From the IMG/VR virus record IMGVR_UViG_3300030060_001384, positions 1-50,594 of that record: a stretch of 50,594 nt of DNA; one strand, given 5' to 3'. Source of the DNA: a virus (lineage: Duplodnaviria; Caudoviricetes). Position numbers and translations under genes: made by a program. This document shows, in pieces, positions 1-50,594 of the stretch. Within the stretch, counting starts at the first letter, position 1, and the number at the start of each line of letters is the position of its first letter. Under the pieces are notes generated by a model. The model worked only from the letters and a program-made list of their open reading frames with translations, did not search any database and had not been told where the DNA came from.

Positions 1-40
1 CGGTTCAGTTGAGTTGACCGTAATGGGAGACCTCGCATAA
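1..40 (+). CDS. 3' end of small tail-fibre-associated protein (GDLA paralogue), partial
   Basis: Frame from nt 2 reads GSVELTVMGDLA-stop, the same C-terminus as 40..432, 432..818 and 49102..49500. Confidence 0.7.
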   Translation, partial: GSVELTVMGDLA

Positions 41-44
41 TGGC
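26..44 (+). repeat. Gene-junction repeat GGAGACCTCGCAT(A/G)A, copy 1
   Basis: GGAGACCTCGCATAATGGC is identical at 26-44 and 418-436; GGAGACCTCGCATGAGT occurs at 804-820 and 49486-49502. Confidence 0.9.
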
Positions 45-432
45 AAGCACACTCAAAGTAGATACAATCACAGGGGTAACCACGGCTGGGTCTATTGCGA
101 TTACCGGCGAGGGCAACTCGACCACAACGAATTTGCAGCAGGGGTTGTGCAAAGCGTGGGCAGATGCTGAAAATGACGCAACTCGTAATGATTCATTAAA
201 TATTGCAAGTGGAACAGACAACGGAACTGGCGACTACGTATATGCGTTTACTAATGTGATGAACTCTGCCCTGTATATCACTCTTATGTCAGGTTCGTAT
301 GCTAATATTACTCAATTTGATAATGGCGAACAGGCAACAACATCCTATACGGTGCGTGGTTTTTCTAGGGCAGATAGCCTGACAGCCAGTGACCATCCTA
401 ATCATTCAGGTATATTTGGAGACCTCGCATAA
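40..432 (+). CDS. Small tail-fibre-associated protein (GDLA paralogue)
   Basis: TLKVDTI N-terminus, KAW motif, D-x-G-T-G-x-Y motif, GDLA C-terminus; tail-gene context. Confidence 0.75.
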   Translation: MASTLKVDTITGVTTAGSIAITGEGNSTTTNLQQGLCKAWADAENDATRNDSLNIASGTDNGTGDYVYAFTNVMNSALYITLMSGSYANITQFDNGEQATTSYTVRGFSRADSLTASDHPNHSGIFGDLA

Positions 433-436
433 TGGC
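418..436 (+). repeat. Gene-junction repeat, copy 2
   Basis: 19-nt identity to 26-44. Confidence 0.9.
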
Positions 437-818
437 TAGTGAACTTAGAGTAAACACCCTGAAGGATGCTAGCGGGAACAACAGCATCGCCACCAGCTTT
501 GTTGCAGGGGGTAGTGCGAAGGCGTGGGTTAACTATAATCAAGCTACGCCAGCTACAGTAGACAGTTTTTCTGTAAGTTCTGTGACAGACAGCACAACAG
601 GACAATATAAAATTAATGTTTCATCTGCTTTTGCAAATACTGGTTACTCTTGTACTGGTTTAGCTAAAGGTGAAGCAGGAACAAGTTTGGGTAGAATATC
701 TGAAGACCACGATAATAGCAGGACAACATCTCAGATGCCAATCATTACATCTCGTATATCAGATGGAGCATACAGAGATTTAGTGAGTTCAGCTACAATT
801 CACGGAGACCTCGCATGA
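432..818 (+). CDS. Small tail-fibre-associated protein (GDLA paralogue)
   Basis: GSAKAWVN, DSFSVSSVTD-x-x-TGQY, GDLA end; TAATG-coupled to the upstream gene. Confidence 0.75.
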   Translation: MASELRVNTLKDASGNNSIATSFVAGGSAKAWVNYNQATPATVDSFSVSSVTDSTTGQYKINVSSAFANTGYSCTGLAKGEAGTSLGRISEDHDNSRTTSQMPIITSRISDGAYRDLVSSATIHGDLA

Positions 819-820
819 GT
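804..820 (+). repeat. Gene-junction repeat, copy 3
   Basis: 17-nt identity to 49486-49502. Confidence 0.9.
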
Positions 821-1909
821 AAGGCAGCAGAACTCGCCGCACTGATTGGTTCGCAGTCGGCGTTGTCAGACAGGAATCTTGTTATCAACGGTGCAATGGC
901 AATTAGTCAGAGAGGCACAAGCAGCACTGGTCAGGGTGCATCTGACTTGTTTCTTGTTGACCGCTTTCACCTAAACACAAACGGCAACTCTGCTGGCAGG
1001 TTTACTGTCACACAAGAATCTGATGGCCCAAGCGGCATACCTAATTCTTTAAAGCTGGCTTGCACCACATCCGACACATCCATTGCAGCCAGTGAAAGAT
1101 TTTTCATTGAGCAAAGACTAGAAGGGCAAAACCTTCAACGTATGAAAAAAGGCACCAGCGATGCACAGGCAATTACTGTGTCCTTCTATGTCAAGGGTAA
1201 CGCAGCAGCCACATATGTCGTAGGTATTTACGACGGTGATAACAGTCGTCAGATTGGCGCACAGTTTTCTGTAACGACATCTTGGGCCAGAGTATCTGTT
1301 ACATTTCCCGGTGATACAGGCGGTAGCGCACTAGATGATGACAATGCCGAAAGCCTGTCGCTCCGTTTCTACTTACACGCTGGCTCGACCTACACTGGCG
1401 GGACATTGCAGACAACGTGGGATACTGCTGCAAATAATGAACAAGTAGGCAGTGGGACTACCTCTTTCTTTGACAGCACTGACCGCACATTTTTCCTGAC
1501 AGGAGTGCAGATGGAACTTGGCGAGGTAGCTACGCCGTTTGAGCATCGGTCGTTTGCGGATGAGTTGGCTAAGTGCCAGAGGTATTGCTATGTGTGGGTT
1601 GCAGAAAACAACTATGGCAACTTTGCAAATGGTGGTGCGCTTAATACAAGCCAAGCAAGGGGTACAATGGTTTTGCCGCAAGTAATGAGAACACAGCCAT
1701 CACTAACTCAAAACGGAACATTTCGGGCAGTTTCTCACGGTAGCGGAATTACATCTGGAACAGTGTCTGTAACTATGGTTAGGGGACATACGCACAGTCC
1801 CTTCACCATGACGGCTGGCGATAGCGGTTCTTTAATAGCAGGAAGAGCATGTGAAATGGGTGCAGACAATGATAGCGATGCAGAGCTTGTATTGAGTGCG
1901 GAGTTATAG
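815..1909 (+). CDS. Tail fibre / receptor-binding protein with carbohydrate-binding-like domain
   Basis: RNLVINGAMAISQRG, GVQMELGEVATPFEHR, ELAKCQRY and C-terminal SAEL are motifs typical of phage tail-fibre proteins. Confidence 0.8.
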   Translation: MSKAAELAALIGSQSALSDRNLVINGAMAISQRGTSSTGQGASDLFLVDRFHLNTNGNSAGRFTVTQESDGPSGIPNSLKLACTTSDTSIAASERFFIEQRLEGQNLQRMKKGTSDAQAITVSFYVKGNAAATYVVGIYDGDNSRQIGAQFSVTTSWARVSVTFPGDTGGSALDDDNAESLSLRFYLHAGSTYTGGTLQTTWDTAANNEQVGSGTTSFFDSTDRTFFLTGVQMELGEVATPFEHRSFADELAKCQRYCYVWVAENNYGNFANGGALNTSQARGTMVLPQVMRTQPSLTQNGTFRAVSHGSGITSGTVSVTMVRGHTHSPFTMTAGDSGSLIAGRACEMGADNDSDAELVLSAEL

Positions 1910-1911
1910 CT

Positions 1912-2094
1912 ATGAGGGATATGATAATTTCTAATGCTCAATACATTCAAGATGAAGGTGAGAACACTGCCATCAAGGCGACAATCGACGGCATAGATTG
2001 GTCAGTGCCAATCTGTGTAGGAAACTCGCACTACGACGAAATAATGAAACAGGTCGCAGCCGGTGACTTAACAATCCTTGACGCCGACGACTGA
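1912..2094 (+). CDS. Putative tail-fibre assembly/chaperone-like small protein
   Basis: 60 aa, VP-x4-N-x-HY motif, directly after the fibre gene. Confidence 0.55.
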   Translation: MRDMIISNAQYIQDEGENTAIKATIDGIDWSVPICVGNSHYDEIMKQVAAGDLTILDADD

Positions 2095-2294
2095 TGAAGC
2101 TGGCGATGGAACCCGTACTCAAAACCCAAATGGAACTCGAAGCGCACGAGAAGGAGTGTGCTATCCGCTATGCTGCTGTCCAAGAGAAGCTCGACGCCCT
2201 CGACAAGCGCATGTGGCGGCTTGAGGCAATGATCATGGGCAGTACGATTTTAGTTGTGGCTATGGTCGTCACAGTATTTATGGGAATGAATTGA
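2094..2294 (+). CDS. XhlA-like holin/membrane protein
   Basis: HEKECAIRY, coiled coil, single C-terminal transmembrane segment. Confidence 0.6.
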   Translation: MKLAMEPVLKTQMELEAHEKECAIRYAAVQEKLDALDKRMWRLEAMIMGSTILVVAMVVTVFMGMN

Positions 2295-2296
2295 CG

Positions 2297-3637
2297 ATGG
2301 CAGAGATTGCAGGTAAAACGGGCGAAGAACTCGAAAAGGGTCTGATCCAAGAGCAAGCTGAAAGAGTTAAATCTGAAACACTCCCTGCTGGCGTAAAGAT
2401 AGAGCCTGAAAAAGTAGAGGTAAAGCCGGGCGAAGAAGTTGCAGTTACTGCGGGACAGATGGGAGCGATTCCCACTGCACAAGCTCGTCCTGATATTCAA
2501 GCTGAACAATTTGCACAGGACGCACCAGAAAAGTTCGAGGCCCCTACTATTCAAGCCGCACAAGTCGGACAGGTAACTCCTGCAACTTCCGCTAGAGGAC
2601 AACTTTCTGAAAAGACAATTATGGAAGCGGCTCAAGGGGAGCTTTCTAATGAGAGTCTCGCACAAGCTGCAACACAAGAGCTTGATCCTCGCGCTACCAC
2701 TAGTTATCAACTTGCAGAATTATTTAAAGGTATAGAAGAGGGAGGCCCCACTCCCGCATGGGCAGCACCAGCCGTGAGGCAGGTTACCGCTGTCATGCAA
2801 CAACGAGGTCTGGGTGCGTCGTCTATGGCAGCAGCCGCAGTGATGCAGGCTATGATGGAGTCGGGCATTCAGGTAGCGGCTCAAGACGCCCAAAAATACG
2901 CAAACATCCAGTTGCAAAACCTGTCCAATCAGCAACAGGCCACACTGCAGAATGCGGCGACATCTGCACAAATGGACATGGCAAATTTAAATGCACGACA
3001 GCAGGCTAACGCTAACAACGCAAAGTCATTTCTTAGCCTCGATTTGCAAAATTTGACTAACGAACAACAAAGTGCTACAATAAGTTACCAAGGTCAGCTA
3101 CAAGCAATGCTGACAGATAAGGCACAAGAAAACGCTGTTCGTCAGTTGAACGCTAAGAGTCAGATTGAGGTAGACACGTTTTTTACGGATTTAGGCGTGC
3201 AGATAGAATCTGCGACCATTAACCGTAAGGCAGCTATTGAACAATATAACGTATCCCAACAGAATGCGTTAGCACAATTTAACACGCAAATGCAGGCGTC
3301 TCGTGAACAATTTAACGCTAGTATGTCTGCACAAATCGCCCAGAGTAACGCACAGTGGCGCAGGGATATTAACACTGCAAACACTGCGTCACAAAACGCC
3401 GTCAATCAGGTGAACGCACAGAACTTGCTCGGTATAAATCAGCAGGCTCTTGCAAATCTGTGGCAAGCTTACCGGGATCAGGCCGCATGGAGTATGCAGA
3501 TTTCTGAAAATAACCTTGCTCGTGCCCACAACGCAGCCATGCAAGCCGCGTCTATTTCTGCAAGCGAATCTATGTACGACGATAAGTTTGAAGATTTTTT
3601 AATTGTAAAGACAATCGACAACATCTTTCTTGACTAG
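2297..3637 (+). CDS. Internal virion (ejection) protein, Q/A/N-rich
   Basis: Long helical Q/A/N-rich ORF at the head of a block of large non-enzymatic + ORFs. Confidence 0.65.
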   Translation: MAEIAGKTGEELEKGLIQEQAERVKSETLPAGVKIEPEKVEVKPGEEVAVTAGQMGAIPTAQARPDIQAEQFAQDAPEKFEAPTIQAAQVGQVTPATSARGQLSEKTIMEAAQGELSNESLAQAATQELDPRATTSYQLAELFKGIEEGGPTPAWAAPAVRQVTAVMQQRGLGASSMAAAAVMQAMMESGIQVAAQDAQKYANIQLQNLSNQQQATLQNAATSAQMDMANLNARQQANANNAKSFLSLDLQNLTNEQQSATISYQGQLQAMLTDKAQENAVRQLNAKSQIEVDTFFTDLGVQIESATINRKAAIEQYNVSQQNALAQFNTQMQASREQFNASMSAQIAQSNAQWRRDINTANTASQNAVNQVNAQNLLGINQQALANLWQAYRDQAAWSMQISENNLARAHNAAMQAASISASESMYDDKFEDFLIVKTIDNIFLD

Positions 3638-3647
3638 GTAAACTAAT

Positions 3648-4130
3648 ATGCTCTCAACAATACTTGCCGCAGCCGCTGGTCCCATGATTGGTAGAGGCAT
3701 AGAAATGGCCGCTCCAGCAGTATCCGAATATTTTGGTGGTGAAGACACTTTACTCGGCGACTTCTTCGGTGGATTCGCGGCGAAGTCGAGTGGTGCGCCT
3801 AGTTTTGCACAGGAGATTGGCTCGGCGGTAGCAGGGGCACTGACTCCTAGCAAATCTGTCGGCTTTGCCGACTTGCCTTCTGTTGATGTTGCTGCCCCGC
3901 GCACGATGGCTGCAGTGCGTATGCAAGCCGCAGGTCAGGCAGCGCAGATTCCTCTAGGATCAGGAAATACAGTTCCTAATTATCTTCAGCGCAGTAATGT
4001 CCGTAACACTTTGGCTCGTGTCCAAACCATCCCCTTACCTAGAGTAACTACCCTTGCTGCCAAGCCCAACATTCCGCTAGGCTCCGCGACAGTTAAGTCA
4101 CGGGTAAGAAGAAAGACAGCAAAATCATGA
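3648..4130 (+). CDS. Putative internal virion protein
   Basis: A/G-rich hydrophobic N-terminus, basic C-terminus; context. Confidence 0.55.
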   Translation: MLSTILAAAAGPMIGRGIEMAAPAVSEYFGGEDTLLGDFFGGFAAKSSGAPSFAQEIGSAVAGALTPSKSVGFADLPSVDVAAPRTMAAVRMQAAGQAAQIPLGSGNTVPNYLQRSNVRNTLARVQTIPLPRVTTLAAKPNIPLGSATVKSRVRRKTAKS

Positions 4131-4657
4131 TGGACAAGATTACACCCCTTTCTGCTCCTCCCGGTCATTCTCTCACAGGAGTTCCCGGAAAATGGCCGTG
4201 GGAACGTCCTCCAGAGTTTTCAAATCCAGACGACGTTATCGACAACATCATAGAAAAATTTGAAAACGGCGGCGGAAAAGACGACCTTGCCAAGATGATG
4301 TTGGCGGGAGTCACTGTGGAAGAACTTGTAAATCAGATTTCTTTCAAGGGGTTTATGAACGGCAAATTTTCTCCAGATGTTGCCGAGCTAATCAAGCCTG
4401 CAATGGCTATATACCTGATGGGTCTTGCTGATGATGCAGGATTTGAACCGCAGCTATTCGTTAATGATCCGGAACAATCGGCAGATCAGATTTCTGACGA
4501 AGCGTTTTTCAACATTATGAAACAGCGTAATCCGCAGTTACACGCAGATATGATAGAAGAGATGAACAGAAGTAAACGTATGCCGTCTGATTCGCCAAGA
4601 ACTCCGCAGCAACAACAGCCTGAACCGTCGTTCATGCAGATGACAGGGGAGATGTAA
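4127..4657 (+). CDS. Hypothetical virion-module protein
   Basis: 176 aa ORF, PPGHSLT..WPWERPP motif, ATGA-coupled. Confidence 0.65.
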   Translation: MMDKITPLSAPPGHSLTGVPGKWPWERPPEFSNPDDVIDNIIEKFENGGGKDDLAKMMLAGVTVEELVNQISFKGFMNGKFSPDVAELIKPAMAIYLMGLADDAGFEPQLFVNDPEQSADQISDEAFFNIMKQRNPQLHADMIEEMNRSKRMPSDSPRTPQQQQPEPSFMQMTGEM

Positions 4658-4658
4658 A

Positions 4659-7463
4659 ATGCCAGCACCACTAGCACTGATAGCTGCATACGCTTACTCT
4701 GCGAAAAAGAAGGGCGACAGACAACGCGCTGCTGCGACTGCAAAAGCTGAAGCAGATGCGGCTGCAAAAGAAGCTGAGAACATGCGGGGCACGTTGTTTC
4801 AGTTGCCCAACAATGGCGGATTTATGACAGTCGAAGATGGCGACAGCGTAGGTCTTGGTCGCGCACAAATGATGGGGGCAGTGCCTATGAAGTATGGCCC
4901 CATGAAAAATCTGTCTATGGAATTCAAGGGCCGCACAGATTACTACGAGGACAAAAACGGCAAGACTGGACCTCTTAGTGAATGGAGTCTTGAAGATCAG
5001 TTGACGGCTGGTCTCGTTAAACTGGGGCAAACAGATATACACGGCATTGTTCACTATGACCCCCAACATATAGTGGATGCTCGTAGGGGCAATACAGACA
5101 TAACATCTTCGTCTAAGAGAATGGTTGAGGCGTTGCACCCCCTTCTTCCTAACAAAGTGTATACGGGTGCGCCTGAAACTGTGATCGGCGCTCTCAATCA
5201 GGCCGGTATCAGCCTTACAGATGACAGACTGCTCGGCAATAGCTGGATTGAGACAACTGACAAAAACGGCACGAAAATTACAAATTTTAAAGAATACGAT
5301 TTTGGCACGGCTCCATCGACGGAAGCGAAAACAGACATTCGCTACCATCTACTCGATGGCAGTAAAGTTATGTCTTCCGAGATAGGTGATGAACGGGTTA
5401 TCAAAGACGCAGAAATTGACTTCTATGAATACGGTAAATACGGCGATGACGGTAAGTTCAATCCGACAAGTCGAGGCAGTCCATCAGGAACTCGCGATGC
5501 CAAGACGAGCATGGAAGAAGCATTAAAGGCTTCTGGATCGACCTACATGTACAAAGTTTCAGACGACATAATTATCGTCACGGACAACAAGGCATCGAAT
5601 CAAGAACGAGTAACATCCTTTGCTAATCAACTGGCGGCTGCAGAAGCAAAAGAATCCGGAAGTATTGCAAAGTTTAAAGCGGCCTACGACTCCGGTAACG
5701 TAGGTGCCGTGTCAGCAGTGAATGGCATATATCGAGACCTTCTTGCTGAATATGACTCCTTTGAAGTTGGACCCAACGGGCAAATGCTTAGAAGATACGA
5801 CATGTCGATGTCCTTCAAACACATGCTAGAAAGAAACTACGGCGACGTAATTCAGATCATTCCGGGATTGCTTGCTAAAGCAGAAGCACTAGACAATGAT
5901 CGACGTGAAAATAAAAGAATTGAACTTGATCAACAGGCCAATACCGAAACCACTAGCGCAAAGACTATCATTGTTACTGGAAATCCGCCTGCAGAGGAAG
6001 CTGCCGGTAATCCAGAAGTTCCAGAAGAGGTAGAGATTCCTATCACTGTAACGTGGCCGAGTAGGTTTAACACGCTTGTAAATGATTCGCTTATACCTCT
6101 CATTGCATCACGTCAAGTTAATCCTGTGGATGTGACAGGTCAACCTATCTCGCCTGAAGACGCAGCTACGGCAATCGTAGGACAGTACGTCATGTACGAA
6201 AAAAGTGTGCTTGACACATTTGAGCGCGATGAACGCGGCAACAAAATACCGCTAGATGATCAGCCTATCCTTGATGCGTTCGAAAAACTTCGCACACGAG
6301 TTATCCCCGGAACCAACACCAATCTTCTTGACCACCTGATTTTTTCGATAGCTGACCCTACTAAAAGTAAGGTCGATCAGCTTGATCAAAGCGGCCAAGA
6401 GGTTGCAGAAATTATCGCACTGGCAACTGACGGTGATATGCAATTAGCTACCCAGATCATTGCTCCTCTCCTCGTATCAGGAAAGGGTGCAAAGATTGCC
6501 ATGAACAACAAGTTTGGGTTCGGTCAAAGTCAAGCAAAAGCTCTAGATTTTCGCCGTGATCAAGCTGCAGTAAATGCAGCCTCTCGTCGAGGCATCAGCG
6601 TGGTTAACGCTGCTCTTAGCACGTACTATGGACCTGATGGTGAGTTGCTCGACAGCACAGCAGTTGCAAACCTGTATCTTGGATTCGAAGGAGTACAATA
6701 CTGGGCAGGTAAGGCTGCTGATCTAGTAGGAATAGATTTTACGGATTCAGACGCAGTTCTAGAGCAAGGCCGAAAGTATATCACACAGGCTCGTATAAAC
6801 CTAAAAAGATCAGGCAACTTAGAAGAAAGTCAAGATGCGCTGAATGCGATGGAAAAGGACCTTCAGGACATTGCAAAGCGAGGGGCAACCAACGCTAAGT
6901 ACGCACAACGAGAGTTCTTTACACTGGTGCTTGCATATGAGGTTGCCGCAGCAATTCAGGGTGGCACTGGTGGCCGTACGATTTCTGACCAAGACGTTGC
7001 GCTTATCTTCCGTGGCCTTCGTCAGAGGTTCACGGACGCACCTCAAGCACAGGTTGCAGCACTCCAAGGCGTCAAGGCCATGCTGACCCGTTTTGAACAT
7101 CGTTCGGGTATGCTCATGGCAGATGCCAAGTCACAGGCGGCGTATCTTACCGCTGAGAATCTGTTATTCGCTGCAGGGTTTGATACGAATCCGTACTACA
7201 CGACCGACTACGTTGTAGACGAATTTGGACCGCAAGCAGGCTCTGGCAAAAAGAAGCCCCCTGCTGATCCATTCTTCGGCATGAAAGAAGATGATTATAA
7301 CGCGGGTCTGCTTGATCGAATCAACAAGCAAAACCTGACAGGCGGTAATTACAGCACTCTTGATGAAGCTAAACTAGCCCAGCCTAAATTCTTCGAGAGC
7401 CAGAAACGAGCGTATGACGCACAGCTACAGAATCAGCAGAAAAAACAAGGATCGCAAACCTGA
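4659..7463 (+). CDS. Large internal virion (ejection) protein
   Basis: 934 aa, RBS GGGGAG; position equivalent to podovirus core proteins; no catalytic motif recognised. Confidence 0.65.
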   Translation: MPAPLALIAAYAYSAKKKGDRQRAAATAKAEADAAAKEAENMRGTLFQLPNNGGFMTVEDGDSVGLGRAQMMGAVPMKYGPMKNLSMEFKGRTDYYEDKNGKTGPLSEWSLEDQLTAGLVKLGQTDIHGIVHYDPQHIVDARRGNTDITSSSKRMVEALHPLLPNKVYTGAPETVIGALNQAGISLTDDRLLGNSWIETTDKNGTKITNFKEYDFGTAPSTEAKTDIRYHLLDGSKVMSSEIGDERVIKDAEIDFYEYGKYGDDGKFNPTSRGSPSGTRDAKTSMEEALKASGSTYMYKVSDDIIIVTDNKASNQERVTSFANQLAAAEAKESGSIAKFKAAYDSGNVGAVSAVNGIYRDLLAEYDSFEVGPNGQMLRRYDMSMSFKHMLERNYGDVIQIIPGLLAKAEALDNDRRENKRIELDQQANTETTSAKTIIVTGNPPAEEAAGNPEVPEEVEIPITVTWPSRFNTLVNDSLIPLIASRQVNPVDVTGQPISPEDAATAIVGQYVMYEKSVLDTFERDERGNKIPLDDQPILDAFEKLRTRVIPGTNTNLLDHLIFSIADPTKSKVDQLDQSGQEVAEIIALATDGDMQLATQIIAPLLVSGKGAKIAMNNKFGFGQSQAKALDFRRDQAAVNAASRRGISVVNAALSTYYGPDGELLDSTAVANLYLGFEGVQYWAGKAADLVGIDFTDSDAVLEQGRKYITQARINLKRSGNLEESQDALNAMEKDLQDIAKRGATNAKYAQREFFTLVLAYEVAAAIQGGTGGRTISDQDVALIFRGLRQRFTDAPQAQVAALQGVKAMLTRFEHRSGMLMADAKSQAAYLTAENLLFAAGFDTNPYYTTDYVVDEFGPQAGSGKKKPPADPFFGMKEDDYNAGLLDRINKQNLTGGNYSTLDEAKLAQPKFFESQKRAYDAQLQNQQKKQGSQT

Positions 7464-10400
7464 TGGCATACGTTCGTGACACTAAATCACTAACAACTAA
7501 AATCGACGAAGTTCCGACTCCATCTAACACAGGGTTTGGTCCTCCCACGACAAGAGACTCTGCGTTCATGGCCCCGATGGGCATGACACCGGAACAGGAG
7601 AAATTGCTTTCGACTCCTACCGATGTGGCGCTGGAGAAGACCGAGGAAGTCACTACGGCTCCTCTAGAGTTGCCTGTGGTTGGTAAGATACCCGGTGGCA
7701 TGGGTATGGCTACCAATCGTCTACTGGAAATTCCGTGGCAAAAGACAAAACCCGGCATTTCTATTTCGTCTGTGATTCCGCTCGATGATGAAGATTATCG
7801 TGTCAATACATTTATGACACTTGACGAGTACGAGAACGCCGAGGGAGAGACTATATCTCTGGAGGGCTACGATTATGCAAGGCGCTTATCCACTGCTGAC
7901 AAGTTTGGCGCAACTAAATTTGTAAAATACGACAAGGAAACTGGAGAACGAATCGTACAGGCTGTTCCATGGGAAAAAATTGTAATACAACAAACAAAAG
8001 TTCCCGAAAAAATTGGTGGAAGCGATCTTCTTGGCGGAGATAAATTTCAAATTTACACCGAAGGTATGACGTTAAAGGAATATGAACGTCTTGTCTTTGC
8101 CAACAGAGCGTTCAGCACATTAATTACTCCCGATCCCGATTTGGGAAGGACCATACACGCACAGTATCTGAATGAAATGTTGACCGCTGCAGGTATTGAC
8201 GATAGAGGTCGTGCGCTTATTATCTTCGATCAGCTTGAAAATCCAAGTAACGACGAAATGACTCGTCTTGTCACAGGAGCGATGGACGTATTAGGTCGAT
8301 CTGTAATCGAAACCGCTCTGTACGCCACAGGTGAAACAGCAGGTTTTGTAGGCATGTTAATTGACAAAAAGATGGACGGCACCATTGCCGACTATCAAAC
8401 TCGTCAAGCCGTAGCAGATTCGTGGTGGAAACCTTTAGCATACGACGTGCAAGACTATTTTAAGAAGCAGGGTGTAACGATGAACCTTGCAACGGCAGAA
8501 GAATTAGCCCGAACTCAAACAGGATTTATCCCGTTTCTTACGCAGTTTGGTCTGGAAGTTGCAGCCCCCTCTAGAACAGCACTTGCCAAAAGGGGAATGA
8601 CTGCAGAAAAAGACTTAGAAAGATTCTTCGTATTTTTTCGACAGCAGCGCAGAGAAAATCCCGAAATTACCGTGGACGATGCTGTCAAGGGATTTGCAGA
8701 ACAACAGGCAGGAAATAGCTTTCTAAGATTTGTACCTCTTTCTAGTGATAAACGCCGTATCGCTGGCTATGAAAGTCGTTTAGTCACGGCTTTTCAACTG
8801 CAGGAAACTCTCATGGAACCCGCCGAACGCGTAGCCGTAAGGGGGGCAACAAGTCGTTTAGCTGCCTTGATAGCTCAACAAGATCATTTGCGTGAAAGAA
8901 TCGCTGATCCTAAAGTAGAACAGCCTTTTAAACTTAAAAAGGAACTTGAAACCGTCAATCAAAGAATCAATGCGGCGGAATACGAACTTCGCAAAGTTGA
9001 AAGGCAGAGCAGCATTCCAAAATATGTCACGGACATGAAGATACAAGATAATTACATCATCGTGGGAGGTGCCACCGTAGGTCACTTCTTCGATGAAAAC
9101 GAGATGGACCGCGACTTTGGCACGATCATAGGTCTTGGTGCTGGCATCGCTGTGTCCGTAACAAAGGGCAAGGTACCCGCCGCTCTGGACTTTGTTTTAG
9201 GGCAGATGAACAAGTTTAACCCTATTACAAGCTCTAGAGAAGCGGCGCAGCTACGGTTCTTTGTGCGGGAAATGCAGCGTTCCTCTCCTGAACTTCAGGA
9301 GATCGTTAACCTTCAGGGGCAAAGAATCGCAGAGTATCAGGATCGTCTAGTAGCTGCGGGTGTTCCTGTTGAAGTTTTGCAAACCACACTGCCCGTAATT
9401 ACTAACATTGTAACGCTGCGTCACTTTGAAGACGTTATTAAACAGCGCGTGGACACGAAGGGCATCATCAGCAGCGAACAAACCCAAAATATTCAGAAGC
9501 TGGCTAGTCTTAATCAACAGCTTAACGCCCAACTAAATCGTGTGCTTGCTGATTTCGAGGTATCGAACGAAGTCGAAAAAGAATTTTTTGACATGATTGA
9601 TTACTTCCGCAAGGAAACAGCCGAGACACGGGACAGACTATCAGCAACTATAACCACATACAATAAAGAAGGTATTGGTCACTACCTGAATCCTGCGATT
9701 GGAAGCAAGGCTACCATCACACAGGAGGGTTCTCCCGTAGGCGTTCCGGGATCAGAGGAGTTTATGACTTTTGATCAGGCATCAGAAAGTCTTCACAATC
9801 AACTTCTGATTGACAACAACGCACTTCCCGAAGATGATTTTCTATCTGTTCTACAGGAGGGAAGGGATGTTGTAAATCAAGGCTTGCAAGCCGCCTCTAA
9901 TGGAATGCTTGCACGTGTCGGAAACGCAAAAGCCGCTAAGAGACAGATTAACACAGAGGGTAGCATCGACATCGAGGTTGACGCCACACCGGGGGGCATG
10001 ATGTCCATGCACCTAGAGTTTGAATATTCTGCATCTAGAACTTTTGCAAGCAGACGATTCTCTCATATGGACAGCAATAACGTCGAATATGCTGTCTTGG
10101 GTAGTAAAGTTAGCGGCACTCCTGTCGTTGACATGAAAGATGTTTTTGACGAAGCCTTCGCCTTAGAAGTTCCGGGAGTTGGAAGACTTTCGAGAATTAA
10201 CAAAGACGATCTAAGCGCGGGTGAACTAGCAACTTTAGACAAGACGATAGAGGAGTTGACCAATCCTTTCTTTGAAACTATGGCTGCTGAAAAAGGTATA
10301 GACAAGGCAACTCTGTTAAAAGACCTCAAAGCATCTGCAGAAGCGGCCAACTACTCTTTTGGCAGTGGACGAAACACACAAGCTATTGTTGCGAAGTATC

Positions 10401-12136
10401 TCGTCGAGACAGCCGCAGAAGAAGGAGTGTACCTGCCTCTATTTGAGATGACACCGAATCAGGTGCGGAAAGTTGACCTCGCTATTACTAATCTGAAGTA
10501 TCGTCACAGAGATAACGGACAGGTAACCCGGACCCTTGTCAACATGGCTAATCTTACAGAAGGAAAGTTTGGACAGTTTGAGATTGACGGTGTAGATGCC
10601 GGTCAGTTGCAGATACGCGATCCTGACAGTGGCAAGCTAGTTGCTTTCAGTGATTACATGGGAGCGGCTAAGAGGGACTACTTCGAATTCAAGTCCAACT
10701 GGCACGATATGAACGAGGACGCAATCATCCCGAATCTGATGTCGTGGGGCACGCGCAAAAGAAATCCCTTGGGAGTGACAGCGGACAACCCTACAGGGAT
10801 GAAGTACGACAGTCTCGTTAGCGAGTGGATCACAATGGACATGCTTACTGATCCGACGCAGAGTGGTCGATTTATGGCGTCTCTCAATAGGACGTTAGGA
10901 AAGCCTGCAGGTGATAGGGGCTATCGTCTCGTAGAGGGTTCAGGTAACACCGTAACTGCACAGGCTTACTTACGTGCATTTCTCGGGGAGAATATAGCCA
11001 AGATGGCCTCTGCTGGCGAACTGGATGCAAACAAACTTCGTTTGATGGCCGCTGATATAGAACAGAATCTAAAGATGATTGACGCTAACGGAACTGAAGT
11101 TCCCCTACTGCCAGTTGGAGAAGTTATCGATGACGTGCTGGGAGATTGGCGAGGCAACATATCCGAGGAACTGGTTGCGTCAGTAGAAGCTAATACTAAA
11201 AAGAAAATTGGCATGGCTCTAAGTAATGCCTCCGGACCTGCAAAGCAACGTAGAAACGATCTGAATGATGCTTTAGGTGTTCTTAACGAATTGAACGGTA
11301 CAAGAGCGACTATGGAACAGGCAGGAATCATGCTCGTAGGTAGCGGCAAAAACGGCTACTTTAAATTCAAAGAAGCTTTATCTGTGCTTAGAAACGCAGA
11401 CGGGAGCTTAAAATATACAGAAGACGAAGTAGATGAGTTGATTGCGAGCATCTATCTTCTCAACACACGCTCTAAAGTGTTTTCGCCCACGGGAAGAAAG
11501 CTGGTATCAACAGTGGAGGGCGGCGAAGTAAAGAAGTTTGCTGAAACTCCCGAACTTCGCGAAGACCCCACCATGTTTAATCTTATGCTTGGCCAAACTG
11601 ATGAACAGCGAGAAGTTGTCCGCATGATTATTGGCGACAAAAGATTTAAAGTTTGGGAAGCTATGGCAGGGTTCATGTCCGAAATCAACAATAACCCTAT
11701 CGGCAATAGCGGTATTCTTATCAAGGGTGCGCCTCGTTCTCTGTCTATTGAGAGCTACATTAGCCGTCTCTATGCGATCAACAGAGGAGTTGTTCGTCCC
11801 CAATATGTCGGCACTGAAGCAGTCATCCAGTCTCTTAGATTCCGAAACTACGAATTCTTAACAGCCGCTTTAACAAACCCAGAACTGGGAAGTTTGTTTC
11901 TTGAGATGGTACGCACTGGCAAGCCGCTAAGTCCAAAACGGGACGCTCGTTTCCAAGAACTTCTAGTACAAACGTATGCACAACAGTCGCAAATGCACGG
12001 CGCAGAAAGCAAAGACGTGGTAGACGTGGCAGGAAGAAAGTTCACTGTACACGCAACACCCGCAGACAAGTTTCGTATGGGATACGAAGCAACAGACATC
12101 GATTTAACACTACCATCTTTAAACATACTGCCATAA
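7463..12136 (+). CDS. Large internal virion (ejection) protein
   Basis: 1557 aa, largest ORF, TGATG-coupled; no RNA polymerase motif seen. Confidence 0.65.
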   Translation: MAYVRDTKSLTTKIDEVPTPSNTGFGPPTTRDSAFMAPMGMTPEQEKLLSTPTDVALEKTEEVTTAPLELPVVGKIPGGMGMATNRLLEIPWQKTKPGISISSVIPLDDEDYRVNTFMTLDEYENAEGETISLEGYDYARRLSTADKFGATKFVKYDKETGERIVQAVPWEKIVIQQTKVPEKIGGSDLLGGDKFQIYTEGMTLKEYERLVFANRAFSTLITPDPDLGRTIHAQYLNEMLTAAGIDDRGRALIIFDQLENPSNDEMTRLVTGAMDVLGRSVIETALYATGETAGFVGMLIDKKMDGTIADYQTRQAVADSWWKPLAYDVQDYFKKQGVTMNLATAEELARTQTGFIPFLTQFGLEVAAPSRTALAKRGMTAEKDLERFFVFFRQQRRENPEITVDDAVKGFAEQQAGNSFLRFVPLSSDKRRIAGYESRLVTAFQLQETLMEPAERVAVRGATSRLAALIAQQDHLRERIADPKVEQPFKLKKELETVNQRINAAEYELRKVERQSSIPKYVTDMKIQDNYIIVGGATVGHFFDENEMDRDFGTIIGLGAGIAVSVTKGKVPAALDFVLGQMNKFNPITSSREAAQLRFFVREMQRSSPELQEIVNLQGQRIAEYQDRLVAAGVPVEVLQTTLPVITNIVTLRHFEDVIKQRVDTKGIISSEQTQNIQKLASLNQQLNAQLNRVLADFEVSNEVEKEFFDMIDYFRKETAETRDRLSATITTYNKEGIGHYLNPAIGSKATITQEGSPVGVPGSEEFMTFDQASESLHNQLLIDNNALPEDDFLSVLQEGRDVVNQGLQAASNGMLARVGNAKAAKRQINTEGSIDIEVDATPGGMMSMHLEFEYSASRTFASRRFSHMDSNNVEYAVLGSKVSGTPVVDMKDVFDEAFALEVPGVGRLSRINKDDLSAGELATLDKTIEELTNPFFETMAAEKGIDKATLLKDLKASAEAANYSFGSGRNTQAIVAKYLVETAAEEGVYLPLFEMTPNQVRKVDLAITNLKYRHRDNGQVTRTLVNMANLTEGKFGQFEIDGVDAGQLQIRDPDSGKLVAFSDYMGAAKRDYFEFKSNWHDMNEDAIIPNLMSWGTRKRNPLGVTADNPTGMKYDSLVSEWITMDMLTDPTQSGRFMASLNRTLGKPAGDRGYRLVEGSGNTVTAQAYLRAFLGENIAKMASAGELDANKLRLMAADIEQNLKMIDANGTEVPLLPVGEVIDDVLGDWRGNISEELVASVEANTKKKIGMALSNASGPAKQRRNDLNDALGVLNELNGTRATMEQAGIMLVGSGKNGYFKFKEALSVLRNADGSLKYTEDEVDELIASIYLLNTRSKVFSPTGRKLVSTVEGGEVKKFAETPELREDPTMFNLMLGQTDEQREVVRMIIGDKRFKVWEAMAGFMSEINNNPIGNSGILIKGAPRSLSIESYISRLYAINRGVVRPQYVGTEAVIQSLRFRNYEFLTAALTNPELGSLFLEMVRTGKPLSPKRDARFQELLVQTYAQQSQMHGAESKDVVDVAGRKFTVHATPADKFRMGYEATDIDLTLPSLNILP

Positions 12137-12147
12137 AGGAGAAACCC

Positions 12148-12468
12148 ATGAAGATGTACAACAACGGCCAACGCAAGGCCATGATGTATGGTGGCATGTC
12201 AAAGCGTAAGCCGATGATGTACGGCGGCATGGCAGCCAAAAAGAAAAAGCCCCGCAAGAAGGCTCAAGCGGGGGGCATGATGACCACAACACAGGGTCAG
12301 CAGAATCAGATGCAAAATCAGACGATGCAGAAGCCGAAGATGCCGAAAATGCCGATGATGGGCATGAAGGAGGGCGGCAGTCTGAAGATGGTAAACGTAG
12401 ACGGTAGGATGGTCCCAGAGTTTGCCGCAGACGGCGTAGGTGCGAAAGACCTCAAGAAGCGCGGTTAG
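12148..12468 (+). CDS. Small basic M/K/G-rich protein with repeated x-x-x-GG motifs
   Basis: RBS AAGGAG; MMYGG twice, AQAGG, MKEGG. Confidence 0.75.
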   Translation: MKMYNNGQRKAMMYGGMSKRKPMMYGGMAAKKKKPRKKAQAGGMMTTTQGQQNQMQNQTMQKPKMPKMPMMGMKEGGSLKMVNVDGRMVPEFAADGVGAKDLKKRG

Positions 12469-12674
12469 ATATACCCGCCTGACTTATCCATCATCTCATC
12501 TGTTACTGAACTAAAGTAACGTAACATGGACGCTATGGAGTGTGCCCCATCATAATCGGGCACCCCGGCGTCCATTTCTCTTTGAAACTCTTCTGGCCGG
12601 ATCATATCCTTTGCAAGCTCTACCTTGCCATCCTGTCGTAAGTATACATTGAACGAAAACAAGTTAGCCTTCAT
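12465..12674 (-). CDS. Hypothetical protein
   Basis: Last ORF of the - operon, ATGA-type overlap with the upstream gene. Confidence 0.65.
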   Translation of the reverse strand: MKANLFSFNVYLRQDGKVELAKDMIRPEEFQREMDAGVPDYDGAHSIASMLRYFSSVTDEMMDKSGGYI

Positions 12675-12880
12675 AACTGTTCTCCCACTACTTCACACTT
12701 GTATGAATACGCATGAGGTGGTGGAAGAGGCTTGGGCATTCGCAATATCATTTCTGACATCTCCATGACCCGCTCTTCACAAAGTTCCTCCGTCCGGTAT
12801 GGTCCCCACTCATCTTCAAAATTCATACAAGGTCCGTCCGGTAAATAAAAAGAACACACTATGACCAGTGCCTTATACAT
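12671..12880 (-). CDS. Small Cys-containing hypothetical protein
   Basis: Hydrophobic N-terminus, GPYRTEELC, C-terminal YKC; coupled to neighbours. Confidence 0.65.
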   Translation of the reverse strand: MYKALVIVCSFYLPDGPCMNFEDEWGPYRTEELCEERVMEMSEMILRMPKPLPPPHAYSYKCEVVGEQL

Positions 12881-13346
12881 TGTTTAATTCCTCTATCGTA
12901 AGATTGTAACAGTCTGCTCGTACCTCGTATCCGTTGTCGGGATCGAAGTCCCCCTTTTTCATAAACTTTGCCTTCTCGAAATACTCTTCCTTTGGCAAGA
13001 ATCCCAAAAACCATCCCTTAGAAAAATCTTTCAACACACGAGTAAACGCATAGATGTCACACTTCTGCCGTGTGTTGTAGTTGCTGATGCTGCATGAGTA
13101 GTGGGGCAACGGTGTGGCAGATGTCTGTTTGGTTTTTACCTCGACTTTGCGACCATCGTCCAAGATGATGTCGTAGTCAAAAGAGTTGTTCCATTTACCG
13201 CCCATGGCCTCAATCGCGATTTGCTCACCGAGGAAGCCTGCTACGCTTCCGCCGCCCCTTAGTATCGAGTTATGCAGTAGACCCATCTCAGTGGCCTTCC
13301 TACGGCCAGCAATCAGCATTTCGTCACTTATCTGTACTTCGATCAA
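12873..13346 (-). CDS. PD-(D/E)xK restriction-endonuclease-like protein
   Basis: GFLGE..YDIIL..VEVKTK motif; TTG start at 13346 chosen for its GGAGG RBS (track start is 13394). Confidence 0.6.
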   Translation of the reverse strand: MIEVQISDEMLIAGRRKATEMGLLHNSILRGGGSVAGFLGEQIAIEAMGGKWNNSFDYDIILDDGRKVEVKTKQTSATPLPHYSCSISNYNTRQKCDIYAFTRVLKDFSKGWFLGFLPKEEYFEKAKFMKKGDFDPDNGYEVRADCYNLTIEELNNV

Positions 13347-13452
13347 CGATCTTCCTCCACTCCTTGTAGCAGGGGTGATTTCGAGGTGGGTCATGCTGGA
13401 CCCACCCCTTTCCCTGCTTCCATATGGGACGTGTTTCTTTCTTAGGCGGCAT
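13324..13452 (-). CDS. Small hypothetical protein (42 aa)
   Basis: MPPKKETRPIWKQGKGWVQHDPPRNHPCY..., GAGGTGG RBS; fills the gap after nrdJ. Confidence 0.5.
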   Translation of the reverse strand: MPPKKETRPIWKQGKGWVQHDPPRNHPCYKEWRKIVDRSTDK

Positions 13453-15382
13453 TGAGATCAACCACCTCACACACACCAGCCGTGCAGGCCAACTCGCGAG
13501 AGCCAGACGTATTGTCTTCTCGCTCGTATTCGGACAACGCCTGCCAGTCAATGTCGATGTATCCGTATGCCTTCTCCCACTCCAGATAATCTTCGCGTTC
13601 GATGTCCTGATAGGGTGCCTGTTGATAGGTGTGATCACTGTGCGGCAGGAACGACACGCCCGACGCCACGTCGAAGTTCTCGTACACCCACGTGCCCACT
13701 TCCATCCACTCGTCCTCTTTGACCGTGATGGTCACAGACGGCTTGTGTTCGCACCAGTGGACAGCGTACGTCTTCCAAAGCTCTAGCTGTTCAATGGCTG
13801 TCATATCATTGCGAGTGACCGCACCATCAGGCGACTCCATTGCAAAGGAGAACACAGTCGTATTATCCGGCTTCATCACATCCGGCTCGTTGTACACACC
13901 CTGTTCCTTCAGGAACTGTGTCAGCGGGTCTTTGTTGTCTCCACGAACTGTGCGTATGTAATACTTGCTGTGTCTAGCGTGAATGCCGCTTGCAGCGTCC
14001 ACCAGTTGCGATACAGTACCCGACGGTTTTACACAGGTGATGGCAGCCGACTGTGGAATACCAAGCCCGTTCGTTGCCAAGTCCCAGTTTGTGTCTACGG
14101 CCACGAGCTTCATCTCTTCGAGCCAACGGGCGGAATCGACGGTCTTTGATAAGACGTGATGATCCATGATACCAGTCAAGGATACGCCCAACAATCGTTC
14201 TTCTTCTGTGTTGGTCTTCCATATCTTCCTCAGATACTTGAAGTCAGTGAGCGTGGACTGCAGCGTGCCCAAGATAGTCGCAAGATGGACCTTTTCTTTC
14301 AGGTCTTCAAGCGTGTCGTAGTCACGGACAACCACCTCTGACAGGTTGCAAAACTGGTAGGGACGCAGGATGATCTCGCTGCAGGGATTGGTGCCCCACA
14401 TGTGCCCTGTCTCGCGACGTTCGTTACGAGCAACCTGTTTGTCGGCAGCGTCACGATTGAAGATGCCACGCTCCCCAGACTTGGAGTCATACAGAGACAG
14501 CCACTCGCGCATGAACGTGCCCATCTCGGGCTTGCCCTTGTAGGCAACAGAGTTGTTAGCCAGCGCACGCTGTCCCTCGTTCTCCCACCACGCACCAGAC
14601 TTGGCATGTGCCATCTGATCGTCGTTCAGGTTCGACAGACTAATCAGGGCAGAGCGACGAACGCCGCCCACCACAACGACCTCGCCCACCTTGCACATCA
14701 GGTCGTGACACTCGATAGGAAACAGGCGACGACCTTGTGCCTTTACAAATAGTTGTACAGCAAAGTTAAACAAATCTTCGAGCGGACCCGGGCCAGAAGC
14801 ACGACCACCCATCGTCTTTAGACGCGCACCAGACGGACGTATGGCGGACAAGTCCCACTTCGGAATGTGTCCTGCATACAGCAGTGCAATCAGTTCACGC
14901 AGCGCCTTGGCCCATCCGGGCTTAGAGTCGCCAACTTTGATCACTGTGTCTGTGGGTTGCATACCGTCACTGATCACCGGCAGCTTGTCCACGTTCTCAC
15001 GCTCCACAGAGAAGCCCACGCCTGTGCCACACATCAGGATGTACATGCACTCGTCAAACGCACGAGGGCTGTCAACAGGGATGTAGCTACAGTTGTATCC
15101 ACAGATGTTGTCCCGTGCAAGAGCGGGACCAGCAGTCATCATGGCACGCATCGACGGCATGATGTCTTGACTAAGTATCGCCTCACGTAGCTTGCCCACA
15201 TCACCGGGACACAGATACTCTATATCAAAATCGTGCTTCTCTTTGACGTGATCGACCATGAACTGCAAATAGCGTTCTACGGTCTCGTCCCAATTCTCTC
15301 GGCGTTGTTCGTCGTCAAGCCAGCGTGCGTAGCGGGACTTGTGTATGAACTGCTGATAGGGTGTGGGCAACATGTTATTCAT
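13442..15382 (-). CDS. nrdJ: Class II (adenosylcobalamin-dependent) ribonucleotide reductase
   Basis: GYNC, GGVRRSA, GTNPCSEI, TCVKPSGT, C-terminal CTAGVC; no beta-subunit gene. Confidence 0.93.
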   Translation of the reverse strand: MNNMLPTPYQQFIHKSRYARWLDDEQRRENWDETVERYLQFMVDHVKEKHDFDIEYLCPGDVGKLREAILSQDIMPSMRAMMTAGPALARDNICGYNCSYIPVDSPRAFDECMYILMCGTGVGFSVERENVDKLPVISDGMQPTDTVIKVGDSKPGWAKALRELIALLYAGHIPKWDLSAIRPSGARLKTMGGRASGPGPLEDLFNFAVQLFVKAQGRRLFPIECHDLMCKVGEVVVVGGVRRSALISLSNLNDDQMAHAKSGAWWENEGQRALANNSVAYKGKPEMGTFMREWLSLYDSKSGERGIFNRDAADKQVARNERRETGHMWGTNPCSEIILRPYQFCNLSEVVVRDYDTLEDLKEKVHLATILGTLQSTLTDFKYLRKIWKTNTEEERLLGVSLTGIMDHHVLSKTVDSARWLEEMKLVAVDTNWDLATNGLGIPQSAAITCVKPSGTVSQLVDAASGIHARHSKYYIRTVRGDNKDPLTQFLKEQGVYNEPDVMKPDNTTVFSFAMESPDGAVTRNDMTAIEQLELWKTYAVHWCEHKPSVTITVKEDEWMEVGTWVYENFDVASGVSFLPHSDHTYQQAPYQDIEREDYLEWEKAYGYIDIDWQALSEYEREDNTSGSRELACTAGVCEVVDLNAA

Positions 15383-15671
15383 CTGTAATCTCCTCGATAA
15401 GTTTTCCTAAGTACCACTGTGCCTTTTCTAGGTCTTGGACGCCGTTCTTGTAACGATAGCGCCAGAGGTACTTGATGATGTTTCCTTGCAGGTAATATTG
15501 ATAGCCTTCGTCTGTGGCAGCGCGTATGGCTTCGATACACTCAACCCCTGCCTGATTGTAGTGCGGCGGGTTGTTGACCATGTCCGCCGCCCAATTGGCA
15601 TTTGCTGCCCCCTGTAAACTTGCCATGGTCTCTTCCCGCATTCGTTCTTTCATGTACTCTTCGTGTCTCAT
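15375..15671 (-). CDS. DUF3310 / T7 gp1.7-like protein
   Basis: VNNPPHY..ECIEAI..GNIIKYLWRY..KNGVQDLEKAQWYL. Confidence 0.88.
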   Translation of the reverse strand: MRHEEYMKERMREETMASLQGAANANWAADMVNNPPHYNQAGVECIEAIRAATDEGYQYYLQGNIIKYLWRYRYKNGVQDLEKAQWYLGKLIEEITDE

Positions 15672-16012
15672 TGCTTCTTACCAAAGTCTACTTTGATGAT
15701 GTTCTTGCCCGGAAGTCTCTCTACGTTTGCACCGTTGCCTGTGACCTCTTCCATCACATGCTTCTCGTGTTCAAAACGCAGACGGGCCAGACCTGCCGCC
15801 ATGACCCGATCAAAGTCAGACTCCATTAGCTCTATCAGTCCTGACAACACAACAGTGCCAGCGGAAAAGTAGTCGTCGTCTTCATCCTCAATAGTCGTGT
15901 CGTAGGCAGCCATGTTGAGGCTGTCTTCGTCGTTTGTACGCAGGACGATGTACCACCTGTCTTGCAACAGGCTGGCCCTCTCCAGCATCGATTCCATATC
16001 ATTTTCGTCCAT
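15668..16012 (-). CDS. Hypothetical protein
   Basis: ATG at 16012 (MDENDME...), acidic, C-terminal NIIKVDF. Confidence 0.65.
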   Translation of the reverse strand: MDENDMESMLERASLLQDRWYIVLRTNDEDSLNMAAYDTTIEDEDDDYFSAGTVVLSGLIELMESDFDRVMAAGLARLRFEHEKHVMEEVTGNGANVERLPGKNIIKVDFGKKQ

Positions 16013-16379
16013 TTTTGTACCAACCCTCCGGTATGCTGCCCTCGGCCCACTCGAAGCCATGGCGGTCAGCCCAAGCACCGTACGTGGTCTTTGACCCTTT
16101 GTAAATCTTGTTGCGTGCGTTCTGGAACAAAAGGCGAATATCCAAGTCCGGATTCTGTTCCTTGACAAGCAGCATCTTAACACGGTCGTTCTTGTCGAAC
16201 TTGCCCTTGGCCTCTACAAACACATCTGTGGACGGGAAGTAGAAGTCAGGTGTGTAGGTGCGAGGCTTGGGCACGAACGTAACCTTACGCTTCTCGTACT
16301 CGAACTTTACATCCCGCTGTCGCAACGCTCTAGCCACGTTCAACTCGAAGTGCGACCTGTATCCCCCCATGCTCTTCAT
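15999..16379 (-). CDS. Endonuclease I (T7 gp3-like Holliday junction resolvase)
   Basis: YRSHFE, YE..YTPDF, VEAKG, DIRLLFQ, TTYGAWAD. Confidence 0.9.
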   Translation of the reverse strand: MKSMGGYRSHFELNVARALRQRDVKFEYEKRKVTFVPKPRTYTPDFYFPSTDVFVEAKGKFDKNDRVKMLLVKEQNPDLDIRLLFQNARNKIYKGSKTTYGAWADRHGFEWAEGSIPEGWYKNGRK

Positions 16380-16756
16380 AGTGACATTCCTATCGAGTCC
16401 ATTCTTTTTTTCATGTAGCCTGCCAGTTTTGGGGATAGTCTTTGTATACTGTCCATTTCTCTTGAGAGGGGCAATATCGGCACACACACATTTGCTCCGT
16501 TGAAAGATAGGCGACTGATGTTTTGTAGTTCTATTTCGATCTGACGCACGTCCCGTGCCTCTGTCTCGGCAGTGAACAAACCCATGTCAGAATAGTTGTC
16601 TCGCAACGTGAAGGGCAGGCCGCGTTCGTGCTGACGCATGTACACGACCTTGCGCTCTCCACCGGCTTGCGAGACAGACTCGACAAAGACGTGGTGCATG
16701 TCCTTGTTCAACTCCATCAGATCGATGTCGTAGTCTCGCACGAAGATGTATGGCAT
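16376..16756 (-). CDS. Hypothetical protein
   Basis: ATG at 16756 (MPYIFVRD...), coupled at both ends. Confidence 0.65.
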   Translation of the reverse strand: MPYIFVRDYDIDLMELNKDMHHVFVESVSQAGGERKVVYMRQHERGLPFTLRDNYSDMGLFTAETEARDVRQIEIELQNISRLSFNGANVCVPILPLSREMDSIQRLSPKLAGYMKKRMDSIGMSL

Positions 16757-17649
16757 CACAGAACCTTCTTCTTCAGGCGGCTGTACCATGCCTTCGGTCT
16801 GTTCTTGGCACGGGACGTGACCTTGTCGTGATACACAGCGTTGGGCCAGCAGTGATGCTTGAAGCCACACATGCCACACTGTTTTGCAAGCAGCTTGTTG
16901 CCCGTGCGGACATCCTCGCCGTCCTTGCGGAACGTCTCGAATTCGTCCTTGAAGTCCACCCGAGGTTTGACACTCGGGTCTGTCAAGATTTTGACACGTC
17001 GCACAGCATCCTTGAGATATTCTTTCTTGTCGTCTTGGCACCAGTCAGGCACGTCCACGACAGCTATCTCTCCGCTGGACTTGTTGACCACGATCCAGCC
17101 GCCAAAGGGCAGGCCCACGGCCTCTGCGTACAGGAAGCCCTGCATAGCGTAGCCAAAGGGATCATCGCGCTTGATGGCCTCGTAGCCACCCGCGCCCGTG
17201 TACTTGTACTTGTACGCCCATTCGCTTGCAGACTTGATGTCCCAGACTTTCTCTTCGCCAAGCTCGTCACGCAGGATCACGTCAAGGGTGCCCTTGATCT
17301 TATGCCCAGCTATCTCTAGTTCGACGGAGCGTTGGAAGTCTACGATCTCGACGCCTGCCTCTCGCAGTGCCATCATCACGACGGCCTCTGTCAGATCGCC
17401 AAACAGGAAACGGAATATAGCGTTATACTCCATCTCTTCTTTGTGGCCCTCGCGCTCCAGCAGTTGCTGACACAGAGGGCGTCCCAGTCCAGACATGCGT
17501 ATACGATAGCCCTCGTCACCACGGCTCATTTGCTTGGTAATGGCTTCTGTGCAGTCTTTGGAAAAGGAATCAATGCTTTCCGGGGAGACATTTACGTCCC
17601 CCCGGAGTGCGTTTGTCAGGAAGTCTTGGACTTTAAGTTGCGTGAACAT
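16756..17649 (-). CDS. PD-(D/E)xK (Cas4/RecB-like) exonuclease
   Basis: RMSGLGRPLCQ, GTLD, WDIKSAS, C-terminal CGMCGFKHHCW. Confidence 0.82.
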   Translation of the reverse strand: MFTQLKVQDFLTNALRGDVNVSPESIDSFSKDCTEAITKQMSRGDEGYRIRMSGLGRPLCQQLLEREGHKEEMEYNAIFRFLFGDLTEAVVMMALREAGVEIVDFQRSVELEIAGHKIKGTLDVILRDELGEEKVWDIKSASEWAYKYKYTGAGGYEAIKRDDPFGYAMQGFLYAEAVGLPFGGWIVVNKSSGEIAVVDVPDWCQDDKKEYLKDAVRRVKILTDPSVKPRVDFKDEFETFRKDGEDVRTGNKLLAKQCGMCGFKHHCWPNAVYHDKVTSRAKNRPKAWYSRLKKKVL

Positions 17650-18496
17650 CGACGAAATCCGACGCTAGATCGCTTTCGTCATCAGTTGCTACAAGCTTGA
17701 CTGCTTCGCGATATTGGTTAGTGACAGTCTCATTGTGAGCCTTCACTGTGTCCCCGAACATCCGCATCAGTTCCTTGTCTTCTTCCTTAATCTCCACGGC
17801 CTTTGCAAAACTGACCACGGGTGTCCAATACGTCACGCTACCCTTCTTATTCTTTCCGGTAGAGAAGTTGGCGACAGATTTTTGCATCACCTTCTTCTGC
17901 TTGTTCAGCGTGTCGATAAAATCAGCGACGGGCTTGAAGCCAGACCTCTTGAAGTAAGAGATGATTGGCTGGTCAACGACCTGTACCCCGTTGCCGTCTG
18001 CATCCACAAAGTCACCGGTGATCTTGCCATAGATGACCTGATTACACACCACAGAGCGTGAATGCAGGTAGGCAGGATCGTCCTTTGACAGAGCGTCTTC
18101 TTGCTCCCGTGTCAGGCGGCCACACTTGTTGCCCCCAAGACTGTCCGGAAAATCCCCTGACAGCACGGTCTTCTGAACCGACTTGCAGGAGAAGGAGTTT
18201 GTCTCCTGATCCCACACGCTGTACTCGTAGGTTCGCAACAGAATCTGTATGTCAACAGAGGGCGCATAGATCATCTTGCCCTCATACATCATCTTCCATT
18301 CACCACGGGTCAAGGGCTTGCCCTCGTCGTCCTCTGCATCGTAATTGATATTGATGCGAGGCAGTCCGACCTGACGGTTACCGCCAGTTGACTGTCCCGA
18401 TGCGTCCATCAGAGCCTGATCATCACCAGACTCAAATGCTTGGACGAGTTTATCCACATCGTCAAGTGCCGCTACATTTGTCCCTAACATGTTCAC
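17633..18496 (-). CDS. Putative single-stranded DNA-binding protein
   Basis: Between polymerase and exonuclease; LPRININ, KKGSVTYW, acidic C-terminus. Confidence 0.6.
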   Translation of the reverse strand: MNMLGTNVAALDDVDKLVQAFESGDDQALMDASGQSTGGNRQVGLPRININYDAEDDEGKPLTRGEWKMMYEGKMIYAPSVDIQILLRTYEYSVWDQETNSFSCKSVQKTVLSGDFPDSLGGNKCGRLTREQEDALSKDDPAYLHSRSVVCNQVIYGKITGDFVDADGNGVQVVDQPIISYFKRSGFKPVADFIDTLNKQKKVMQKSVANFSTGKNKKGSVTYWTPVVSFAKAVEIKEEDKELMRMFGDTVKAHNETVTNQYREAVKLVATDDESDLASDFVDVHAT

Positions 18497-18523
18497 CTCG
18501 TTCTTTAGGGTTGTAGAAAGATA

Positions 18524-20059
18524 TTACAAACTAACTTCTTCCAAGTCAAGCCAGTTTTTTCCTATTTTAATTTCTATGCCCACTGGCATGTCGTAGGTCA
18601 GTCCGTATCTGCGAATAGTTTCAAACGGTAAGGACAGCATTGCGTGTTGTAAAATATTTATGCACATGTCCTTTTCGTCTGGATGAACGTCCATGACAAT
18701 CGAGTCGTGGACCGTGTTGCAAATCACACTGCGGATGTTGACATCCGTAATTGTTTTCTGTAGGGACACCAGAGCCAGAGGGAGAAGGTCCGCAGTGGCA
18801 AACCCCTGCACAGGATAGTTGCATATGGCGGTGCGGTTGGTGGCTGTGCCCCACTCTGTCCACTTGCATCCGGGGAACATGTACTCCCGACCGGATGGTA
18901 GTCGGACCTTTTTGTATTTGACTGCATGTCGTTGCAACTCCCCGTGCCACATGGTGATGTCTTCGTACTTCTCCTTGAAAGCACGGTAGTATCGCTTCTG
19001 TGCATCCGTGCCTGTGGTGCCGCCGTACAGAGGCTTGAACGTGTGCGCCTTGGCCTGTTGCCGTGTGCAGCCGATCACGTCCGCTGTGTAGCTGTGTACG
19101 TCTGTGCCGTCTCGCACGTCAGCGTATGCCTGTTTGTCCCCCGCGAGAAAGCCAGCCACACGAAACTCTAGTTGCGAGTAATCTCCTTCCATGATAAGGC
19201 CGCCCTCGAAGCGGCTCTCGACAACCTTGCGTATTGCGAAGGTATTACCACGTGGCATATTTTGAAAGTTCGGGTTACGAGACGAAAGGCGACCCGTCGC
19301 CGTAACACATTGCATGAATTCCGGATGGATGAAGCCGTGGTCATCGACGTTGTTTTCCATGCCCTCGACGAACGTGTTGATGTACGTCTTGAGGGCGTTG
19401 TAGCGAGTATACGCTGAAACAAATTCATGTGCATCCCCCTGCAAGTCTTCGAGTTGCTCTTCCAGTGTGGTCTTGTCAGTGCGGAATCCTGCTGACGCTG
19501 TGTCAAACGAGTTGCGTGGCACGATCTTGAAGCCAGCCACTCTGCCAGTAGACGTGTAGAACACACCACTGCCGCCACAAGCCTTGCACACACGCATGGC
19601 TTTGCCCGGGCTGCCATCCTTGCGGATGCTTTGTATGCGGCCTGTGCCGTTGCATTCCTGACACATCTCACCCCGTGTGCGATACACCACGTCTGTGTGA
19701 CGACGTACGATGCCGCGAAACTCGTTCTCCGACATGCGTGTGCGTTGTTTAGGCTTCATGGTCGAGCCTCGCATCTCATGCCCCAGATTGAACATACGCG
19801 CCCACTCCTTCTTGTCACGCACACGACGCGAATACAACAGGACACTGCGGTCATCTGGGCTAGACAGATTGATCGGCGTGTCACCCATGGCTTCACGAGC
19901 CAACTCCATCAGCCGCGCCTCTAGCTCCAGCATCTCTTCTTCGTACTGCTTGCGTATATCAGCAAGCGTGTCCAGATTGATACGCAGTCCGTTGCGCTCA
20001 ATTTGTGACAATACGTTGGTCATCTCCAATGACAGCTTCAGTGTCGGTACTAGGCTCAT
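18524..20059 (-). CDS. DNA polymerase family A, polymerase domain with DnaJ-type zinc finger
   Basis: TATGRLSS, NFQNMPR, DYSQLEFR, RQQAKAHTFKPLYG, NYPVQG, VHDS; CQECNGTG/CKACGGSG; own RBS GAGGAG. Confidence 0.93.
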   Translation of the reverse strand: MSLVPTLKLSLEMTNVLSQIERNGLRINLDTLADIRKQYEEEMLELEARLMELAREAMGDTPINLSSPDDRSVLLYSRRVRDKKEWARMFNLGHEMRGSTMKPKQRTRMSENEFRGIVRRHTDVVYRTRGEMCQECNGTGRIQSIRKDGSPGKAMRVCKACGGSGVFYTSTGRVAGFKIVPRNSFDTASAGFRTDKTTLEEQLEDLQGDAHEFVSAYTRYNALKTYINTFVEGMENNVDDHGFIHPEFMQCVTATGRLSSRNPNFQNMPRGNTFAIRKVVESRFEGGLIMEGDYSQLEFRVAGFLAGDKQAYADVRDGTDVHSYTADVIGCTRQQAKAHTFKPLYGGTTGTDAQKRYYRAFKEKYEDITMWHGELQRHAVKYKKVRLPSGREYMFPGCKWTEWGTATNRTAICNYPVQGFATADLLPLALVSLQKTITDVNIRSVICNTVHDSIVMDVHPDEKDMCINILQHAMLSLPFETIRRYGLTYDMPVGIEIKIGKNWLDLEEVSL

Positions 20060-20603
20060 TGTATAGCTCCTCGAATGTTACGCCATAGGCGTCCAGTTGT
20101 TTCAGTGCAATCTCTTCCGTGGCAAGCACGTCTGCACGACCGTACTCTTCTATTATCTCCCACGGTATGTCGTAGAACGTCTTGCCCTCTTTGAGATACG
20201 GCTCCACAAGGTCCGTCTCCTTTTGGGTGACGTTATACTTTTTTGCAAGAGCAGCAAGTCCAAGAGGCCAACGTCTTGCACGGGCCAAAAGATATTCCGC
20301 AACCATCGTATCATAGATATGTCCCTCGTATGTAAAGCCACACTCTCGTATCCACGTCAGGTCAAACTTGATGTTGTGACCCACGAGAACGTCAGCATAG
20401 TTCAATGCCAGTTGGAAGCCTTCCGTCGCAGCCGCAGTCGGTGGCTCCGTCGAATGATAGTAACAGTCGTATGCCACTCTGCTTTGTAGCCACTTGTATC
20501 CGATTGATACCAACCTGTTGCCAAAGTACGGCAGAGGCGTGTGTCCACCACCACGCTTCTCGACGTGGGTTGTCTCCACGTCAAATGTCAGGACATTTAC
20601 CAT
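19998..20603 (-). CDS. DNA polymerase 3'-5' exonuclease domain (separate ORF)
   Basis: ExoI FDVET, ExoII GHNIKFD, YDTM, ExoIII EYGRAD. Confidence 0.9.
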   Translation of the reverse strand: MVNVLTFDVETTHVEKRGGGHTPLPYFGNRLVSIGYKWLQSRVAYDCYYHSTEPPTAAATEGFQLALNYADVLVGHNIKFDLTWIRECGFTYEGHIYDTMVAEYLLARARRWPLGLAALAKKYNVTQKETDLVEPYLKEGKTFYDIPWEIIEEYGRADVLATEEIALKQLDAYGVTFEELYNEPSTDTEAVIGDDQRIVTN

Positions 20604-20806
20604 ATGCCGTGCAACTCGTCGTCATAGTCTGTGTTTTCTGAAGTCATGTGTATCAATTCATCCACCTCTCGTATTTCAGCAATCTTCTCAGCCCTTGTCA
20701 AAGACCTGAATCTTGCTATTTCCTTTTCATCCTGAAGTGCGCCCTCTTCGTAATCTTTAAAGGACTTAAAATGTATGAACATTTTCTTACTCCTAGCTTT
20801 TGTCAT
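20597..20806 (-). CDS. Hypothetical protein
   Basis: 69 aa, AT-richer than its flanks, coupled to helicase and exonuclease. Confidence 0.55.
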   Translation of the reverse strand: MTKARSKKMFIHFKSFKDYEEGALQDEKEIARFRSLTRAEKIAEIREVDELIHMTSENTDYDDELHGIW

Positions 20807-22047
20807 CAGTAATACACCCCCTTGTTAATGTCGATCTGTGCGTGGATCATGCCATGCCAGCCGTTCAGTTTGTTTTTTGACACACAGATGTGACGCACGT
20901 CGTTCTCCACCTCGCTTGATCCGGTCTTGCCGATACCAATGATGATGTCAGCTTCGCCAGCCTTACCTGTACGCGAGTTGTCCAACATACTGTAGTCAAT
21001 AAACTGACGGTCGTGTGCCTCGTAGCTTGCCTGACTTACAGCCCACACAAGCATCTTGTTGCGCTTGGCAATCTCTCGTGCGTACACATAGATAGCTTTC
21101 AGTCGCTCGTCTTGACGGTTGAATTCGCCCTTGATGCGGAACTTGTCTAGCTGATCCATGAACATCACGTCGGGCTTGTTCAACTTGGCATACTCGTCCG
21201 CCTCTTCGACAGACGTGCCAACCGAGTCCATGACCCGTAGATACGGAGCCACCTCTGTCAGGTATCTCTGTGCCAGCACGGCACGCTGTTGCCGCATCTC
21301 CTCGTCCGTCACCTCAAAGAAGGACTGAATGATACGCAGCTTGATGCGATCAGCAGGCTCCTCGTTCGCCCAGTACACAACCTTGACGCCCTGCCGTATG
21401 TACGACGCTGCAAGAAAACAACAGAAGGTTGTCTTCCCAACTTCCGGACGAGCGAACAGGATGCCGAAGTTGCCACGGTCGAGACCCGGCACCTCCTCGT
21501 GTATCAGGTTGAAATCAAAGGGAAAGTCAGGGTCTTCAGCCACGTCGTCAAGCAACTCGTCAAGGTCACTTGCCACCTCTGTGTAGGTTGTCTTGTCCGA
21601 CATACGACCATCATCGACAGCATCAATCAGCCGCTGTAGCTCTCCAAACTCCTCGCTTTCACCAGTGAAAATTTCAATTGCTTTTTCACCAATGAGACGT
21701 GCGCGGTCACGCAGCCAGAAGTTCTGAACCATGTCAATGTGCATGTCTGTGTTGTCAGGGTTGCCCGACTCCAGTTGCACAATGATTTCGTGGACCGAGT
21801 CCCGCGCACTCGACGGCATAGCAGGATTACGATCATCAAACAAAGCAGCAAGCTCTGTCGATGTCATCGTCGTGCCATACTTTGTGTGACTGTACACAAT
21901 CGTGTCGAAGATATCTCGCATCTCTTTGGTGAACATGTCACGGTCAAGAGTGTTTTTTACTTGCGAGAAGAATTCTGCGTTCAGGCAAAAGCCTAGTATT
22001 TGTTGGTCAAGCGATACGCTCTTCAATGTATTCGTCCCTTTCGTCAT
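20806..22047 (-). CDS. DnaB-like (SF4) replicative helicase
   Basis: Walker A ARPEVGKTT, ANEE, MDQLD, VSQA, EADIIIG, KNK. Confidence 0.9.
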   Translation of the reverse strand: MTKGTNTLKSVSLDQQILGFCLNAEFFSQVKNTLDRDMFTKEMRDIFDTIVYSHTKYGTTMTSTELAALFDDRNPAMPSSARDSVHEIIVQLESGNPDNTDMHIDMVQNFWLRDRARLIGEKAIEIFTGESEEFGELQRLIDAVDDGRMSDKTTYTEVASDLDELLDDVAEDPDFPFDFNLIHEEVPGLDRGNFGILFARPEVGKTTFCCFLAASYIRQGVKVVYWANEEPADRIKLRIIQSFFEVTDEEMRQQRAVLAQRYLTEVAPYLRVMDSVGTSVEEADEYAKLNKPDVMFMDQLDKFRIKGEFNRQDERLKAIYVYAREIAKRNKMLVWAVSQASYEAHDRQFIDYSMLDNSRTGKAGEADIIIGIGKTGSSEVENDVRHICVSKNKLNGWHGMIHAQIDINKGVYY

Positions 22048-22810
22048 CCATCATGTTTTTCAAGTCGTGTTGCAACACAGCCAAGCTAGTCGGCACAAGA
22101 AAATACAGACGCCGCACCATGTCAAGTGCTTTGTCAGTCGCATCCTTGTCGAGTGCGATAAACACGCGCTCATAATTCTCTAGCCTTTTTATGTGTTCAT
22201 TCAATAGGTTAGTGCCAAGCAGCGCCATGCCAGTGACCTTGTTGCTGATAGCACACGCACTGGCACAGTCCTCAACCACGAACACTGTGCCGTGATTGCC
22301 ACACACAAATGGCACCTGTGACTTGCCGTAGCGATACCACTTAGGGCGCACATTGTTCAAGGCACGCCCCACCGCATCGACCATGCGCTTTCCGTCATTG
22401 ACCATGTACACCACACGATGCCGCTGGAAGTCGTAGCGAATGTCAACGCGACCGGCAAGGTACGCATCGTAGGAATTGACACGCCGCACATGCAACTCTG
22501 CATCCCGATTGCGGGACAGACTGACGAACGTGTGCGGTGGCTGAAAAGAATTGTCAGCAACTTCTTCTGTTGGCTTTGCAAGTTTTCGCACCAGTGCGTG
22601 CGTCGCAAACTCTTTTGTCAGCTTGACACCAGTGCGGCCCTTGACGTTACAGTCAGCGTGAAAGCAGTACCACATACGTTGCACACCATCGTCCGTGACG
22701 CTGAACGTGTTAGACTTGCCACACACAGGACAGTCGGATCGGTACTTTGTCAGCGGCTGTATGTCGAGCGACTCGACGTAGGTTGTCAACCATTGCGGTG
22801 ATTTTGTCAC
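22007..22810 (-). CDS. DNA primase (zinc-binding + TOPRIM)
   Basis: CPVC..CFHADC, GRAL..KW.RY, VVED, ALDKD; GTG start with RBS GGGAG. Confidence 0.88.
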   Translation of the reverse strand: MTKSPQWLTTYVESLDIQPLTKYRSDCPVCGKSNTFSVTDDGVQRMWYCFHADCNVKGRTGVKLTKEFATHALVRKLAKPTEEVADNSFQPPHTFVSLSRNRDAELHVRRVNSYDAYLAGRVDIRYDFQRHRVVYMVNDGKRMVDAVGRALNNVRPKWYRYGKSQVPFVCGNHGTVFVVEDCASACAISNKVTGMALLGTNLLNEHIKRLENYERVFIALDKDATDKALDMVRRLYFLVPTSLAVLQHDLKNMMDDERDEYIEERIA

Positions 22811-22856
22811 TTTTGTTCTCCCTAATTTTTGTCAACGTAACCCATACAGATATCTA

Positions 22857-22885
22857 TTGACAAGCAAAATTTTGTCGGCCACTAT
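22857..22885 (+). promoter_or_regulatory. Putative sigma70 promoter of the rightward early block
   Basis: TTGACA-N17-CACTAT in the divergent intergenic region. Confidence 0.55.
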
Positions 22886-22912
22886 CAATAACCCCCCTAT
22901 GGGAGATACCCC

Positions 22913-23065
22913 ATGATAAAGAAAATAGAGAAAATAAATCCCATTGCTAAGTCCCTTCGGGATAGGCTCTACAGGAAAAGAGTCATCCAAGACAAGAGAG
23001 AAAAGCAACGGGAAAAGCTACACAAGAAGGACATACGAGATGGGAAGACCTCACAAGATTCGTGA
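22913..23065 (+). CDS. ArfA-like small basic protein (50 aa, not in ORF track)
   Basis: RBS GGGAG; MIKKIEKINPIAKSLRDRLYRKRVIQDKREKQREKLHKKDIRDGKTSQDS. Confidence 0.65.
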   Translation: MIKKIEKINPIAKSLRDRLYRKRVIQDKREKQREKLHKKDIRDGKTSQDS

Positions 23066-23282
23066 AGATACAAAGACTTACAACCTGTTGATGACAAAAC
23101 GTCAGTACGATATTTTGTCAACACATTCACGCACCATGACCAAGGCTGGGCTAGAACAGGTCGCAGTTGCTGACCTAATTCGCGAAGCTATAGACATCTA
23201 CATTGAAGCACTGGAGGACAGCGATTATGACGGTGGAAGTAGTGTGGGTTCTGTTGTTAGTAACAGCCTTGAACAAGTATGA
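23040..23282 (+). CDS. Ribbon-helix-helix DNA-binding protein
   Basis: MGRPHK..KTYNLLM (strand) ..YDIL.. VADLIREAIDIY (helix B); RBS AAGGA. Confidence 0.7.
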   Translation: MGRPHKIREDTKTYNLLMTKRQYDILSTHSRTMTKAGLEQVAVADLIREAIDIYIEALEDSDYDGGSSVGSVVSNSLEQV

Positions 23283-23427
23283 TTTTGTCACCGAAAATAT
23301 CGGGGACTACGAGACGGTGGCAGAGTGTCACTTTGCAGCGACACAAATGTTCTGGGACGATATGCCTGCGAACAAGGAAGCTGTGTGCATGAGAGTGGAG
23401 GAGTATAAACTTGCAGAGAAAGATTAG
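23227..23427 (+). CDS. Small Cys-pair hypothetical protein
   Basis: RBS GGAGG; hydrophobic N-terminus, YETVAEC..AVC. Confidence 0.65.
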   Translation: MTVEVVWVLLLVTALNKYDFVTENIGDYETVAECHFAATQMFWDDMPANKEAVCMRVEEYKLAEKD

Positions 23428-23686
23428 AGTGTTTCGCAACCACAAGGGCGAACAACTGTTGCCGATTGTGGAGGAGCGTATAAAGGGACGCTACGAAGTT
23501 GTCGCTCCTGTGTCGTCTGTCCGTATTGGGGAGACACGCAAAGATTTTGTCAGGTCAAAGGCTTGTGTGGACTACCCACGATGGGTTGCACTCTTTGTCA
23601 GCAAGAGCGAAAGAGAATGTCAAAAATGGCTTGACAGGTACGAGAGGGTGGTGCTAAAACTGTGCATACCGTACGAAGTGCGTTAG
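23411..23686 (+). CDS. Hypothetical protein
   Basis: 91 aa ORF, RBS GGAGGAG, TTG start. Confidence 0.55.
   Translation: MQRKIRVFRNHKGEQLLPIVEERIKGRYEVVAPVSSVRIGETRKDFVRSKACVDYPRWVALFVSKSERECQKWLDRYERVVLKLCIPYEVR
23631..23660 (+). promoter_or_regulatory. Putative sigma70 promoter inside the 3' end of ORF 23411..23686
   Basis: TTGACA-N18-TAAAAC with extended -10 TG; about 50 nt upstream of a terminator. Confidence 0.5.
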
Positions 23687-23745
23687 GCATCGTTTGGTCT
23701 CCTTGGGAAGCAGGGCTGGTTTTCGGACTGGCCCTGTTTCTTTTT
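23667..23745 (+). ncRNA. Candidate small RNA with anti-SD/anti-AUG seed
   Basis: Bounded by a promoter and an intrinsic terminator; seed GCATCGTTTGGTCTCCTT (23687-23704) is complementary to early-gene initiation regions; 5' end estimated. Confidence 0.45.
23708..23745 (+). terminator. Rho-independent terminator
   Basis: AAGCAGGGCTGGTT-TTCG-GACTGGCCCTGTTT then CTTTTT. Confidence 0.85.
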
Positions 23746-23748
23746 GTG

Positions 23749-23778
23749 TTGACAGTCGTGTTGCATTACCTGTATGGC
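23749..23778 (+). promoter_or_regulatory. Possible sigma70 promoter
   Basis: TTGACA-N18-TATGGC just after the terminator; weak -10. Confidence 0.35.
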
Positions 23779-23813
23779 TAACTTACATAGCGTCAAACAA
23801 AGGAGATTGACAC

Positions 23814-24056
23814 ATGGAAGTGATTATAAAAGACGACGACCGCCGACAGCTTTTGAAGGCACACAATGATCTGCGTAACATGATCACCACGATTCACGAG
23901 TGCCACGACGTTTGGATGTCAGACGTAGGCAAGTTAGAGCATTTGCAACATCTGTTGCACCACGCGCTCAAGTTCACCCCACCGGTTGACGATGAAGGCA
24001 AAAAGATGTGGTGGCGTGACTATGTGTACGAAGAAGAGGTGCCTATCGATGACTAG
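23814..24056 (+). CDS. Hypothetical protein
   Basis: RBS AAGGAG, 80 aa. Confidence 0.7.
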   Translation: MEVIIKDDDRRQLLKAHNDLRNMITTIHECHDVWMSDVGKLEHLQHLLHHALKFTPPVDDEGKKMWWRDYVYEEEVPIDD

Positions 24057-24330
24057 GTTGTATCAACTGGTAATGGACAGCGCAAAGAACCCGCTGTCCA
24101 ATATCCCTGACGTGAACACTCGTCACATGATCATGCAAGTTCTTGCGTGGATGTGGTGTATCGTGTTCTCGTCGTGGGTGGGATCGATTGTCGTGTTTGG
24201 CATCAGTGCGCTTGTTCACGCAATCCTGTTGGCTGGTATCTTTATCACAGTCGGCGTATTCGAGACTGCCAAACGTAAGCCGCAGTATTTCGGTGGACTT
24301 GGCAGAGGCAACGGGGGAGAGCATGAGTAA
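24049..24330 (+). CDS. Membrane protein
   Basis: ATG 24049 (MTRLYQLVMD..NPLSNIPD..RHMIMQVLAWMWC); 2-3 hydrophobic segments. Confidence 0.7.
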   Translation: MTRLYQLVMDSAKNPLSNIPDVNTRHMIMQVLAWMWCIVFSSWVGSIVVFGISALVHAILLAGIFITVGVFETAKRKPQYFGGLGRGNGGEHE

Positions 24331-24466
24331 GTTGTGGGACAAGGCTGTGGAATACTACCTCACACACGATGACATAGAAATATTCCTGCTTGCGTGCTGC
24401 TGGGCCTTCTTGGGCTGGATGATGTTCCACGCCTTCAACGGCATCATGGAAAGGATTTACTGCTGA
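24323..24466 (+). CDS. Small membrane protein (47 aa)
   Basis: RBS GGGGGAG; MSKLWDKAVEYY..., one hydrophobic segment. Confidence 0.6.
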   Translation: MSKLWDKAVEYYLTHDDIEIFLLACCWAFLGWMMFHAFNGIMERIYC

Positions 24467-24801
24467 TGCGTATAATTGAGAACCACGTCGAATCTTGTCA
24501 CTGCTGGCACTGTGGCGGCTATGGCAAGGTTGCCTACACAAAGGCCGTTCCGGACCCGATCTGTGGCGGCGACCTTGTCGAGGAATACGGTCACTGCCAC
24601 GACTGCGACGGCGGCGGGGGATTGTACCGTGCCAAGCTAACGCAGACGACGGTGATCCGTGCCTTCTTGACACAAGCAAAACACGCCTTAGAAGATATAG
24701 ACCTGATGGACAGCGACCTTGACCAGATATATACAAAGATCGATCAGGTGGTTGCTGATGTTGAAAACTACGAGAAAAAGGTAGGCACAAGAGATGGGTA
24801 A
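24466..24801 (+). CDS. DnaJ-type zinc-finger protein
   Basis: CWHCGGYG and CHDCDGGG; TGATG-coupled. Confidence 0.7.
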   Translation: MRIIENHVESCHCWHCGGYGKVAYTKAVPDPICGGDLVEEYGHCHDCDGGGGLYRAKLTQTTVIRAFLTQAKHALEDIDLMDSDLDQIYTKIDQVVADVENYEKKVGTRDG

Positions 24802-24976
24802 AGTATCCGACTGGCTAATCGAAATGGAAGAGGACGCATCGTACATGACGCGTCAGGAATTCATCGACAAGCACGGCGAGACGGTGTCCGAGATGTACGA
24901 CGAATTGCAACTCAAATGGCGGATAGACTATGCCGATCCGGGCGACGGCTTCACACACCCGGATGATGTGGACTAA
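24794..24976 (+). CDS. Hypothetical protein
   Basis: MGKVSDWLIEMEEDA.., acidic 60 aa. Confidence 0.65.
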   Translation: MGKVSDWLIEMEEDASYMTRQEFIDKHGETVSEMYDELQLKWRIDYADPGDGFTHPDDVD

Positions 24977-25056
24977 ATAATGTCAGCCAAAAATATTGTC
25001 AGCCTAAATATTGTCAGTCGGAATATTGTCAGCCAAAAGCCCACAACATTGTCACC
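24975..25056 (+). repeat. Tandem 15-16 bp repeats, core AATA(T/A)TGTCAG
   Basis: Copies start at 24975, 24991, 25006, 25021; degenerate copy at 25045. Confidence 0.9.
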
Positions 25057-25189
25057 CGACTATCTGTGTGACAAATGTGGTGAGCCAGCCATGACAAACG
25101 ATTCGGGGCAGTTACGCTGTCCGTCCTGTTGGCTACAAGAAAAGGGAAGACAAATAAAACCTATTGACCGGGGCGGCTATCGTCCGTAA
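24980..25189 (+). CDS. Small zinc-ribbon protein
   Basis: CDKC..CPSC; N-terminal NIVS x3 encoded by the DNA repeats. Confidence 0.5.
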   Translation: MSAKNIVSLNIVSRNIVSQKPTTLSPDYLCDKCGEPAMTNDSGQLRCPSCWLQEKGRQIKPIDRGGYRP

Positions 25190-25192
25190 GGT
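25164..25192 (+). promoter_or_regulatory. Putative sigma70 promoter
   Basis: TTGACC-N17-TAAGGT with A-rich upstream element. Confidence 0.55.
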
Positions 25193-25230
25193 TTGGCAAC
25201 GATTAGGAAACATGACAAGGAACTAACGAC

Positions 25231-25845
25231 ATGAAACAAGCCACGCTAGTCGATCACGAAAGAATGATTCACAATATCACCAGCGTTTACCGTGACGCCG
25301 ACGAAATACAGCACGCCGAGGGTTTGTTGTGGTACTCCGACGCACAAAAGGCGGCGCACAATATCGCGGTAAAATACGACATTGCGGTTTATATTGTGGT
25401 TGCTGTTATTGCTGCGCTTTCCCCGAATAACAAATGGTCTCGAAATATTGTCAACGCCGATGCCTTGATTGGTGCATTCATCCGGGGCGATGGTCTCTTG
25501 TCGGTGAAGGTCTCGACCTATCACACCATGAAGCGCAAGGCTTGGGATATTTTGGCGGCGCGTCCGGACTACGACGGGGCAAAAGCCATGCTGAAAGGTC
25601 AAAAGATTACGTCCTTTTTCATGGACATTATGGGCGAGTTTAACGTCACGATTGACGGCCATGCACGAAACATTGCCTACGGTGAGCGCGTCGGCTTGAC
25701 TGACGACCGGACAAACATTGGCGTCCGTGAATACCGCGCTTTGCAGGCTGCATATGAAGAGGCAGCACGCCGCGTCGGCCTCATGCCCTACCAATTACAG
25801 GCAATCACTTGGCGCGTCTGGCGCGACCGACACGGCATCAAATAA
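25231..25845 (+). CDS. Conserved phage protein, helix-hairpin-helix DNA-glycosylase-like
   Basis: WY..AALSP..W..KITSF..VTIDGHA..QLQAITW pattern; fold assignment is inference. Confidence 0.55.
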   Translation: MKQATLVDHERMIHNITSVYRDADEIQHAEGLLWYSDAQKAAHNIAVKYDIAVYIVVAVIAALSPNNKWSRNIVNADALIGAFIRGDGLLSVKVSTYHTMKRKAWDILAARPDYDGAKAMLKGQKITSFFMDIMGEFNVTIDGHARNIAYGERVGLTDDRTNIGVREYRALQAAYEEAARRVGLMPYQLQAITWRVWRDRHGIK

Positions 25846-25885
25846 TGTCAGCGCCATGCCTCAAATATTGTCAGCGCCATGCCTC
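25838..25885 (+). repeat. Tandem 23-bp duplication containing AATA(T/A)TGTCAG
   Basis: TCAAATAATGTCAGCGCCATGCC / TCAAATATTGTCAGCGCCATGCC. Confidence 0.9.
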
Positions 25886-26092
25886 TAGTTTGGGGATCGG
25901 TTGGGGGTTTCCTGCGCCATTGTTCGGGGGCGGGACTGTCGGGCCGGTCAGCGGTTGCCGCGAGTCGCGGGGCGGCAACCAACTTTTGCCGGGGCTGCAA
26001 AACTTTTTTGCGCCCGGGGCTTCAACTGGTGCAAAACCTGTGCCATGATTCGGGTGCTGGCGATCTTGCCAGCCAGAAAAGGAGAACAAGCT

Positions 26093-27118
26093 ATGCTTGA
26101 TTTAGTACCGACTAACGATGCCATCCGCCCGGTGGGTGACGGCTGGGAATACCGTCACAACCATGTTGACGATCTGTCACTGTATACCGATCACTGCCGA
26201 ATCCGGCGGATTCCGATCGTTGCCATGCGGCCATATTACAGCGACCTGCACGGCACGGTGGAAGAGCCGCATAATATGGATGACTTCCATGCTCTTTATA
26301 ACGCCGCGACCGATCAGGTGCTTTCGACCCGGCCTATCGGGAAGACCTACAAGCTTGTTCCCCATGATCAGCTTTTTGCGGCGCAAGCCGAGAAGCTTTC
26401 CGAGGGGGACTTGCCGACCGGTAACGTGACGGTGACCGACCGGCTCTATGACGGGGGACTCCGGGCGCATCGAACCATCCACTTCAACGACCTGTCCGAG
26501 AACATCGAACACTTACAGGACCGGGTGGTTTACCGCATGGACATTTTCAATTCGGTGGACATGTCGTGGAGCTTCCAAATATTCAGCGGGGCTTATCGCG
26601 ACCTGTGCCGGAATACTTTGGTGTTCGGTGGCGAGAAGGCATATCACCAGAAGCGCAAGCACACCAAAAACCTGTCCGTCGGGGCTTTGATTAGCAAGGC
26701 GGCAATGGGGCTTGAATTCTGGCAAAACAACCGGGACCAGATGCAACTGTGGCGGGGCCGTGCCATGAACAGCCAGCAATTCGCCGCGCTGCTGGCCGAT
26801 ACCATCTGCAAGAAAAACGACGCGGCAGCGGAAGCCGGGCAGGGTGACGGTCTCAACCGGCGGCTGATGAATTACCTACTGCACCGCTTCGAGGAAGAAG
26901 AGCGGGAACTGGGCCGGACCATGTGGGCCGGTTATAACGCTCTGACCCATTGGTCAACGCATCTCGACACCGAGTGGACAGACGACGACGGGAAGACATG
27001 GAAGACGGGCCGCAAGGATGCCCGGCCTCATTATGTCGCGCGGTCCCGCTCTGACGCTGTCCGGACGGTGATCGAATCCGACCGGTGGCGAGACATGGAA
27101 GGATTAGCCTTTGCATGA
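26093..27118 (+). CDS. DUF932/DUF945-family protein
   Basis: RBS AAGGAG, ATG 26093; YKLVPH, NSVDMSWSFQIFSGAYRDLCRN, RKHT, TMWAGYNALTHWSTH. Confidence 0.8.
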   Translation: MLDLVPTNDAIRPVGDGWEYRHNHVDDLSLYTDHCRIRRIPIVAMRPYYSDLHGTVEEPHNMDDFHALYNAATDQVLSTRPIGKTYKLVPHDQLFAAQAEKLSEGDLPTGNVTVTDRLYDGGLRAHRTIHFNDLSENIEHLQDRVVYRMDIFNSVDMSWSFQIFSGAYRDLCRNTLVFGGEKAYHQKRKHTKNLSVGALISKAAMGLEFWQNNRDQMQLWRGRAMNSQQFAALLADTICKKNDAAAEAGQGDGLNRRLMNYLLHRFEEEERELGRTMWAGYNALTHWSTHLDTEWTDDDGKTWKTGRKDARPHYVARSRSDAVRTVIESDRWRDMEGLAFA

Positions 27119-27188
27119 TCTTATAGCCTCAATATTCCGGCTTTGCTGGATTCTCTTGTTGGTGATCATCATTGCCAGCATCATTTAG
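27111..27188 (+). CDS. Putative 25-aa hydrophobic peptide
   Basis: TTG start after GAAGGA; MHDLIASIFRLCWILLLVIIIASII; fills the intergenic gap. Confidence 0.45.
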   Translation: MHDLIASIFRLCWILLLVIIIASII

Positions 27189-27207
27189 AACGAAAGGAAC
27201 CAAAACG

Positions 27208-27648
27208 ATGAATATCCCGAAAACACTTCTGAACGATGTTCGCAAGCTTGCGGACCGGTTCGAACAGGTTGTCCGTCAGGACGAACGCAAGCGCCTGTTA
27301 GCGAAATTCCGTGCTGAGACTGGGCGCAAGCCAGTCGCAAAGCCGCAGCCGTTGTATCCCGTGACCGGGCTGCATGGTGAGCCGCTTGTCGAGGTGGCAT
27401 CCGTGCCGGTGAAGACTGTGGCCCAAAATGTGGATATCGGCCCGGGCCATCACCGGCTTCTGGCGGAATTGGCAAAGGGCTATCAGGCCGCGCCAACCAT
27501 GGCCGGAAACCTCGGGCTTACCCGTCTCACTGTGGTCCGGTATCTGTCCGACCTCCGCAAGGCAGGCTATCCGATCAAGGCAAAAAGCACGGGCCGTCGG
27601 GCTGCTGGCCGCTACCAGAAGATATACCGGCTTGACCAGACCGGTTGA
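27208..27648 (+). CDS. HTH DNA-binding protein
   Basis: RBS AAAGGA; C-terminal MAGNLGLTRLTVVRYLSDLRKAGYPI (winged-HTH pattern). Confidence 0.75.
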   Translation: MNIPKTLLNDVRKLADRFEQVVRQDERKRLLAKFRAETGRKPVAKPQPLYPVTGLHGEPLVEVASVPVKTVAQNVDIGPGHHRLLAELAKGYQAAPTMAGNLGLTRLTVVRYLSDLRKAGYPIKAKSTGRRAAGRYQKIYRLDQTG

Positions 27649-27662
27649 CCTGTGGCTATAAT
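27631..27662 (+). promoter_or_regulatory. Putative sigma70 promoter
   Basis: CTTGACC ... TATAAT (27657-27662); the 19-nt spacer is long. Confidence 0.45.
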
Positions 27663-27714
27663 TCGGGGCGGTCCAGATCGGGCCGCCTCAACTTTTGCAA
27701 AAGGAGACGAAACA

Positions 27715-35155: not shown

Positions 35156-37148
35156 CGATATCATTGCAGGAGAGTTGGGGGGTAGAGGTGCCGCTGCTTT
35201 GGTAGAGCGCACTCCTGTACCTAAAACGCCGTCAGCACAGGCTAGGCGACCTACTCCCGGTCCAATGGCTGCTCCTGATTTTCCAATGGGATATCGTAGC
35301 CCTTCACTAGAAGACAGCACAGACGTGCAACCTGCAACGCCTTTTGATCGCGATGACGATGATGATGGTCCCACAGGTGGAACAAGATACCCAGTGACCC
35401 AAGGAAGAGGTCCCGTATTTAACATATCTGTAGTCACACCGATGTCTAGCGCCCGACGCGCAGAAATAGACAGCAGAAATCAACGACTAGATGTGCAATT
35501 TGGTCAAGGTCTAGTCGGTATGAAGGACATTTATAATCCTGCTACGGGAAGGTATGCTGCGTCAGCACCTAAAATGGGCCTATTCGGAGTTCCTTTACTT
35601 GGTATAGGAGCAATGCTCGGCGATGCGTTTATGAAAAAGAAACAAAAAGAGGCTGCTTTATCTGCTGCCATGGGTAACGAAAACAGCGGCGTTATCATGG
35701 TAAACGATTCCGTAATTGCTGTCGTTGATGGTAAAGTATACGGCAATACACCTGATCATATACCTCGCCATCAAGTACAAAACGCTATTCGAGACTTTGT
35801 TAGAAATACACCAGCGTCCAAAAAGTCTGGAGACTATTATGATATTAGTCAGGGCGGACTAGGCAAAATTCCTCTTCCACAAAGTCCAGAAGAACAAAAT
35901 AGACCCATCATACCTCCACCTCCTCCTCCTCCGGCACCGCCGCCTGCCCCTTTCTACGAAGCAGGGCGCAGCGATGACTCTGATCGCAATTACGGTCGAA
36001 CTGAATATTCTATTAGCGGCGGTGCTGGGACATCACAAAAACCGGGTGGTTTTTCCATGAGAGCCGAGGGCGGTAGTGTGGAAATGGCCCGTGGGGGTAG
36101 TGCTGATCCTGTGCAGGGTAACGGTTTTGTAGACGGCTCTCCTGACAACTACACTAAATCCCAGACTGTAGCCGATGACGAGTATCGTCGATTACGTCCG
36201 GGATCATTTGTGATGAACGCGCCCATGACAGAAAAACTGCAAGAAGCAGGGGTGTTACCAACAGGGGTTGACAATCCAGCTAAAAAGAGTACAATAAAAG
36301 TAAACAAAGGCGGCATGATTGATGTTGCTTTGTCCAAAGGCGAATACGTCTTTGAGCCAGAAGAAGCCGAAGAAATTGGCTACGACGTTCTCAACAAGTT
36401 AAATGATCAGGGCAAAGCCGAGGTAGATCGTCGGCAAGCTTTGCAGGGAGGCGGAGAGCCACAACCTGCTGGCACTGACCTGTCTCGTATTCCTCCACTT
36501 GCTGCAGGTCTTCGTCCGAAGATTAAAAGAGATACTAAGCCAGAGGGCTTTATTTCTACACAATCTGCTACGCAAGATACCGGCATTCCGCCACTGCTTA
36601 TCAATGGGATCAACGTCGAGCAAGTTGGAAAAGCGTTGTCTCTCGTCGAAACGAGAGGATACGAAGATCGTAACGACGGCTACTTCTATACCCGTGCAGA
36701 TACTAAGAGCAATCCGTCATCTGCCTTTGGGCCTCTGCAGATCACAGGCGACACACTCGCTGCTATGTTGGAAGAATCGGATGAACTTCGTATCCAAATG
36801 AATGAAGACATCAATCCGGGTTTTGCTAACTACCTTGAGAGATATGCAACAGACGCACGTAATAGAACTAACTTTCGAGCGTTTGGATTAATATACGAAG
36901 GCGAAAAGGGCAAGAAAGCGAAGGGACGTGCGCCTACTGCAGCAGAAAAAGAGATGTACAAAGGCTTAGGCGCAGGATCGATTTCTCTGGAAGATCACAA
37001 GAAATATTACCCTCTTCTTGCAAACATATATTTACGTTACAAAGCCGGAATGAGCGACTCCGAAGAAGATATGGTGCGGAGACATTTCGGTAACGACAAA
37101 TCTACACAGAAATACCGTGATGCTAAAATTGAACTCGGTATTAACTGA
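35142..37148 (+). CDS. Virion protein with Pro-rich linker and C-terminal lysozyme/transglycosylase-like domain
   Basis: Poly-Pro tract, DVALSKGEYV motif, LSLVETRG..SSAFGPLQIT. Confidence 0.6.
   Translation: MTILSDIIAGELGGRGAAALVERTPVPKTPSAQARRPTPGPMAAPDFPMGYRSPSLEDSTDVQPATPFDRDDDDDGPTGGTRYPVTQGRGPVFNISVVTPMSSARRAEIDSRNQRLDVQFGQGLVGMKDIYNPATGRYAASAPKMGLFGVPLLGIGAMLGDAFMKKKQKEAALSAAMGNENSGVIMVNDSVIAVVDGKVYGNTPDHIPRHQVQNAIRDFVRNTPASKKSGDYYDISQGGLGKIPLPQSPEEQNRPIIPPPPPPPAPPPAPFYEAGRSDDSDRNYGRTEYSISGGAGTSQKPGGFSMRAEGGSVEMARGGSADPVQGNGFVDGSPDNYTKSQTVADDEYRRLRPGSFVMNAPMTEKLQEAGVLPTGVDNPAKKSTIKVNKGGMIDVALSKGEYVFEPEEAEEIGYDVLNKLNDQGKAEVDRRQALQGGGEPQPAGTDLSRIPPLAAGLRPKIKRDTKPEGFISTQSATQDTGIPPLLINGINVEQVGKALSLVETRGYEDRNDGYFYTRADTKSNPSSAFGPLQITGDTLAAMLEESDELRIQMNEDINPGFANYLERYATDARNRTNFRAFGLIYEGEKGKKAKGRAPTAAEKEMYKGLGAGSISLEDHKKYYPLLANIYLRYKAGMSDSEEDMVRRHFGNDKSTQKYRDAKIELGIN
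36268..36295 (+). promoter_or_regulatory. Internal sigma70-like promoter
   Basis: TTGACA-N16-TACAAT within ORF 35142..37148. Confidence 0.45.
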
Positions 37149-37152
37149 TTAG

Positions 37153-37219
37153 TCAGCTACCCGCCAGTGCGGCCCTGACACAACCGGAGCGGCTACCTAC
37201 ACGCCAAAGTAGCCCCGCT
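37153..37219 (+). promoter_or_regulatory. Structured leader of the scaffold gene
   Basis: Two hairpins (GTCAG..CTGAC; AGCGGCTAC..GTAGCCCCGCT), each containing GCTACC, adjacent to the RBS. Confidence 0.45.
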
Positions 37220-37234
37220 AATGAGGTAAATAAA

Positions 37235-38113
37235 ATGGCAAAAAAAGTTCGAGGCCACCGTGCCAACAAACCCAATGATTCCTTTGGAACAATCAACAGC
37301 GAAACTCTTTACAAAGGTGCCTACCGCGAGGAGGTATATCAAGACGAAGACGAAGAAGCTGTAGAACAACACGCGGAGCAATCCGAGTCGGATGAGCAAT
37401 CCGAACCAAATTTTGCACAGGGTGCAGAGAAAGCGGAACACGACTACAAGAAGCGTTACGATGATCTCAAAAAGCACTACGACGCAAAGGTGAGTGAGTT
37501 CAAGGCAAAAGAACAAGAAATGACGGCGACCCTTTCCGAAGCTACTCGCCAACAGAACATTTCTTTGCCCAAGTCTGCTGAAGAACTAGAAGAATTCAAG
37601 CAACAGTATCCTGATGTCTACGATGTTGTGGAAACGATTGCAACGATGAAAGCTGGTGAACGTGCAGGAGAACTTGAAAAAGAACTCGAAACAATCCGCG
37701 AGAAGGAACAGAATACACGGGTTCAAGCGGCATACCAAGAACTAACAAACAAACATCCGGACTTCAATGAACTACGTACGGATGAGCGTTTTCTCCAGTG
37801 GCTAGAAGAACAACCCGAAAACATCTCGGATGGCATCCTGAAGAACAACACTGACGCTCGTTGGGCGTCTCGTGTTCTTGACCTTTACAAGGTTGATGCT
37901 GGCATCACCACAAAGAAGCGTACTAGGAAGAGCGAGTCTGCTGCAGCGGCTGTAAACTCTCCAAAGGCACGTGACATTACAGGTGAAGCAAAGGGAACTG
38001 ATCGGATTTGGAAAGCCTCTGAAATCGGTCGAATGAAGCCATGGGAGTTCGAGAAGCACGAAGCTGAACTCGACGCCGCACGGGAAGAAGGCCGAATAGA
38101 CTACAGTAACTAA
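37235..38113 (+). CDS. Capsid scaffolding protein
   Basis: Acidic coiled coil, YKKRYDDLKKHYD, HPDF, C-terminal AREEGRI; upstream of MCP. Confidence 0.85.
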   Translation: MAKKVRGHRANKPNDSFGTINSETLYKGAYREEVYQDEDEEAVEQHAEQSESDEQSEPNFAQGAEKAEHDYKKRYDDLKKHYDAKVSEFKAKEQEMTATLSEATRQQNISLPKSAEELEEFKQQYPDVYDVVETIATMKAGERAGELEKELETIREKEQNTRVQAAYQELTNKHPDFNELRTDERFLQWLEEQPENISDGILKNNTDARWASRVLDLYKVDAGITTKKRTRKSESAAAAVNSPKARDITGEAKGTDRIWKASEIGRMKPWEFEKHEAELDAAREEGRIDYSN

Positions 38114-38139
38114 ACCTCAACAAAGGAAGGAACAGACCA

Positions 38140-39114
38140 ATGGCTTTTGGTACTGCTGCAGGTTATGGTAACCTGCCTTCCGGTAACTTTACACCGGAAA
38201 TCTTTAGCCAAAAGGTTCTCAAATTCTTCCGTCGCGCTTCGGTTGTAGAAGACATTACGAATACCGACTACGCTGGCGAAATTGAGAACTTTGGCGACAC
38301 CGTCCGCATTATCAAGGAGCCGACAATCACCGTCTCCTCGTATACTCGCGGCTCGGTTATCAACGCGCAAGACCTTGCTGACGATCAGATCACCATGGTG
38401 GTCGATCAGGCAAATGCTTTCTCGTTTAAGATTGACGACATTGAAGAGCGTCAGTCTCACGTCAACTTCGAAGCACTTGCTACCTCTTCGGGAGCATTCT
38501 CCCTGAAGCGGAAGTACGATGCTAACGTCCTTGACATCATGGCAACTGACGCAGGTCTCAACGGTGAATCCACTGCTACCACCACCCAAATCTCGGGTAT
38601 CGGTACGCTCGGTTCCGCCCTTGATATCGGTGGTGCATCCAGCCCCGGCGATACTGCTGTCAACACCATGCTGAAGATGGCAGAGGCACTCGACAACGAA
38701 TCGGTTCCGGAAGAGAACCGCTGGTTCGTTGCTCCCCCAGCATTCTACAAGCACCTCTTCTCGGCTGGTGCGAAGTTCGCAGAAGTTCAGGTAACTGGCG
38801 ATGCAACTTCCCCGCTGCGTAACGGTCTTGTTTCGCTGGGCAACATTGCTGGCTTCCAGTGTTACAAGTCCACCGCTCTCGTTTCGAACGCGGGTACGGA
38901 TCAGGTAACGCTGACTGGCCTTGCTACGGACGGCTCTGAGAACGTGATTCTCGGTGGTCACATGTCCTCAACGGCTACCGCTTCGCACATTGCGAAGACC
39001 GAGGTTGTCCGTTCGACTGAAACCTTCAGCGACATCGTTCGCGGTCTGCATGTCTTTGGTCGGAAAGTTCTCCGTCCGGAAGCCATCGTCCGTGGCGTTG
39101 TTAGCCTCGACTAG
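38140..39114 (+). CDS. Major capsid protein
   Basis: NFTPEIFS, GEIENFGDTVRI, FKIDDIE, VPEENRWFV, GLHVFGRKVLRPEA. Confidence 0.92.
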   Translation: MAFGTAAGYGNLPSGNFTPEIFSQKVLKFFRRASVVEDITNTDYAGEIENFGDTVRIIKEPTITVSSYTRGSVINAQDLADDQITMVVDQANAFSFKIDDIEERQSHVNFEALATSSGAFSLKRKYDANVLDIMATDAGLNGESTATTTQISGIGTLGSALDIGGASSPGDTAVNTMLKMAEALDNESVPEENRWFVAPPAFYKHLFSAGAKFAEVQVTGDATSPLRNGLVSLGNIAGFQCYKSTALVSNAGTDQVTLTGLATDGSENVILGGHMSSTATASHIAKTEVVRSTETFSDIVRGLHVFGRKVLRPEAIVRGVVSLD

Positions 39115-39130
39115 TAGGGAGGACTGAGTA

Positions 39131-39598
39131 ATGGCTACTTATGATCGTACTATTACCGGCGGCGGTACTGTAGGACATCCGGGCAATCTGCCCCGTCCGT
39201 ACATCGTCACCTCCCCGGTCTACGACGCGGTGGATAACACCTCGCTTGCTGGCGCTGACATCGTCAAGCTCATCGATCTGCCTGCAGATACGATGGTAAT
39301 CGGCGGCTGTATCGAAGTCCTTGAGGCTTCGGGCAACTCGTCCGTGACGCTCGACGTAGGCACCAGCGATGATGTTGACGCCTTCGTTGACGGTGGCGCA
39401 AGTAACGCTGCCGCAATCCTTCAGTTCAACCTGAAGGCTACGGCAAACAACATGGTTACTTCCGCTGACTCTGTTCAGGTGACTGTGCTTGACTCCGGAT
39501 CATCCGGTACGACTGCACTGCGTTTCCGTGTACACGCCGTCCTGTGCGACGTGTCGCAGAACCCTGTTGAGTCTGCTACCGTTTCGACTGGAACATAA
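39131..39598 (+). CDS. Putative capsid decoration/minor capsid protein
   Basis: Follows MCP before a terminator; beta-rich LPADTMV..TLDVG..DAFVDG. Confidence 0.65.
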   Translation: MATYDRTITGGGTVGHPGNLPRPYIVTSPVYDAVDNTSLAGADIVKLIDLPADTMVIGGCIEVLEASGNSSVTLDVGTSDDVDAFVDGGASNAAAILQFNLKATANNMVTSADSVQVTVLDSGSSGTTALRFRVHAVLCDVSQNPVESATVSTGT

Positions 39599-39606
39599 TA
39601 ACCCAT

Positions 39607-39640
39607 GTCAGGGGGGCGTCTTGCCCCCTTGACCCTTTTA
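39607..39640 (+). terminator. Intrinsic terminator after the capsid genes
   Basis: GTCAGGGGGGC-GTCTT-GCCCCCTTGAC then CCTTTTA; overlaps a possible TTGACC-N17-TATAAG promoter. Confidence 0.7.
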
Positions 39641-39695
39641 CTTATATATGATATAAGCAGGAACCCCTGCCGGGAAAATGACAGGAGTCTGGCTT

Positions 39696-40382
39696 ATGAA
39701 CTATATAACAAGCAACGTACCCTACTTCAAAGCATGGGTACGTAGAGAATACACAACGAATCACGACCGCTATCAGGGTGAATTTCTACACGCAATGGTG
39801 ATAGCAGTCACGACTCTGCCGATGCGTACCCTATCCTTTCAGGTGTTGTTTACAGGGTGTGACGAGGAAGAGAATGTACATGGCGGTGCAATGTGGGCAC
39901 GTATGCCTCTCACAGCACTCGTAGGTGACACGCCCTTCGATGAATGGCCCGAACCTATGCCAACGTACTTAGCCCAGCCGTGGGACTGTCAGTCACATCA
40001 CCACTCGGTGTTTGTATTGAACAGAGCCACACCGTGTCCGTGGTTGGCAAAGATAGACGGAGAGTTCTATCCTGCCAAGTACTACTTCACAGTAGACTAC
40101 ACAGACACAGAAGTAGCAGATGACCCTGCACAACACAAACAGAGTCATGTGCTAGAACTACTCGATGCGGGTAAATGGACAGGCAACATCGTTGCATTAC
40201 CTAACAACAGAGTACGAGTCACCAACCCTGCGTGGTTTGTGACAGGCGAAGGACCACCAGACTTTGCTCCAAGTCAGTGGGTCCACCACTCGAAACAAGA
40301 CCCGAACTACGTAAGTGACACGGCACGGGTATTCGACAACCTCTATGCGGAGAGCGATTATGAAGAAGATGATGAAGAGTAA
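39696..40382 (+). CDS. Conserved hypothetical phage protein
   Basis: RBS AGGAG; VRREY, GGAMWARMP, QPWDC, HKQSH, ALPNNRVR. Confidence 0.75.
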   Translation: MNYITSNVPYFKAWVRREYTTNHDRYQGEFLHAMVIAVTTLPMRTLSFQVLFTGCDEEENVHGGAMWARMPLTALVGDTPFDEWPEPMPTYLAQPWDCQSHHHSVFVLNRATPCPWLAKIDGEFYPAKYYFTVDYTDTEVADDPAQHKQSHVLELLDAGKWTGNIVALPNNRVRVTNPAWFVTGEGPPDFAPSQWVHHSKQDPNYVSDTARVFDNLYAESDYEEDDEE

Positions 40383-40590
40383 GGGCATGAAGCGCGGCGG
40401 CAAGATGAAAGCCAAAGGTATGGCTAAGGGCGGTATGCGCGGTGGCCGGAAAATGATGATGAAGAAGGGCGGCAAGGCTATGAAGGCCAAGGGCATGGCA
40501 AAGGGTGGTAAGCGCGGTGGCGCAATGACCCTTGCATCGATCCGTGCTGCTGCCAAAGCAAAGGGCTACAAGCTCGTAAAGATGGCGTAG
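40360..40590 (+). CDS. Very basic M/K/G repeat protein
   Basis: RBS GGAGAG; KGMAKGG / MKKGG repeats. Confidence 0.7.
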   Translation: MKKMMKSKGMKRGGKMKAKGMAKGGMRGGRKMMMKKGGKAMKAKGMAKGGKRGGAMTLASIRAAAKAKGYKLVKMA

Positions 40591-40594
40591 TCAA

Positions 40595-40744
40595 ATGGCA
40601 CGTCGCGGACTATATGCCAACATTGCAGCCAAGCGTCGTCGTATCAAAGCCGGTAGCGGCGAGAAGATGCGTAAGGCTGGCAGCAAGGGCGCACCAACAA
40701 CCGGCAACTTCAAGCGTGCTGCACAAACTGCAAGGAAGAGATGA
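40595..40744 (+). CDS. Small basic protein (49 aa, not in ORF track)
   Basis: MARRGLYANIAAKRRRIKAGSGEKMRKAGSKGAPTTGNFKRAAQTARKR; fills the gap, coupled downstream. Confidence 0.75.
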   Translation: MARRGLYANIAAKRRRIKAGSGEKMRKAGSKGAPTTGNFKRAAQTARKR

Positions 40745-41028
40745 TGGCACGCAAAGCCGACAAGATGCCAGCCCGTAACAAAAAAAACTTTCGACCAACG
40801 AAAGCAGGGGCTGGCATGACTAAGGCCGGAGTGGCTGCGTATCGTCGCAAGAACCCCGGTTCTAAGTTGAAGACTGCAGTCACAGGCAAAGTCAAGCCCG
40901 GAAGCAAGGATGCCAAACGTCGTAAATCGTTCTGTGCGCGTTCTGCTGGGCAGATGAAGAAGTTTCCAAAGGCTGCAAAGAATCCGAATAGCCGCCTACG
41001 ACAGGCGCGGAAGAGGTGGAAATGCTAA
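40744..41028 (+). CDS. Small basic protein, DUF6321-like
   Basis: GMTKAGVAAYRRKNPGSKLKTAVT..RRKSFCARS..RKRWKC. Confidence 0.75.
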   Translation: MARKADKMPARNKKNFRPTKAGAGMTKAGVAAYRRKNPGSKLKTAVTGKVKPGSKDAKRRKSFCARSAGQMKKFPKAAKNPNSRLRQARKRWKC

Positions 41029-41405
41029 CTGCATTGATCGGCCCGATAGCAAATCTAGCTGGTACGTGGCTAGAGGGCAAGGTCGAAAAGACGAAAGCCG
41101 AGACAGGGGCCAAAGTCGCAAGGGCAAAAGCCGAAGCGACCATCATGGAAAAGAAGGCCACGGGGGAACTCGAATGGGACTTGGAAATGGCACGTGGAAG
41201 CCAGTCATCGTGGAAAGACGAGTGGCTGGTCATTTTGTTTTCGGTGCCGTTGATCCTTGCGTTCATACCGGGCATGGAGGGAGTCGTAGCTAATGGATTC
41301 CAGCAACTCGAAGCTATGCCGCAATGGTATCAATATTCTCTGGGGGTTATCGTTGCTGCCTCATTTGGCGTTCGTAGCGCTACTAAATTCTTTGGGAAGA
41401 AGTAA
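41016..41405 (+). CDS. Holin (3TM, GTA-type-like)
   Basis: SSWKDEW, two C-terminal TM segments, MPQWYQ, ASFGVR; upstream of lysozyme. Confidence 0.75.
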   Translation: MEMLTALIGPIANLAGTWLEGKVEKTKAETGAKVARAKAEATIMEKKATGELEWDLEMARGSQSSWKDEWLVILFSVPLILAFIPGMEGVVANGFQQLEAMPQWYQYSLGVIVAASFGVRSATKFFGKK

Positions 41406-41407
41406 GT

Positions 41408-41614
41408 ATGGCCGAAGTTACGATGGAGCGCATACTGAAGTGGAAGATACTCCCCCGTTTGATGATGCTGGGGATGTCGATCTCGGCATGGCGCGTGGTG
41501 GAGTGGTTCATGGGGCTGTCGGACCCGACAAGTCAACAGGCTGCACTTGTAAGTGTGGTGACGGGGGCGATGACGGGAGCGTTCGCAGTGTGGATGGGAC
41601 ATGAGGCAAAGTGA
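41408..41614 (+). CDS. Small two-TM membrane protein (lysis module)
   Basis: ILPRLMM..WFM.L.DPT.QQAALVS. Confidence 0.7.
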   Translation: MAEVTMERILKWKILPRLMMLGMSISAWRVVEWFMGLSDPTSQQAALVSVVTGAMTGAFAVWMGHEAK

Positions 41615-42132
41615 TGATGAATGCACACAATGTAATTCCTAAAATGAAATACGACATAAATACATTTGTAAACAAGGTTCGCGTACACGAAGGCTTGGTC
41701 CTTACGGTGTACAAGGACACCCTCGGCATCGACACTATTGGTATCGGGCGCAATTTAAAAGACCGAGGAATCAGTAAAGAAGAACTCGATCACATGGACA
41801 TTCCCTCCATGGATGCTGTCTACGAACACGGCATCACAGAAGAGGATGCGTATTATCTTGCCACCAACGACATTGCAATCGTGGAGAAGGAACTAGCACG
41901 GGCCAAGCCCTGTGTGTACGATCTCGACGCTGTGCGGCAACTGATCGTGATGGATATGGCATTCAATATGGGCGTGCCACGCCTCTGCAAATTCAAGAAG
42001 ATGTGGGCTGCTATCGAGGCGAAAGACTTCGACACCGCATCCGTCGAGATGCTCGATTCGCGCTGGGCACGGCAGGTCAAATCACGGGCGACGAAACTCT
42101 CGGACGCCATGAAGACAGGAGAATTCGCATGA
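41611..42132 (+). CDS. Endolysin, T4-like lysozyme (GH24)
   Basis: HEG..YKDTLG..TIGIG catalytic E/D/T, MAFNMG, EMLDSRWARQV; true start may be 41644. Confidence 0.92.
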   Translation: MMMNAHNVIPKMKYDINTFVNKVRVHEGLVLTVYKDTLGIDTIGIGRNLKDRGISKEELDHMDIPSMDAVYEHGITEEDAYYLATNDIAIVEKELARAKPCVYDLDAVRQLIVMDMAFNMGVPRLCKFKKMWAAIEAKDFDTASVEMLDSRWARQVKSRATKLSDAMKTGEFA

Positions 42133-42443
42133 GCGAAGCACGAGGAAGACAGGCGCAGGATAGTGCAGAAAAAAGTGTGTTTTCTGGCAGACCGCTAACA
42201 AAAGGTGAAAAACAAGCAGCAGTTGGTCTGATAACAGGCGCAACTGTTGGAGGGATGGCAGGCATAGCTGCTTTAGATATTTCCCAAGATAAAAAGCGAA
42301 GAGAGCGCATTGATAAAGAAGCAAGACGCCGTAACGAAGAAATAAAAAGAAAGTATCGCGGTGGCGGCGGTGGCGGAGGTCTTTACGTGACTCCAGACGC
42401 AGCTACCAAACGAGATGTCACCAAGAGGTTCAAGAAGAACTGA
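42129..42443 (+). CDS. Hypothetical protein
   Basis: RBS AGGAG, ATG 42129; RGRQAQDSAEK, G-rich hydrophobic segment. Confidence 0.6.
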   Translation: MSEARGRQAQDSAEKSVFSGRPLTKGEKQAAVGLITGATVGGMAGIAALDISQDKKRRERIDKEARRRNEEIKRKYRGGGGGGGLYVTPDAATKRDVTKRFKKN

Positions 42444-42631
42444 TGCAAGATAAACCTTCTCGCGGAAGAAAAGCACAGCCTAGTGCAGAAAAACCTGCAA
42501 AACAACCCGGAGTGTATGAGATGCTGCACGACGATAAATATTATATGACAAACCCCCGTCGCGGAGGTGCTGTAGGCACAAAAATGAAAAAAGACCTTGC
42601 TAAAATGCTCGGCATTGTGAGGGACGTTTGA
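42443..42631 (+). CDS. Hypothetical protein
   Basis: TGATG-coupled; RGRKAQPSAEK. Confidence 0.6.
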   Translation: MQDKPSRGRKAQPSAEKPAKQPGVYEMLHDDKYYMTNPRRGGAVGTKMKKDLAKMLGIVRDV

Positions 42632-42984
42632 TGCCCCTAACAGACAAAGGCAAAAAGATCATGCAATCCATGAAACGCACATACGGGGGACGCAAGGGTG
42701 AACAAGTCTTCTACGCCACACGCAACGCTGGCAAAATCACGGGCGTTGAAAAGAAAGCGCAAGGTGGGACGGCTGGAACGCTTGGCCTCAAGAAAGGCGG
42801 TAAAGCGAAAAGCAAAAGTAGAGTTAATGAAGCTGGCAACTACACTAAGCCCGGAATGAGGAAGCGTATCTTCAACCGTATCAAAGCTGGTGGTAAGGGC
42901 GGACGCCCGGGACAGTGGTCGGCGCGTAAAGCCCAGATGCTTGCGTCAGCCTACAAAAAAGCAGGGGGCGGTTACAAAGACTAA
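42631..42984 (+). CDS. Basic two-domain protein (MPLT..VFYA module + GQWSARKAQ module)
   Basis: MPLTDKGKKI..GEQVFYA; YTKPGMRK..GQWSARKAQML..YKKAGGGY. Confidence 0.75.
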   Translation: MPLTDKGKKIMQSMKRTYGGRKGEQVFYATRNAGKITGVEKKAQGGTAGTLGLKKGGKAKSKSRVNEAGNYTKPGMRKRIFNRIKAGGKGGRPGQWSARKAQMLASAYKKAGGGYKD

Positions 42985-43172
42985 TGAAGCATGTCTTTCT
43001 CCTGTTTGTCTTTCTTGGCACAGGAGAGGACAAACGTCAAGTCAGTAGTGACATGTACTTCCGTGACTTAAACGAGTGCGTGTGGTTTGCACAAAAGCTC
43101 CACAAACAAGGAGAGAAGGTGACGGCATATTGCCTGCCTAAATTAGTTGATGAAAGTGTACGAGTCTACTGA
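42984..43172 (+). CDS. Small Cys-pair hypothetical protein
   Basis: Hydrophobic N-terminus, YFRDLNEC..AYCLP. Confidence 0.7.
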   Translation: MKHVFLLFVFLGTGEDKRQVSSDMYFRDLNECVWFAQKLHKQGEKVTAYCLPKLVDESVRVY

Positions 43173-43603
43173 TGCTTGCCGAACTTGCTGCTGCCAACGC
43201 TGCCTTTGCCGTGATCAAGACGGCTGTCCAGAATGGCAAGGACATAGCCGCTGCAGGGAGCGCGATTGCTAACTTTGTGGGCGCAAAGGAAGACCTGCAA
43301 CGCAAGGCAAGTAAGAAGGGCAACGGATCAGACTTAGAAGAGTTCATGGCTCTGGAACAAATACGGGAACAAGAAGAACAACTAAAACAGATTATGATAT
43401 ATGCTGGACGGCCCGGACTGTGGGGTGACTGGCAACGCTTCCAAGCAAAGGCACGGACAGCACGAAGAGAGGCAGAAATAGCAGCAGCCAAGCGTCGTAG
43501 AAAGATAATGGACTGGACTCTGATCACAGTAATATCGGCAGCACTCTTGGCAACACTCGTAGGATTTATCTTTTTACTGATGCACCATCAGGGCAAGTTA
43601 TAG
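43172..43603 (+). CDS. Hypothetical membrane-anchored protein
   Basis: Helical, C-terminal TM segment; TGATG-coupled. Confidence 0.7.
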   Translation: MLAELAAANAAFAVIKTAVQNGKDIAAAGSAIANFVGAKEDLQRKASKKGNGSDLEEFMALEQIREQEEQLKQIMIYAGRPGLWGDWQRFQAKARTARREAEIAAAKRRRKIMDWTLITVISAALLATLVGFIFLLMHHQGKL

Positions 43604-43612
43604 TGAGGGACA

Positions 43613-43864
43613 ATGCGTAACTTAGCAATACAGGCATTACAGCATAAATATCAGGCGGAGATGGCAGATGCAGAGTTTGTATTCCAAATTTATCTGGACA
43701 AGCCGGTGGGTATTGGTGAACATCCGGGTCTGCTGGAGGAGATGGACGCGGCGCTTACGAAATGGGGTGACGCGCAAGACAAACTAGCTGCACTCGCTAC
43801 TTTGACAATGGAGATAGAAGATGGCACTGAAAAAGAGCCAACGCTCTTTGAAGAGTTGGACTAA
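43613..43864 (+). CDS. Hypothetical protein
   Basis: RBS GAGGGA; PVGIGEHP motif. Confidence 0.7.
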   Translation: MRNLAIQALQHKYQAEMADAEFVFQIYLDKPVGIGEHPGLLEEMDAALTKWGDAQDKLAALATLTMEIEDGTEKEPTLFEELD

Positions 43865-44081
43865 GCAGAAGTGGCGCACGAAGAGTGGCAAACCGTCCAC
43901 GCAGGGTCCAAAGGCAACCGGGGAGCGATATCTACCGTCTGCAGCTATCAAGGCGCTCTCGTCGAAGGAGTATGCGGCTACCACAAGAGCCAAAAGGAAA
44001 GCTACTCGCGCCGGTAAACAGGTGGCGAAGCAGCCTAAGAAAATAGCAAAGAAGACCCGCGCATATCGCAAGGTACGATAG
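43821..44081 (+). CDS. Basic protein, DUF5872-like
   Basis: SQRSLKSWTKQKWRTKSGKPS..GERYLP..EYAATTRAKR. Confidence 0.75.
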   Translation: MALKKSQRSLKSWTKQKWRTKSGKPSTQGPKATGERYLPSAAIKALSSKEYAATTRAKRKATRAGKQVAKQPKKIAKKTRAYRKVR

Positions 44082-44744
44082 ATGACATTTCTAGAACTTA
44101 TCAATGCTGTGTTACGAGAGATCAATGAAGTGGAAATTACCACAGTTTCTTCGACACGCGGTATCCAAACGTCAGTCAAAGACTTCATCAACAAGTCACA
44201 GCGAGACATTATCAACTCCGAAGTTGAGTGGCCGTTTACTGTTGTTAATCAGTCTTTTACGACTACTGCGGGAACAGGAGAGTATTCCCGAGAGTCAGAT
44301 GCAAAGACTGTCGACTATGATAGTTTTACTGTACAAGAGTCCGCATCCACGGCGGAAAAACAACTGAAGTACCTGTCATTCAACGAGTATCTGGAGCGGC
44401 GCAACGAGGCAGACACCAACCCCGACACGGGGTCTCGTGCGTTGCCCGAGTTTGTCTACAAGACTCCTGATCAAAAAATTGGTCTGTCTCCGGTGCCTGA
44501 TGTATCAACGTATACAGTCAGGTATTACTACTATCAAACCACATCAGATTTGGTCAACAACACTGACGTATCTGTCATACCCGAACGCTTTCACGATGTG
44601 ATAGTCAACCGCGCTCGTTACTACACCCACATGCTTCGCTCTGATATTCAATTTGCGCAGCTTGCTGATAGAGATTACAAGGAAGGATTGCTTCGCTTGC
44701 GTGTAGAACTAATCAACCGTAAGGACTACATGAGGGCCGTCTAA
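44082..44744 (+). CDS. Head-tail adaptor / tail tubular protein A-like
   Basis: MTFLELINAVLREINE, WPF, SPVPD..Y, IPERFHDVIV. Confidence 0.8.
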   Translation: MTFLELINAVLREINEVEITTVSSTRGIQTSVKDFINKSQRDIINSEVEWPFTVVNQSFTTTAGTGEYSRESDAKTVDYDSFTVQESASTAEKQLKYLSFNEYLERRNEADTNPDTGSRALPEFVYKTPDQKIGLSPVPDVSTYTVRYYYYQTTSDLVNNTDVSVIPERFHDVIVNRARYYTHMLRSDIQFAQLADRDYKEGLLRLRVELINRKDYMRAV

Positions 44745-46267
44745 TGCCAGATACTTCGCTACTTAGTCCGTTTGTTGTGAGGTTAGGCGGCGGTTTGGTG
44801 CTTGATAAGGATGCCTTTACCCTACCCCCCGGTGCAGCTACACAGTTGCAAAACTTTGAACCTGACATCAACGGCGGATATCGCCGCATCAACGGGTTCG
44901 CTAAGTTCAACTCGAACATCATACCGCAGACTAGCGCGTCCACTGAAAAGGTTCTTGGCGTGCATATCTACAAAGATCAGGTTCTTGCTGCACGTGGTGA
45001 AAAGGTATTCAAGGGCGGCGCAACCGGATCGTGGACAGAGATAGATTCAGGCCGCACCAGCGCCGGACGATATAACTTCGTCAACTTCAACTTTGACGGC
45101 ACAGACAAGGTCGTCTTTGTAGACGGCGCAAACCTTGCGTCGGTCTTCAATAATAGCAGTATCACTGACGTAAGTGCCAGTGGCAGACCAGCAGACCCCG
45201 CGTTTGTCGAAGTATTCCGAAGCCATGTGTTCTATGCGGGTATGTCTGCAAGTCCACAAGAACTTATTTTTAGTGTGCCGTTTGACGAGGATAATTTCAC
45301 AGGCGGTAGCGGCGCAGGGTCAATCAAGGTTGACGGCATCATCAAGGGCATCAAGGTCTTCCGTGAAAGCCTCTTTGTTTTTTGCGAAGACTCTATCTTC
45401 AAGATCACGGGTTCGAGTTCGTCAGACTTTGCAGTCGTGCCGGTCACACGAAAGATTGGTTGTGTAGACGGCTTCAGCATCCAAGAGATATCAGGTGACA
45501 TTGTTTACCTTGCACCTGACGGATTACGCACAATTGCAGGTACGGAAAGAATCGGTGACGTTGAGCTTGGCACCGTGTCAAAACAGATACAGCCTCGCCT
45601 AGAAAATGTGTCCACGGAAAGAATGTCCTCTCTAGTTATCCGAGGAAAGACGCAGTATCGTCTATTTTTCCCCACGGACGCACAGGCAGCATCGTCGGCT
45701 CTTGGCATAATCGGAGTTATCAAAGCTGGCACAGAAGGCGGCATAGGTTGGGAGTACGCTGATCTCAAGGGCATCAAACCCGCCTGTTGTGCATCCGGCT
45801 TTATCAGCGGAGTCGAGACAATCTTGCACGGAGGGTACGACGGCTACATCCACAAGCAAGAGTCAGGCAACACTTTTGACGGTACTAATATAGGCGCAAT
45901 ATATCGCTCCCCCGACTACACGATGGGAGATGCTGGTATCCGCAAGTTGATGCAGCGAATCATCTGGAACTATGACAACGACGGCGCAGTCAATTCTAAA
46001 TTTCGTATTCGCTACGATTTTAGTTCAGCAGATGTACCCCAGCCAGCAGAATACGATCTGACCACTGGATCGGCAATCGCACTATACGGTTTGGCCGCAT
46101 CAACATACGGCACTGCAGTGTATGGATCATCGGGCACACCGCTCGTACGACAGAGTGTTGAGGGTGGCGGATTCACAGTAGCAGTGCGCTTAGATGATAC
46201 ACAAGGCGCAGCCCCCATATCAGTCAAGGGGTATCAATTAGAATTTACTCCGGGAGGGAGGAGATAA
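44744..46267 (+). CDS. Tail nozzle / stabilisation protein (tubular B-like)
   Basis: GGL, NFEPDINGGYRRINGF, beta-propeller-like repeats, IGC..SIQE..DIVYLAPDGLR. Confidence 0.8.
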   Translation: MPDTSLLSPFVVRLGGGLVLDKDAFTLPPGAATQLQNFEPDINGGYRRINGFAKFNSNIIPQTSASTEKVLGVHIYKDQVLAARGEKVFKGGATGSWTEIDSGRTSAGRYNFVNFNFDGTDKVVFVDGANLASVFNNSSITDVSASGRPADPAFVEVFRSHVFYAGMSASPQELIFSVPFDEDNFTGGSGAGSIKVDGIIKGIKVFRESLFVFCEDSIFKITGSSSSDFAVVPVTRKIGCVDGFSIQEISGDIVYLAPDGLRTIAGTERIGDVELGTVSKQIQPRLENVSTERMSSLVIRGKTQYRLFFPTDAQAASSALGIIGVIKAGTEGGIGWEYADLKGIKPACCASGFISGVETILHGGYDGYIHKQESGNTFDGTNIGAIYRSPDYTMGDAGIRKLMQRIIWNYDNDGAVNSKFRIRYDFSSADVPQPAEYDLTTGSAIALYGLAASTYGTAVYGSSGTPLVRQSVEGGGFTVAVRLDDTQGAAPISVKGYQLEFTPGGRR

Positions 46268-46270
46268 CAC

Positions 46271-48262
46271 ATGGCAGGTTACACTAGACAGTCGTCTTAC
46301 TCTGACGGCGATACTATCACCGCCGCACACAGTAACAACGAATTTGATCAGGTTCTTGCTGCGTTTAACAATTCCAGCGGCCACAAGCACGATGGCACGG
46401 CAGCAGAGGGTCCGGTCATCGGACTCATTGGTGATCCGGGCGAAACCACGCCGAAGAACAAGGTCGTTGTTGACAATCCTAACAATCAGATCGAAGTCAG
46501 TATCGACGTATCGGGTACGTCCACAGAACAGGTTGTCTTCAAGGACGGCGTAATTGAGCCAACAACCGACAACGACATCGATCTCGGTTCGTCGAGCAAG
46601 CAGTTCAAAGACCTACACATAAACGGCACTGCCAACATTGACAGCTTGGCTGCGGACACAGCCAATATCGACGGCGGCTCTATCGACGGCGCAACGCTCG
46701 GCACGAACAGCGCAATCACGCAGGCCGTCATCGACAACGTCAACATCAACGGCGCAACCATCGGACACACTGACGACACAGACCTGATGACCCTCGCATC
46801 GGGCGTCCTGACTGTCGCTGGCGAAGTGTCGATGACAACCCTCGACATCGGTGGCACAAACGTGACTGCCACTGCCGCAGAACTCAACCTGATGGACGGC
46901 GGTACGTCTGCAGGCACAACAGCCGTAGCGGGTAGCGATGGCATCGTAACCAACGACGCTGGCACGATGCGTCAGACTACGGTCGATACCTTCGACACGT
47001 ATCTCGCCGCAACTACAAAGACCCTGACAAACAAGACACTCGATGCTGATAACAACACAGTGTCGAACCTCGAAGTAGACAACCTCAAGTCGGGCGTCCT
47101 TGACACGGACTTGTCGAGTGTTGCTGGCACGGACACCACCCTCGCATCGGCCAAAGCCATCAAGGCATACGTGGACAGTCAAGTTCAGTCTGCAGATACA
47201 ATCGAAGAACTGAACGACACAAACATCTCGTCGCTTGCGTCGGGTCACATCCTGATCTACGACGGCTCTGACAGCTTTGACAACAAAGCCATTTCCGGTG
47301 ACGTTACACTCGCTTCTACGGGTGCTGTGACGATTGCTAACGATGCCGTCGAAACAGCGATGGTCAACGAGAACGTCGTCAGCGGTCAGACTGCAATCAC
47401 CTCCGGCGATGTCAACATCACCAACGACACGCTTCTCTTGCACGACGCAGATGCCAGTGCCCTGAAGAAGGTCACAGTCACTAACCTGATTTCTAGTGCC
47501 GGTGGCTTGACGGAGGTCGTAGCTGATACTAGCCCACAACTTGGTGGCAACCTCGACGTAAACGGCAACGACATTGTATCCACGTCGAATGGTAATATCG
47601 ACATCCTGCCCAACGGTTCTGGTGTAGTCAACCTCGACGGCAACGGCTCATCGGGTGGTGTGTCTATCTCTGACGGTCTTGTCGACATTCGCACTGGTAC
47701 GGGTTCACGTTCGCAGGTCAAGTTTTACTGCGAGTCGAGTAACGCACACGCACAGACTGTCCAGCCGCAACCACATTCCGCAGGTGTAACAAATACCCTG
47801 ACACTTCCTGCCGGTGGTGATCAAGAAATCGTCGGTGCGTCTGCTACCCAGACCCTGACCAACAAAACCATCGATGCCAGTCAGTTGTCCGGCACCGTTG
47901 CGAACGCACGTCTAGACGCAGACCTACAAGCACTTGCGGGTCTGACATCTGCAGCGGACAAGGGCATCCAGTTTACCGGCTCTGGTTCTGCGGCGACGTA
48001 CGATCTCACGGCAGCAGGTAAGGCGCTGCTCGACGACGCCGACGCAGCAGCACAGCGTACGACTCTTGGGCTTGGCACTGCAGCGGTTGCTGCCACAGGT
48101 ATCAGCAACGGCAACGTAGCCGTGTTCACTAGCGGTGTTGCTGACGACGACTTCTTGCGTGTCAACGGCACGTCTATCGAGGGTAGGTCCGCATCGGAGG
48201 TCGCGTCGGACATCGGTGCGGCTACTGCCGGTTTTGCAGTCGCGATGGCGATTGCGCTTTGA
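46271..48262 (+). CDS. Main tail fibre protein
   Basis: MAGYTRQ..NNEFDQ..GHKHDG, TLTNKT repeats, [30 protein letters not shown]-terminal AMAIAL. Confidence 0.85.
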
Positions 48263-48263
48263 C

Positions 48264-48292
48264 TTGACTAGATAATATTATTGCTGTATAAT
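48264..48292 (+). promoter_or_regulatory. Strong sigma70 promoter for the distal tail-fibre genes
   Basis: TTGACT-N17-TATAAT in an intergenic gap. Confidence 0.8.
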
Positions 48293-48312
48293 ACAGTGAT
48301 GAAGGAGAGGTA

Positions 48313-48645
48313 ATGGCACAGGATTTTGAAAGAAACATTGCACGTAACGTCGGAACAAGTGAGGTCGTTCTACGCACCGCAAACTCCGACGATGCAATTG
48401 TTGGTATCAATATCGCTAATGTTACAACTAGCCAAATCTTAATGGATGTGTACATCACTGGCGCAGGTGCCACTGATGACTACTACATCATTAAGGATGC
48501 CCCGATTCCAGTAGGTTCAGCCCTACAGGTCTTGGATGGTGGTGCAAAGATTGTAATGCAATCCGGCGATATACTTAACGTACAGAGTGATACCGCAAGC
48601 AGTGCAGATGTTTGGGTCTCTGTAGTTGACGCAATCAGCACGTAA
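48313..48645 (+). CDS. Tail-fibre-associated protein
   Basis: RBS AGGAGAGG; beta-rich, IIKDAPIPVGSAL..KIVMQSGD. Confidence 0.7.
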   Translation: MAQDFERNIARNVGTSEVVLRTANSDDAIVGINIANVTTSQILMDVYITGAGATDDYYIIKDAPIPVGSALQVLDGGAKIVMQSGDILNVQSDTASSADVWVSVVDAIST

Positions 48646-48655
48646 GGAATAACAG

Positions 48656-49105
48656 ATGCCATACATAGGTCAAAAAGTTCCGGGGTCTTATCAGGCTACG
48701 AAAGCTGTCCAGCGTTTCAACGGCGATGGCAGTGACACTACGTTTACCCTGACCACCACAGTCTCTTCTGTGCAAGACGTGCTGGTATCGGTGGACGGCG
48801 TAGTGCAGGATACCTCTGCGTACACAATCCCTGACGGCACGACACTCACCTTCACTGCTGCCCCGTCGAGTGGCACAGGCAACATCTTTGTAAATTACCT
48901 TGCACCCCAAGCGGGTACGATTGTGCCACCCGCAGAGAACAAAGGCAACTTCAAGGGCGGTGGTCTGTTCCGTACCAACGCACAGTCGTTGACTGCTGAC
49001 ACAACCATCCTTGCAACTGAGAACGCAAACGTGACAGGCCCGTTTACCGTAGCCAGCGGTGTGACCCTGACCGTTGAAAGCGGCGGGACATTGGTGACGC
49101 TATGA
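48656..49105 (+). CDS. Tail-fibre-associated protein
   Basis: MPYIG, FNGDGSDTTFTL, VSVDGVVQ, LTFTAAP, GPFTVASGVTLTV. Confidence 0.75.
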   Translation: MPYIGQKVPGSYQATKAVQRFNGDGSDTTFTLTTTVSSVQDVLVSVDGVVQDTSAYTIPDGTTLTFTAAPSSGTGNIFVNYLAPQAGTIVPPAENKGNFKGGGLFRTNAQSLTADTTILATENANVTGPFTVASGVTLTVESGGTLVTL

Positions 49106-49500
49106 GTACGCTGAAGGCAGATACCATCCAAAGCACCAGCGGCGGTGCGGCTACGCTGACGAAGCAACAGGCAGCGAAGATATGGTCTAACTTTGACGGC
49201 ACCACCAGCGGTATTACTCCTCGTGATAGCTTCAATGTATCAAGCGTTGGAGACACAAACACCGGCACTTACACAATCAATCACACAAACGCCATGTCAA
49301 ACAATGACTACTGTGCTGCTTTGATGGGGCGTATGCAAAGAGGCACAAGCAACAGTGGTGCTGCAAACGGGATTGACTCATCAGATGGTGACTCAACTGT
49401 TTTAACAACCAGTCACATATTAGCTTACATCAATGTTGCAACCACCAACGATGCTGATGTGCCTATTGGTGGGTCAATGGTGATGGGAGACCTCGCATGA
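49102..49500 (+). CDS. Small tail-fibre-associated protein (GDLA paralogue)
   Basis: MSTLKADTI, AAKIW, DSFNVSSVGD..TGTY, MGDLA. Confidence 0.75.
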   Translation: MSTLKADTIQSTSGGAATLTKQQAAKIWSNFDGTTSGITPRDSFNVSSVGDTNTGTYTINHTNAMSNNDYCAALMGRMQRGTSNSGAANGIDSSDGDSTVLTTSHILAYINVATTNDADVPIGGSMVMGDLA

Positions 49501-49502
49501 GT
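49486..49502 (+). repeat. Gene-junction repeat, copy 4
   Basis: GGAGACCTCGCATGAGT. Confidence 0.9.
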
Positions 49503-50321
49503 GAAGTAAAGACAAACAAAATCACCAGCCTTGCGAGTAACAACGACATCACCCTCGACCCTGATGGCACGGGCGATGTTGTCGTAAAAACAGGTTCTAA
49601 TGAACAGGATGCTCTACTCGTTAAGCAGTCTGACGGCACAGATGTTGGCTCTCTACGCATCAATAACGGCGCTTTTATATTAAAGGGTAAAAACTCATCT
49701 CAACCGATTCAAATTCAATCGCATGATGGCAATGAGGACATTGAGGTAGACCCAGATGGGTTTATCAAGTTTGAAACTGCCGGTTCAGAACGGATGCGTA
49801 TCGACAGCAGCGGCCGATTGTTTATGGGTGTTACTAGCAACACTACTGGAGGAGAAAGTTTCACTGTTGATGCCGCTGATGGTTTTCGACTGTTTTGCTC
49901 TAGAGGTAGTACGTCTGCGAGAGAGCAAATTATTTTCTTTAACCCTAACGGCGATGTCGGTTCAATCGACACAAGCGGAACATCCACGTCTTACAACACA
50001 TCGTCCGACCATCGCCTAAAGCAAGGCGTAGAGGACATGACCGGCGCAATCGACCGCGTCAAGGCGCTAGCTCCCAAACGCTTTCAGTTCATCGCAGACG
50101 CCGACACAACGGTTGATGGCTTCCTTGCCCACGAGGCACAGGCAGTCGTGCCAGAGGCTGTCACCGGCACTAAAGATGAAGTAAACGAAAACGGTGATGC
50201 TGTCATGCAGGGGATTGACCAAGCCAAGCTGGTGCCGCTTCTGACCGGCGCACTGCAAGAGGCGATTGCCAAGATTGAAACGCTTGAGACTAAAGTCGCA
50301 GCGTTAGAGGCAGGTGAGTAA
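49497..50321 (+). CDS. Tail fibre with C-terminal intramolecular chaperone (peptidase S74-like)
   Basis: ERMRIDSSG, TSSDHRLK, DGFLAHEAQAVVPEAVTG, DQAKLVPLL. Confidence 0.88.
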   Translation: MSEVKTNKITSLASNNDITLDPDGTGDVVVKTGSNEQDALLVKQSDGTDVGSLRINNGAFILKGKNSSQPIQIQSHDGNEDIEVDPDGFIKFETAGSERMRIDSSGRLFMGVTSNTTGGESFTVDAADGFRLFCSRGSTSAREQIIFFNPNGDVGSIDTSGTSTSYNTSSDHRLKQGVEDMTGAIDRVKALAPKRFQFIADADTTVDGFLAHEAQAVVPEAVTGTKDEVNENGDAVMQGIDQAKLVPLLTGALQEAIAKIETLETKVAALEAGE

Positions 50322-50594
50322 TGGCATTCGGTACACTCAAAGCAGATACCCTGACGCACTCGACTGCGGGTTCGCTGGCTACGAATTTTGTTGTGAATGG
50401 TAGTGCGAAGGCGTGGATGCAAGCTGTTGGTGATGGTACGAGTTACAACGATAGTTTTAACACAAGTTCTTTGACTGATGTAGGCACGGGGAATATCAGA
50501 GTCACTTACACAAACAATATGTCTAATGATGATTCTGCTTTTACTCTAGGGCATCAGTATCAGTCTTTAAGTGGTTCGTCAGCTTTTGCTGCAA
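50321..50594 (+). CDS. Small tail-fibre-associated protein (GDLA paralogue), 5' part
   Basis: MAFGTLKADTL..GSAKAW..DSFNTSSLTDVGTG; open to the window end. Confidence 0.75.
   Translation, partial: MAFGTLKADTLTHSTAGSLATNFVVNGSAKAWMQAVGDGTSYNDSFNTSSLTDVGTGNIRVTYTNNMSNDDSAFTLGHQYQSLSGSSAFAA

Follow-up and report, generated by a model that had tools for sequence, protein, structure and literature searches.

Does the end of an early gene in an uncultured marine phage carry an RNA of its own and, if so, on which genes of the phage could that RNA act? The question is raised by 50,594 nt of phage DNA (IMG/VR record IMGVR_UViG_3300030060_001384; the whole stretch is hereafter called the window), for which an initial annotation had proposed a small antisense RNA, about 80 nt long and complementary to the Shine-Dalgarno-to-AUG regions of several early genes. 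The promoter-like motif, the target-complementary segment, its matches at the targets, the terminator and a minus-strand open reading frame that this annotation described were all found where it had placed them. The element occupies 23631-23745 and runs from the promoter-like motif through a hairpin and a single-stranded CUCCUU to a terminator with a UUCG loop (Table 1). What had been missed is that the promoter-like motif lies within a real protein gene, g91, whose last 56 nt contain that motif and the 5' arm of the hairpin, H1. The replication genes of the source phage resemble those of lytic HMO-2011-type podoviruses, to which its clade is distantly related, and the region was present as contigs in four sequencing runs of a single study (shares 0.22-0.24), none of them recorded as RNA.

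Table 1. Positions in the window of the element, of the genes around it and of the initiation regions with which it is proposed to pair.
Feature	Position	Strand	Description
g91	23411..23686	+	Conserved 91-aa early gene, function unassigned; stop codon TAG at 23684-23686
Promoter-like motif	23631..23660	+	TTGACA 23631-23636, 18-nt spacer, TG 23652-23653, TAAAAC 23655-23660
Hairpin H1	23668..23698	+	5' arm formed by the last g91 codons, TAG in the loop, 3' arm GCAUCGUUUGGU (23687-23698)
Target-complementary segment (18-mer of the initial annotation)	23687..23704	+	GCATCGTTTGGTCTCCTT, reverse complement AAGGAGACCAAACGATGC
Intrinsic terminator	23705..23747	+	17-bp stem, UUCG loop, U-rich tail; 23705-23742 as given by the scan
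Promoter-like site of the next operon	23749..23778	+	TTGACA-N18-TATGGC; before 23814 ... DUF7178, DUF932, HTH, 27715
DUF932 initiation region	26074..26098	+	Gene 26093-27118, Pfam PF06067; best-supported candidate target
HTH-like gene initiation region	27190..27213	+	Gene 27208-27648; second candidate target
73-aa gene initiation region	27697..27720	+	Gene 27715-27936; third candidate target, best match in the window

Relatives of g91 were found in viral metagenomes (55, and one truncated match, at 56-98% identity), and no Pfam or PHROG family matched the gene. Among 50,697 phage records, a protein search with g91 retrieved no homologue and a DNA search with 23300-24100 no match, and in the ESM Atlas the protein fell into unnamed clusters only (scores up to 0.79). 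Its AlphaFold model (pLDDT 88.2) had no Foldseek match at E ≤0.001 and no clear match in the PDB, the best VIA score (Z = 4.3) was among unrelated folds, and a fold like that of RNA chaperones was not seen in the model, an observation that does not exclude one.

The promoter bases fall on synonymous sites of g91 that never or only rarely vary, i.e., the motif is under strong constraint. The sequence TGGCTTGAC was found in 56 of 57 sequences, the single miss being a contig whose end cuts it off. The codons at TTGAC are frozen (Leu74 is CTT and Asp75 is GAC, each in 42/42), those at TGnTAAA are nearly so (Val81 GTG in 39/42, Leu82 YTA in 38/38), and Ile86, at the predicted RNA start (about 23666-23668, downstream of TAAAAC), is encoded by ATA in 38/41. 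By comparison, other conserved Leu, Val and Ile columns of g91 use three to five codons, and neighbouring conserved residues vary freely (AAA and AAG 22/19 for Lys83, 21/21 for Cys85, five codons for Leu16). A simple sigma-70 scan passed over the motif on account of the final C of its -10, TAAAAC, where a T is usual. By itself the TTGACA hexamer is uninformative, given how often it occurs in the window. Judged by sequence only, TTGAC with a TATGG-type -10 recurs directly after the terminator in relatives.

Folding of 23666-23747 gave a minimum energy of -35.9 kcal/mol (z -4.4), and none of 200 shuffles was as stable. The terminator is the 3' helix of this fold, at which both the transcript of the g91 operon and the proposed small RNA would end. 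At the other end, positions 23687-23698 pair back onto the final codons of g91; the 18-mer is indeed complementary to the targets, as had been claimed, but 12 of its 18 bases lie in the 3' arm of H1 and only CUCCUU (23699-23704) is predicted to be unpaired. Compensatory changes affect 5 of the 14 consensus pairs of the terminator (38 sequences). In an alignment of the 17 long-loop rows, 95.6% of cells are paired in H1, with 3 of 12 pairs changed on both sides, and 99.1% in the terminator helix; for the two together the figure is 97.4%, with six pairs that change on both sides. The observed covariation score was reached by 0/500 shuffles, and slid controls pair at 38-51%. The fold is specific to the + strand because the G-U pairs of both helices fit that strand only. 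A 5' hairpin appears in the folds of 42/42 distinct relatives, starting 2-4 nt after the conserved AUA, and it has been rebuilt differently among lineages, always at that same distance of 2-4 nt from the predicted 5' end. Over 13 lineages, seed positions are predicted to be unpaired in 112 of 149 cases, versus 420 of 1212 for all positions. Unlike the 18-mer of the window, the conserved seed in relatives consists of the g91 stop codon and about 10 nt after it.

This arrangement is widely conserved. In 55 relatives the end of g91 is followed by the element (the 56th match stops before the gene end), and the layout of promoter-like motif, 5' hairpin, unpaired pyrimidine-rich segment and terminator is kept, with the exception of the L041/L047 lineage, which is without the terminator. 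A covariance model built from 17 sequences detected one + strand copy in the window (53.6 bits) and, among the 58 loci searched, matched 51 at E <1e-7 and four more weakly, while three had no match at E up to 0.1. Wherever g91 was located the match sits at its end, and no second copy was found at E <1e-7 in the window or in the loci searched. Rfam 15 gave no match in the whole window at gathering thresholds, and a permissive search of 23550-23850 returned, as its only hit, a minus-strand CRISPR repeat below the threshold (19.4 bits vs 37, E 0.67). Full-text searches of the literature turned up no account of the element or of small RNAs in HMO-2011-type phages.

From the window alone, the signal of complementarity to other genes is only modest. 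The reverse complement of the segment is matched at 27701-27718 (16/18), 26079-26096 (15/18) and 27194-27210 (14/17), and 23800-23816 and 25217-25234 have the common AAGGA-to-ATG spacing. When the 73 initiation regions are ranked by duplex energy, the proposed targets 27715, 26093 and 27208 come 1st, 2nd and 4th, whereas 23814 and 25231, mentioned along with them, come only 24th and 22nd. Shuffling the 5' 11 nt of the segment reaches the -25.1 kcal/mol of the best site in 3.25% of 400 trials, and in a sliding scan of the genome the 27715 site leads the other non-self sites by a margin of just 0.5 kcal/mol. The window RNA has the weakest perfect complementarity among all lineages (7-8 nt). It is because seed and target covary in relatives that the pairing can be placed above chance.

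Two further pairings were considered and rejected. One was a second pairing block at 26114, 22 nt inside the DUF932 gene, where AACGATGCC shows complementarity to 23686-23694; this is probably a chance match, since L090 and L091, whose RNA is identical, lack it. Pairing of a GUUGUUG motif in the linker with CAACAAC upstream of the DUF932 sites was dropped because CAACAAC occurs also where the RNA has no such motif. As a separate observation, four late genes of the window have a common initiation block containing GGAGACC; as a check on whether these genes too could be targets, orthologues of one of them, 815, were sought in five relatives, and none was found.

Across the relatives, the predicted complementarity to three initiation regions, those of the DUF932, HTH-like and 73-aa genes, changes in step in about nine lineages, and at all three the cognate combinations of RNA and site outdo the non-cognate ones in permutation tests from which shared ancestry is not fully removed. 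At the DUF932 site, which ranks 1/72 by co-folding, the longest run is 9.13 for cognate versus 6.6 for non-cognate combinations (15 RNA types; 0/5000 permutations as high; p 0.0002 by energy), and 9.67 versus 6.54 when nine lineages are compared (0/20000 permutations). The HTH-like gene, which has a weak match to PF08279 (24.3 bits vs a cut-off of 25), ranks 4/72 by co-folding, with runs of 8.07 versus 6.3 (0/5000; p 0.006 in nine lineages). For 27715 the corresponding comparison gives p 0.018 (p 0.034 with six lineages), and its site drops to rank 54/72 under co-folding of the two RNAs. Perfect runs are 8-12 nt long and reach past the Shine-Dalgarno core; in the lineages listed here the pairing spans that core and stops 1-10 nt short of the start codon. 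At the DUF932 site the lineage-specific runs are UAGUUCUCCUUU with AAAGGAGAACUA (12 nt), UAAUGUCCUUUU with AAAAGGACAU (10 nt), GCGGUUCCUUU with AAAGGAACCGC (11 nt), UUUCUCCUAUG with CAUAGGAGAAA (11 nt), CGGUUCCUUUCC with GGAAAGGAACCG (12 nt) and CCUUUCGUUGU with ACAACGAAAGG (11 nt).

Counted over distinct combinations of RNA and site, runs of at least 8 nt occur in 17/23 cases for DUF932, 15/25 for HTH and 14/16 for 27715; at five control genes of the same operons, where run length shows no excess, they occur in 0/27, 1/29, 1/20, 1/25 and 3/20. Since several of the RNA types are related to one another, 26-39% of the non-cognate comparisons also reach 8 nt. In a complete relative (G003), the two longest complementary runs on both strands of the whole genome, each of 11 nt, both fall on initiation regions, one of the DUF932 gene and the other of a 181-aa ORF about 1.1 kb further downstream. 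There are exceptions: L111 combines an RNA of the L023 type with a DUF932 site like that of the window (run 6), and L098 has no match. What this leaves of the initial proposal is a conserved element that would be antisense, on the strength of covariation, to the initiation regions of DUF932, HTH and 27715. The other two genes that it mentioned, 23814 and 25231, are not supported as targets: cognate combinations there do not exceed non-cognate ones by run length, with at least 8 nt in 3/20 combinations for 23814 (nine-lineage p 0.40) and in 1/25 for 25231 (p 0.47).

The same bases could be read in other ways. The element could be an ordinary operon terminator in which the likeness of the 18-mer to an inverted ribosome-binding site is fortuitous, since CUCCUU is generic and the remainder is dictated by the pairing of the hairpin with the g91 codons. 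The position of most of the 18-mer in the 3' arm of H1, the share of shuffles that equal the best site and the narrow lead of that site over the next one in the genome all agree with such a reading. However, chance would have to account for lineage-specific matches of 10-12 nt at the same three genes in about nine lineages, together with controls that show no such excess, seeds placed at unpaired positions and a promoter-like motif constrained at synonymous sites; this explanation is already disfavoured, and we consider it very improbable. Even harder to credit is that the functional element is a gene on the minus strand, as the initial annotation had allowed; AAGGAG-N8-ATG would there begin a peptide of 30 aa (23690..23598), whose frame overlaps g91 at its end. 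This frame, with its good Shine-Dalgarno sequence, exists in the window, in four close relatives and in two other lineages, but a Shine-Dalgarno sequence, a start and an ORF of at least 20 aa are kept in only 7/42 distinct sequences, and L002 and L003, with a g91 that is 91% identical to that of the window, lack the frame. In most lineages the position of the would-be start is the complement of the g91 stop codon, no promoter or terminator is evident on the minus strand, and the G-U pairs, as noted above, suit the opposite one. The 30-aa product has no hydrophobic stretch, and so sparse a conservation of the frame is not that of a type I toxin-antitoxin pair.

Other readings accept the element and its pairing and differ in what carries it or in what it does. 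In one, no small RNA is made separately: the pairing stretch would exist solely within the mRNA of the g91 operon, as its 3' untranslated end, and would act in trans from there, or in cis where transcripts run past the terminator into the DUF932 operon. Points in favour of this reading are that the terminator is common to the operon, that the 5' arm of the element is coding sequence and that the -10 is imperfect and escaped the scan. Against this, it is difficult to account for the frozen synonymous sites at TTGAC, TGnTAAA and ATA unless a promoter is there, and the promoter-like site right after the terminator means that the downstream operon does not need read-through. Also, in most lineages the g91 stop codon lies within the seed, so that a terminating ribosome would cover the seed and translation of g91 would mask it, which favours a short untranslated RNA. 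We thus regard this alternative as unlikely, if the strongest of those considered, and infer that the RNA is a separate molecule. It is also conceivable that the RNA pairs with the initiation regions with a positive or neutral effect, as nuclease protection, as a guide for processing or as a sponge. Our computations give complementarity and not the sign of an effect, but pairing over the Shine-Dalgarno core blocks initiation in P1/P7 c4 and P22 sar, according to a review (PMC12197685), and an effect of this kind appears improbable here; the pairing would repress the targets rather than activate them.

The element probably represents a new family of phage antisense RNAs that act in trans and are comparable with c4 of P1/P7. 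The locus would give rise to a small non-coding RNA from the + strand, about 80 nt long in the window and 80-120 nt in relatives, which would start at a host-type promoter inside g91 and may have a second origin in the 3' end of the operon's mRNA. Such an RNA would begin with a protective hairpin (H1), expose pyrimidine-rich bases in a loop or linker and end at the intrinsic terminator that also closes the operon. The exposed segment could pair in trans with the Shine-Dalgarno-to-start regions of the DUF932, HTH-like and 73-aa genes at the end of the next operon, and this pairing would block ribosome binding and reduce translation of the three genes. Since the exposed stretch is complementary to their ribosome-binding sites and changes together with them, the RNA most likely switches these three genes off. 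An early-to-middle switch, as the initial annotation had it, and the time in infection at which the RNA would act are inference.

To our knowledge, few phage RNAs control genes of their own phage in trans, and the classic cases, c4 and sar, come from temperate model phages of enteric bacteria. The pairing sequences of c4 lie in loops, and here too unpaired loop or linker sequences are complementary to ribosome-binding regions of the same strand of the phage, with lineage-specific pairs of seed and site. According to a review, c4, from the immunity region, is a short structured phage RNA that pairs in trans with the ribosome-binding region of an mRNA of the same strand and blocks its translation, the specificity of P1 and P7 deriving from differences in the complementary sequences (PMC12197685). 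The present RNA has no similarity to c4 in sequence or model, no Rfam family having matched, and, unlike c4, sits within the end of a protein gene, where a promoter-like motif precedes it, and would have at least three dispersed targets, 2.4-4 kb downstream and behind a terminator and a promoter-like site. In its temperate phage, c4 directly precedes its target within one operon and is cut out of a precursor, whereas the replication genes of the phages studied here resemble those of lytic HMO-2011-type marine podoviruses. The small RNA sar of P22 is described in the same review as pairing with the initiation region of ant and preventing its translation (PMC12197685). Like OOP of lambda, however, sar is a cis-antisense RNA from the strand opposite its target, and here the RNA and its proposed targets at 26093, 27208 and 27715 are on the same strand and far apart.

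Among bacterial small RNAs, MicL (in cutC) and DapZ (in dapB) have their promoter inside an upstream coding sequence and a terminator in common with the mRNA. The element described here is similar in the intrinsic terminator with a U tail that it has in common with the upstream gene and in a short, conserved and unpaired seed, and its promoter-like motif within a coding sequence may be the counterpart of their promoter. MicL and DapZ are of a type of host RNA that acts on host mRNAs with Hfq; in our case both the RNA and its targets would be encoded by the phage, and the one feature visible here that bears on a chaperone is the U-rich tail. RNAIII, RsaE and RoxS of Gram-positive bacteria pair with several Shine-Dalgarno regions through exposed C/U-rich motifs, and pyrimidine-rich motifs are likewise exposed here, in loops or linkers, against several such regions. 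Unlike those of RNAIII, RsaE and RoxS, however, the seeds extend 3-7 nt past the Shine-Dalgarno core into lineage-specific flanks, which suggests recognition of particular genes rather than of Shine-Dalgarno sequences in general.

A more speculative idea, which we hold to be unlikely, is that the RNA is a determinant of competition among related phages, its pairs of seed and site falling into nine or more specificity classes whose diversification resembles that of immunity groups. If this were true, RNA accumulated in an infected cell would shut off, in any superinfecting relative of the same class, the early genes for DUF932, the HTH protein and the 73-aa protein, lineages would escape by joint change of seed and sites, with mismatched recombinants like L111 as the raw material, and phages that look lytic would possess an RNA-based form of heteroimmunity or superinfection exclusion. 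For the clade as a whole, the finding would mean a conserved RNA, with apparently three or more targets, throughout a group of uncultured marine phages. Because its specificity appears to have changed repeatedly together with the targets, nature would offer, from sequence alone, a ready-made set of compensatory mutations. It would also mark DUF932, a widespread protein of phages and plasmids with no assigned function, as the product of a gene whose dose or timing must be tightly controlled, and suggests that routine annotation can overlook RNA genes concealed at the ends of protein genes in phages.

Our results show that the predicted ~80-nt plus-strand RNA at the end of g91, a gene of 91 aa, is a real and conserved phage RNA element that had not been described before; full-text literature searches found no description of it, and no Rfam family matches it. 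Every string quoted by the initial annotation was found at the position it had assigned, and its core idea, an RNA antisense to the regions from Shine-Dalgarno (SD) sequence to start codon of early genes, proved right in substance, given the conservation of the element and its covariation with the targets. The record represents a whole virus (50.6 kb, estimated 96% complete). Its helicase shares 36% identity with the one from Pelagibacter phage HTVC033P, with Roseobacter CRP phages and HMO-2011 next, which makes the phage a distant relative of marine podoviruses of the HMO-2011 type.

Parts of the element and their genomic setting in the window
Feature	Position	Strand	Remark
-35-like TTGACA	23631-23636	+	sequence
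TG in 18-nt spacer	23652-23653	+	sequence
-10-like TAAAAC	23655-23660	+	sequence
18-mer GCATCGTTTGGTCTCCTT	23687-23704	+	reverse complement AAGGAGACCAAACGATGC
Terminator-like hairpin	23705-23742	+	UUCG loop, followed by T run
g91 ORF, 91 aa	23411-23686	+	stop codon 23684-23686
Replication module	12.9-22.8 kb	-	ribonucleotide reductase, family A DNA polymerase, DnaB-like helicase, primase
Two small-gene operons	after replication module	+	first one closes with g91 and terminator
Promoter-like site opening second operon	23749	+	upstream of 23814
Second operon		+	23814, DUF7178 (25231), DUF932 (26093), weak HTH match (27208), 73-aa gene (27715)
Terminator closing second operon	28007-28030		
Terminase genes	from 28.6 kb		

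The promoter-like motif lies inside a real gene, a circumstance invisible to the initial annotation: g91 has 55 relatives and one truncated match in viral metagenome contigs, at 56-98% identity. The -10 lacks its final T and a simple promoter scan made no call there. The Trp-Leu-Asp codons read TGGCTTGAC in 56 of 57 sequences (the window and 55 loci), the single miss being a contig end. In a codon-level comparison of 42 distinct g91 coding sequences, the synonymous sites of the motif are near-invariant (Leu74 CTT and Asp75 GAC both 42/42, Val81 GTG 39/42, Leu82 CTA/TTA 38/38), and Ile86, at the predicted RNA start, is ATA in 38/41. Comparably conserved neighbours are free at synonymous sites (Lys83 22/19, Cys85 21/21, four codons at Leu84), and Leu16 uses five codons with an entropy of 2.04 of 2.58. 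Insertions and deletions have left the 18-nt spacing untouched in the relatives.

As an RNA gene, too, the element is conserved. For 23666-23747 the minimum-energy fold reaches -35.9 kcal/mol (z -4.4), and the folds of 42 distinct sequences, taken from the conserved AUA, share a common plan: a 5' hairpin (H1) with its first pair 2-4 nt into the predicted RNA, a pyrimidine-rich stretch left unpaired, and the terminator. H1 varies in architecture, being in some lineages a short hairpin confined to the last codons and in others a stem of 10-15 bp closed by a loop of 14-19 nt in which the stop codon lies. Across 17 sequences of the long-loop type, 97.4% of H1 and terminator cells are paired, six pairs show changes on both sides and the covariation score was matched by 0/500 shuffles; sliding the partners as a control lowers pairing to 38-51%. 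Compensatory changes affect 5/14 consensus pairs of the terminator in a 38-sequence alignment. Read from the opposite strand, the numerous G-U pairs would turn into A-C mismatches, and the structured RNA is therefore the plus strand. A covariance model built from the 17 sequences finds the plus-strand copy in the window (53.6 bits, E 4.5e-12) and a copy in 51 of 58 loci searched at E < 1e-7, at the end of g91 wherever that gene was located; four of the remaining loci give weaker matches and three give none at E up to 0.1. At E < 1e-7 neither the window nor the 58 loci contain a further copy. Three lineages (L020, L029 and L039; also L104, L113 and L123) carry a structured insert of ~100 nt in the H1 loop, after the g91-homologue stop codon and before the 3' arm of H1, and in L020 the gene end is present twice, the additional copy having an H1 as well. 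The L041/L047 lineage has retained H1 but not the terminator, and the covariance model gives it only 23.9 bits; there (also in L125 and L129) the promoter-like motif and an H1 with insert are directly followed by the SD of the next gene.

Taken on its own, the window makes a suggestive but weak case for targeting. AAGGAGACCAAACGATGC matches the initiation regions of the 73-aa, DUF932 and HTH genes at 16/18 (27701-27718), 15/18 (26079-26096) and 14/17 (27194-27210) positions, and when 23687-23708 was ranked by duplex energy against 73 candidate initiation regions these genes came 1, 2 and 4. The initial annotation had named five targets; these three are supported, and the other two, 23814 and 25231, with ranks 24 and 22, are not. 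With the 5' 11 nt shuffled, 3.25% of 400 trials yield a best site that reaches the -25.1 kcal/mol of the real sequence. A both-strand sliding scan gives the 27715 site as the best non-self site, by a margin of only 0.5 kcal/mol, and with the short unpaired part alone it places no named site in the top 25; co-folding of the whole RNA with 60-nt leaders ranks DUF932 1, HTH 4 and 27715 down at 54 of 72. The 18-mer had been read as exposed, which the predicted fold contradicts: 23687-23698 (GCAUCGUUUGGU) forms the 3' arm of H1, paired with the last g91 codons, and CUCCUU (23699-23704) is all that stays unpaired between H1 and the terminator. The window lineage has the shortest perfect runs of all (7-8 nt), and its RNA depends on imperfect extended pairing, for which H1 would have to open.

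Two further features of the window were noted. An identical 13-nt block, GGAGACCTCGCAT, at 26-38, 418-430, 804-816 and 49486-49498, makes up the stretch from SD to start codon in four late plus-strand genes (starts 40, 432, 815 and 49497); it includes GGAGACC, complementary to GGUCUCC of the window RNA, and its sites rank 7-9 of 73 by duplex energy. A GC-rich hairpin at 27664-27690, between the HTH-gene stop and the 27715 SD, may be an internal attenuator before one RNA target; three relatives (L083, L085, L086) have a full terminator-like hairpin and T run there, just 5' of the orthologue's SD.

It is the covariation in relatives, not the window alone, that carries the targeting case. Loci were refetched with 10-kb flanks, orthologues of the window's early genes were found by blastp, and each RNA (stop codon to terminator) was compared with every initiation region, taken as -30 to +6. 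The complementary stretch is lineage-specific and its match to the genome's own DUF932 site goes well past the SD core, with runs of 12 nt in L107 and L131, 11 nt in L100, L106 and L134, and 10 nt in L116. With one representative per RNA type, cognate runs exceed non-cognate ones for DUF932 (15 types; 9.13 vs 6.6 nt, 0/5000 permutations as high; energy -22.7 vs -18.5 kcal/mol, p 0.0002), HTH (15 types; 8.07 vs 6.3 nt, 0/5000; energy p 0.0012) and 27715 (9 types; 7.67 vs 6.4 nt, p 0.018; energy p 0.036), in permutation tests that remove shared descent only partly. Four controls drawn from these two operons (24049, 24980, DUF7178 and g91) gave no cognate signal (p 0.07-0.81), and 23814 was ambiguous (energy p 0.001, run length p 0.088). 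Among nine divergent lineages the DUF932 signal persists (9.67 vs 6.54 nt, 0/20000 permutations as high), the cognate site being the row maximum in 7/9, as do those of HTH (p 0.006) and 27715 (p 0.034, 6 lineages), and five controls including 23814 show none (p 0.40-0.86). Runs of at least 8 nt occur in 17/23, 15/25 and 14/16 distinct RNA/site combinations for DUF932, HTH and 27715, and in 3/20, 1/20, 1/29, 0/27 and 1/25 at control genes; owing to the relatedness of several RNA types, 26-39% of non-cognate comparisons also attain 8 nt. Seed positions are unpaired in 112/149 cases vs 420/1212 overall in the predicted folds.

Individual genomes add detail. In G003, a complete relative of 54.9 kb, both of the longest complementary runs found on either strand of the genome (two runs of 11 nt) fall on initiation regions, of the DUF932 gene and of a 181-aa ORF ~1.1 kb further downstream. 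In the relative genome G004 the top matches include a 154-aa ORF at the HTH-orthologue position (10 nt) and the DUF932 site (9 nt), together with unrelated matches added by an over-represented 8-mer. That 8-mer, AAACGTAC, has 41 copies on both strands of G004 (L142-L144) against ~1.7 expected, 9 in G003 and 0 in the window, and could be a promoter, binding site or modification motif. L100-type genomes have a fourth site with the 12-nt match, at an 81-aa gene or, in L121, at DUF7178. L098 has no RNA-site match. L111, an IMG/VR contig, combines an L023-type RNA with window-like DUF932, HTH and 27715 initiation regions, matches only 6-7 nt (6 at DUF932) and is an apparent recombinant.

A plain terminator that matches initiation regions by chance would leave lineage-specific matches of 10-12 nt at the same genes unexplained. 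The main alternative is that the element works solely as part of the g91 mRNA, at its 3' end, with no separate short RNA; the frozen synonymous sites favour a separate RNA, as does the location of the g91 stop codon within the seed, which a terminating ribosome would cover. The 30-aa minus-strand ORF raised by the initial annotation, whose ATG is the complement of CAU in the H1 3' arm, is very unlikely to be the functional element: its SD and start occur in only 7/42 distinct sequences, and L002 and L003, which share 91% g91 identity with the window, have lost it.

Bacterial small RNAs such as MicL and DapZ arise from promoters inside coding sequences, a layout similar to that of the element. 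Its nearest analogue is c4 of phages P1 and P7, followed by P22 sar. According to a 2025 review, these antisense RNAs block the ribosome-binding site of the ant mRNA, and P1/P7 heteroimmunity rests on c4 loop sequences (PMC12197685). The element would act in the manner of c4 but does not belong to that family: no model match links the two, it lies within the end of a protein gene and carries a promoter-like motif there, its several targets are scattered beyond a terminator and a promoter, and its phage is of a different type. A preprint mentions that a DUF932 gene carried by an integrated plasmid had mutated following exposure to phage (10.1101/2025.06.20.660599), which has no bearing on the mechanism here.

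The reading we consider most likely, and hold with fair confidence, is that the element is an antisense RNA acting in trans to repress three early genes, those for DUF932, the HTH protein and the 73-aa product. A short plus-strand RNA would start from the promoter-like motif within g91 and end at the terminator, and its seed would pair over the SD of the three genes. Since the pairing sits over the SD, ending 1-10 nt 5' of the start codon in the lineages listed, we infer that it would repress their translation.
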